Positions 1 through 64,000 of a stretch of DNA of 64,000 nt are shown here, piece after piece. Numbering within the stretch: position 1 is the stretch's first letter; the number at the start of each line of letters is the position of its first letter. The stretch comes from Carcharhinus longimanus (taxonomy: Eukaryota): the NCBI GenBank assembly GCA_030264375.1, contig JASCQW010000099.1:34594597-34658596 (forward strand), in the 5' to 3' direction. A program made the translations under genes and the position numbers. The notes under the pieces were generated by a model. That model ran no database searches. It had not been told where the DNA came from and was given only the letters and a program-made list of their open reading frames with translations.

Positions 1-1874
1 TAATTTTCAGTGTCATGGAGCTCGTTGATTTTAATTAAAAATTAGAATATCATTAAAACAATATTTGACAGCTAATCCATCTTTAAATACATGGAGGCAA
101 GCTGGGGGAGGGGGTGGAATTCTCCCAAAAAAATCTTGGTGCTGAATTTGTGTGAAAAGTGAAGTAAATCGTGTTGGTTTTTTTCACTGAGAGTTTCAAA
201 ATGAATCTTCCACACTCTGTGCGCTACAGAGGGCACTAGTGTGAATTACATGAAAAATTCAGGGGTGGGGCCTATTCCCACTGAAGACGCTGGAATTCAT
301 GAGCTGAATGGGCCCCCAAACCTGTGCACATCTCTGGGAGATTGCTAAGTAAGTTCTTCCAGCATAAATATCGCTGGCCTCAACACTCTAACCCTACCCC
401 CACCCCACACTACCCCCACCCCACCCCACCCCAGATATTGCTGGCCTCATCGCTGGCCTTTCACTCTGCTCTCCCCTTACCTTACCCCCCAGCTTCCACC
501 TCCCCCCACCTCCCACGGACATTACCCCCTTCCCCTCCTTCCCCTCCACAAGAAAATTGCTGGCTCCCCCATTAGACCTGTTAGGAGAAGGTATAACTTA
601 CTTGAGTTCTTTAGAGAGGGAACCCTTTTGAATATGGTTCCAGGACAGCTTTGGGAGAGATGAAATGTGCTTTGGGAGAGGCAAGATGCCCTTTGAAAGG
701 GATAGGTGCCCTTTGGCATTATTGAAAGTAGACATGAATATACAGAGAATGTGATAAATCCATTGAAACTGTCAAAGTCATTGGAACAGTCAAGGGAGCT
801 GTCCAGGCCTAGAAATTTCCAGCCATTTAAATATGTGAAAAAATTGTCAGTGTTAAAAATAACTATGTATGCAATTTCATTCTGTTCCTTGACATAAGGT
901 TACTGTTATGGGACTAGTGCAATAAAACTGATTTCATTACAGTGGGACAATGAATACAAATGCTTGTTTTTATAAGGGATTAAAGGAAGTAAATGGATTT
1001 TTTATCAACTTTTTTTTTAAACAATGAATTTATCAATAGGGACTGAAGAACTTTATTTAATCTTAGTATGCATCTTGAGATCTGCCCAGGTAGAGAACTG
1101 GATAAATTAACGTGGATGGTGTAAGGGAAAATGGTGAAGGCCAAGGGGGTATTGGAGGCATGAGATGGCATGAATCAGCATTAAATTAGCATAGGAGGCA
1201 TAGAAGGCCAAGATGGAGAGCCATTGATTGACATGAAGGGTCTAAGGGGCGGGGTGGGGGGGGTGTGTGGTGGATGGGTGACACGATATAGCATGGGTCG
1301 ACATTGATGGGCATGAGGAAAGTGATTGGGAGTATGAGCAGTGAGCGCTGGAGGTTTTTCTCTGCTTCATTTTTTTTTCACAGCACAACAACTGCTGGAG
1401 CACTGAAGTGGGCCGTTCTCACATTCCACTGCAAGCAAATCCTGTGGCTGCCTCCAAATTCTTTCCAGGAACAATGAGGATGACTCCATAGAAGCCAGAC
1501 ACTCCCACCCCTACCCTATGCTGGAGTGAAAGTATAAAGATTTGGGGCACTTTTTCAGGAATTAAGCTCACGTAGCCAGGAATCCTCCCAACTCTACACA
1601 GCAAATGCGAGAGTGATAATTCATTTCAATCTATTTATATGGCTAACAACAGGATATTTATTTATTGTTGCAAGTTGATAGACAATTTGCACATTTGAAA
1701 TGCATATGCAGTAAACCTGGAATCATTTTGCAACTATTTCTGGAATCATGTTTGGGGTGTCATGTTATGTCAGACGTGATATACCAAAAGAACAAATGGA
1801 TCATTAAGGTTTCCTGCATCTTCAGTTCTGATTTTCTGCTCGTTCACTTTGAGTGAGGCAACAAGATCCAATTT

Positions 1875-2262
1875 TTTTTTAAATTCATTACTGGGATGTG
1901 GGCGTCGCTGCAAGGCTAGTATTTATCGCCCATCCTTAATTGCCCTTGAACTGAATGGCTTGCTAGACCATTTCAGAGGGCAATTAAGAGTCAGCTACCT
2001 TGCTGTGGATCTGCAGTCACATGTAGGCCTGACTGGGTAAGAACAGCACATTTCCTTCCCTAAAGGACACTTATGAACCAGATGGGTTTTTCCAACAATC
2101 GACAATGGCTTCGTCATCTGTAGATTCATAATTTCAGATTTTTAAAATTGAATTCAAATTCCACCATCTGCTGTGGCAAGATTCAAACCCAGGTCCCCAG
2201 AACATTAGCTGAAATTCTGAATTAATAGTCTAGTGATAATACCACAAGGCCATTGCCTCCCT
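1875..2262 (-). mobile_element. tRNA-derived SINE, second family (copies about 5455-5835 +, 30660-31020 -)
   Basis: The three copies share gtcacatgtaggcc...atttccttccctaaaggac...gggtttt and a GGTTTGAATC B-box. Confidence 0.75.
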
Positions 2263-2381
2263 TGAAGTGTGTCAAGAAGTGTAAAGATTACAGGGAGTTG
2301 GAATTAAATGCAAGTTTTTAAAGAATTATCAATAATTTTATTCCTTTCAATAAAATATAAAGTGAAATCTGTCAGTCTTAC

Positions 2382-2463
2382 CACTTGGTGATACTTTCCA
2401 ACAGTCTGATGCGGTTTTACTTCTGTTTCTTTATATGCTATAAAGTGAATGAGTGTGTTAATC
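2382..2463 (-). CDS. chs: Chitin synthase exon 18 (INTLIHFIAYKETEVKPHQTVGKYHQV)
   Basis: cccccag| acceptor after an 86-bp intron, GTG|GTAAGA donor. Continues the HR-x-x-TL-x-H motif. The donor implies at least one more exon. Confidence 0.87.
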
Positions 2464-5400
2464 CTGGGGGAAAAAAGTAAATAAAATAATCAGCACTCCC
2501 ATAATATTGTATTAATTCTTTGTTAATTAAGATACATTTTTATTAATACCTGTGGTACAACATGGTGAGGAACTGAATTCCCAGTAGCCCAGCAAATGAT
2601 GCCAAGAACATGAAACTGAGTGGTTCAATAGTTAGAATTTCATCTTTGGAAAATATACCATTTGGGAGGATTTTGGGGATCTTGATGTGTATCTCTGGAC
2701 CAATTGCTTGTAGGAAAAACGTTGAAATGATCCAAAGAACATTAATGATGAAATACAGAAAAGTTGCCTGAAAGAATGAAAGGGTTTATTCATTATAGGT
2801 TTTTAAAATGTACATAAAGGCAAATATTCCCCCTGAGTACAATGAGTGAATACACATTTCGCAGCAATGTTGTTTTCTTACAGCCTGTCCATGAAAGAGC
2901 TAAAGTAAATCTAATTAATCAGTCCAGGCATTCAATAGGAGCCCCTAATTCACTTTAATCACTGAGAAAGCAGGAACAGAATCTATTGAGATTGGCACCA
3001 ACTGTGAATTGCCAATTCTCAGACATACTGAGGCAGATTTCACTCAGAGAATGAAGCCCACACAAAATGTATCTTCACATGCATTTGCATTCTTTCAATT
3101 AGAAGACATTTTGTACAATGGCCAAGCATTGGCAAGATTATGTAGAACTAATGGCTGGTCTGTTATATTCAGAAATCTAAAAGATCATGAAAACGGTTGG
3201 TAAGCCATTTCATATGCTAAACCCTGAAATCTGCTGATTTTCTCAGTCCTTCTCTACCTCCTGCTTTCTCCTTCCATACACAAAAATAATTCAACATGGT
3301 TCCACCTTTGGGACTGAACAAATGACCAGATTCAGAACGGTCACCTGTCAGTGGGGTTTACCTTATTTCTGAGAGCTTTCAGTTGCTTTGCTATCTCGGC
3401 CTGTCTCTCTTTATCTTCTTCAATTGGTTTAAGATACAGGTTGATGAGGTCATTCCAGAATGGGTTTTCTGCCTGTAGATATGAAATATGGACCAGTAAT
3501 ATCAATAAAATTGTTATACTCCAATTGTCCATCTGAACAATGTTATTCATCTGCTTTGTGCAGGTGAATAACTACACACAATAGAGCAGTGTTCGTATTA
3601 CACACCGAAATAAACACATCAGGAAATTAACAGCAATGCCATTAGCAACAACTTACTTCATCAAGCTCTTCTTCAACAAGCTGTATATGGAGTGACTGTC
3701 CTTGCAAGTTGCTTATCCAATCTACACAATGAAAACATAAGGTAGAGATGATTCCCAAAATCATTGCCATCATGTCAGTTAAGCAACAAAGTATCCTTAA
3801 TTTTGACTTTTAAACTGCAGATGACCCAAAACTCTATTTGAATATACCAAAAATGCATGAATCTCCATGGTAACATTTTTCTATCAGTACAGCGACAATT
3901 TGCATTTATATTGCATCTTCCATGTTACCAGGATGATCTGAAGTGCTGCAAAGTGAACAAATCATGTTGTGTAGTTATAATGAAGGAGAAAGAGCTGCCA
4001 ATTTACGATCACAACAAAGTCTGACAAAAACAATGACGTAAGCAGTGAAATAATCTGATTTTTGTGAAGATGTTTGAGGGTTAGGACATCAGAGAGGACT
4101 GGTTTTTCTTTGAATAGTAATATGGGGTATTTTATATTAACCTGAAATGGCAGATAGAGCCAAAATTTAACATCTATCTGAACAATTATACCTCAGAAAA
4201 TGCAGCACACTGTCAATACTTCAGTGGAGTGTCAGCCTGGATTGTGTGATCAAGTGTTTAGATTGAAGCTCAAAATGACAATTTCTTGTTGCAGTGCTAC
4301 CACTGAGCTTTGGATAATATCAAGATTTTGCATATTTGCATGGGGTATCATTTACATCCACATCTCCCAGCATTGCTATGTGGCATTAAAACCCCCAGTA
4401 TTACTCAATCATTAGGCTGATAAAGCAACAAATTATGTCATCTTTTCAGCTTGCAGACTGTTGAGAATCCAATGCTAATTGCCACTGCACAGAAGATTTG
4501 GTCCATGGTCTCACCAGTGCTTCCTATCTGTGGCAAAACATCCCTATGTTTATCTTCCATTCCCCCTTGCAATACACAACAATTTCCATTCCCTTCAAAT
4601 CACTTCCTGGACTTGTATACTAACTTTTTGTGTGTCATTTACCAAGACAATCAGATCCCTGCATCTCAGTTCAGTAATCTCTCCCTATTTAGATAATATG
4701 CTGCTTTTCTATTGTGCCTGCCAATGTGTAAATGTTCGCATTTCCCACATTATTCCCATCTGCCATAGTTTTGCCCATCCACTTAACCAACCTTTGACTC
4801 TTTGCAGACCCCTCCACAATTTACTTTCTTACCTATCTTTATATTATCAGCATATTAGCAGCAATACATTCAATCCTTTCATCCAATCATTGACATTGAT
4901 TGCAAATAGTTAAGCCCCAAGACACTCCACTCATCGTGTCTTGCCAACCTGAAAATGATCCATTCATGGCTACACTCTGTTTCTTATTAGCTAACCAATC
5001 CTCTGCCCATGCCAACATTGGGCAGCAAGGTGGTGCAGTGGTTAACACTGCTGCCTCACAGTGTCAGGAAATCGGGTTCAATTCCAGTCTCCGGTGATTG
5101 TCTGTGTGGAGTTTGCACATTCTCCCCGTGTCTGTGTGGGTTTCCTCTGGGTGCAGAATTATGTTTTTTCTTACAATTTGATATTTCTTTTAATTTTTAC
5201 AGATAGATACAGCTGGCATTCTTTTTCCCTGAAATCTTTTTCTCATTGGAATGTACGCTTGCTGAACGTTACGAATTATATCTTAACCTAATTTCCCAGC
5301 TCACTTTAGTCAGTTCTATCTTCATGCCCTGATGATTTCCCTTATCTAAAGTTGATATACTAGCCCTCAACCCATTATTTTGTCCTCAAACAGAATGCAA

Positions 5401-8400
5401 CATTGAATCATGTTATGATCACTGCTGCCTATGGATTACTTTACTATGAGATCAGGCAGTGGCATAATAGTAGTGACTAATAATCCAGAGGCTGTGGGTA
5501 ATGCCATGGCAACCTACTCATTGAATCCCACCATGACATTGGTGCAATTTGAAACCAATAAAAATCTGGAATTAAAAGCCTAATGATGACCATGAAACCA
5601 TTGTTGGTTGTTGTAAAAACCCATTTGGTTGACTAATGTCCCTTTAGAGAAGGTACTCTTCCATCTTTACCTGGTCTGTCTTACATGTGACTCCAGACCC
5701 ACAGCAATGTGGCTGGCTCTTAACTGCCCCCTGAAATGACTTTCAAACTACAGGCCATTCAGTTCAAAGGCAATTAGTGACGGTCAACAAATGCTGGCCC
5801 AGCTAGCATTACCCATATCCCATTTAAGAATAAAAAATGTAACCCTGTCTCATTGTACATTACCAGATTCATAATATTATGCTCTGTGGTTGGCTGTAGA
5901 GCAGTGTGCTGCTTTAAGAAGCACATCCTTCAGGCTGCCTTTGCCAATCTGATTCATCCAATCTATTTGTAAATTTAGATCTCTCATTATTAACAATGTC
6001 ACAAGCCTCACTATTTCTTCCTGTATACTCCATCCTACAGTATGATTACTGTTAAGGACAGATAACTACTCTCACAGGTTACTATTTCATATCTCTACCA
6101 AAGCTACATCTTGATCTTTAGAACTAAAGACATCCCTAGCATACTAATGCCATCCTTAATCTACAGTTACCCCCCCACCTTTTCCTAGTTTCTTGTCCTT
6201 CTGAAATGCCACGTACCTGTGAATATTCATGGCTCAGCCATTGTCATCTTGTCTTCATAATGCCTTTAAGATCATACGTACTTATATCTATTTGTGCTCT
6301 CAATTCATCTGCCTTGATACAAATGCTACATACAATTAGAAACACAGCCTTTAGTTATGTCCTTTTACTACTTTTGCAACTTCAGCAGGAAGAAAATCCT
6401 GGTTAATAACAATCAGGCTTGTGTTGGACATTTATTTATTTCTGGTCAATTAACAAGTCCGGATTTTCTAAAGCCTATTAATACTCACTATCTTCAATTC
6501 TTGGTTCCACTTCTTCTTCTTCAATTACACTGAAGGAAAAGAAATCAAATAATCCCTGAATAATTTTTCAAAGTCTTCAATTCAGAACATCAAGCAATGT
6601 AATACTAGGAAATATGAAATACTGACAGGAAATGTCACAAAGAATGTTGTCAATTTCTAGACTTTAAAGAGAAGATCTAATTAAAAAGATAAAAGGAAGG
6701 GTACCCTTGAGGGACTAAATACTTCAAATATACACCCAGAACTCTCCAGAACATAGCACAAAACAAAATGGAAAAGCAGAAAAAGTGGGAAAAAAACTGC
6801 CTGATTTTAACTCTGTGCAAGTGGATAGGTTTTGAATGGGTTAAAATTAGGTTTCTTAGTTCCAAATATTCTATGAAGGCGAAGATGGGTGACTAGGAGA
6901 AATATCAGGTTTCAGCTGTGTAGAAATGCTTGCAGGTATACTTGATTTAAATATTCATTAGAACAATATCAAGAAGAATTTGCCCCTGTAAACCTTGAAA
7001 TAATTTCAGAGTTTGCTTAGATTCCTGTCATCCTAGTTCATGGGAAAATATATAGCTAATCTTTCAAGTGCTTAAAATTGGAAGAGGAAACACTCAGAAT
7101 TGCCCCTTGAAAACAGAATTTTCTCTCCCTTTCATACCCCTACCCAAAATCAAAACTGAAGGAATATAATCCTAGGAACAATCAGGATACCTACCTCAAT
7201 TTCAGAAACCAATCAAAATAAATCCCATTGCCTGAAGGGGGCGGGGAGTAAATTGTGCACTTGTACAGACAAAAGCATGTAGCAATTTCCAAAGTCAGGA
7301 CAACACCAAGTAAAGCCCAAATAAAGCTGACACTCCAACCAGCCAGGTGACCATCTTCTCCCTCTCTACATACCAGGTAGAGAGAATCGTAGATGAAGGG
7401 GAATCTGATAAAAAAAGGTCTATTATAAAGTCTGTGGTCTCTCATGAAGCAAGGAGGTCCAGTGACTCAATTACCTTTGCAAGCTTGTAGGTAGCAATTT
7501 AAGACGCCAATTTCATCCAAAGAAAATTAATCAATTAAAGGATAATAACTAAACCATCGGAACAAAGGAATCATAAATCCTGAGAATTGGGAGATTGGAC
7601 TTTTATCTGCTTTAAGAGTTAGAGTCATAGACTCATAGAGATTTACAGCATGGAAGCAGGCCCTTCATCTCAACTTGTTTATGCCGCCTTTTTTTTAAAA
7701 CCCTGAAGCTAGTCCCAATTGCCTGCATTTGGCCCATATCTCTCTATACCCATCTTACCCATGTAATTGTCTAAATGCTTTTTAAAAGACAAAATTGTAC
7801 CTGTCTCTACTACCTNNNNNNNNNNNNNNNNNNNNNNNNNNNNNNNNNNNNNNNNNNNNNNNNNNNNNNNNNNNNNNNNNNNNNNNNNNNNNNNNNNNNN
7901 NNNNNNNNNNNNNNNNNNNNNNNNNNNNNNNNNNNNNNNNNNNNNNNNNNNNNNNNNNNNNNNNNNNNNNNNNNNNNNNNNNNNNNNNNNNNNNNNNNNN
8001 NNNNNNNNNNNNNNNNNNNNNNNNNNNNNNNNNNNNNNNNNNNNNNNNNNNNNNNNNNNNNNNNNNNNNNNNNNNNNNNNNNNNNNNNNNNNNNNNNNNN
8101 NNNNNNNNNNNNNNNNNNNNNNNNNNNNNNNNNNNNNNNNNNNNNNNNNNNNNNNNNNNNNNNNNNNNNNNNNNNNNNNNNNNNNNNNNNNNNNNNNNNN
8201 NNNNNNNNNNNNNNNNNNNNNNNNNNNNNNNNNNNNNNNNNNNNNNNNNNNNNNNNNNNNNNNNNNNNNNNNNNNNNNNNNNNNNNNNNNNNNNNNNNNN
8301 NNNNNNNNNNNNNNNNNNNNNNNNNNNNNNNNNNNNNNNNNNNNNNNNNNNNNNNNNNNNNNNNNNNNNNNNNNNNNNNNNNNNNNNNNNNNNNNNNNNN

Positions 8401-11400
8401 NNNNNNNNNNNNNNNNNNNNNNNNNNNNNNNNNNNNNNNNNNNNNNNNNNNNNNNNNNNNNNNNNNNNNNNNNNNNNNNNNNNNNNNNNNNNNNNNNNNN
8501 NNNNNNNNNNNNNNNNNNNNNNNNNNNNNNNNNNNNNNNNNNNNNNNNNNNNNNNNNNNNNNNNNNNNNNNNNNNNNNNNNNNNNNNNNNNNNNNNNNNN
8601 NNNNNNNNNNNNNNNNNNNNNNNNNNNNNNNNNNNNNNNNNNNNNNNNNNNNNNNNNNNNNNNNNNNNNNNNNNNNNNNNNNNNNNNNNNNNNNNNNNNN
8701 NNNNNNNNNNNNNNNNNNNNNNNNNNNNNNNNNNNNNNNNNNNNNNNNNNNNNNNNNNNNNNNNNNNNNNNNNNNNNNNNNNNNNNNNNNNNNNATGTAG
8801 ACAACATCAACTGCACTGCCCTCATCTACCTTCTTTGTTACCCCTTCAAAAAACTCAATCAAATTTGTGAGACATGATTTTCCACTCACAAAGCCATGCT
8901 GACTGTCCCTAGTCAGCCCTCGTGTCTCTAAATGCCTCAGATTCTGTCTCTCAAAATACCTTCCAACAACTTATCACAGGCTCACCAGCCTTTACTTCCC
9001 AGGTTTTTCCCTGCAACCCTTTTTAAACAAAGGCACAGCATTTACCACCTTCCAATCTTCACCTCATTTGTGACTATCAATAATTCAAATAAATCTGCTA
9101 GAGGGCCCGCAATTTCCTTTCTAGTTTCCCACAATGTCCTGGGATACATGTCAATTACAGTTTTATATGAAAACTATATCAAACTACTTTTGAATATTGT
9201 AAATTATCTTGAAAGCAAGTTACCTGTCTGCATATTGAGTTAGTTCTTTTTTATTCTCTTTGGCAACAAATTCAATATCCCAACAGAAACATTTGCATTT
9301 CTTTTCATATCGCAGAACCTGCTGAGGTTTCTTTTTGCTCTGTATCTTTGGAGTGACTGTTTCACGTGTGCCCCATGAGACGTTATTCATGTTTACCATG
9401 GCGTAAATTGGCAACAGCAAGTACCCACTGGGGGTACAAATTATGTACAACAGTCCATAAAAAACAAGGTGGAATTCCTGGGGATGCAGCATTGCTGTTG
9501 TGACGAAGAGGACGGTCATGGAGATGAAGAACAAGCCTGATGGCGTAATAAAGGTGTTTTCTTTGACCATTTCACCTAAAAGCACACAATCTGATGTTAG
9601 CATTAAAGAAAAAGTTTATGGTCCATCTTTTCCATCAATAGAGTACAAGTTAATGTGGAAATTAGCTTATGTTCATATGAAACCCCTTATCTACTTTAAG
9701 AATCTCTGCTGAGGCTATCCTCCATCCATTTGCCCCAGGATTTTCCAATCAGACTGATGAAAATGTAGGATCCCTATTTGCATACCTAAAGGTTCTAATG
9801 CCTTTTTAGACAGATTGCTTGTCATTTACAGGTTTGCCTAAAATAGGCAGGGTGTCAATTCCCATCCACAATTTTTAACAGCTGTCCACACATTTTTCAG
9901 GCATAAATTGGGCAGAAGTGAATTTGATTTCTCTCATCATATTTTATCTTTGTAACTCAATGGTTTTCTTGCTGTAATGATACCTGTTTCAGCTCCTTCT
10001 TCAACATAGTGTGTACTTTGTTCTATTCAATTGAAAGCTTCCTTGACATTTAGGGTAATAATTTTAACACTGTCACACCCATCAGTTTGGTAATTAAATA
10101 TTGAAATAGTTACACCCTCTAATAAAGGCATATGAAGGTCACAGAACATATTTGGCAACACATTTAAAACATGGTAGTAACAAAAAATGCTAACATACAT
10201 TGGTAGGTGTTAAAAGTAGCTTTTTGACAAACTTTCACATATTCCTGTTCCTATGTACTTCAATACTTTGCATTGCTTTTTAAGTTACATTCAACTTCCT
10301 TATCTTGCAACTTCAGATGGCAAAATATAACTTTGATTGCCACTACATTTCTTTAATATGATGATATATAATGTCTTGCAATACTAATTACTAAACTAAT
10401 ATAAACATGAAAAGATAATTTTAAAAGGATTCATTTCAAATGCTTATGTTGATAAAGTTAGTTCCCATATATTATAAACTTTATTTGTGAATCATGAATG
10501 AAACACTCACCAATAATGGACATTATTGTTGCAATCATTAGAAAGGCATAAAAAATACTCAGGACAGCAGCAATCTTGATCTGGGTATCTGATTTGACTT
10601 TGTAACAGATTAGTATGTAGATGGCAGGAGGCACAATTCCAAGTGCCAGAGCAACATTTCCATTCCAGTTAAACACAAAGGTAAATGCTCCTGTAAAAGT
10701 TATTGTATAGCAAAATGTCATCTACCTTGTGTTAAAAACATTTGTATTATTAAAACTGGATAAAACAAAGAACAGCTTTCCATTATCAGCCTTACTAATT
10801 TAATATTAATCAATAAATATATCCCAATCTAATGGTTAGACAACAATCAGGAACATGCTCTAAGTTGCTCCTGCTGAGCCATAATTTTTTCACAGTAAGC
10901 AATTTTTTCACTGCACTTCCAATGAAGTTAAGATAGCAAAGTGAGATCAACTATGAGAAAATTCCTGATCTCGCTGCTTGGTGTTCATTTTGCCCTTCCA
11001 ATTGTAAAGTGAAACTCAGTGGTGTCGTTGTAGATCTGAACCACATTGCTGCAGCAATGTGTAAGTGCTGTTACCATTAGAAGGCCCACTTCATGTAACA
11101 TTGATGGCATGACATCATGATAAATGACATTGCCTGTGAGTGGAATTGTTGACAAAGTACTTGGCGGACATTGATAGCATAAAAAAGTAATTAGTAAATT
11201 TATTTTGTTTAGTTGATGAGGATGGAAAGCTTTGATGATGACAGGTTCAAATGACACCATTATATATTTCAGCCTGATTTATGTCAAGAATAACTAGGCA
11301 ATTCTCCACTCCTAGTCAAGAACCTTGCTTGATGGGAATGGAGGGCTAAGAAATCAGTGTAACAGGTTTGTAGACAATCAGGACTCCGAGCAAACAACAT

Positions 11401-14400
11401 TTCTTTTTGGAAGCACTAGGTTTCTGAACTTACCCTCATATGTTTATAAGCAAATGTAACCAGGTTTTCCAAATCATGGGGATGATTTTCCCAAAAAGAA
11501 ACTAAGTACACAATGGGCAGGAAAATGGGAGATTTTCTTGCCTGTTTTTTGAGCACACTTAGTCAGGTGAATTTACAGCACTCCATGCATCACAGAGTCC
11601 TTCAGAGGATTCACACCTGTAAAGCAATAGGGAGCCTAATGCTGTGCAAGAATCTGGTGGCAACATGCTGGGCAGCCCACTCCTCATGCAGCAATCTCTC
11701 ACAAGGTAGCCTAACCACTCCCACCGGATCACCAGCCTCTGATGGCTCCACAACCNNNNNNNNNNNNNNNNNNNNNNNNNNNNNNNNNNNNNNNNNNNNN
11801 NNNNNNNNNNNNNNNNNNNNNNNNNNNNNNNNNNNNNNNNNNNNNNNNNNNNNNNNNNNNNNNNNNNNNNNNNNNNNNNNNNNNNNNNNNNNNNNNNNNN
11901 NNNNNNNNNNNNNNNNNNNNNNNNNNNNNNNNNNNNNNNNNNNNNNNNNNNNNNNNNNNNNNNNNNNNNNNNNNNNNNNNNNNNNNNNNNNNNNNNNNNN
12001 NNNNNNNNNNNNNNNNNNNNNNNNNNNNNNNNNNNNNNNNNNNNNNNNNNNNNNNNNNNNNNNNNNNNNNNNNNNNNNNNNNNNNNNNNNNNNNNNNNNN
12101 NNNNNNNNNNNNNNNNNNNNNNNNNNNNNNNNNNNNNNNNNNNNNNNNNNNNNNNNNNNNNNNNNNNNNNNNNNNNNNNNNNNNNNNNNNNNNNNNNNNN
12201 NNNNNNNNNNNNNNNNNNNNNNNNNNNNNNNNNNNNNNNNNNNNNNNNNNNNNNNNNNNNNNNNNNNNNNNNNNNNNNNNNNNNNNNNNNNNNNNNNNNN
12301 NNNNNNNNNNNNNNNNNNNNNNNNNNNNNNNNNNNNNNNNNNNNNNNNNNNNNNNNNNNNNNNNNNNNNNNNNNNNNNNNNNNNNNNNNNNNNNNNNNNN
12401 NNNNNNNNNNNNNNNNNNNNNNNNNNNNNNNNNNNNNNNNNNNNNNNNNNNNNNNNNNNNNNNNNNNNNNNNNNNNNNNNNNNNNNNNNNNNNNNNNNNN
12501 NNNNNNNNNNNNNNNNNNNNNNNNNNNNNNNNNNNNNNNNNNNNNNNNNNNNNNNNNNNNNNNNNNNNNNNNNNNNNNNNNNNNNNNNNNNNNNNNNNNN
12601 NNNNNNNNNNNNNNNNNNNNNNNNNNNNNNNNNNNNNNNNNNNNNNNNNNNNNNNNNNNNNNNNNNNNNNNNNNNNNNNNNNNNNNNNNNNNNNNNNNNN
12701 NNNNNNNNNNNNNNNNNNNNNNNNNNNNNNNNNCACCTCCCATCAACCCACCCCAATCTGGCCACACAGTGCCAGAAGGCCCCACTCCTCAGTAGCACTG
12801 CTGCCTCACAGTGGCAGGGGCCTGGCTTTGATTCCAGTTTGTGTCACTTCTGTGCAGGGTCTGCATTTTCTCTTTATGTCGGTGTAGGTTTCTCCAGGTG
12901 CTCCTGTTTCCTCCCACAGTCCAAAATATGTGCTGGTGAGGTGCATTGGCCATACAAAATTCTCCCTCAGTGTACCCGAACCAGCGCTGAAGTGTGGTGA
13001 CTAGGGGATTTTCACAGTAACTTCATTGCAGTGTTAATGTAAGCCTATTTGTAACAATAATAATTAAACATTAAACTTAAAACTTTATAGCATCCCAAAT
13101 ATGAACAAGAAACTATCACAATATGGTAAAAAAAAAGCACAATTACCTGCTATCATCAAAATCACAGTAGCAGGACCTAGAATCGATGCTGCTGTTCCAA
13201 TAATCTGGTACAGAATGTAAAGTTTTGAAACTGAGGGGTTTCTCCTGGAGGTTTGTGCTCCACTATTTAAAAGGTCAATTGTATTCACCAAAGTCGATGG
13301 CACCCAACGGCGTCGTTGGTTGTAGAATTCTTTGAACTCCTGTGGTGCATTTGTATAGGCATCTGAAGCTGCATTGTATTCAACACGCCAGCCCTGCTGT
13401 AGTAATAATGTACATAGCCAACGGTCTTCTCCTGTTAGAATTGATTAATGCACATTACTGTTAAAACTGCTTACCAGCCCATCATACTGTGACTGCTCAT
13501 TCAACACATTCAAAAATATGAGATTCTCTTGGTACAAGGATTATTCCTACCTTCAGTAAAATATGTATCCTGGGTGATTCATATACTAAATGATTAGTGT
13601 ATAGTTAAGCTAATTGTACAAATTTACATACAGTTATAATTGTTCCCTTTTGACTGATTGTTCCTGACATTACCCATTGCTAAACATGACAAATGGTGGT
13701 TAGGGAAATTTGATGTAATTGCCTCTCAGTTTTCATCAACTTTTCCGATTGAAAGAAGCTGACTGATGTGGCAGGATGGGACAGAGTTTACAAATATTCG
13801 TGCGCAGCAGCAAATATAGTCAGAATGCAGAAGAATGGTAAAAAGGGAAAATTAAGGTCTCTTTGCCAATGGGACTTTAAGTGTCCAATCTTGCGTGAAA
13901 ACTGGAGTGTTTCTCACTGACGCTAGCAATGATCTGCACACTCCATGCAGCATATGCTAATAAGCCAGCCCTTCTACTACCTGTTCCATCCTGATTTCCT
14001 GACTCACCCAGTGCCTGATTCACTGCAGTCAGGAATCAGCTGTTAGCCTCATAGAAGCAGGAGCTGTATTTCAGCACTCGCTGCAGTAGCCACTCTCCAT
14101 TCAGCCAGCAACATGGTGAGATGAAGGTCAGCGCCTAGACTCCTAAATGCAGAGGTACAGAGGATGCTGGAAGCTGTGGAAGAGAGTTGGCAGGAGATTT
14201 GCCATCATCCTTAATCTCTGAATCATGAGAAGTGGCGGCAGACTCGATAAGTTCTAGGAGCATCACCAGGATGGTGGGCATCCTATGGCACAAGAAGATG
14301 ACTAGCCTCTTCTGATCTGCGAGGAAAAGTGCCCACTTCCCTGCTCCTGGAATCACTCATGTACCTAACCTGCAGCATCTCACTTTTACCTTCTCTATCC

Positions 14401-17400
14401 CTCCACACTAGCTTCCAACGTTGTCACACAGCATCTCCACCAGAACCACTAGCCAGGCACCATGCCTATGAATGCCACCTGGTATCACCCTCTCCCCCAT
14501 CCTAGCCAGGCCACCCTCTTACTCTTTCATCTTTGTGTCCCCTTAGGAAAAGATTGCCATCAACAAGAGGGAATGGGCGAAGACAGGAGTTGGCATGCCC
14601 AAGATTTGCAAGGTCAACAGGCTCCCAGCAAGTAAGAGCCCAAAGCACTGTGATCCAGATGACCTATCTTAAGTGAATCTATCATTCCTCCACACCCTTG
14701 ATATTCCCACCAGCTGACCCCATGTCCTTTGTCTTGCAGGATTTCCATTAGATGTGGCTGGGCTATCTGGGGTTGCATCCTGACATCCAATATCTCACAG
14801 CACCCCACTGGGCCACAGCTTCAGGGACGACTCTGAAATCTCACCACTGCACTCACCATCACCAGTACAGAAATTCTTATCTCTTTGGGAAACGTTAGTG
14901 GACAGGTTTCTCTGCTGAGTACCACATGGCTGCTATTGCACATCAGGTGGAGCCTGAGTGGGCAGTCAGAGGTCTGATGGCATGATGCCATCAGCCCCAG
15001 GTTTCTGGAAATGTTCATTCCAACAATGATGGAGATTCAAAAGCAGAGCCAGGCTTTACAGGAGATGTGTCAGTGACCTTCCAGCAAGTGCAGGCACAAC
15101 TGGATTGGGGGAAAGTGGGGTGGGAGGAAGAATAGTACCATGGAAAAGGGGCACGGGGGACTGGGCAAGAAAGGGTTTGAGGGTAGGAGGGGTGGTGGGG
15201 ATCAATTTGCCAGTCAATGAGGTTCCTGTGTTCCAAATCTGGAAGCAATGTGAGCCTCCCTGGTCCTACATCCCTGTTGGATCCTGGCCAGCACCTGCTC
15301 AGCTCCTTCAGCTTCCTCCTCATCCTCCTCCTGTTCGCTGTTTTGGTCTTCATCCTCCTCATCTAACAAGATAAGCCATTTCTCCTTCTTTGCCATGTCA
15401 TCCCACTGCTGTGCCAGGTTGTGCAGCACACTGCATGTGACCACTATCCACACCACCCTCTGGGGGCAGTATAGTAGAGCTCTGCCAGAGTAGTCCAGAC
15501 AGTTGAAACACATCTTCAGCAGGTCTATGGATGGCACAATATTGCTCCTGGTAGAGTGAGCCTCATTGTAATAGGTTTCACTTTCATTATGGGGTCTTTT
15601 CACTGGTGTCATCAACCATCAGTGTGTAGCTCTTGTCCCCATTAATCAATCCCTTGGCCGAGGGTGACCCTTGAAGATGCTGGGTATCTCTGAGTGTCCC
15701 AGCTGTCATGCATATTCCCAGGATAGCATGCACAGACAGGCATGATGCTTAGGAGGTGGTTGAACAATATTTGATTGTTAATGGGGTGTTATCCCTTCTT
15801 GTTAATGAAGAGCTTCACAAATGCCAGGTGAGTGAGAAGCTGGCACAGATGCAGCACCACTCCCTGTGAAAGTGCAATCTTTGGCAGCACATGTTGTCTG
15901 ACAGCTTGTTAAATGACCAGCATTTCCTGTACACGCAGGAGCTACAGAAGGGCTGTCTTCATGCCTGTTGGGATTTCAGGCACTCCGGTCTCTATGGCAG
16001 ACCCTTGTGTCAGAATTTTACTGGCACACACACAACCGCGTTCCCCCCTCCCCCCCCGCCCCCAAGAATGGCATTCTCCGATGGCCTTAAGTGAGATCTT
16101 ACGAGCCTCAGGTAGACAAGGCAGTAAAATTCTGGCATAGATATTTGGTGTATAGCTCCAGTGGTGTTGGATAAGACCTGGGATGCTCTTGCCAATGCCT
16201 ATCTGCCTCAACAGCAGTCAGCACCAAAGGGACCAGCTAGCCTGGTTGCAAGTCAAAATTCATCTTCTCTCCGTGGAGAGGATGGAGAAGGGGAAAGAGA
16301 GAGAGAGAAAAGAGAGAGTCACACAGTCAGCATCATCAACCATCCCTTTGCCCTCAAGTCCTCCCTTACCCATGAGTCATGTAGCATTTGAAAAATGATC
16401 AACCCCCCCCTCCATTGCAGCTGACCCACACTCCGTGCTGCTTGCATCCACAGTGAATTGCAGAGTCACAGAAACTTGCCCCTGATCCCTCAGACCACCC
16501 CCCTCCCCATGGCCTGTGGGTCAGGTGATCCCTAACCTCACTGCCAATATTTGTTGCACTTCCTCTAGCACTGAGGGTGGATATTCCTCAGTGGCCCCAT
16601 GTCCGCCTGGCTCATGGACCTCCAAAACCAATTTATCCCCTGAGCCTGAGTTGGAAGTTAAGCCTGGGGGTTCTCTGAGTTCTCTTTCATGATGGTCAGT
16701 TGATGGGAGACTCTGGGCTAGCAACTAAGTGAAAGAGATCAGTGGCTCACACAGACAATGATTTATGGCCAATATGAGCAGCCATGAGGATAATGCCACC
16801 TTTTTAATGGCATGCCATCAGACTGTAAACTGTAGTATTGCCGTACAAGGACCAGGCAGCTTTCCCACTCATGTCTGGCACATATGTGCAACCCTAACCC
16901 CCACCCCCTGCCCCCCCACCACCACCATCAAACCCACACCCTTCCAGAGTTATCACCTCACTTGACAACCCTGTCCCCATCTAGGTGACGTGAGGAGCCT
17001 CAGAGCTCACACAGACTCTTCATGTGGATGGGAGTGTATGTCCGCAATAGAAGGTGTCTGTGATAACCTCCACTGACCTCCTCCTGCAATTCCCTGGGAG
17101 CGCAAAGGAGGGGGGCCCATTTATGAGCTATGTCAGAATCTTGTGTAGTGGAGGTATGAATCCATTGCTATGGAGAATGGGCTGTCATGCAACACTTTAG
17201 ATCTCAAATGGAGGGGTGTGAGTTGTGGGTTTAAAAATCCTATCAACTGATCTGTAGATGTGGCCAGATTGAGCAGCTGAGGTACTGAGATGAAGAACAG
17301 GAGGATTAATGGGGCCTTGAGTGATTGACTCAACAAGCAATTCTGCTATGTCACATGAGCTGAGAGGCAGATTAAAATCTCAGCTATACAGGTTGATGTG

Positions 17401-20400
17401 TTCATTCAAATAACTCTCCTTGTCTAATCTCCTCATTCACAAGTCTGCAACAGTGATTGATAGGAATTGAGAGAGTTTACACACAGTAGCTTTGAAAGGG
17501 CAAAATTCTTACTGACAACTCCCCATGAATAAAAGAAGTTCATGTAGGTGTGCCAACAGGTCTGAGTCATTGACTGAACCACGGGCAAGCCCAGTACATG
17601 AGGGGATTCCTTAGAGAATCGTGCAGACTATCACTGTTTGCTGTGCAGATACATGGATTTGAGCCAGTGTCTGTGGGAGTTTGCATTTTCTCCCCATGCT
17701 TGCATGGGTTTTCTCTGGGTGCTCCGGTTTCCTCCCACACCCCAAAGATGTGCTATTAGGCTGATTGGAGGTAATAAATTGACCCTAAATTAATTTCCCT
17801 CAATGTGGAACGCCATAAACATAGACAAGGGTCATGGGTGGAGGGGGGACTCATAATGTTAAAACGGCGGCGCGGGCTCGTTGGGACAAAGGGCCTGTTT
17901 CCCGGGCTGTTTTTGTTCTTTGTTCTTTGAACTTGTTAGAAATTAAAGACTGAGCACTGTTAACAATTATTTTGCAGAGATGAGCGTGGAATTTGGGACA
18001 GTTTTGATCTACACGTGTGGGAGGAGTTGTTGGGATCTCAGTAAACACACACCGGTCGAGGAATGTGTGTTTGTGCAGGGAGATCCAGACCAGCGCTTCT
18101 TCAGATAGCTGTTCGTCACTTGTAATCTTGTTCTAAATAAAAACTGAGTGTTTCATCGAAACCTGTAGTTCTGTTGGAAGAAATTTGAGAGCTTGAGTTA
18201 GAGATGGCAAAAAATTACCACAGATGCAGCTTTGACAAAGGGTCGTCTGGACTGGAAACATCAGCTCTTTTCTCTCCATACTGATGCTGCCAGACCTGCT
18301 GAGACTTCTCTTTTGGTTTGAGCTGGCAGTTTGATGGTAATTCTGTGTTTGGACACCAGGTGGACATTGATTTCACACCTTTCCTAATGTAGTCTCTGAG
18401 AGGCAGCAATCTGCAGTAGCAAACCCCACAAGCAGCAGTGACAATAACCTGATATATTTGTGATTTAGTTGAGGGATAACGATTGGGCAGAACTCCTCCA
18501 GCATTATTCAAAACAGTGCCATGGAATAGTTAACATTGATGTGGGTATGCCGGCGTTGGACTGGCGTAAACAGTCAGTAAAATAAAATAATCAGTAATCT
18601 CTAAACTGTCTGTGCTTTATATGCTCTGTCTGAGGCCAGAACTCTCCATTCACCTGACGAAGGNNNNNNNNNNNNNNNNNNNNNNNNNNNNNNNNNNNNN
18701 NNNNNNNNNNNNNNNNNNNNNNNNNNNNNNNNNNNNNNNNNNNNNNNNNNNNNNNNNNNNNNNATGTGGAATGCCATAAGCATAGACAAGGGTCATGGGT
18801 GGAGGGGGAACTCATAATGTTAAAATGGCGGCGCGGGCTCATTGGGCCAAAGGGCCTGTTTCCCGGGCTGTTTTGTTCTTTTGTTCTTTGTTCTTTGCAT
18901 GGCATTATCACTGGCAAAGGAGACATCACAGTCAGACATGAAACCTACAGGAATCAACACAACGACAGGTCAAGTTACCCGAGAATGTCATATTTATGAT
19001 CATTCTCAACCCTTCCCCCATAGAATGAGGACATTCAACTAGGCCATTCTTACCATGAGGGATAGCTAAGGGGGAACCCCCAAGGTCACTCCCTCACCAC
19101 CATCATAGACACACCTAACTCCAGGTGCTCTGTAGGATACCCCGTACACCCCAGTATAACTTTAAAGAGGCAACTCCTTGCTCCCCCTCAGTGCTCACTC
19201 CACCAGGCCCCTGCTTTTGAGGACCTGTACCAAATGCTGCCTGCGTGATTTGCCCCTGGAGGGTATTGTGCGAGGCCGTTGTATTGGCTCAGTAATGACA
19301 AGCCAATCAGTAGATTTAAATATTTATCGGGTGCCTACCCACTCTTGACAGTACCTGATTGGAGTTGGTGTAGCGGGCTAGGAGCATTTCCGTTTGCCGG
19401 CTAATAACTATTCTCCGGGCCAATGTGGGCCTGGAGAATCTCCCCCTTTATCTCAATGAAGAACTCGTAACAACATGGAGAACTGAGAGCAAAAATAAAA
19501 ATGAGTGTGACATGAAGGCCATTACCAAGACATAGTAACAGAAACAGTTCAGAGAAGATTCACTAGGTTGATTCCTAGTACGAGCGGTTTATTTTATGAG
19601 GAAAATTTGAACAGGCTAGGCCTATATTCATTAGAGCTCAGAAGAACAAGAGATGATATTATTGAAATATTTAAAATTCTGGGTAGATGCTGGGGGAATG
19701 TTTCTTCTTGTGGAGGAATCTTGAATGAAGGAAGTTTAAAAATATGGGCTCTCTGATGGAGGTGAGGAGGAATTTTTGCTCTCAGAGGGGTGTTGCTCTT
19801 TGAGAATCTCTTCTACAGAGAACCGGGTCAAAAAGTATATTCAAAACTGAGTTAGGCAGATCTTTGCATCATGGACAACAAAGAAGTTAATAATTATGGG
19901 GGTCAGGCAGGAAAACGGAGTTAAAGCCATAATCAGAACAATGTGATCTAATTCAATGGTAGATCAGACTCGATGAGACAAATGGCCTACTCCTGATCCT
20001 ATTTCTTATGATCTGATTATTATTTCCAAATAGAGCTTTCCCATTCACACTGTGACAGGTCCTTTATACACTGGAGGACAGAATTACCACAGAATTATGC
20101 CCAATCCCCCACCCTACCTTTGATGGAAGAACATCAGAACTTGTCATTTACACTGTTCCCGGGGTAATAGAGAGAAATTTATGGACATTCCAGCCCGATG
20201 TAGAAGGGAACGTAAGTTACATACCTTGATCATATTGGACAAAATGATGTCCTNNNNNNNNNNNNNNNNNNNNNNNNNNNNNNNNNNNNNNNNNNNNNNN
20301 NNNNNNNNNNNNNNNNNNNNNNNNNNNNNNNNNNNNNNNNNNNNNNNNNNNNNTGATGTCCTTCAGTGGCTTTGGTGGTGTATTTTTTCACAACATTATC

Positions 20401-23400
20401 ATCCATTAGGGCTGCTGCCCTGTACAAACTGAAGCATCCTGGACTGCACAGTACGCAGCCAAGCACGTGTTCAGCTGTCTTCTGTAACCAGTGACCAACA
20501 GCATATTCAAACTTCTGGTACCAGACCATGGGACCTTTGAGAGGAAGGAGGCATGTGGAAATACACACTTTACTGTTCTATACAGATCTTTTGAATTTCA
20601 ATAAAAATTTGATGACTTATTGTAAGAAAACTTGGAACAATGAAAGAACATTTGCTTGGTCAAGCCTGTTTGTTCCATAGCATACAATCAACTGTATCCT
20701 GCCTGAGGAGAAACACATGGCTAAAATTTAGCAGCCAATGAAGGCAGCTTGGGAGGCAGGCCACCTCAAATTGGCAATGGAAGATGTCGCAAGAGGAGCC
20801 TGATATCTTGGCATATATTTTCAGAGGCAGGAAAGACAGATGTTAAATTAAAACAATTAATTGGCCAATTCACAGCAAAGTAACACCCTCACTGGCATTT
20901 TACAATGTGTGCTGAATACCAGGNNNNNNNNNNNNNNNNNNNNNNNNNNNNNNNNNNNNNNNNNNNNNNNNNNNNNNNNNNNNNNNNNNCAGCCATACTC
21001 AAACGCCTCTACTGGAGGTTTTCCCCCTCCAATCTCCGGCCTCTGTGTGTCTCACCCCAGCACATTTCAAAAATCCTAATTTTGCCTTCAAAGGTGCCTT
21101 CACGTGGAGTTATCCCCTTCTTTCACAGTCTCACTGGCAGTCATCTGTATCTGTAGCCCTGCTAAAGCTGCTGAGTTGCCAATGCTCTGATTGAACCAGT
21201 AGTCTCAGAGGGTAGCTCTCAGTTAGACTGTAGTTCTAGTGGTGGCTTCTTAATTGGTCGCTGCCAGTAAAATGCTGCCCAGGTACAATCGTCCACCCAT
21301 GGTTTGGGTCCTGGCAGTGGAATTTCTGCATGTTCTCCCCATGTCTGCATGGGTTTCCTCCAGGTGCTCTAGTTTCCTCCCACAATCCAAAATGCATGCT
21401 GGTTAGGTGCACTGGCAATGCTAAACTCTTCTTCAGTGTTCCCGAAGAGGCACCGGAGTGTGGTGACTAGAGGATTTTCACAGTAATATCATTGCAGTGT
21501 TAACGTAAGCCTAGTTGTGACACTAATAAATAAATTTAAAATTAAACTTGGTAAAATTCTGGCCTCTGTGTCATTCCCTGACTCTCAAAGGTAGTAATGC
21601 ATCATTGCATATCATCTAACCCTGCATTAGCACTATTCAGATTTGACTATATGGCTTCCATGGACACCATAATCCTCCCTCAGAACTAATATTAGTAAGC
21701 CAACCAATAAAGACAATGTTTCCATCAAGGCACTTATTTTAATTTTTATTTTAAAAAAGGACATAAATTACTGAGGCCGCAGTGAGGGGCGAGATTTTAA
21801 TTTTTTTAACCGCAATAAACATAATAGGCAGGGCTTTGTGAGAGGATGAGTCTATTAGAACTAATTTATTATGAGGCTAATTAGGCAGCAGCCTGCAGTG
21901 AATACAAATGTGTATTTAAATGCTGAAACTGGGAAATTGTTGTCAGATTTTCCCTGCTCCTCTGACAGTTTCACTGTATCTGTACCCCACTGAGTGACTC
22001 AGCATTGGAATGCGTAAAGGATATGAAGTTGCTGTACACCAGAAAAAAATAGGGCTGGTGCATTCAACTGCAAGTGACTAATTATTAAGTCTTAAGTACC
22101 GCAAAATAGCCTCTTCAAAAAAATTTAAAAGCATGGGGTATCCTTCTTCAAAATTGAATCTTTGTTTGAGATTTGTTTGATAAATTAAGTAATATGGGCA
22201 GGATTTTCTATTCCCACTACCTCCCCACCCCTGTTTCGTGGTGGCAGAGGAGCCCAAGCCATTGGCCAACGGCAGAATATTCTTGTCCTGCTATTGTCAA
22301 TGGGGTTTCCCACTGTACGGATCCCCCTGTGTCGGGAAACCCGCAGCAGGGGTTTGCATTGCAAGTCTGGAAGATCCCACTGATGGGAACAGCTGGGAAA
22401 TTCTGGTCAATATGTGTATATTTTAATTCTAGCACTTTTTGCTCTCTCTATCTTAATCCCATTTTTCCTTTCACCTTTTGTTTTTTCTTTCTTTACGTAA
22501 TTTTACATTGAATAGAATATTTTAATTCATGCTTCCCGGTTAAGACACTGTGGGTTGATTTTGATTCTAAATTAATGGCATGAGTTAAAAGTGAGGATTC
22601 TTCAATCTGATTGGTTGAAGAAACACACATGCTCTATTCACATATGCAATAGATACCTTATCAAGCACACTGAAAATAGAATCATAGAATCCTACAGCAT
22701 AGAAGGAGGCCATTCAACCCATCGAGTCTGCACCGACCACAATCTCACCCATGCCTTATTCCCATAACCCCATGCATTTACCCTAGCTGGTCCCCCTGAC
22801 GCTAGGGGGCAAGTTAGCATGGCCAATTCACCTAACCCACAGGTCTTTGGACCATGGGAGGAAACCCATGCAGACACAGGGAGAATTGCAATCGACACAG
22901 ACAGTGACCCAAACCGAGAATCGAACCTGGGTCCCTGGCACTGTGAGGCAGCAGTGCTAACCATTGTGCCACCATGGCACTCAAATGTGGCAGAGTCTGT
23001 AAAATGGCACATAAAACACCCATAAAATTTACAGGCATCTGTAAATATAATGAATGATGTTCAATCAAAACTGACTGGAAATCTGGGCTTTTGTCTTTTT
23101 CTTAAATGTTCACAACAAATAGAATGCACCTTTTTTTTCTTTGGACTAACAACATGCTCAATATGTTAAAAGGAAAAGGGAGAGAATTTGCATTTATAGA
23201 CAATTGGATTTTCCACTCCTGTTCTTCCTGGGCGGGTTTGGTGATGGGAGCAGATAATTTCATGAGAATTGCAAATCATGTTCTGCATCAATATGATGTC
23301 TCACCCTGCCCCTGCCAGTGACGCAATAGAAATCCTGACATTCAACATTGGGAACCCCTTGTATTAAATCTGAATGTAATTAGGGAGCAGTACCAGGGAA

Positions 23401-26400
23401 GTGCCGGGGGCAGTATCTGAATAGTGCCAGGAGGCAGTACCCAGGCAGAGTCAAGGGACAGTGCCATATGGAGGTGTTCCAGGTGGAAGGTGGATCCATT
23501 TTAACTTCTCTGTACTAGGGTGGCCTTTAAAAATGGTGCCCCAATCTTTAAAAACTAATTTGCTGATGCGACGGGCTCAATCAGAGCCTGATCCACCAGT
23601 GTTGAAACTGCCCTTCAAATTTTTTTAACTAAGTTCCGAGCAAACACTGGGGAAAGATACCATTAGGACGATGGCTTCAATGCCACTTTTCCCACACACC
23701 GCACAAAAAGGAGTAATCCAACCCTAATCTAATTCCTTAGTAATAATACAAGTGACTACCTCCCTCTGGCCCCCCGATCCCCTTCTGACACTCGATCTGA
23801 CCTGACTAACATCCATGGCACAATTCCTCCCCTAGCCTGACCTGACTAGTCCCCACCACCTGACTCCCCCCAACCCCTCAACAGCCACCCACCAGGCCTG
23901 ACTAGTCCCTGAACTGACAATCCCTTCCAAACATGTACACCCAATCATTCATTCATTAACACATTGAAAACCTGCTTAAATCACCAAATCACAGAACTGT
24001 CATGATGCAGAAGGAAGCCATCATGTCTTCATTGGTTCTCCAAAAGAGCATTTTGACTTACTGTCATTCTCCTGCCTTTTCCCCCATTCCTTTGAACATT
24101 GTTTCCATTCAAATAATAATCTAATGCCCTTTTGAATGCCTCAATTCAACTTGCCTCCATGTGATATTAAACAAATTCTTTTTCCCAATGGAATTACTTT
24201 TTGTAACTAAATGCACAACTGAACTTTTTAAATGTAATAACTAATGATAGAACTTAGAATTTCAAGATATCTTAGTTAATGCTTTTACTCATTTACTGCT
24301 CTTTGTGCTATAAAGATGGAAATAACAGGTGAGTTGATTACTTCCATTCATAACACAAAATGCAAATAACAGTCGGGACACAATTTTCTTTTTAGTAATA
24401 CATTGATATATAGCAATGGTCCTATCTTTTGTTTCTGTATGATGTACACTGCAAGTAAGTAAATATACATAAACGAGGTTGTAGAGAGTAAAATGTAACT
24501 TCATACCAGTTCCAGTTGGATGTACTCTACCACATGCAGCCCCAACATGTGGATATCTTCTCAGTCTGTCAACTAACAAGATCAAAGCCGAGGGTTGGAA
24601 GTCAATGTCCCCATCCAAAGCCAGAATATAAGTGTTCTCCTTCTCAGTCTTTTCAAGAAAATGAATATAAAAAAGAACATGAAATATGTCATGCTTCTGA
24701 ATAAAAAGGTCTGAAAATGCTGGGTGGAATTTTCCCAAGGAAAACTAATGTCATAAAAGTGATAATAGCAGAGCAATCCATGCCCTTCCATCAGGAGCTC
24801 TGTGTAATGCAATCAGTCTATGCTCAGTCACTTTCCGGGAGAGTGGTAAGTTGTGTGCCAGAATGGGAGGGAGTGGGGGGGAGGGGCAGACTAACCATGC
24901 CGGAGAACCTGCTGCACAGTACTGGGGCACAAGGGCTCTCCAATCTTACAGTGCACTGGAAGACCCTCTGCCTCCCCTACGGTCATGGGGACCACCTCCC
25001 CGCCCCTATCCATCAGCAGCACGATCCCCACCCACTCTGTGATAGGGGTCGCTGGCGTCGGAGCACTGGGGCCCTCCCAAAGGGTTCCCCTGCTTGACAC
25101 CCGACATCCATCCTAATCAGGACCTCTGACACTTCCCCCCCATCATGACCCACATCATGCTTCACTCCTGCATGACCCCCCTGCATAGTCCCCCTCTCCC
25201 CCACATAGCCCGCCCCGCATAACCCCCACACAGCGCCCACACCCTCTCAAGCCCCACACCCTTGGCATTGCCCCTGACACAGTGGCAATGCCCAACTGAT
25301 ACTGCCAGGGTGTCCGGTGGGCACCTGGTGGGCACTACCAGTGTGCAAGACGGGCACTTCCAAGAGGGTACTGCCCAATCAACACTTCCTGGCCAAACCA
25401 TTCAGGGGGTTCAATAGCCTCTAAGCCTCTGGGCTGTCATGCTTGGTCTCTGCTCGTGGAGAACAGTAGTGATTCTTGCCATTCTCATGCCATGACTGAA
25501 AGACTGAAGATCCCAGGAGTTGGGAGAATCTGGTGTTAAACAGGCTATGCATATATAAATTCTACTTTAAGTAGCCTAATTGGCCTCACATCCTTTCTGG
25601 GTGCAATCTGATTTGTGCCAGGAAGGGACTGGGGCTACTGCAAACTGACACCTGGAGTAAAACTGATCTTTATGCCCACACATGCTGTTTTCTGTGATCA
25701 GTGTGATTTGCATCAGGCGCAGCAATGCTGGAAAATTTCCTCCACTGTATGTGATAGAAGCACGTAATGATCTGTTTGCATAACATTTCTATTTATCAGG
25801 AAGAGGAAAACCCCAATACTGACATACTGAGTTTGGTAAGCAGGGGACAGAGGAGGTGGAGTTTCAGACAGGCTCGATGGAATTCCTGTTCCCTTTGAAA
25901 GGTTCACGTCCCAAAGTCAGCTTGAATGCAAGGCTGGACTTCCAGTGGGTGGAGAGTTCTGGAAAGTCAGTATGAAGCATGCAGCTGCGACTGAGCTCAC
26001 TTCAATCCCAACCTCAGCAAAGGTTGCAACCCAAGGGGAAGTCCAAACTTTGGACAGGGAGAGTCTGGTTCCTGATTCCAGGAAGGTCTGATCCCAGTGG
26101 ATTTGATCCTTAACTCAGGGAAAATTTGTTTGGCGGGCCTAGGCACAGATGGTAGAGGGGGTACATCCTGGGAGCAGGTAGGCAAGTAGTTGATTATCTC
26201 ATATCTATTAAACTTGAAATGAGAAGGAGACAAGCTTGAGATATTTTACATTTTATCATCTCAGCTGACTCACACCCATCGCTAGTTTGGGATTTACAAA
26301 TTCGCTCCTAACAGTTTAACACAGTGTGATTTCAGTTAAAATGCTAAGCACAGAGAGAAAAACGCACTATAAACCTTGATCGCACGTCTTCATTTTGAGG

Positions 26401-29400
26401 CTCAAGAAAGTGAATCTCAATCTTTACCTTTAAGGCATTTTCAGTGGACATTTCATCTTCAAATTTTCCTGATAAAGTAATGTACTTTCTGTTCAACTTC
26501 CAACCCAGTAGATAATACATGTACATGATCTGAAAAGAAGCATACAAGATATAAATAAAAAACACTAGCATACACAGAGCAAGCCAAATCATAGCATATT
26601 CCATTACATCTTGCTCTGAGACTCATGAAATAAATCATATGTTTCTGAAAAATGGGCTTAGATCGTAAATTTCTTTCAAGTTTCTTGATTTGGAGGTGAT
26701 TATTTTCTAGTTCTTGACCAAATTACTAACAATGTCCAGGAGAAAGAGATACTTCATTAATCTGCAGATTTATATCTCTGATATGTTCAGTGTCTCAGAC
26801 CTTAGATCATAGAATTCCCACAGTGCAGAAGGAGGCCATTTGGCCCATCAAGTCTGCACCAACAACAATCCCACCCTGCCCGTAACCCCACATATTTACT
26901 CGCTAATCCGTCTAACTTACACATCCTGGGAAACTAAGGGGCAATTTAGCATGACCAATCAACCTAACCCATACAGACACAAGGAGAATGTGCCAACTCC
27001 ACACAGGCAGTGATTCAAAACAAACAAAGAAACAAAGAACAACACAGCACGGGATTCAAGATGGGAATCGAACCCAGGTCCCTGATACTGTGAGCTGCAG
27101 TGCTAACTACTGTGCCACTGTGCCACCCTTGAGAAGTTTCAAAGAGCTGTACTATTAATATGAACATTGACAGCCATAGGCAACTTTAACCAACCGCCTT
27201 TAGGGAACCATTTAAAGACCACTAAATCTATTATTGCAACTCACCACTCTACAATCTTGGATCAGGCACAAACAATCTCTTCTGCATGTAGCTTCCCTAA
27301 AGAACACAAACTTCTCAAATCATCAAACAACAGGCCCAGTAAATCTCCTGGAATTCAGATCCAATACAAATTGGACACTGTCTCTCAAAACTAACAGAAG
27401 GTTAAAGGGATAACTGACAAATGAATCAGAACTCTTTTTTCTGCAGCAAGTTGGAATGCATGACTGAAAGATTGATGGATGTAGATTCAATACAGTAATT
27501 CCTCATTTTAAGTTGCCCCAACGTGAATCAATTTGCTATTAAAGTAGTATCTGTTTCGTTCTGTTTCCCTCATTTAAATCTCAATTTCAGGTATAAATGT
27601 TTTCTCACATCATCATGTTTGTTGCATCATTGCTCAGTGTGGATTCGCTCTCTTCATGCTACATTGGGCTCTGTCAGGTCTATACAATATGAGTAGTGTG
27701 GTATTCAAAGCAACATTTGTTTTTTTTTAAAATACAGAGGCATCCAAAGCCAGGGTCTATTAAAGTTTTGCTGTGAGAGAGACTTTTAAATCACTTTTAA
27801 ACATGAGTAAGAAATACCTAGTAAGTGTTAGTAATGCTAATTCTTTGATGCTGTAAAGAAAGAAAAGCTATCAGCCTAGCAGTGATATTTGAAATGTCTT
27901 GAGGCTGGTAAAGGAGCAGTCGATGTTGCTAGAGTTCTTAGCATACAGTGCAAGAGCCACGTCTTCACGAGCCAACATACCCAGCATCAAGGCTCTAAAT
28001 CACTCAAAGCCACCTCTACCAAAATGCTTCCGGGGTTTCCTCATAGCATTCCTGAAGAGGTCAAACATCTCATCAATCCATCAATCCAGACCATTTGTAC
28101 CTTAAATGGTCTAATCACTCATGATTATGAATTTGATTCAAATAGTACCAAAAACTGTATGGATCTTACATATTTTTATTTTTTAATTCTCAGTGAACCA
28201 TGATATCTATGAAATGCAATAGCTGAATGTACTTAAATGGAATTGTTTAGAAAAAGAAATTGTCAGTAGCATTATGTAGTAGGAGTCTTATTATTACNNN
28301 NNNNNNNAGAGGGAACTTTCTTACTGGTAGCAACACACGCCCAAATGAAAAGTTTAGTATGCTTTTTCTTTACTTGCAAAATGACAACCACACCCTGAAA
28401 TTCAAAACTCTCATTAAGTACACTACAAAATAATCATGGTATTGTACAGTGTTAAAGAGTAAGTCGTTTGTCGATATAATTGTAAACAATGAGAACTATA
28501 GATTCTCACCATTGTCTTCTTATTGGGTCAAGTTATGATGAAAAATGTATTTAAATTTCTTTTATGATAGTATTAACCATATTTCAGTGAAGAACTTCCC
28601 TCGACATAGTTCTCTGTTACATTAAAAAAGATTATCATGAAATATGGAAAGTATTAGCTGTTTCAGGCTTTATTGCCAGTACACATAATGGGGGCAATTC
28701 TCCCAGCCTGCTGCACTGCTTCGACAGCGCAGTGGGTCAGGAAACATCAGCTATGGCCATTTTGTGGGATTCCTGCTGGGCATCAGGGCCTCTGCACATC
28801 TACCAGTCTTTTGGTGTTATTAGCTCTGTGTCAGAAATCAGAGCAGGGTTGACTATCATATGAAAATACCATTCAAATTGATATTTCCATGTGATTAGCC
28901 AATCCAGGACAAAAGAGAGGCCACTGAGCAACCCCCCACACCGGGGGTAAAGGGGTGCCTATTGGTCAGTGTCAGCCTGGCACCCTGGCACTTCCCAAGG
29001 GGAAATCTGATACAGCCCACTGGACACCTTGGCACTGTCCTCTAAGAACTGGGTAGTGCCAAGAAGGCAGGACCTGAGGAATGGGGCAACTGGGGGGTGG
29101 GGCCTATTGGGGCAATGAGGCTGGCCATCCGGGTTGGTTGATAGGGTTCAAGGCCAGCAAGGAGATCTAGGCTGGCCAAGGGGGTGGGGTGGGGCGGGGG
29201 GAGAACATAGGGGCTGGCCAGAGGAGGTCCAGGAGGCCTGCAATGGGGGTTTGCTAGACAGGCCAGTGATCTGAAGGCCAGCAATGTGGGAACACTGCAC
29301 ATGTGTCGATCTTGACACTGACAGATCGGCACATGGGCAGTGGCCCACTCAGGATTATGCTGCTGGCCTTTCGAGTGGGAATAGGTCCTGCCCCCTACTT

Positions 29401-32400
29401 TTCGAAGGAAATCACTCTACGATACTCTGTGATGCACAGAGTGTCAGAGATTCTTTCTGGAAATCACGTTAAAAAACCGGTGGGGGTTAGTCCCATTTTC
29501 TGGCACATTAATAACTGCAATTTTTTGGGGGAGAATCCCAGCCAATATCACATTCTTTCCTAAATTTAAATTGAAGGTTCAATAATGTGAATGGGAGGGG
29601 AATGCAACATGAGGAGAACATAGGACACAGTCTCAGAATAACTGTGAAATTCTACTTTAAAGTACCAGACAATGTATAGTGCACAAGAAGCAATACTTTT
29701 CTCCGTATACTAATACATGTGACAATAATGAATCAAATAATATATTCAGCATATGCAATAAGTGTTCATGCTTCATATTTAGTAGGAATGATTTCAGCTT
29801 CACATTTCTAATTGTATGGTTAACTTTAGTTATTTAGTATTTTCATTATTTTAACATACTTGAGACCATCTCTTCTTGTGCCGAATTTTCTGCTTGTCTT
29901 TCAAATGAATATATAGTGTACTGCCATACGGGAGAGTGTAGGTGATTCTTCCACCGTAAGGTGTCTCCATTATAGTTTGCTTTACCATTTGCTCATCTTC
30001 TTGTTCATCCTTCAAAGTCTGCTTCTCACTTGAAAAAGTTCTGAAAATAAAAGGTTTAACTCCAAAACATTAGCAGTAAGTTCTTGAAATTGGAACCTAA
30101 ACTATTTTATTCCTCAGCACCATGACAGATACACGTTACAGACATCTGTGATGCTGCAATAGTCATACTGTTAAAACTTGCATATTCACACTAGCACCTT
30201 CTGAAATGTTCCCCCGCCACCGATGGTACCACTCACCTAAACAAAAACAAACTTCAAAATTGTATTCGCAAAATTGTGATAAGCAAACCAAAGGATAAAT
30301 TGCATGACACTAATTCCCGCTCTGTTAGCTTTTAAAAGGTGTAATTTTCAAGTAGATACTTGTGTAAGGTCAGACAAGAGTTGCAGCTTGCTCCTTACTT
30401 CTATCATGTCATAGTTGCTGGCTTGCTAATACTATCTATCAGAAAGTAGCGAATAATAAAGTTACTGGCTAATAGTTTTAATGTGCTCTATTTCCTGAAC
30501 AAATCATTAATTTAAATTTGGATTAAATTATCTATTTTGTAATTCTGAACTATGTTACTTGATAATTGCAATATTTATTGACCGTGTTTATGAATTTCTG
30601 TACATTTATAGAATGAATATTTCACTTTAGTTCAGCCATTTCACACCTAGAATCTTTTTTTCTTATTTCATGGGATGTGGGCATCACTGGCAAGACCAGC
30701 AATTGTTGCCCATTCATAATTGCCCCTGAGTGATTTGCTAGGCCATTTCAGAGTGAACTGCATTGTTGTGGGTCTGGAGTCACATGTACGCCAGACCAAA
30801 AAGGGATGGTGGATTTCCTTTTAACCCTGATTCTAAAGAACATTAACTGAGGATAACTATCATGGTCACTACTTGCTAAAAACTAGCTTTATTTTCCAGA
30901 TTTATTAATTGAATTTAAATTCCATTACATGCCATTGTGGGATTTGAACCCACATCCCTAGAGCATCAGTTCAGGCCTTTAGATCATTAGTCCAGTGACA
31001 TTGCCATGCACTATAATCTCCTGGTAAATCACAGCACCTGTATCCAGGAGGCTCAGAACCAGATGTGTGGATTGAGAATTTTGTGGATTTTGGGTCCAAA
31101 GCCTAGAATGCACTTATAATACATATAATAATCATGAAAAATAACAAATAAAAGGGTTTTATTTAAATTGCTACCCAGGGCACCAATTTTGAATGTAGCC
31201 AGTTTTTGGGTTCTTCCAGAATTTGGGATGCTGGGTAAGGGGTCCAGTACCTGTAGTTTTTGAGAAAGTTTTTCTCACTGAGAGATTTTAAGATTGTGTT
31301 ATTTGTTTTAGAACAGTTAATGTTCATAGATGTAAAAAGACAAAGGCTACAAACATTGAAGGTGTGTACTAAAGCCAAAGAAGTCTAATATTGGAATTTC
31401 ACAGTTCATTTTTCCATTTGAAATCAATACTAAGGCCCAATTGTCAGCAGGGTATCTTTCCATTTTTTTAATAACCCAAGGGAAGAAAGGATAAGTCACT
31501 AATGTTATTGACAGGCTTACTGAATGGAGAGGAACTTAGAACCACTGGCCACTTCACTGAGGACAGTTAAACTGTGAATGTTAATTTATTAGGCTGGGGT
31601 TGGAAACTAAAAATCAGGTCAGCTTTTGCAGTTAAAAGCTGTTCAGAAACAAATGGATTCTAAAGACAGGTAGCTGGAATTCTCCAACAATTCACACCCT
31701 GTTGTCGCTGCAAGCTAGGACGGAGAATTTGGCGTTCAGCCAAATCTTTAGCCACTGCAACTGGACCAGAGAATCCTGTTGGCATGAATGGTCAGAGAAT
31801 TCCAGCCTGGTAAGTCAGCACACGGAAGCAATAGGTTCAAAGTTAATTTTTTCATATTTTTCAAAGAAAGAATTGAAACTGAGTCAAGTATGTGGAATTT
31901 GCTTTTGATTGTTGTTTCTGTATTTTACATAAAATTAAGCAGATTAATGACTCATAAAGTGTTTCAATCCATCTTCAGAAAGGACAGAGAACTGTAAGTG
32001 CCATAGGTGCATTGTAGATAGATTAGAACAGTTTTGCTTCACCCTGGGTTCAATTCCAGCCTTGGGTGACTGTCTGTGCGGATTCTGCACATTCTCACTG
32101 TGTCTGTATGGGTTTCCTCCAGGTGCCCTGATTTCCTCCCACAGTCCAAAGATGTGCGGGTTAGGTTGATTGGTCATGCTAAATTTGCTCTCAGTATCGG
32201 GGAATTCGCAGAGTAAATACATGGAGTTATGGGGATAGAGCCTGGGTGCAATTGTTGTCAGTGCNNNNNNNNNNNNNNNNNNNNNNNNNNNNNNNNNNNN
32301 NNNNNNNNNNNNNNNNNNNNNNNNNNNNNNNNNNNNNNNNNNNNNNNNNNNNNNNNNNNNNNNNNNNNNNNNNNNNNNNNNNNNNNNNNNNNNNNNNNNN

Positions 32401-35400
32401 NNNNNNNNNNNNNNNNNNNNNNNNNAATTTTCTTCTTGATATTATGATCAGTTTGATTCACAAGATCAGGAATCCATGATAGATATAAGGTAGTTCCAAT
32501 ACCTGTAAATATCCTCCATTATGCAAACAAGGCTCTTCACGTATTCATTCACAACTCTTTCCTGTACAGCGTCCTCTGAACTGGTGACATGAAAAGCATC
32601 ATCAAAATAAACATGTGTTTCAAAGTCAAAATTGTCTTTATGGGATTTTGAAGAAGTTGGGTTGTATTTGTCCAATCTGTGGAAAAAGAGAACATTGGCT
32701 GAATGAGCTTTGGATTTATCAAAGCAGATACAATATAATTGCAGTTATTGTTGGATCTCTTATGTCATAATCTGATGATTGAGGGTTACATCAAGCATTA
32801 TCTGCATCAACATTTATTTACTATAACAAGGCTGAAAGGAAAGGAAAGCTCAAGAGCTAGATTTCCAGTTTGTAGGTCATTCATTTAGACTTTTGTGCAG
32901 CATTCACTATGATGTTAACTGATTTGGTTTTCTGAGATTTATCAGTGCTTTGTTGGGTCACCTTATGCGGTACCAGTTAGAGAAGTCCTTTCTTCAGGAT
33001 ATGAAAGAAGGTTAACTACAACAGAGTCCCCTGCTATATACCCCTTCTGCTTGCTAATCTGAGAATAGAATGGTAACAAAAGAGAAAGAGGCCTGTTGCA
33101 TCCCTACTGGCCCTCTTTCAGAACAACTCAAGAACTGGCAAGCAGTGCTGCAAGGTCACTGGGGCAGCAAAGGTAAGTGTTTAACCCCATCCAGCATCTT
33201 CCCCCCAATCACTCCCAGATCCCCCAGACCCCGCNNNNNNNNNNNNNNNNNNNNNNNNNNNNNNNNNNNNNNNNNNNNNNNNNNNNNNNNNNNNNNNNNN
33301 NNNNNNNNNNNNNNNNNNNNNNNNNNNNNNNNNNGTAAGGGGACCTGTAATGTTGGTTGGCGGGGGGTGGGGGGGGGTCACTGATCTCCATGATGGAGGG
33401 GGAGGCTGTATCTTCTGTCAGAAGAGCTGCTTTTTTTTAGCTTTTTCTGCACATGCACAGTTTGTGACTCTGATCTAAGCTGCAAGCTGTCTGGCAAATT
33501 AAGCTTTGCCCACTGCCTCTGGTGGCTAGAAACAAGCCAGTCCATTTTTTCAAAGATTGAGTTCATAAGATTCAGCACAAAAACCCACCTGAAGAACAGA
33601 TCAGGAACTCTCCCATTTTCATGCTAGCTGGAGACTTAGAAAAAATCTTGTAAGATTTCATCCTATATGTCCATTTGGGAGGGGAATAATTCAGGGGAAA
33701 CAAGTGAAGAAGCTTTGCTATAAGGAACTCGCAGCACTCAATGCTTGAACACACAAGTGTTTAGTGTGGAGTCCAATAGGCATAGAGAAAGGTCATAGGT
33801 AGAAGAGGGCACTCACAATGTTAAAATGGCGGCGCGGGCTTGTTGGGCGTAAGGGCCTGTTTCCTGTGCTGTGTTGTTCTTTGTTCTTTGTACAAAAATG
33901 GTCTTTCCATCTGCCTCTCAACTCAACCAGGACTACTTTAAGCCCATGAGTATCCATTCTCCAATTCTGTGCCCTATTACAGAGATGGAAGACGAGTTCT
34001 ATGAGGAACTTGATCATGCTATGAGCAAACTTCCCGAGTCAAAACACCATTACCTACTGAGGGATTTCAATGTAAAAGCGAGCACAGGCCATGAGAAGTA
34101 ACCCTCCTGCTTTTGATATCATGGCCTGGGAATGGCAAGGACAACGGGCAATTTGAACTTTACTGCTACCACAAACTTTGAGTATCACCTTTGGGAAAAA
34201 AACCATTCCTGAAGTCACCTGGAGATAGCCATTTCACAGATTGACACCAGCTGAATCAGGTAACGACACCAGATGTGACTCCAAACAACAATCTCAACAC
34301 AGAGATCACTTGCTGCAGTGCACCTGATTTAGTTTAAATGCACCAACCAACATGCCTTTGGAGGGAACCGGAGCACTGGCAGGAAACCCACACAGACGCA
34401 GGAAGAATATGCAGACTCTACACAGACAGTGACCCAAGCTGGAATTGAACTCGGATCCTTGGTGCTGTGAGGCAGCAATGCCAAACCTTTAGGATGATTT
34501 AGGATGCAATCTTTGAAATTTTTTTCGTTCAGGTTAGAAATGTTGCTCTCATTATAGCTTGGACCACACTGCCTATCCAAATTAAAACCAGATTAAATTC
34601 CTCAAGTCAACCGAACATTGGCATTTCAGTGTGTTTCGAGATATCGGGCAGAATTTTATGAGATTTTTTTCTAAGTGTCAGGTGGGTCTGAAACTGGCAG
34701 AGTTCCAGATCTGTTTTTGGGCATGATTTCAGGCCCAATCTAATGCACTCTTGTCTCCAAAATTTTGGGTGAGTCCATTTCTTGCTACAGAAGGCAGGCG
34801 AGGCTTAATGTGCCCAAAAACCTCCAATTGGAGCCTGAAACTGCACATATACCAAAACAAAACTAAAATAAAGCAGCTCCTCTGCCAGATACCTCCCAGA
34901 CCAGATACAGTCTCTCCATGGTCCCCACAGACATTGGACCCCTCCCCCCAACATTACTGACCTCCTTAGCCCCTCAAACACCTCCCCCTCCAGCGGCAGC
35001 CCACTTGCACATGACTCCTGTCACTTCCTGGCCCCAATGGTTACCTGACACAATCCCTCTCTCTCCCCTGGCTCCCAATCATCATAGAGGCACAAATTCA
35101 ACCCCCACCCCCTTTCCCGCATCCCCATCAGCAAGTGCCCACTTCGCTTTCCCTCAGTGATAACAAGGCAAACTGCTGGAACGCTCGCCCAAACCGCCTG
35201 CAGCTGATCTGCCCCAACAAGGGGCAGCTCCATAAAAACCCCAAGGATGGACAGACAGGCAGGCAATGCAGGAAGAAGTGGCATTCAGAAAGGTAGCTCC
35301 CAGATTTTCCTAGCCAGGTTGTTGGACTCAGTGGATGCAAGATGAGACATCCTCTTCCCCCCAAAAGGATGTCATTGGGGAAGCGATGAGAAAATAGCCT

Positions 35401-38400
35401 GGGAGGCAGTGGCTGCATCTGACAGTGCCATGGCACTGGCCAGGAGAACTGGCAAGCAGTGCTGCAAGAAAATAAATGACCTCATCTGAGCAGCAACTAA
35501 GAGTTTTACCCCAACTAGCATCTTCGCCCAAATCACCCCCAGATCCGCCGACCCCCAGCACCTTGCATGCTTCCAGCCCCTGACCCCCATGCACCTCCTT
35601 CCTCCCCTCACTCCCAAAGAGCATCACAGCTCTTATCCTCTGAGGACCACCCCCTGAAACTCTGCAGGAGTCACATCATCAGATTTTTCATGGCTCCTTC
35701 TTTCCCCACAGGAGAAGGCGAAGGCAGGGGGGGTGGTGAGCCTGACCTCCTCACCCCCTTTGAGAAACAGGTGATTGAGCTTGTGGAAGAGAAGGACATC
35801 TAGACCATCAGTGGCAGCATGGTTGGGCTGCAGTATGGAAGTGAGCACCTGCAAATCCTCCACTCAATGGAGAAATGTTAATAAAATCATAGAATCCCTA
35901 CAATGCAGAAGGGGGCCATTCAGCCCCTTGAGCCAGCACCAACCACAATCCCACCCAGGCTCTATTCCCATAACCCCACGTATTTACCCTGCTAATCCCC
36001 CTGATTTTAGGGTCAATTTAGCATGGCTAATCAACCTAACTGCACATCTTTGGACTGTGGGAGGAAACTCACACAGACACGAGAATGTGCAAACTCCACA
36101 CAGACAGTGACCCAAGGCTGGAATTGAACCCAGATCCCTGGCGCTGTGAGGCAGCAATGCTAACCACTGTGCCACCGTGCATCCCAGATTCATCTCCCTC
36201 CCATGCGCTTAACCTTGTGTTGCAGGAAGTGACCCCAATGCACTTGGGCTATCTGGCATTGCAGGCTCCCACTGTTGCTCCCACCCATCCTGCCCCTGAC
36301 AGCTTGGAAGCCTTCTCGGACAAAACTGACGAAGGGACCTCAGAGGGGTGCACCAGTTTGGCATCAGCTTCCACTTCGCAAATCATCATCCCAGAGACTC
36401 TCACATTGGTGGGTCTGTGCGGTATCTGGGTCACTGTCTGGTGCGCACAACACCTCTGCTGATATATATTGGGTGGAGGAGGGAATGTTCAAGGCCCCTG
36501 ACATGTGGGGGCCTTCTGGAGGTGAGGATTCAATTGGCCCCAGACTACATGCTGGACCTCTGCGATCACTTCTCCCTCAGCAACAGGACCAGGGAATGCA
36601 GGAGGGGCTGACAACAACACTGGACCGACTGCAAGGCTGTTGGGATGAGCCCAAAAGCTTTCAAGCGGACCAGCTATTGCCCGTCTTGAGTGTATCCCAG
36701 ACCAACACTGCAAGGGTGACGTCCACAGTGGGGAGCCGAAGGCAGCGAGTCCTCATCATGAGTGGCAGAGTCCAAGCGATGGCCGAGTCACAGCAGGCCA
36801 CAACAGAGTCCCACAAGGCCATGCCTGAGTGACAGCAGGCATCAACTGGCTTCTTGAGATACTGCGGCCCATGGATGAGAGACTTGAGAGCTTGCAGGAG
36901 GCCCAGCAAGACAGCACNNNNNNNNNNNNNNNNNNNNNNNNNNNNNNNNNNNNNNNNNNNNNNNNNNNNNNNNNNNNNNNNNNNNNNNNNNNNNNNNNNN
37001 NNNNNNNNNNNNNNNNNGTTTAACCCCATCCAGCATCTTCCCCCAAATCACTCCCAGATCCCCCATACCCAGCATCCTACATGCTTCCAGCCCCCAACCC
37101 CCAAGTACCTCCTTCCTCACCCCCGCCCCCTCAAAACTTTCACAGTGCTTGCCCTCTGAGGGCCACCCCCGATACTCTGCAGTAGTCATGCCATCATTCT
37201 TTTCGTGACTCCTTCTGTCCCCACGGGAACAGAATACCCATAACTGCCGGGAGAGGATGGAGATAGGGGGTGGTGAGCCTGACCTTCAAGTCCTCACGCC
37301 CTTTGAGGAGCGGGTGCTAGAGCTTTCGGAAGAGGAGGACATCCAGGCAATCTGCAACTGCGTGGTCAGACTGGAGTCACAAAGTCAGCACCTGTCAACC
37401 CCCCACTCAATTCAAGTCAATTACTAAGGGGCAGAGGTTTATGTTGGGAGGGGCAAGGATTGAAGGAGATGTACAAGGGAAGTTTTTTTAAAAAACAGAG
37501 GGTGGTAGGTGCCTGCAACTCACTGCTGAGGGAGGTAGTAGAAGCAAATTGACGAACACATGAATGGGATGGGAATAGAGGGATCTGGTCCCCGGAAGGG
37601 GGTTTTAGTTCAGACAGGCAGCATGGTCAGTACAGGCTTGGAGGGCTGAAGGGTCTGTTCCTGTGTCGTACTTTTCTTTGTTCTATATACAATGGAGAAA
37701 TATCAAGTAAGTTGCCTGCGTCCCAGATTCCTCTCCCTTTCTTGCACTTCACCTTGTGTCCTATGTTGCAGGAAGGGACTCTGACACACCTGGAACATCT
37801 GGCATCGCAGCCCCACTGCTGTCCTGCCCGTCAAGACCCTGACACCTCGGAGGGAACGGATGAAGGGACATCCGAGGACGACACCTAATAAATATCAACT
37901 TCAATCTCATAAATCATCTTCACAGGGTCTCTCATACTGGTGGGTCACGTTAGTGGTGAAGCATCTGGCTCACTCTCTGGTGAGTACAACTCATCTGCTA
38001 ATATACATCATGTGGAGGAGGGAACATTCGAGATCTCAGGCATGCGGGGGCCTGCTGGAGGTGAGGACTCAGCTGGCCCCAGGCTACATGCTGGGCCTCC
38101 GTGACACCTCTCCCCCAGCTGCTGGAGATGCAGCAACAGAGACAGGGAGTGCAGGAGGGGCTGACAGCAACCCTGGACTGGCTGCAAGGCTGTTGACAGG
38201 AGACCCAAATCTTTCATTTAGACAAGATATTGCGTGCTTCCCAGACCAACACTGCAAGGATGGTATCTGCAGTGGAAAGCCTGGGACAAGAAATCATCAC
38301 GATAATGGCAGGGTCAAGCGATGGCTGAGTCACAGCAGGCCACAGTAGAGTCCCAGTGGGACATGGCTGAGGGTCTCAGCAGGCTTCTCGAGGTTCTGCA

Positions 38401-41400
38401 GCCCATGGCTAAGAGGATCGAGAGCCCAGCAGGACAGCACAGAGACACAGCGGGCTATGGCAGCAGCCCCTGAGAACGTGGCCCACTCACAGAGGGTCAT
38501 GGCTGAGAGGCTGCAGAGTGCGGCCCAGTCTCAGAGGATACTTGCTGCTGCCATTGACAGGTGACTCTGACTCAGGCAGCCATTGCAGAGAACTCGACCA
38601 CCATGGCAAGAACACAGATGGTCCCCCAGGACTGGCTGGGCCAGGTGATGGTGGAGCTTTTGGAGCTCACTGCAGAAGAACTGCCATCTCATGGAGTGAC
38701 CCAGGGGCCCACAGGAACCCTGAGAGAGAAGGGAGGGTTCGGGCCCATGCTGGGGCCTTCCAGCCAGGAAACTGTGGCTGTGGCTACACCTTCTGATTGC
38801 CCCTTCCTGACATTGAGGCATCTCAGGGGCAGCAGGATGAAGGGGGTGTCATGGACACGTCCCAGACACCTGAAAGCTGGTCAGAACCCTCAAGGTCCAG
38901 GCCCTCCAAAGGACGCCTGCCAAGAATATCACAGCTCACTGGGCATGGTAGGCAGCGAGCCCCTCCACCTCCGATGTACATTCTAGGGAGACCCCAGTAT
39001 GTAGTGGTATGCCATGTAAGGTTAAGAAGTTGTAGCAGCACAAAGATGGCATGGGTGAAGGGCAGCACTAGGTAAATGGAGTCCTTATACACTTTAACAT
39101 TTCCTGTTCACATGTTTTTATATCAGCACTCATCAATAAGGCACATTTACTGTCACCAATAAATGTTTTCTCACCACCTGCCTGTGACTAATTCATCTCA
39201 GATTTGCCTCTAACAGGAACTTTGTTACCCTGACAGTTACCGGAGGGACCCTTTACGTTGATGTCAGTGCTGGAGGCCCCTCAAAGCTGTGTCACTAAGA
39301 AAATGAAGGTGCACAAATAAATCACTGGTTGCACTGGGTGGCATGCATTGGCAGCAAGTTAAAAAATCTGGCGTGAGATTCCATTCCCTACCCTCCCTCC
39401 TGTCCCAGGGCCCTGTATGAGGGTTCACTGATCCCCTACCCACTACACAGATATGGCCCCAGGTGCTAACGTGCATACAGAGCTCAGGAGACAAACGGGT
39501 TTGCACCAGGGCATCGTCATAATCACCCTCCTGCCTGCCAAAGAAACTCACTAACACAGCCTTCCCAGGCCCACCACTCTGGTGTGACAATGTTGCAGGA
39601 GATTGTAGGGCTTTGATGGGGATGGGGGGCGGGGGGTGGGGTGTGGAACGGAACCCACGTGCAGCAACACAGGCCCTAATGAGTAAAGTGCTTGGCAGTC
39701 AGGGCCTTCCTCACCACCCTCGCATACCTGATCCTTGCTGCCAGCCCTCCAACAGCTGGGTGGGGTCACTCAGCGTTGTCCTCCTTCTCTTCCTCCCCCT
39801 CCTGCTACTGGGCTGCCTCCTCCCCAGCAGCACCCAGCTGCTCGGCCTCCACGTCCTCCTCCATCAGATGGTCTCCTCACTGCCGCACCAGGTTGCGAAA
39901 ACCACTACAATGCGGGAAGAAATCAGGGGGCTATTTTGTAGGAGCGGTCCAGGCACCTGAACTGCATCTTGAGTAGCCCTGTGCACCACTCCGCTAGTGA
40001 ACGAGTGGCAATGTGGGCCTCATTGTATCAGGTCTCCACATCGGTCTCAGGCCTCCGCACAGGCGTCATTAGTCAAGTCCGAAGTGGGTACCCTAATTCC
40101 CCACGAGCCATCCCTGCACCCAGGGATCCTCCTCAAAGACCTCTGGGATACCTGTGCTTGTCAAGATGAAGTTGTCATGCACGCTGCCGGGGATATCTGG
40201 CGCAGACGTGAACGATATTCATCTTATGGTCACACATCAATTGCACATTTAGGGAATGGAAGCCTTTTCTATTCATGAATCATTGTGGATTCTGAATCAA
40301 GGCCTTGAAGGTGACATTTGGCATCCCCACAATGGCCATGAATTCTGCAGCCCTGGCTTCCTGTTGGTCCTGGTCCAGGTCAAATTTAACATGCTGGCCA
40401 GCCCGGCATACAGGACATCCGTGATCTCCTTCACACAGTTGTGGACGGCTGACTGCGAAATGCCACATAGATCTCCATTAGAGTCTGGAAGGACCCCGTG
40501 GCATAAAAGTTTAAAGCGGCCGTCAATTTCACAGCCATCAAGAGTGGGTGCCACCCCGTGCCCTGAGGTATCAGATCCTGCAACAAATGGCACAAGTGTG
40601 GCACTGTCTCCTTTCAGAGCTGGGGCCGTCAGCGGCACGCAGTGTCCCCAGGTTGTTTGAAGGACACCCGTTTGTGGAACTGCCGGGATGTCTGTACCTT
40701 TCTTCTCCTGCACCTTTGGGTGAAGGACAGCCACATCCTGCCTCTGGTGGCTGTCTCGCTTTACTCCTGTGAGTGGTAAGGCCTGGGCCTCCTCTGCCTG
40801 CAATTCACCATCTAGCGCCTCCTCCTCAGCTCCATCAGCAACCAAAAAAACAGCAAGCTCAATCGGTTGCATCTCAAAAGCCATCTCATCAATCTGAATA
40901 GGGGAAAAGGAGTGGATTTTGGAGAAGGGCAGACAGGTGAAGAGGTTAAGGGACTCTGCTTGCCCCTAGCAACTCATATTATCAATACTGCCCATCCCCT
41001 CACCCACGCCCACCCAGCAACAAAGCCCTCCCCCCCATCCTCCCCCCAGTAACACACACCCGGATTCCATGCAGTAGTGACCACAGACAGTGCTGTTTGA
41101 AAAGTCCTGAGGCTGCGGCACTGCCACACAGGATCTGTTCAGATGAGGAGGATTGCAACAGACATCCCCAGACGCTGAAAGATGCCCTCGTAAGAACAAG
41201 ATATGATGCTCAACTCANNNNNNNNNNNNNNNNNNNNNNNNNNNNNNNNNNNNNNNNNNNNNNNNNNNNNNNNNNNNNNNNNNNNNNNNNNNNNNNNNNN
41301 NNNNNNNNNNNNNNNNNNNNNNNNNNNNATGGTACATTGGGGAGACAATGCAGAGGCTACAACAACCGATGAATTAACGCCGCTCGACCATCATCAGGCA

Positions 41401-44400
41401 AGACTGTTCTCTTCGTGTTGGGGCATTCAACCTCTGATCTTTGGGTAAGTGTTTTCCAAGGCGGCCTTCATGACACACGACAATGCAGAGTCACGGAAAA
41501 GAGACTAATAGCAAAGTTCCGCACATATGAGGATGCCATCAACTGGGATCTTGGGTTCAATTGCCCCCCCACTTCACTCCAGCAGCGTCAGGCCACAAGC
41601 TCGCCATGTGGGGAGCTACTGTAAATCTCACTGGAGTGAAACATTCCTGGCAGGGGGAGATGCTAGTGGGCTCGGAGATTTCAATCCCAGGCCCGCTAAT
41701 GACATTTAAATTATATTAAAATTATGGAATGCATAATTTATTCAGCTCTGTGCCAATCTCCAGCATGAAACTGATGGCATCAGATATTTGGACTGAATGG
41801 GCGCCCAGCAGACAGCCCGTAAAACACCCCCCTCCCCCCGCTCGAGTCTCCTGGCCCACTGCGCTAAGAAAGCAATGCCAGGGATGGGAGACTGGCTCCC
41901 AGTGAACCCATGTCCTACCTCAGTGATACTGTCATGCCAATCCACAATACATCATGTGAACAAGCAGAGAAAAACAAAGACCGGTAATTTACACTTGAAA
42001 GCACAATTGCCAACGTAGCTTCAGACTGGAAGGAGGTACAAGGAAATTGTTGGAAAGCAGACAATGCAAACTGACACTCTACAAAATGAAAACTTTCAAC
42101 CACAAGTCTGTCTACTTTAGGATAATAATGGAAAAAGATGAGTGCTGTCCAAAGGGGAGGGTGCTAAACTGGGGGAAGGCAAGTTACAGCCAGATTAGGC
42201 ATGAGCTGATGGATACTGATTGGGAGAGGTTGTTTGCGGGTAAGTCCACGTTCGGCAAGTGGGAGGCTTTCAAGGGAAAACTGAAAAGGTTGCAGGAAAG
42301 ACATGTGCCGGTTAAGAGGAAGGATGGGAAANNNNNNNNNNNNNNNNNNNNNNNNNNNNNNNNNNNNNNNNNNNNNNNNNNNNNNNNNNNNNNNNNNNNN
42401 NNNNNNNNNNNNNNNNNNNNNNNNNNNNNNNAGATGTGCTCTTAGGCTGATTGGTGTAACAAATTGTCCCTAAATTATTCTCCCCTTAATCCGGTTTCCA
42501 ATGGGGGTACCATAAGCATAGACATGGGTCATGGGTGGAGGAGGAAAAACACATTGTTAAGATGGCGGCGCGGGCTCGTTGGGCCGAAGGGTCTGTTTCC
42601 CATGCTGTGTTGTTCTTTGTTCTTTGTTCTTTGTACATAGGCAACTTCAACATTGACAATTAAATGTTATTATTCCATTGTTGTACAGACTGTGCAATGT
42701 CATAACAGTAATTTGTGGTTGTACAACTTGAAGGGAAACTCCCATATTGGATTTAATGTCAGTGCCAACATAAACTGGTTCCTTGAATTTACCTGAATAT
42801 CGATGTAAGGATCTTTGCCATTTCATCCACTGTTTCATGCCACATTGTGGCGCACAAATATATCATCACACGGTCCGACTTCCTATTCAAAAAATGTTTT
42901 CATTTGTTACTAATATCAAATCCTTTTAAATAATGTACAATACTGGGAATTCATAGTAACTGTTACTAATTGTAATTGTGTGTTAAATATAAAGAATATT
43001 ATTTAAATCTCAACGACTTGGGAGACATTTTAGACAAATTCCCTAAACTTTGCCCAGGGAATGCCTGCTCTGCAGTTGCAAAGTTCAGGAAAATAGATGG
43101 CAGAGGCATCAGTTCCTCCTTCGTCCTCTGTGCCATTTTACCAAGATTTCTGGGGTTTTCCATTAGCTGGAACTATGTCTGCAGGAGGCAGAGACTTCTC
43201 ATTCAGATGATAAAGCTGGCATTTAAGCCAGAAAGGTGTGGCAGCAAACCAAAGAAGACCCCATATTTGTTTTCAAATACTTGCCACATCTTTAGACTAT
43301 CAGGGTTGTCAACTCTGGTTGAAGGTAGCTTGAAGGGTACACCACATGACTTCCTATCTCCACCCACCTTGCTTCTACTCTCCCTCCATTGGCCTGTTGA
43401 TCTTCATGTCATTCTGCCTTTCCACACCAATTGGAATGTGTAAAGAACCCCATGACTTAATTGGATGAATCTTGACAGTTAATCAGTTTTTTTTAGCATC
43501 AACAACATTTTCAAAAAAACATTCAAATAAAGCCATTTGTCCTGCCCTTGTGATTTTCCTCCTGAATTTGTTGCAGAGGTTTTCTGAGGATCAAGCTTTA
43601 ATATCTGGAGAGGTCAGGGCAATTCTGGGCTAATGGCATCCCTATTTGCTATCAGGGCCTTTTGGCTGCTGCTGTCTGACAGTAACCAGAAACTCCACTG
43701 CCAGGCCCATTGCCACAGACCTCTGTACCTACCAACCCTTATGAAATAAAATAAGGGGCATTTCAACCATGATATCATGAGTGAGGATGTGGAGGTGCCG
43801 GTGTTGGACTGGGGTAAACACAATAAGAAGCCTCACAACACCAGGTTAAAGTCCAACAGGTTTATTTGGTAGNNNNNNNNNNNNNNNNNNNNNNNNNNNN
43901 NNNNNNNNNNNNNNNNNNNNNNNNNNNNNNNNNNNNNNNNNNNNNNNNNNNNNNNNNNNNNNNNNNNNNNNNNNNNNNNNNNNNNNNNNNNNNNNNNNNN
44001 NNNNNNNNNNNNNNNNNNNNNNNNNNNNNNNNNNNNNNNNNNNNNNNNNNNNNNNNNNNNNNNNNNNNNNNNNNNNNNNNNNNNNNNNNNNNNNNNNNNN
44101 NNNNNNNNNNNNNNNNNNNNNNNNNNNNNNNNNNNNNNNNNNNNNNNNNNNNNNNNNNNNNNNNNNNNNNNNNNNNNNNNNNNNNNNNNNNNNNNNNNNN
44201 NNNNNNNNNNNNNNNNNNNNNNNNNNNNNNNNNNNNNNNNNNNNNNNNNNNNNNNNNNNNNNNNNNNNNNNNNNNNNNNNNNNNNNNNNNNNNNNNNNNN
44301 NNNNNNNNNNNNNNNNNNNNNNNNNNNNNNNNNNNNNNNNNNNNNNNNNNNNNNNNNNNNNNNNNNNNNNNNNNNNNNNNNNNNNNNNNNNNNNNNNNNN

Positions 44401-47400
44401 NNNNNNNNNNNNNNNNNNNNNNNNNNNNNNNNNNNNNNNNNNNNNNNNNNNNNNNNNNNNNNNNNNNNNNNNNNNNNNNNNNNNNNNNNNNNNNNNNNNN
44501 NNNNNNNGATAGTGCGACATGAACCCAAGATCCTGGTTGAGCCATCCTCATGTGTGTGGAACTTGGCTATCAGTCTCTGCTCAGCTCTGCACTGTCGTAT
44601 GTTGTGAAGAACGTTTACCCGAAGATCAGAGGCCGAATGCCCATGACCACTGAAGTGTTCACCAACAGGAAGAGAACAGTCCTGCCTGGCGATTGTTGAG
44701 TGGTGTTCATTCATCCGTTGTTGTACGACAGAGACTGATAACCAAGTTCTGCACACATGAGGATGGCCTGAACCGGGATCTTGTGTTCATGTCACACTAT
44801 TTGTAACCCTCATGACTTGCCTGGGCTTGCCATATCTCATGAGCTGTCCTGGCTGGAGACAATCTCTTTAACCTATGCTTAATGCTATCTCCACTCACAT
44901 TGTCTGCACTTTTAAGACTTGATTAGCTGTAACAACTCGCATTCTATTAATATTCTGTAAACTGAGTGTGTGTCTTTATATGCCCTGTTTGTGATCAGAA
45001 TTCCCCACTCATCTGACGAAGGGGCGGAACCCCGAAAGCTAGTGAGTGGTGTTTGCTACTAAATAAACCTGTTGGACTTTAACCTGGTGTTGTGAGACTT
45101 CATATCATGAGTGAGGGCAGTGGGGGGGTGGGGTAGATTGTTGTCGCTGACCAATTGAGCAGGGAATGGGGGTTACTAGTGAACCTAAGAGTGGGGTGAG
45201 GGGGCAGGTAATGGAAGAGCTGAATGTTGGGGTTCGGATAACCATACAGTGGTGGGGGGTTGCCTTAAAGCAACCAAAATTTACAACTTTTGTGAAATCA
45301 TAGCATTTTAAAAGTAAGAAACTGGTCATTCACTTTGAGCATTACATTGCACAGAGGAGATTTATAGACTGGTTTTGGTTGTTCAAATGGAATTTGCCTC
45401 AGGGTAAGGAATAACAGGACCAGAGAATTTCTTTCTACTTAACGCCNNNNNNNNNNNNNNNNNNNAATGATTTCCACAATAGAATGGTAATTCTGAAATC
45501 AGGTGCATTGCAATGTTGACTCCCTTCTGCTAACCAAGTTTGGAGAAAAGTGTCTTTCTGTTAAGATATCGGGAAGAAAGTATAACAGAGGTTTGTACCT
45601 TTTAATTTTCTTCTCTTTCTTTTTCTGGACACGTGTATTGAGCAGCATTGACTGTTCCATGAAGGCTGTTTCATACAACCATCGAACAAACAGCTGGGAT
45701 GTCCTTTCAATCCTTTGAATGTGTCGGCCCCACACGTAAAACGTTGAGAAGAACAGCCCTAGCCAAAAGCAGATAGCAAAGGAGCCAAGCAGTGCCAAAC
45801 TGCTGGAATCTAACACTGCTGGTGCTCTGCAAAGGCTGCGAGGAATTTCTAAAAGCAGGATTTGTACAGGGTCGCTGTCATTGGAGGTTTTTAAGGTGTG
45901 GCAGAGGCCAGTCAAGTTAAAAGTAGCCACTTCGCCATGTTTATTGGAACTATCATACAACACAATCAAAATAGCAAAAAACACAATTGGAGTGGCTAAT
46001 ATGGAAGGCAAAATGAAACTGCGTCTGACTGCATGCATTTTACACACAAGAACCCCAAACCAGTGGCAAAGGGCAGAAGAAATCACCTGTATTCCAAAGA
46101 GGCTCAAAATCATTTTTAACTCAAATTGCGAGACTGTTTTCACATCTTCCCAATTATATTCCTTGATTGGAATCCATGCTGCCACTACAGCGCCAGTAAC
46201 TAGGATTCGAACTGCATTGGTAAAAATGTATGTGATGTTTCTGGTAAGTCTCAAGCTTTTCCTTATATTTTCCATCACTTCAATTTTGCAGTACAATGTA
46301 AAATTTTCCCACCAATTGAAGGATACGATTATTAAGGCAACAATTGCAAGGCCCACATATGGTTGGATGTGTTTAAACTCATCTAAATGCTGTTGGGGAT
46401 TGTGAGCTAAAATAAAAAGCAAAAGGCCCAGGAAAACAAAGCCAAAGCCGGCCAATGGGAATAATATAGAAGGTTTGAGTGGTTTCAGCTGAAAGATTAC
46501 TTGCAGAAGAGAGGGAAGAAGGCAAACACCATTCAAAATGTACAGATTGGTTATAATGTCAAAGTGAGGCATGCAGACTAACACCAGGACTGAAGTGCCA
46601 AAAGCAACAACTGCTTCGATTATGCAAACCTGGCAAGAAAAAGAATTTAAAAATTTTAAAGCAAAATTATAAGATTGCAAACACAAGGTTAACATTGAAA
46701 TAAAGTTGGGCCAATTAGGTTCTTCACTGATTTTCAGTTCATTTAATCTACCTTGATAGATAAGTTCTGAACCCACGAGATAACTCCTTTTGCATTTACA
46801 AATTACTTCAGTAGAATTTTCAAGCCTTTCAAGTCGATGGATTTAAATATCAGGCAGTGCCAATAACAGTGGTCATCACATATACTCGAGCTGACTTCCT
46901 ATCCCTGGCATTTATGAAGCTCCATCCAGTGTAGAAATGTGCAGCTGTAGGTTTGACTTTATGTGACAGAATGTGAGATTTAAATATAGATGGTGGAATT
47001 TTCCCCAAAAATGCATCATAACAGCATGAAAATGGGAGCCCTCAATGCTGGTCTTCAGGGGGAGCCTGGCACTGCAATCTTCTGGCACTGCCAGTTTTGC
47101 TGACAGTCGGCAGCTTTCTGACGGAGGTGGGGAGGAGGGGTGGAGGGGGTGCTAGTGAAACTGGCTTCAGAGTGCTCAGGTGCCATTATGTAAGGCATCC
47201 TGAATTACTAGTGCACCGAGAGACCCCCACTATGGACATCAGTCACCTCCCTCCCCTCTTGGCGGCAGCTTGGCTACCCCCCACGATGACAGGGGTTGCT
47301 CGCATTGAGGCATCAGAACCCTTCCAATGAGGCTCCCGTAGACTACCAAAATGCCCCCTTGCTCCCTGTGCAGCCCGGCCTTGCATGAACCTCTGCTTGC

Positions 47401-50400
47401 ACCCTTTGCTGACCATCCCCTTTGCAGAGCTCCCCTTTGTTAACCATCTTTTTGTATACCTCGTCCTCTGCATATGCCCCCCCATCGTTGTGCATATCCC
47501 CCGTTGTAGCCCACCTCCACTCAGGCACCGCCCCCACTTACGCCACACCTCTTGGCACTGCCAGGGTGCCAGGTAGGCACTGCCAGGGTGCCAGGTAGGC
47601 ACTGCCTGATGTACTACTGACTGCGCACTGATCAGCCATGACCACCTGGCTAATGGCATCCGATCATCCTGGCGTGGCCACAGCGCCTGGTCTCCAATAT
47701 GGCAAAGCAGTAGTGATTCTTATCAGCGTCATGCCTAGCCGATGACGCTCGGGAACATCTGAGGTGGGGGAGAACGGGGGTGCAGAAACAGCTGTACCAA
47801 TCCCAGTAACAATGCTAATAGAAAAGGCGCGAAGCCTTTCTCACTGGCAAAACAGGGCCGGGAAGATAGCAATCCAATTCGCACCGGACACAAATCAGAT
47901 TTTTGACCTCACACACTATCAACCCGTGCGGTGAGCTGGTAAGATTGTGCCCAAAGTGTGAAATGTACTTGTCATATTTAATAGACCGTGAATTAAATAT
48001 TCAATTCATCTTTTTCTTTCTCTTTGCTTCCAGTGTGTGTTCTAAAACAATAACTTTGGAACTACTTTTCGTTAATTTTTTTCCAAAGTAACAACTAAAT
48101 TACTCCTGCAGAAAGATCACACTTGGATGAGTGAACTCCACAAATTTACACTATTTAAACTAAATTTGTCGACATTGACTATTTCCTAAAATCTCTTGTT
48201 TTGTATTAATGCCACGTCAGTACATATATAAAGTCACAATAATATTTGTATAACTTGAAAAGACATTTAAATTAGATTTCTGTTTGAACGTACTGAAGGA
48301 GATGGAATGTCTAAGACTTAAAATTGTCTTGTACATCTTGTGCTGAATTAATCTGTCTAAGATTCTTTTCCCTGTCATTTAAGCAGGTAATTACTTAAAA
48401 AATAAATTTGAATTCTGATTCATTGCTTGGTAATTTCAGGTTAAATAAATCTATGCAAAGTGATTGATGATTCAGCTCTGCTGAATGATAATTAGCACTG
48501 GCTGATCTCCAAAATCTAAACATTTCCAAAAGTTTATAAACTAAAGGATAGATGGTTCAGCTTACCATTCCCAGAATACTCAGTGGAGGAGTAATGGATG
48601 ATCCAAATGCCGTTTTCCATAAAGCCTTTGCCAATGCCAGAACATTAGGTACCAACAATGCACAAGCTAAGACAAGGTGAATGAAAGGCTTGTTTTCAAA
48701 GGGTGAGTGAGTGTTTGATATGCTGATCAATAAGAGAAGACTGGTCTGCAAAATATAGAAGTGTACATTCTTCAGTATTCACACCACTCAACTCAACATG
48801 TCAAAATGGGACAAAATAGTGACTAATCACAAGCTATTACTGGACAGTTTCAAAAGTAATTAGCTCCCTTGGAGTTAAAAAGGATATTGAAACAATTTTT
48901 GGCATTTTCCATGCTTGGTCTTCAAGAGATGGGTTTTGTGTCTCTCCTAAACTGACATGTTTATCAAGTTCATCCCAGCATCAGGTCGCTTGATGGAAGG
49001 GAAATTTTTCCAACCAGTTCTGCACTATTCATTGCTGTCAACTAGGATCGGATAAGACATATTGCCAGTCCTGACAGAGATCCAGCATATCTGGGTCCTG
49101 CTGAAAATTCCTGAGCTTCTACTGTACTTGGAATCGGTTGCATTTTTGGACACATGCATCACCATCAAGGACAGTCACTTCAGCACTTCACTGTACCACA
49201 AGCCCACGGATAACCTCACGATGCTCCAATTCTCCAGCTTCCACCCTAAACAAATTAAAGAAGCCATCCCTTACGGACAAGCCCTCCTTATACACAGGAT
49301 CTGCCCAGATGAGGAGGATTGCAACAGACACCTCCAGGTGCTGAAAGATGCCCTCATAAGAACAGGATATGGCATTCGACTCATCAATCAACAGTTCTGA
49401 CACGCCACAGTGAAAAACCGCACAATCTCCTCAGAAGACAGAGTATCCTTCGTTGTCCAGTACTTCGCCGGAGCGGAGAAGCTATGACCTCTTCTCCATG
49501 TCATTGATGAAGGCGAACATCTTGCCAAAGCCATCTCCACAACCCCACTTCTTGCCTTCAAACAACCGCACAACCTCAAACAGACCACTGTCCCCAGCAA
49601 ACTACCCAGTCTTCAGGAGAACAGTGACCACAACACCACAAAACCCTGCCATAGCAACCTCTGCAAGATGTGCCGGATCATCGACACAGATGCCATCATC
49701 TCACGTGAGAGCACCATCCATCAGGTACACGGTACACACTCTTGCAAATCGGCCAACAATGTTTACCTGATACGCTGCAAGAAAGGATGTCCTGAGGCAT
49801 GGTACATTGGGGAGACCATGCAGACGCTATGACAACAGATGAATGAACACCACTCGACAATCACCAGGCAAAAGTGTTCTCTTCCTGTTGGTGAACACTT
49901 CAGCGGTCACGGGCACTTGGCCTCTGATCTTTGGGTAAGCATTCTCCAAGGCGGCCTCCACGACACGCGGAGTTGCTGAGCAGAGACTGATAGTCANNNN
50001 NNNNNNNNNNNNNNNNNNNNNNNNNNNNNNNNNNNNNNNNNNNNNNNNNNNNNNNNNNNNNNNNNNNNNNNNNNNNNNNNNNNNNNNNNNNNNNNNNNNN
50101 NNNNNNNNNNNNNNNNNNNNNNNNNNNNNNNNNNNNNNNNNNNNNNNNNNNNNCATTGTCTGTACCTTTAAGACTTGATTACCTGTAAAGACTCGCATTC
50201 CAACCATTATTTTGTAAATTGAGTTTGTGTGTTTATATGCCCTGTTTGTGAACTGAACTCCCACTCACCTGACGAAGGAGCAGCGCTCCAAAAGCTAGTG
50301 ACTTTTGTTACCAAATAAACCTGTTGGACTTTATCCTGGTGTTGTGAGGCTTCTTACTGCTTCTACTGTGCCCCAGGACAACTTATATCAGGAACATATT

Positions 50401-53058
50401 GCTGGCCAGAAGGAAATTTGAGGTTAGGATGTTTCCATAACTGGAGAGCTCAGTATAACCTCCCTTCAGTTCTAACTTGCAAACATAACACTCAAACATA
50501 CATACACTCTGGGTGGCATTTTCTGGTCGCATTTGACCCGAAACCGGGAAATCCCGCCCGAGGTCAACGGACCTTTCCAGGGTTCGCCTGTTGCCTGCTC
50601 CGATTCCCATGGTGGGCGGCACAGTAAATTTTGCCCCTCTAACTTCCAAAACTAAATTACTGAATTACAAACAGTAACATATCGTTACTCTCTCAGGATA
50701 GCTCGTGAACACTGAAAACAATTGGAGCAACTGTATTATTTGTTCCTGCTCCTTAGCATTTGAAGTGAGCATGAAAATGAGAGTGAGCCTGGAAGTTATA
50801 CTGAACTAGATGGTTTTACTCATGAACCTTATCAGCTGTATGGGGGGGTGCTCTCTTCGCTATGCCTTGGATGTCAATTAGTCACAGGCACAATCATTAG
50901 CACTCTTGCTGGTGAGTCAGGATCGCTTCTCGGCCTTTTGGTTGAAGTCATTAGGTTACATTTTGGCTTCATTTGAAGCAATTTTTAAAAGCAACATCTC
51001 GGCCTTTTGGCTAAGATGCAAATGAGATCAAGCCTTGGAGGAGAAGCTATGCCTACTCCAATCAGCTTGGATCATGTAGATCAAGCCCAAGACAGGAGGT
51101 GAGANNNNNNNNNNNNNNNNNNNNNNNNNNNNNNNNNNNNNNNNNNNNNNNNNNNNNNNNNNNNNNNNNNNNNNNNNNNNNNNNNNNNNNNNNNNNNNNN
51201 NNNNGATCAAGCCTTGGAGGAGGAGCTATGCCTACTCCAATCAGCTTGGATCATGTAGATCAAACCCAAGACAGGTGGTGAGAGCCCTGTCCTGTCAGCT
51301 TGGATCGGGAATGTCCCAACTTGTTGGGACTCTGAATTGGCTTTAATTTGAATTGATTGGAATGGAATGAAGTTAAAAAAAAACAGTCTCAATGTTGTAT
51401 TTTTAAGAAGCGCAAGGTTTGGGATATTTTGAGGTAATTCTTTGTACAAAGTGAATCAAAATCTTACTGTGGAAAAATAAGAAAAAGCTGAAAATGCTTG
51501 GTAGGACAGGCATAATCTGTGGAGGTCAAGTTAACATTTCAGATTGAGGACCTTTCATCAAATTCTGCTTCAAAAACCTTACCCCTTGTATTTCATCAGC
51601 CTGATGGATCTGTGTCAACTATGGCTTAGTGATTTCATTCTTCTCTCTGAGGTACGAGGTACTGAGTTCAAACCTCAATGATGTGGAGATGCCGGCATTG
51701 GACTGGGTAAACACAGATTTACCTTTACACTTTAAACTAAAGATTTACACTTAAACCTGGTGTTGTGAGACTTCAAACTTCAAACCAGAGAACTGGGAAA
51801 AAAATCTAGGTGGATACTCCAATGGAGTGCTGTGCTGTCATAGGTACATACCTTTGTGATAATACATTAAACTGAATTCTCTGTTTGCACTCTCAGGTGG
51901 ATGTAAAATATGCCATGGTACTGTTCAAAGAGAAATTATCCTAGTCCCCTGGTCAACATTTATCTCTCAACAAACATTCAAAAATCTAGCTATTTATTTC
52001 ATTGCTATTTGTATTTTTCAAGAAGTATTACATTGATTATAAGATTGCTTTGGGGCATTCTGAGGTCTTAAGAAGTGCTTATATATTGTGATCAATAGAT
52101 ATTTAGCAAAAAAGGCATTATACTACTGTTGTTTAACAAACACTGTAAATTATTTGCAACATGACAAAACTTAAGTTTTTTTAATAATTCCAGGACTATT
52201 TCTCCAAGTATTTACTAACCTTGCTGAGAAAGAGAAATCCCAGCACACAAACTCCAAAGGTAAAGCAAATTATATACTGCAGGAGCAGCACAAATTTCCC
52301 AGTGATTTCTTCTTCATCATTTATTGTTTTCAAAGTAAAAGGATCCCACGTTTTCCTGAAACTAAACGAAAAAATATATAATATATAATAACGCACCCCC
52401 TGTTCTGTGGACTTTAAAGATTGTTCATTGTAAATATAAAATTTGGTAACTTGTTTTAGGTAAAATTGTTTAATATTTTACATAATATTTCAAATATAGC
52501 ACAATAAAGATAATTATTAATAGTTGAAGTAGAGAAGGTAGGAAGGTGGATAGTACATATCAGAATTCGTTTACATCTCAGTGTCTGTTACACATTCTTG
52601 CAAAATACGAAGTTTTCAAATTTGTAAAATTTATTGCAATTAATTTGACTACTGAAGGAAACTGATTATCAGATGGCCAAATATGAGAGTTTTTAATTGC
52701 TTATTGTAATGGAAACGCTTTGCAGTTTTATCAGCCCTTAGTTCTTTTAGAGGCTTCCCCTACACCACGCATTCGGACGTTTCAACTGCACACAGATGCA
52801 AAACGTATTGCTCCAAATAAACACAGTGCTCTCAGATTTGCAATTGCTCTTTTAATTTAGCAAAACAACTCTAAATCCAGACATATAATATCAAGAATTC
52901 ATTGGCATATGACAAATATTTATGTTTCAGAGCATTTTAATGAATTGTTTATGTGTTTCAAACTGTACATCAAGAGCACGTTACAAAAACTTTTTAAAAA
53001 GTTACCTGCTTCGGCGTTGCCTTTCGTGCTCATTGATATCTTGATCCTTATTCTCCAT
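2382..53058 (-). CDS. chs: Chitin synthase (glycosyltransferase family 2, metazoan type); 18 coding exons reconstructed, 1208 aa, last exon/stop not located
   Basis: The spliced translation is open across 18 GT-AG exons with consistent phases. It contains CATMWHET, TPYGGR, KDKQKIRHKKRWSQ, LALDGD, QKFEYAVGHW, CSPGCFSLYR, QYDQGEDRWLCT, QRRRW and NNVSWGTRE, with N- and C-terminal multi-transmembrane regions. Confidence 0.96.
2550..2767 (-). CDS. chs: Chitin synthase exon 17 (ATFLYFIINVLWII...EPLSFMFL...QFLTMLYH-R)
   Basis: Absent from the ORF track. tttcag| acceptor, AG|GTATT donor, 218 nt, with EP and QF-x-x-ML-x-HR motifs. Confidence 0.93.
3362..3472 (-). CDS. chs: Chitin synthase exon 16 (AENPFWNDLINLYLKPIEEDKERQAEIAKQLKALRNK), coiled-coil
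   Basis: ctacag| acceptor, AAG|GTAAAC donor, 111 nt. Contains the conserved E-x-x-FW...YL-P...L-x-x-LRNK block. Confidence 0.93.
3657..3721 (-). CDS. chs: Chitin synthase exon 15 (WISNLQGQSLHIQLVEEELDE)
   Basis: gtgtag| acceptor, GAA|GTAAGT donor, 65 nt, phase 1 to 0. Confidence 0.82.
4450..6400 (-). mobile_element. Old CR1-like LINE fragments with nested SINEs (V-SINE about 5020-5153; tRNA-derived SINE about 5455-5835)
   Basis: Degenerate CR1 ORF2-like sequence, SINE head GGCAGCAAGGTGGTGCAGTGGTTAACACTGCTGCCTCACAG. Confidence 0.6.
6489..6529 (-). CDS. chs: Chitin synthase micro-exon 14 (S-VIEEEEVEPRIED-N)
   Basis: ttccttcag| acceptor, A|GTGAGT donor, 41 nt. It supplies the phase 2 to phase 1 change needed between exons 13 and 15. 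Confidence 0.8.
7625..9150 (-). mobile_element. 5'-truncated CR1 LINE (middle in gap)
   Basis: GKSCLTNLIEFFEGVTKKVDEGSAVDVVY RT motif at 8795-8889, and a CR1-type 3' tail near 7625-7815. Confidence 0.9.
9224..9575 (-). CDS. chs: Chitin synthase exon 13 (EMVKEN...LHPQEF...NNVSWGTRE...YAD)
   Basis: tttag| acceptor, AG|GTAAC donor, 352 nt, with LHPQE and SWGTRE motifs. Confidence 0.96.
10511..10690 (-). CDS. chs: Chitin synthase exon 12 (AFTFVFNW...IMSII-G), TM helices
   Basis: ttacag| acceptor, G|GTGAGT donor, 180 nt. Confidence 0.93.
13147..13431 (-). CDS. chs: Chitin synthase exon 11 (EDRWLCTLLLQQGWRVEY...NQRRRWVPST...LMIA-G)
   Basis: aacag| acceptor, G|GTAATT donor, 285 nt. Contains the catalytic EDR and processivity QRRRW signatures. 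Confidence 0.97.
13870..17385. mobile_element. Degraded PIF/Harbinger DNA transposon (Myb/SANT-like gene on +, DDE transposase on -)
   Basis: The minus ORF 15214-15615 reads MTPVKRP...YNEAH...LLKMCFNCLDYSGRALLYCP...CSVLHNLA plus an acidic tail, matching a HARBI1-like C-terminus. Myb-like remnants lie near 14110-14600. Boundaries approximate. Confidence 0.8.
19540..20020 (+). mobile_element. CR1-type LINE 3' end
   Basis: YEENLNRLGLYSLELRRTRDDIIEIFKIL, typical of the CR1 ORF2 C-terminus, followed by the tail aatggcctactcctgatcctatttcttatg. Confidence 0.85.
20225..20534 (-). CDS. chs: Chitin synthase exon 10 (PMVWYQKFEYAVGHW...CSPGCFSLYR...TEGHHFVQYDQ-G), interrupted by a false 100-N gap
   Basis: caaag| acceptor, G|GTATGT donor. 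Both gap flanks carry TGATGTCCT, and merging them gives 201 nt in frame. Confidence 0.94.
22680..22980 (-). mobile_element. V-SINE/HE1-type tRNA-derived SINE (other copies about 12790-13070 +, 17665-17930 +, 21300-21540 +, 26805-27128 -, 32040-32265 +, 34330-34480 -, 35885-36180 -, 59325-59540 +)
   Basis: Head GGTGGCACAATGGTTAGCACTGCTGCCTCACAG...GGTTCGATTC (A/B boxes), central TGGGTTTCCTCC block, CR1-like tail. Confidence 0.85.
24507..24648 (-). CDS. chs: Chitin synthase exon 9 (TEKENTYILALDGDIDF...GAACGRVHPTGT-G)
   Basis: aaaag| acceptor, G|GTATGA donor, 142 nt. Contains DxD (DGD) and GAACGR-HP motifs. Confidence 0.95.
26428..26529 (-). CDS. chs: Chitin synthase exon 8 (IMYMYYLLGWKL...ENALK)
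   Basis: tttcag| acceptor, AAG|GTAAAG donor, 102 nt, with the MYMYYLLG motif. Confidence 0.95.
28690..29543. mobile_element. Non-autonomous Harbinger-type element (similar GC-rich TIR elements about 110-1430, 24721-25745, 46990-47952, 55005-55765)
   Basis: Termini GGGGGCAATTCTCCC ... GGGAGAATCCCAGCC are imperfect inverted repeats of the same style as the Harbinger ends. Confidence 0.6.
29860..30040 (-). CDS. chs: Chitin synthase exon 7 (TFSSEKQ...TPYGGR...HLKDKQKIRHKKRWSQ)
   Basis: Absent from the ORF track. tttcag| acceptor, CAA|GTATGT donor, 181 nt. Confidence 0.96.
31673..31806. mobile_element. Short MITE (similar: about 22196-22410 and 50510-50637)
   Basis: Perfect 12-bp TIR GCTGGAATTCTC / GAGAATTCCAGC with an internal hairpin. 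Confidence 0.7.
32503..32676 (-). CDS. chs: Chitin synthase exon 6 (LDKYNP...FETHVYFDDAF...VNEYV...DIY-R)
   Basis: ccacag| acceptor, AG|GTATT donor, 174 nt, with the ExHxxFDDAF motif. Confidence 0.95.
33900..34290 (+). mobile_element. LINE (RTE-like) APE endonuclease fragment
   Basis: SIHSP...EDEFYEELD...LLRDFNVK resembles the APE-domain YAPT...FY..L...GDFNA motif. Confidence 0.6.
34647..41900. mobile_element. PIF/Harbinger composite: Myb/SANT accessory gene copies (+, about 35270-36917 and 37018-39050) and convergent DDE transposase pseudogene (-, about 39650-40884)
   Basis: AWEAVAA...RTGKQCCKKINDL (Myb/SANT-like) near 35395-35483. GDLCGISQSAVHNCVKEITD and YNEAH...LLKMQFRCLDRS on the minus strand. 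GGGC-AGAATTTT left terminus. Nested SINE, CR1 and Penelope insertions. Confidence 0.85.
41118..41560 (+). mobile_element. Penelope-like fragment
   Basis: HRICSDEEDCNRH...LKDALVRT and WYIGET-like segments homologous to 49125-50360. Confidence 0.8.
42115..42635 (+). mobile_element. CR1 ORF2 fragment followed (after gap) by SINE 3' end with (TTCTTTG)n tail
   Basis: LNWGKASYSQIRHEL...DWERLF...WEAFK. The tail is shared with 17800-17930, 18764-18898 and 33780-33890. Confidence 0.75.
42793..42882 (-). CDS. chs: Chitin synthase exon 5 (KSDRVMIYLCATMWHETVDEMAKILTSIF-R)
   Basis: Absent from the ORF track and read by hand. aatag| acceptor, AG|GTAAAT donor, 90 nt, with the CATMWHET motif. Confidence 0.95.
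43785..45105. mobile_element. Penelope-like element with inverted arrangement (minus-strand copy about 43785-44725 fused to plus-strand 3' segment about 44728-45100)
   Basis: QRMNEHHSTIARQDCSLPVGEHFSGHGH on the minus strand. The same 3'-terminal sequence (aataaacctgttggactttaacctggtgttgtgag) is present in opposite orientations at both ends. Confidence 0.85.
45005..45049 (+). ncRNA. Minimal type I hammerhead ribozyme motif in a Penelope-like element tail
   Basis: CCACTCAT-CTGACGA-A-GGGG-CGGAA-CCCC-GAAA-GC-TA-GTGAGTGG: both core boxes, helix II and an 8-bp helix I. Confidence 0.7.
45599..46629 (-). CDS. chs: Chitin synthase exon 4, large N-terminal multi-TM exon (VCIIEAVVAFG...WWENF...CKMHAVRRSF...KKIK-R)
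   Basis: ccag| acceptor, AG|GTAC donor, 1031 nt open. Contains SFNWWENF and CK-x-x-x-x-x-SF motifs of the CHS N-terminal domain. Confidence 0.93.
48566..48745 (-). CDS. chs: Chitin synthase exon 3 (TSLLLLIS...LSILGM)
   Basis: ttgcag| acceptor, ATG|GTAAG donor, 180 nt, phase 0/0, hydrophobic. Confidence 0.9.
49125..50360 (+). mobile_element. Penelope-like retroelement, 5'-truncated (RT C-terminus, GIY-YIG endonuclease, 3' tail with mutated hammerhead)
   Basis: FLDT...LYHKPTD...SSFHP...AIPYGQAL..HRIC RT-thumb motifs, then NVYLIRC...WYIGET...EHF GIY-YIG motifs, with frameshifts and stops. Confidence 0.92.
50922..51383 (+). mobile_element. U2 snRNA-headed, hairpin-rich, A-tailed retroposon (candidate SINE)
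   Basis: ATCGCTTCTCGGCCTTTTGG equals U2 nt 1-20, and TCTCGGCCTTTTGGCTAAGAT equals U2 nt 7-27 at 50997-51017. These are followed by non-U2 hairpins, an (AATTG/AATGG)n-like tract and A9. Confidence 0.6.
51620..52085 (+). mobile_element. Ancient Deu-domain SINE (SacSINE1/AmnSINE-like) with nested Penelope remnant; related copy about 3890-4310 (-)
   Basis: caggtggatgtaaaa...ccatggtactgttcaaaga...ctggtcaacatttatctctcaac resembles the Deu domain, followed by an L2-like tail. Family assignment is from memory. Confidence 0.55.
52220..52355 (-). CDS. chs: Chitin synthase exon 2 (KTWDPFTLKTINDEEE...FLFLSK)
   Basis: ttcag| acceptor, AAG|GTTAGT donor, 136 nt. Contains a WDPF motif and the first TM helix. 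Confidence 0.9.
53006..53058 (-). CDS. chs: Chitin synthase coding exon 1 (MENKDQDINEHERQRRS-R)
   Basis: ATG in AAAATGG context. The donor AG|GTAAC is phase 2 and joins in frame to exon 2 (R-KTWDPF). Confidence 0.75.
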
Positions 53059-53126
53059 TTTTTCAATAATCACTAAAGAAATATTTACAAGTGTATTCGG
53101 CTAGAATAAGCCAGATACACTGAACT

Positions 53127-53138
53127 ATCTATATATAT
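53127..53138 (-). promoter_or_regulatory. Possible TATA-like element upstream of the CHS start codon
   Basis: TATATATAG on the minus strand about 75 bp upstream of the ATG. Alternatively, TTTCTTTAG just upstream of 53072 is an acceptor for a non-coding first exon. Confidence 0.25.
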
Positions 53139-55959
53139 GCTTTCAAGTTGTCCTTCTAGGTGTGTTCATTTTACGTATTCAGCCACACCTATCTTCACAG
53201 TTATGTCAAAAATAAATTTCTTTTGAAAAACGAATGTAAAGTTTCTTTTGGAAACTATTTGACATAATTAGAGAATATATTTTTTTTACCATTTCCTTAA
53301 ATAATAGAATTTCTCTGACTTGTTAAAATGTTTAGTGGTTGTATGTAATTACTATAACGAAGTTCTCAATGGTCAAAATAAAAAATTAAAATAGTATTTT
53401 ATTGGCCATTATGCAATGTAAGGTGAGAAGTATATATTCACTGGATCTTTTTAGTAACAGTTTCATGAAGTAATCATCCAATTCTATCCATCTGATGTCT
53501 GATTGCTAATCTGAAATCAAGAGTTTAGGTTTATTTGACAAGTTCACCTGCTATGATTGAGTGGGTCAAGAAACTTCAGCCAGGTTGCTACACAATGCTT
53601 TTTCACCAGTTTCTTTGTGTAAATTAAACAGCTGATGTGTGACACGATTTTTCACAATTGTTGGCCCAGCCATGAAAACACATTCATAGCACTGGCCTGT
53701 TTGTTAATGTCCAGATTCAAACCATGTATTTAACTGAAGGGCAATTATAGAAATGATCCTAAAAGTAAGCAAGATCAAATGTCTCACCCCAAATTGAAAT
53801 AAATACAGTTTTTAACAATTCTCTATTATGTCATGTTCTTAGACTACAAGTTTAAAGTTACAATTAAAAATAATGTTTTTGCACTTTGAGCAGTCTTGTT
53901 GAATTCACATTGAACCATAAGAGCATGTAGGGGGTGTGAAAGCAGTTCACTCTCTTAAAGTGGCCTTCATTTGTCTTTAATTTGAATACCTTGCTAAAAA
54001 TTATTGAAGCATGGGTGTAGGTTACGCAACTTGAGCTGCTGCACCCAACCAGTGGAAGGAAGCATCTCATTGTGCAATTAAATGATGCTTACACTGTCTA
54101 AAAAAATGCTTTAAATTAGTTCATTCATCCTTTATTTACACACAATTCGGATAAACGTATTCTCCCAAAGAGTGAAGAGTTTATTTATTTGAAGGTTTTG
54201 TTTGTTTCACATATTTTTAATCTCATTTGCTGCTCCTTCTTTAACGCACTGCAGCAGGCAAGAGACTGCCATCAAAAGCTGGGCCAAGGTAATTGTGACA
54301 AGCAAGTGCAGAGGAGTGCCTGAAACATAAGAACAGGAGTAGGTCATTTCAGCCCCTCGAGACGTTCCTGGCATTCAATGAGATCATCTCCATTAACCCA
54401 ACTTGTAACCATATCACTTGATGCCTTTGCCTAACAACAATCTACTAATCATAGTACTGAAAATTTAATTTAACTCTGAACTGCATTACAAACTTCAATA
54501 CTGTTTAGATGAAAAAATACTTACCGATCCTATTCCTAAAAGATTTAGCTCTCTAAATAATAGACAGTGCCCCCTTACCCTGGATTCCCTCCAAAAAGGG
54601 AATAATTTCTCTATCTACCTATCAAGTCTCTTTATCATTTTGAGTTGACTTAGCTCCAACTCCCCCCCGCTACAGAACTACCTCATCACTGGTCAGCATT
54701 CCTCAGTTGACCTGCCACTCCCCAATAGCAAAACGTAGTTCCAACCAGTTTATTTTATTTCCCCGTTTTTATTGGTACTTCACTTTAAGGCACACAAGAG
54801 CAGTTCAGACCAGCATTCTCATTTCTCAGTTTTTACTGTATTTCTTTTCTGGCAGTGGTGTCAGGATTTGCTCTTAGGTCATTATATTTCCTTTTTTCCC
54901 TTTCTTTTTGCCGATTGTTTTCTGTCTGTCCATCGGTAACATCTGTCTGCGAGAAAATAGAGAAAAAGAAACAATGTGAGAAAAGAATTAGAGACAAAAG
55001 TGCGTGGATTCTAAGTGATTCTAAGTGCTGGCCAGACTTGAAACTGGACAGCCCAATTTTACTGTCAGGTTGCGCCCGTTTTTGGGCACGAAAACTTGGT
55101 AAAGTTGGAGGTGAGGCGAGTCGCATGATTCGCGCCCACCTCTGTGCCAGCTCTCACTTTACCAAGGCCCGAAAATGGTCGAGATCAGGACCGCGCCCGA
55201 AACGGGCACAACGGCCATTTAAATGAATCTGCGTGCATTTAAATTGACTTAAAAGGCTGCATGCCCAACCTTCCCAACATATCCTCCTTTACCATCATGT
55301 TCGCCCATCCAGAATCGGCACGAAACAGACATGTTCTACAAAATTCTGATTGGGGCACTCCAGTTAGCGAGGAGGGAAATGTCAAGTGTCAACGCCTCTC
55401 TGCTTGAGGTCTACCACTCTGCCTTTGATTAGTGAGGGGGAAGGGGGATGAGCCCGCGATTAGTCCGGGTGCCGGAGGGGATGGGGGGATAGGGCAATGC
55501 CTGTGGGGCAAGAGGGAGGCATTATCCGGTCCTGGGCCGATATGGCAGGAGAGCCACATTCTATCTTTTTTTTGCGTATGCGCAGTTCGCTGTTTGGGCA
55601 CATTAAACCCTGCCCACAGGCTTCTGAAGCATGATTCATATTGCTGATACTTTTTCAGGCAGAGTGTATGTGGGGGCACCAAAGTACAAGTCTAAACATC
55701 GGATCTGAAACACTCCCAGTTTCAAGTCTGTCCAGCTCTTAGAATTAAAATGGTAAAATAGGGCCTGGAGTGTCTCAGGTCTGACTTTTAGACCCGTTCT
55801 AAGGCACCCCCATATGCACTCTGTCTGCAAAAATATCAGTGATTCCGAATCACGCTGCTCCCCTGCCACATCCCTCCCGGATAATGCTCCCCCCTGACCC
55901 TCACAGACATTGCCCCAACCCCATACCATTACTGACCCCTTATCCCCCCCTCCACTCCC

Positions 55960-58848
55960 AGTGGAAGTGAGTCCATGACGGGAAGTGAGTCCGTGACTGG
56001 GAGTGAGTTTGCAACAGAGTGAATCAGTAACAGAGTGAGTCTATGATTAGGAGTGAGTCTGTGATGGGGATTGGACCTTTGACGGAGTGAGCCTGTGACG
56101 TGGAGAGGGTCAGTGACAGGGAGTGAATCTGTGACGGGGAGTGAGCCTGTGACTGGGAATGGGGCTGTAACTGGGAGTGAGTCTGTGACAGTGAGTGAGT
56201 CTGTGACTGGGAGTGAGTCTGTGACAGTGAGTGAGTCTGTGAGGGGGAGTGAGTCTGTGACTGGGAGTGAGTCTGTGACTGGGAGTGAGTCTGTGACAGT
56301 GAGTGAGTCTGTGATGGGGAGTGAGTCTGTGACTGGGAGTGAGTCTGTGACAGTGAGTGAGTCTGTGACAGGGAGTGAGTCTGTGACTGGGAGTGAGTCT
56401 GTGACAGTGAGTGAGTCTGTGACTGGGAGTGAGTCTGTGACTGGGAGTGAGTCTGTGACAGTGAGTGAGTCTGTGATGGGGAGTGNNNNNNNNNNNNNNN
56501 NNNNNNNNNNNNNNNNNNNNNNNNNNNNNNNNNNNNNNNNNNNNNNNNNNNNNNNNNNNNNNNNNNNNNNNNNNNNNNNNNNNNNNNNNNNNNNNNNNNN
56601 NNNNNNNNNNNNNNNNNNNNNNNNNNNNNNNNNNNNNNNNNNNNNNNNNNNNNNNNNNNNNNNNNNNNNNNNNNNNNNNNNNNNNNNNNNNNNNNNNNNN
56701 NNNNNNNNNNNNNNNNNNNNNNNNNNNNNNNNNNNNNNNNNNNNNNNNNNNNNNNNNNNNNNNNNNNNNNNNNNNNNNNNNNNNNNNNNNNNNNNNNNNN
56801 NNNNNNNNNNNNNNNNNNNNNNNNNNNNNNNNNNNNNNNNNNNNNNNNNNNNNNNNNNNNNNNNNNNNNNNNNNNNNNNNNNNNNNNNNNNNNNNNNNNN
56901 NNNNNNNNNNNNNNNNNNNNNNNNNNNNNNNNNNNNNNNNNNNNNNNNNNNNNNNNNNNNNNNNNNNNNNNNNNNNNNNNNNNNNNNNNNNNNNNNNNNN
57001 NNNNNNNNNNNNNNNNNNNNNNNNNNNNNNNNNNNNNNNNNNNNNNNNNNNNNNNNNNNNNNNNNNNNNNNNNNNNNNNNNNNNNNNNNNNNNNNNNNNN
57101 NNNNNNNNNNNNNNNNNNNNNNNNNNNNNNNNNNNNNNNNNNNNNNNNNNNNNNNNNNNNNNNNNNNNNNNNNNNNNNNNNNNNNNNNNNNNNNNNNNNN
57201 NNNNNNNNNNNNNNNNNNNNNNNNNNNNNNNNNNNNNNNNNNNNNNNNNNNNNNNNNNNNNNNNNNNNNNNNNNNNNNNNNNNNNNNNNNNNNNNNNNNN
57301 NNNNNNNNNNNNNNNNNNNNNNNGGGAGTGTGTGAAGGGGAGTGAGTCTGTGACGGGGAGTGAGTCTCTGACTGGGAGTGAGTCTGTGACGGGGACTGAG
57401 TCTGTGACTGGGAGTGAGTCAATGACTGGGAGTGGGTCAGTGACTGGGAGTGAATTTGTGACTAGGAGTGGATCTGTGACAGATAATGAGCAGGGCAGAT
57501 TAACTGCCACCCGGATCCCTAGGCTGAGCTTTAGTAAAGTCATCTGACGTGCCTCACTCTTCGTTGAGTAGAATAAAGTCACATTAAGTGACATTAAATA
57601 ATTTATATTGTTGTACTCTGTATTATGTACTACATATATAATATCATTCAGTTATTTGAATCAATTAAAGTCCTTGTATTCATTTATTTTTCATTTTCTT
57701 TACATTTGTACTTTAAAAAGCTTCTGTGTTTTTTGGTTTCCAAAGAGTTGATAACAGTATGTAAATCAACAGATCGAAGCATGTCTGATTCAATGCGCGT
57801 GACTGCCAGATGACTAAGTTTCCCATCGCTCATGGTTGAGTGCAAATACATTTTAATCCTCTTCAGTGCCAAAAATGAATGCTGACCTGAACAGTTAGTG
57901 ATCATTAAGGACAGATAAATTCTAAAGCAAATGTATGTATTTGGATACACCTCGTGCCAGAGCTCGATACATCCCAGTGACGGTGACATTTATTTTGTAT
58001 TTATTTGCATGTATTACAAGTCCAGGGGTGAAGCTCCTCTATTTATAGATATTTGTTACATTAATTCACCCACGGGGTATAGCTATGAAAATTTATTCAC
58101 CCTTAAAAGGGTTAAACCAATTGTTTTTTGCTCTCGGGCCCCCCTCCCTTTTGGACCCCTCGGCTTAAGCCTGCTCAGCCTAATGGTTAATCCACCACTG
58201 GTAATGAGTCAGTGACGGGGAGTGAGTCTGTGATGGGGAGTGAGTCTGTGACGGGAGTGAGTCAGTGACGGGGAGTGAGTCTGTGATGGGGAGTGAGTCT
58301 GTGACGGGAGTGAGTCTGTGACTGGGAGTGAGTCTGTGATGGGGAGTGAGTCTTTGATGGGGAGTGCATCTGTGAATGGGAGTGGGTCTGTGAGTGGGAG
58401 TGAGTCTGTGACGGGAGTGAGTCCATGACGGGAGTGAGTCTTTGATGGGGAGTGAGTCTTTGATGGGGAGTGAGTCTATGAATGGGAGTGGGTCTGTGAG
58501 TGGGAGTGAGTCTGTGACTGGGAGTGAGTCTGTGAATGGGAGTGAGTCCATGACGGGATTGAGTCTTTGATGGGGAGTGCATCTGTGAATGGGAGTGGGT
58601 CTGTGAGTGGGAGTGAGTCTGTGACGGACAGTGTGCCTGTGACAGGAAGTGTAATCTATGACGGGGAGTGAGTCTGTGATGGGGAGTGAGTCCATGATAA
58701 GAAATGAGTCTGTGATTGGTAGTGAGTTTGTGACTGGGACTGGGGTTGTGACTGGGAGTGGGGTTGTGACTGGGAGTGAGTCTGTGACGAGGAGTGAGTC
58801 CATGATGGGGAGTGAGTCCGTGACGGGGAATGAATCCGTGACGGGAAG
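55960..58848. repeat. About 18-bp minisatellite (GGGAGTGAGTCTGTGACT-like) split by the hAT insertion and gaps
   Basis: Dozens of tandem 17-19 bp units are visible. They generate the spurious VTGSES/VTDSLP ORFs. Confidence 0.97.
57491..58200 (-). mobile_element. Internally deleted hAT DNA transposon (710 bp)
   Basis: Imperfect TIRs CAGGGCAGATTAAC / GTTAATCCACCACTG and 8-bp TSD ATAATGAG/GTAATGAG. The residual ORF YPN...TNCSGQHSFLALKRIKMYLHSTMS..KLSHLAVTRIESD matches the hAT C-terminal dimerisation domain. Confidence 0.88.
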
Positions 58849-59857
58849 NNNNNNNNNNNNNNNNNNNNNNNNNNNNNNNNNNNNNNNNNNNNNNNNNNNN
58901 NNNNNNNNNNNNNNNNNNNNNNNNNNNNNNNNNNNNNNNNNNNNNNNNNNNNNNNNNNNNNNNNNNNNNNNNNNNNNNNNNNNNNNNNNNNNNNNNNNNN
59001 NNNNNNNNNNNNNNNNNNNNNNNNNNNNNNNNNNNNNNNNNNNNNNNNNNNNNNNNNNNNNNNNNNNNNCCCCACTTCTGATGTCATGATGGAAGAAGGC
59101 CACCTCTTTGACATACCTATGTGTGTCAGTCTGTGAAATGCTTCACATGTCACCCACAGAGCCCTGGAAGCAGCTGGTGGTGAAAGGGTTGGGCACTAAA
59201 GTCACTTCCAGGGTCACTATCATAGGGTTGTCTCCAATTCCGTGTGGATGTAGATCTTGCTGACTGCTTCACGGGACCTCCTGAGATGTCTCTGGCCTTG
59301 CCTCTCTGCACCTCCACCTCTTTCTCCAGGTGCGATGGTTTCCTCCCACAGTTCAAAGATGTACAAGTTCAGTTGATTGGCCATGCTAAATTGCCCCTTG
59401 GTGTCCCAAGATATGTAGACGAAGGGGATTCGCAGGTGAAATATGGGGATAGGTTATGGTTAAGATGCTTTTGTGGAGAGTGATGCAGTCTCATTGGGCT
59501 GAATGTCCTCCTTCTGCACTGTAGGAATTCTATAATTCTATGAAACCCATTGATATTTTATCAAGGGAAATGTGTGAAAAAAAGGCACAGTTATGAGAAT
59601 CTGTGTCCCCACGGGTTTCAGCCCTACAGCTTCTAATTAGCAAGGTAGTTCACACCTCCCATTTTCACACTCAAATGTCCATCATTCTCATACTGGCCTC
59701 CTCACACTTGGACCTGCACTCCTTGCAGTTAAAAGTGAGTTTTTGAAAATGGTCAGCTACAGTATACAAGTAACTCTCGCTTTGCAAGAAGTGCCCCTCC
59801 ACCCTTTTCCTGTCATCTTTGACTGTTGCCATTACACTTCAGTCTCTCAACATCATT

Positions 59858-62800
59858 GGGCGCTATCTTACCATTTTTTTTCTAAGTACTGGGCTGACTT
59901 GAAACTGGGAGAGTTTCAGATCCATCTTCTAGGCCCATTTTTAGATTCCCCATATATGCGCTCTGCATGCAAAAGTATCAGCGATTCCAATTCTCACCGC
60001 AGAAGCCTGTGGGTGGAACTTAATGTGCCCGAAACCCTACAGTTCCGATCGGAGCCTCCAACTGCATATGTGCAAGGAAAAAAATAATGCTGCTCTCCTC
60101 CCACATCCTTCCTGGGCAGAATAACGCCTCCCCCAGGTCCCCNNNNNNNNNNNNNNNNNNNNNNNNNNNNNNNNNNNNNNNNNNNNNNNNNNNNNNNNNN
60201 NNNNNNNNNNNNNNNNNNNNNNNNNNNNNNNNNNNNNNNNNNNNNNNNNNNNNNNNNNNNNNNNNNNNNNNNNNNNNNNNNNNNNNNNNNNNNNNNNNNN
60301 NNNNNNNNNNNNNNNNNNNNNNNNNNNNNNNNNNNNNNNNNNNNNNNNNNNNNNNNNNNNNNNNNNNNNNNNNNNNNNNNNNNNNNNNNNNNNNNNNNNN
60401 NNNNNNNNNNNNNNNNNNNNNNNNNNNNNNNNNNNNNNNNNNNNNNNNNNNNNNNNNNNNNNNNNNNNNNNNNNNNNNNNNNNNNNNNNNNNNNNNNNNN
60501 NNNNNNNNNNNNNNNNNNNNNNNNNNNNNNNNNNNNNNNNNNNNNNNNNNNNNNNNNNNNNNNNNNNNNNNNNNNNNNNNNNNNNNNNNNNNNNNNNNNN
60601 NNNNNNNNNNNNNNNNNNNNNNNNNNNNNNNNNNNNNNNNNNNNNNNNNNNNNNNNNNNNNNNNCAAGGAAACAGTGTTTAATTTGCTAGGATGCTCTCC
60701 AAAACTGCCTGCAGCTGATCTGCCGTAACAAGGGCAGGTCTATAAAAACCCCAAGGGTGGACGGGCAGGATCAAAATGTCCAACAGGCCAGCACCCAGAT
60801 TCACGGAGGGATACCTTCGCAGATTGCTGGGAGCTGCAGAGGCAAGGTGGGACACCTTCTTCTCCCCCAGCAGGACGTAGACCCGGCAGGGGGAGGGGTG
60901 ACAGCAAAGAGGCCTGGGAAGCGGTGCTTTGGCACTGCCCCCCCCCTGCCAGAACAGGGAAGCAATGCCACAGAAAGGTCATTACTTCATCAAGGCAGCA
61001 AGGGTGATTGCTTAACCCCATCTTCATCTTCCCCCCAGAACCCCCCCACCTGCAGCACCCTGCATGCTTCCAGCCTCAAGCACCTCCTTCCTCCTCCCCA
61101 AGTACAGCACTGCGCTTGCCCTCTGACAGCCATCCCCTGATACCCTGCAGGAGTCACATCATCATTTGTTTGGTGGCTCCCTCTGTCCCCACTGGAGAAG
61201 ACTGACCACAATATCTGAGAGAGGTGAAGGTAGGGGTAAATCAGACCTCCAGATCCTCACCCTCTTTGAGGAGTGGGCGGGGTGGAGTTGTCCTAAGAAG
61301 GAGACATCCGGGCTGTCAGCCACAGCTGGTTGGGCTGGAGTCATGAAGTGAGCACTTGTCAATCCTCCACCCAATTTGAGGCAATTTCTAGGGGGCATGG
61401 GTTTAACGTGCGAGAGGCAAGATTTAAAAGAGATACAGGAGGCATATTTATTTACGCAGAAGGTGGTGGGTTGCCAGGGAAGGTCGTGGAAGCAGGTATG
61501 AAAGTGACCTTTAAGGAGCATCTTGACAGATATCATGAATGGGATGGGAATAGAGATATATGGTCCTTGGAAGGGTAGTAGATTACAATTCAGATGGGCA
61601 GCATGGCCGCTGCAAGCTTAGAGGGCCGAAGGGCCTGCCCCTGTGATGTATTCTTTGTGCTTTGTGCTTTGTTCCATGTTCAATGGAGAAATGGGAATCA
61701 AGTTTTTCCATCCCAGATCCTCTCCCACCCTCGCACTTAATCTTGTGCCCTGTGTTGCAGGAACAGATATAGACGCTCCAGAGCCATCTGGCATCACGCC
61801 TCCCACCCATCCAGCACCTCAGATGAGTCCTCAGAGGATGAAGGGACTTCTGAGGGTGGCACCATTTTGGCATCAGCTTCCACCCTACAACTCCATTCCA
61901 GATACTGACATGTTGGTGGGTCCAGTTAGTGGTGAGGCTTCTAGCTCACTCTGTGAGCCCGACACATCTGATAGTGTACATCAGGTGGAAGAGGGAACGT
62001 CCAAGGCCTCTAGCACATGGAGGCCTGCTTGAGGCGAGGACTCAGCTGGCCCCAAGCTACATGCTGAGCCTCTGAGGTCACTTCTCCCTCAATGCTGGAG
62101 ATGCAGCAACAGAGCTAGAGCATGCAGGAGGGGCCACACTGGACTGACTTTAAGGCTGTTGGGAGGAGTCCCAAAGCTTTCAGGCTGACCAGCTATTGCC
62201 TGTCTTGCATGGTTCCCAGGCCAACGCTGCAAGGGTGGCGTCCGCAGTGGAAAGCCTGGGGCAGGGATTCCTCACCATGAGTCGCAGGCTCCAAGTGATG
62301 GCCGAGTCACAGCAGGCCACAGCTGAGGACTCTTCAAGCTTCTCGAGATTCTGCAGTCCATGGCTGAGACCCAGCGGGACAACACAGAAACATAGCAGGC
62401 TACGGTAGCAGCCCTTGAGAACGTAGCCCAGTCGCAGAGGGCCATGGCTGAGGGGTTGCAGAGTGTGGCCCAGTCTCAGAGAGAACTTGCTGCAGCCATT
62501 GACAAGTGACCCCACTCAGCTGGTCATCGCAGAGGCTCAACCACCGTGGGTAAGGTGCAGGTGGTCATCCAGAACTGGGGGGGCAGGTGACACCGGCCCA
62601 CAGGAAGCCCAAGGGAGGAGGAAGGGCTTGAGCCCATCCCAGGGCCTTTCAGCCAGGAGATTGTGGCTGTGGCTACACCTTCTGACTTCCCTGTCCCTGA
62701 TACCGGGGCAACTCAGGGGCAGCGGGACGAAAAGGGTGTCGTGGACACATCCCGGACACCAGGAAAGCCAGCCAGGGCCCTCAAGGTCCTGGCCCTCCAG

Positions 62801-64000
62801 AGGACACCCACCAAGCGCATCACAGGCCACGGTGCATGGTAGGCAGCTGGCCCCCTCCAGTTTCAATGTACATTCTGGGGAGACATAAAGGCGTCTTGGT
62901 AGACCATGTAAGGTTGGGAAATTGTAGTTGCACTGAGATAGCATGGGTGAAGGGCTGCACTAGTTGGATAATTATTAAGCACTTTAACGTTTTCTGTTTA
63001 CATGTTTTTATATTGGAACTTCTTCTTTAGACACTTTTATTGTAAACAGTAAATGTTTTTTCACCGCCCAACTGTGAATAATTTGTCTCAGATTTGCCTC
63101 AAACAGGAATCCTCTTGCTTTTACGATTGCTGGAGGGATCCTTCATGTTGATGTCAGTTGGGGAGGCCCCTCAACGCTATATCACAGAGAAAATTAAACC
63201 ATTGGTTCCCCAGAATTCCCTCCCCTTCCACACCCCACCCTCCCCAGAGCCTGTATGGGGGTTCACTGATCTCTTATCCAATACACAGTTGGGTTCAGGT
63301 GCCAGTATTCATGCGGAGCTCAGGTAGGAGTCAGACTTGTCTTGCACCAGGACATCATCATAATGATGCTTAGCGAGTTGTCATCATCCTCCTGCCTGCC
63401 AAAGAAACACAGCGTACTCAGGCCGACCACTCTGGTGTGATAATGTTGCAGGAGATAGTAGAATTGGGGGTGTGGGGAATGGAGCCCACGTGCATAAACA
63501 CAGGCCCCTAGTTAGCGAAGCACTTGGTGATCAGGGCACCCCCTAGCTGCCCTCGCGTGTTCATTCTTGCTGCCAACCCTCCAGCACTTGGGTGATTTTG
63601 CTCATTGTGGTCCTCCTCCTCTTCCTTCTCCCCTTCCTCTTCTTCCTGATGGGTGGCCTGCTCCCCAGTGACACCCAGCTGATCGGCCTACATGTCCTCC
63701 TCCAAAAGGTCACTTCTCTACTGCCCCAGGTTGTGAAGGACACAGCACATTTCCAAAATGCAGGAAAAAAATCAGAGGCTGTACTGCAGGGCCCCACCAG
63801 AGCGGTCCAGGCACCAGAACTGCATTTTCAGGAGCCCTATGCACCTCTCTGCTATAGATCGGATGGCTATGTGGGCCTCATTACACCAGATCTCCACCTC
63901 AGTCTTCTGCACACGCGTTATCAGCCAAATGGGTACCCCATGTCATCCACGAGCCATCCCTGCATCCTGGGCTCCTCCTCAAAGGTTTCCGGTGTGTCTG
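59858..64000. mobile_element. PIF/Harbinger element (Myb-like gene +, transposase - from about 63560, running off the window)
   Basis: Colinear homology to 34647-41900. The minus strand reads NEAHIAIRSIAERCIGLLKMQFWCLDRSGGALQYS. Confidence 0.85.

Follow-up and report, generated by a model that had tools for sequence, protein, structure and literature searches.

SINEs headed by small nuclear RNA (snRNA) sequence have been described from crocodilians as SINEU, and Kojima 2015 found none outside that group (PMC4494074). The Discussion of that paper leaves unanswered how such elements, which lack an internal promoter, come to be transcribed; by the same account, the Tx1-Mar LINEs prefer the insertion sites of the SINEs that they are believed to mobilise (PMC4494074). 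A junction at U2 nt 39 marks the insertion site of two further LINE groups, Keno and Utopia (PMC4640811; PMC6136364). The papers searched contained no report of snRNA-headed SINEs beyond crocodilians, so that by these papers the U2-headed design would be new for a shark. Here, we followed up a candidate of this kind that had been predicted from sequence in a 64,000-nt stretch of the Carcharhinus longimanus genome (the window), and found it to be one damaged member of an abundant family of U2-headed retroposons.

The window copy is gapped and internally deleted

The layout of the copy is given in Table 1. Both U2 matches of the original prediction were exact, and the AGATCAAG word at 51025, the GATTG/AATTG-like tract, the A9 run (51375-51383) and the lack of a target site duplication (TSD) were all found as described. 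The predicted span kept its coordinates, but not its 462-nt length: a 100-N gap and a 79-nt overlap lie inside the element, and the span therefore overstates a real copy of ~283 nt. Specifically, 51026-51104 recurs at 51205-51283 with 3 differences across the 100-N run. Since comparable overlaps flank 100-N gaps at two U2 loci (L035 and L041), with a shorter one at L120, the duplicated 79 nt are likely an assembly artefact.

Alignment to the family majority sequence revealed a 36-nt deletion, flanked by two TTGG words and private to this copy, which removed U2 nt 21-40 and the beginning of an antisense arm, and with them the tip of the predicted head hairpin. That the element leaves U2 after nt 20 and lacks the branch-point recognition sequence GTAGTA is accurate for the window copy but not for the family, whose head, as seen in other copies, comprises U2 nt 1-40 including GTAGTA. 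Instead of the AATAAA found in the young subfamily, this copy carries a mutated form. The copy lies antisense to its host, a chitin synthase gene with exons at 52417-52214 and 48757-48563 (tblastn with shark chitin synthases).

Table 1. Features of the U2-headed copy and its host intron, in window positions
Feature	Position	Strand	Basis
Host: first coding intron of chitin synthase gene	48758..52213	-	tblastn of shark chitin synthases
U2 snRNA nt 1-20, leftover of the family's U2 1-40 head	50922..50941	+	identical (100%) to L031, a U2 gene of this genome
TTGG at joint of 36-nt deletion	50938..50941	+	alignment to family majority sequence; fold of intact copy
Rest of arm that, where intact, can pair with U2 nt 11-39	50942..50965	+	pairing count vs shuffles
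Short predicted hairpin, then Sm-like U tract without 3' G	50966..50991	+	sequence
Second stretch of U2 (stem-loop I, nt 7-27)	50997..51017	+	100% to L031; in both subfamilies
Body start: AGATCAAG (U2 nt 24-31), first twin hairpin, second begun	51025..51104	+	sequence
Assembly gap, 100 N, flanked by 79-nt overlap, likely artefact	51105..51204	.	sequence
Twin predicted hairpins with same closing stem	51205..51306 (51205-51252, 51258-51306)	+	predicted folds
Third predicted hairpin, with the sole compensatory pair between subfamilies	51313..51330	+	predicted folds
GATTG/AATTG-like tract and A9 tail, without TSD	51335..51383	+	sequence

The family is dispersed and comprises two subfamilies

Exact searches returned 1,046 matches to the head-body junction and 690 to the tail, with 0 for the reversed controls, which excludes single-copy status; a first look had given 2,903 candidates, 40 of which scored 92-100%. 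With more than 1,000 dispersed copies, a fixed junction, a common 3' end and TSDs in a minority, the predicted chondrichthyan U2-headed SINE was supported. The family is non-coding, poly(A)-tailed and ~320 nt long, with a young and an old subfamily (majority sequences of 318 and ~303 nt) that have the A tail in common. All copies have a non-U2 body of ~280 nt, which rules out a processed pseudogene made of U2 sequence only and agrees with the earlier view that this is no ordinary truncated U2 pseudogene. Of 39 copies free of gaps, selected through their body or tail, 28 had their 5' end in U2 nt 1-30; extra U2, SINE or LINE pieces were all that the upstream flanks had in common. The fixed junction was present in 31 of 60 loci, many of the remainder being gapped or truncated. 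Identity to the majority sequence was ~94-96%, a value biased upward by the choice of copies. Subfamily-specific changes run across head and body, the old subfamily carrying its own changes inside the U2 head. TSDs of 10-19(23) nt accompanied 4/39 young and 7/28 old copies, compared to 0.2 and 0.0 in controls. Master copies, and not independent chimeras, gave rise to the family, which spread as a unit. It was also noted that one copy reaches 51.9 bits with the Rfam U2 model (cut-off 46), mostly from nt 1-40, and the family probably contaminates U2 annotations.

An antisense arm is predicted to fold over the U2 head

An antisense arm follows the head and is predicted to fold over it. Against U2 nt 11-39, the arm forms 18 Watson-Crick and 7 G-U pairs over 29 positions, a total of 25 that was reached by 0/5000 shuffles in a test designed only after the fold had been seen. 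In the RNA, the arm would thereby hide the branch-point recognition sequence. The predicted folds of the head (z -5.84) and the full copy (z -5.47) stood out, whereas for the body alone the fold was no more stable than in shuffled sequence (z -1.1 to -1.6). When the structure was taken from the young set only, subfamily differences fell on 12/180 paired vs 17/93 unpaired positions (p 0.006); on a joint structure, the counts were 4/150 and 25/120. Of the 10 pairs in the young-only structure that changed, the old subfamily has lost eight, and a single pair is compensatory. The second U2 segment (nt 7-27) is kept in both subfamilies. The original prediction had reported the absence of an Sm site; none of canonical form is present, but an Sm-like AAT5-6A tract without the 3' G occupies family position 94-105, close to U2's own site (98-108).

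Family copies and a LINE join U2 at the same base

At least three family copies continue into U2 from nt 39. A search for an A-run followed by U2 nt 39-52 gave 9 matches (control 0), all of them poly(A) ends joined to U2: three belong to this SINE family (L066, L068, and L063, the last identical with L059), four are LINE 3' ends, one (L064) has an old-type tail only (0/2000 shuffles), and one is a bare A-run. An additional copy, L060, reads U2(6-40)-SINE-U2(39-191) plus flank and ends where dispersed U2 retrocopies end, at flank position 230. L066, with U2 39-53 followed by A9, and L064, with no U2 head upstream, favour co-transcription with U2, though these are single cases. Alternatively, the U2-SINE-U2 copies may stem from targeted insertion into U2 retrocopies already in place, and would then reflect targeting rather than co-transcription. 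Behind four U2 upstream flanks, no SINE copy was found among the loci examined. The U2 arrays look poorly assembled.

Most SINE copies lie outside U2-like sites. Across 90 3' flanks there was no target consensus beyond a T at +1 in 45, and these flanks had no positional target in common except U2, SINE and LINE, with no Mariner-type preference.

The LINE using the same U2 nt 39 site encodes ZCCHC3-type ORF1 domains, an APE-type endonuclease (Exo_endo_phos), RVT_1 and a weak zf-RVT. We take it to be Tx1/Keno-like from its domains and target site, not from a tree; none of the 120 listed among its 245 homologues is named Keno or Tx1. By BLAST, a U2 piece stands at 16 of 28 distinct LINE 5' ends, and the other 5' ends scanned carried U3 in 4/4 and U1 also in three, including composite U1-U3-U2(39-52) heads. 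Two LINE copies (L163 and L086) are preceded by the U2 upstream flank and U2 1-35/41. Of 89 SINE-picked loci, 6 had LINE sequence and 3 another SINE no more than 40 nt away in the same orientation; some adjacent elements have a TSD between them (L209). Neither the full-length LINE of L156 (4,844 nt; best E 0.63) nor the LINE parts of 32 loci matched the SINE body significantly. The tail, which had been proposed for comparison with LINE 3' ends, failed to link the two, with just 9 nt in common (546/2000 shuffles). The suggested connection to a U2-targeting LINE thus stands for a likely mobiliser and not for a parent.

Origin and spread of the family

We consider it probable that the window copy is an internally deleted member of a ~320-nt, poly(A)-tailed, U2(1-40)-headed family, likely copied by the Keno-like LINE and likely transcribed from sources inside U2 genes. 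Its ancestor would have entered a U2 gene at nt 38/39, and the snRNA promoter upstream would then have made a U2(1-40)-body RNA. The RNA may end at its own A tract (the young subfamily having AATAAA) or continue through U2 39-191 and the 3' flank. LINE ORF2 would prime on the A tail and insert mostly at unrelated sites, while occasional insertion back into U2 would renew source copies. The LINE reverse transcriptase may also jump onto U2, U1, U3 or 5S RNA, adding extra 5' pieces.

The same retroposon and mobiliser could be served by RNA polymerase III acting from internal boxes of U2 origin, with no need for a U2-gene source. In both subfamilies, TGGCTAAG resembles an A box (family positions 17 and 122) and GATCAAGCC a B box (140 and 193), an assignment presumed from the box consensus, and the lack of a source behind a U2 promoter among the loci examined fits as well. 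However, both motifs are simply U2 sequence, and most copies retain the 5' part upstream of a T6 run. Moreover, the T4, T6 and T4 runs at family positions 14, 96 and 119 would be expected to stop this polymerase, an argument made for oligo-T in PMC4494074 too, and we regard this route as unlikely. A classical Pol III SINE with a tRNA, 5S or 7SL head was rejected, given 7 loci without tRNA and the internal T4/T6 runs. A variant U2-like gene, encoding a small cellular RNA that serves the host and giving rise to the dispersed copies as its retrocopies, would suit the lower rate of change in stems than in loops, the Sm-like tract at U2's position, the score above the U2 cut-off and the high copy number in contigs of other organisms. 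We hold such a gene to be decidedly unlikely, however, as the subfamilies succeed each other with many fixed differences, some inside the U2 head, copies interrupt U2 as an insertion, with nt 40 before them and nt 39 after, the score comes mostly from nt 1-40, and no unique conserved source locus was seen among the loci examined.

Descent by internal deletion from a U2-targeting LINE would explain why U2 head and target site are common to both elements, why the hairpin base resembles the LINE's first bases over 13 nt (11/13) and why GAATAAAGT precedes both A tails. Yet the body has no sequence significantly in common with the one LINE family sampled, and therefore the SINE is not a deleted form of that LINE; a different LINE family might be the parent, but this origin appears highly improbable. 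Some copies (L014, L015, L103, L127 and L026) have gained additional pieces of U2 or U3 at the 5' end, joined at differing breakpoints, which indicates that template switching is common here, as would be expected if the set were a sum of independent chimeras between U2 and other RNAs and not a family. Such a view is scarcely credible against the fixed junction, its number of exact matches and of loci, and an old subfamily with its own changes inside the head.

Beyond a probable U2-gene source, a more tentative and rather doubtful reading is that of a SINE lineage with no promoter of its own, a U2-gene parasite throughout shark evolution, renewing its sources by homing to the Keno site, made by the U2 promoter and with the arm selected to hide the branch-point recognition sequence. 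If true, the transcription of snRNA-headed SINEs would be explained, and the selected arm would keep the chimeric RNA from poisoning splicing; the fold-back suggests a rule for how U2-headed RNA avoids disturbing it. As the family is young and abundant, and occurs within U2 at a single base alongside a likely LINE partner, the transcription question becomes testable. The family could also supply presence/absence markers for shark phylogeny.

Comparison with known systems

The shark family has the traits of SINEU, i.e., a U2-derived head, <500 nt, no coding capacity and a poly(A) tail, and its target preference and snRNA heads are common with a LINE that we presume from its domains to be Tx1-type. 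Like SINEU-1 as described in PMC4494074, it has multiple snRNA segments, an unrelated body, occasional TSDs (~10 nt in SINEU-1), oligo-T tracts, repeated 5' snRNA additions, tandem insertions, no tail-sharing LINE, and a partner LINE with snRNA heads. It differs in its host (a shark vs crocodilians only), in its preferred site (U2 nt 38/39 vs Mariner-N4) and in the antisense arm over the head, a feature on which the PMC4494074 text examined is silent. The heads of the crocodilian Tx1-Mar LINEs derive from U1 or U2 (PMC4494074), whereas the shark LINE also has U3 and U1-U3-U2(39-52) composites and targets U2. SacSINE1 and CmiSINE are chondrichthyan SINEs too, but with tRNA heads and L2 tails, and the text on them in PMC5499810 has no mention of snRNA. 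Utopia uses the same U2 site, with relaxed targeting in some lineages, but has a restriction-like endonuclease (PMC4640811), whereas 4/4 LINE ends at the shark U2 site resemble the APE-type family. Keno has the same 3' junction at U2 nt 39 (PMC4640811, PMC6136364); the shark LINE resembles it in its APE-type endonuclease, its reverse transcriptase, its insertion before U2 nt 39 and the U2 on both sides of some copies, but is mostly dispersed, 28 of 30 3' ends being followed by neither U2 nor SINE, i.e., its targeting is relaxed, while the SINE differs from Keno in being non-coding and in having no body in common with its partner LINE.

A dispersed family of U2-headed SINEs

The U2-headed element in the window was found to be one copy of a real SINE family, about 320 nt long and poly(A)-tailed, with a young and an old subfamily. 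In keeping with the original prediction of a new snRNA-headed SINE, its copies are dispersed: a body query gave 2,903 first-look candidates, with all 40 that were scored at 92 to 100%, and an old-type query gave 3,270. Exact patterns matched 690 times for the tail and 1,046 times for the fixed head-body junction (reversed controls, 0), and both counts set a minimum for the young subfamily. Young copies had a mean identity of 95.4% to their majority sequence (94.3% in 11 copies not picked by score), and the 30 best-scoring old copies had 93.5% to theirs; single copies were also present at 72 to 85%.

The 5' side was interrupted by N gaps at 21 of 60 young loci, which were excluded from the length and target site duplication (TSD) counts. 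Of the 39 copies without gaps, which had been selected by their body or tail, 28 started within U2 nt 1-30 and the remainder were 5'-truncated. TSDs of at least 10 nt flanked 4 of these 39 young copies, one of them in a tandem-repeat flank (shuffled pairings, 0.2), and 7 of 28 old copies (shuffled pairings, 0.0). L193, a locus reached through a LINE locus, was left out of the TSD and adjacency counts. The flanks showed no shared transposon target, and ordinary insertion sites had no U2-like consensus. The upstream part of L064 was considered as a sister family and ruled out, being single copy.

The SINE body was present in 22 of the 23 public runs listed, under several organism codes, and in 12 of them at half or more of its words. 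Two DNA runs from different coded organisms, either of which may be the source species, held 1,555 and 3,873 contigs matching the body, and loose ends of these contigs extended into the second U2 segment and the old-type tail. No RNA data set was identified among the listed runs with the body; two runs that we guess to be RNA gave 105 and 96 body contigs, from which strand, start and transcription are not readable.

Anatomy and predicted fold

From its 5' end, the element consists of U2 nt 1-40, an antisense arm complementary to U2 nt 11-39, a short hairpin and an Sm-like U tract, followed by U2 nt 7-27 and a pair of hairpins that share a closing stem and begin with U2 nt 24-31. Next come a third hairpin and a GATTG-like tract, and the A tail is preceded by AATAAA in the young subfamily and by TATAAA in the old one. 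In a region picked after the fold had been seen, 25 of 29 arm positions pair with U2 nt 11-39, 7 of them via G-U (0 of 5000 shuffles); the test is strong only with G-U pairs counted, and identity alone gave a weak result (55 and 228 of 2000 shuffles). At family positions 43-57, the arm differs from perfect antisense of U2 nt 25-39 by three A-to-G changes and one C-to-T change, with G-U pairing kept in every case; one candidate explanation would be A-to-I editing of the stem that became fixed.

Compared with shuffles, the predicted fold was more stable for the head (z -5.84) and the whole copy (z -5.47), and no better for the body alone (z -1.6 and -1.1). With L180 left out, differences between the subfamilies fell mostly at unpaired positions, with p 0.006 on the young-only structure and p 1.5e-6 on a joint structure that is biased toward this result. 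There was only one compensatory pair between subfamilies, and 8 of 10 changed pairs break in the young-only structure.

The window copy and its surroundings

Both U2 matches, together with the word AGATCAAG and the terminal A9, were confirmed at the positions proposed, and the flanks of this copy, when checked, again gave no TSD. The original prediction had overlooked two features. One is a 100-N gap, after which the preceding 79 nt recur with 3 differences. Because overlaps across similar N gaps occur elsewhere in the assembly (L035, L041, L120), and given the 5' gaps of the young loci, this overlap is likely an assembly artefact, and conceivably a real partial duplication. The other is the loss of 36 nt between two TTGG words, which takes out the top of the head hairpin and resembles what a polymerase skipping over a stable stem might leave. 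The proposed lack of GTAGTA thus holds for the window copy, as a result of the deletion, and fails for intact copies, which carry U2 to nt 40 including this motif.

Across the whole window, Rfam gave 0 matches at the gathering threshold, and the sole signal below it was U2 7-26 (E 0.29). The copy sits in antisense orientation within the first coding intron of a chitin synthase gene. For the largest exon of this gene, the 8 best named relatives were sharks (78 to 93%), followed by rays and chimaera (61 to 73%) and bony vertebrates (at most 45%).

Coordinates of features in the window and at one further locus
Feature	Location	Strand	Description
U2-headed SINE	window 50922..51383		window copy
N gap	window 51105-51204		100 N within window copy
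Chitin synthase gene	window 2364-52417	minus	multi-exon, about 17 coding pieces (tblastn); spans most of window
Tandem repeat array	window 55962-58845		18-nt unit, gapped
Fragments with reading frames	window 49056-49996 and 43833-44786		presumably resemble the 3' part of a Penelope-type (GIY-YIG) retroelement
5S rRNA copy	L059:2108-2226	(-)	full length, joined straight to 5' end of U2-SINE-U2 copy

SINE copies inside U2

Among 30 of 48 U2 matches looked at, two loci (L059 and L060) read U2 head, SINE, A run and then U2 from nt 39. Junctions of an A run with U2 nt 39-52 were found 9 times (control, 0): four were the 3' ends of LINE copies, three were SINE copies, L059 among them, and the other two were an old-type tail and a bare A run. 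The same 3' flank, U2 nt 39, is described for Keno and Utopia in the accessible text of PMC4640811 and PMC6136364. L060 stops at position 230, counted over U2 and its flank, as do most dispersed retrocopies of the L031-type U2 gene; L066 carries U2 39-53 followed by A9, and at L064 the upstream side lacks a U2 head. Such loci are consistent with retrocopying of a read-through transcript of a U2 gene that carried the SINE. Targeted insertion into pre-existing U2 retrocopies would also account for some of them. At L059, another repeat fragment splits the SINE just past the head.

The U2 genes come in no fewer than four variants whose upstream flanks are unrelated (L031, L032, L034, L061), and L034 is tandemly repeated with a unit length of about 1,045 nt. 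More divergent U2 sequences lie on small AT-rich contigs (L033, L058), which may be contamination. Many dispersed U2 retrocopies (L036-L044, L049, L051, L057) extend into the 3' flank of the gene by about 30-50 nt, as from a 3'-extended precursor, and L051 and L057 start at the target site, with nt 37-39 of U2.

A U2-targeting LINE as the likely partner

The SINE is associated with a LINE that has ZCCHC3-type domains in ORF1, as well as an endonuclease of the Exo_endo_phos type, RVT_1 and a zf-RVT match below threshold; we take this LINE to be Tx1-type. We call it Keno-like following the definition in the accessible text of PMC4640811; none of the matches listed for it was named Keno or Tx1, and our literature search gave no confirmation of a ZCCHC3-Tx1 link. 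Copies of the LINE are dispersed, one 3' end alone yielding 822 candidates, and 28 of 30 3' ends had neither U2 nor SINE behind them. A U2 piece was detected by BLAST at 16 of 28 distinct 5' ends, and four further 5' ends that were scanned all matched U3, three of them also U1. At L163 and L086, a LINE copy directly follows the U2 upstream flank and U2 1-35/41. One LINE subfamily (L179, L181, L185, L190) has a composite head running from a U1 5' part through a U3 snoRNA 5' part to U2 nt 39-52, and the same head lies upstream of the SINE at L026.

At 6 of 89 SINE-picked loci the LINE was present in the same orientation no more than 40 nt away, and at 3 of 89 another SINE copy was; chance would give far less than one LINE-SINE adjacency, on a rough estimate with at most 10,000 LINE ends in 2.68 Gb. 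L156 is an array of LINE-SINE-LINE-SINE-SINE, and at L106 LINE sequence lies upstream of the SINE across an N gap.

Proposed origin and alternatives

We propose that the SINE was born, and is renewed, by insertion at U2 nt 38/39, that it would be transcribed from the upstream U2 promoter, and that the LINE would mobilise it in trans. The extra 5' pieces may have been added by template jumping, and the arm is predicted to mask the branch-point recognition sequence of U2. What counts against this source is that no SINE copy stood behind a U2 promoter among the loci examined, two upstream-flank searches having given 4 matches each, none with the SINE. Transcription by Pol III from box-like words in the element is kept as a rival, as is a functional variant snRNA as the source.

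A deleted LINE is a further rival. The SINE body had no significant match to the LINE, the comparison of the SINE tail with LINE 3' ends, suggested in the original prediction, found only 9 nt in common, and no LINE with the SINE's tail occurred across the 60 young loci. Given the unmatched body and the short shared tail, the proposed mobilisation in trans probably involves recognition of the SINE through its A tail.

Relation to known snRNA-headed elements

The literature searched, with most subscription papers outside its reach, held no report of snRNA-headed SINEs in sharks; in the accessible text of PMC4758252, PMC5499810, PMC5786205, PMC5381603 and PMC5753468, SINEU is given for crocodilians only, as a class, or goes unmentioned. 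The family may already be entered in Repbase or Dfam. The nearest description is that of crocodilian SINEU-1 with its Tx1-Mar LINEs (PMC4494074, accessible text). The shark SINE differs from SINEU-1 in lacking its Mariner target, and its partner LINE carries a U3-derived head that is absent from that description, but the SINE shows the SINEU class features that were tested, a likeness to SINEU-1 at the level of described features.
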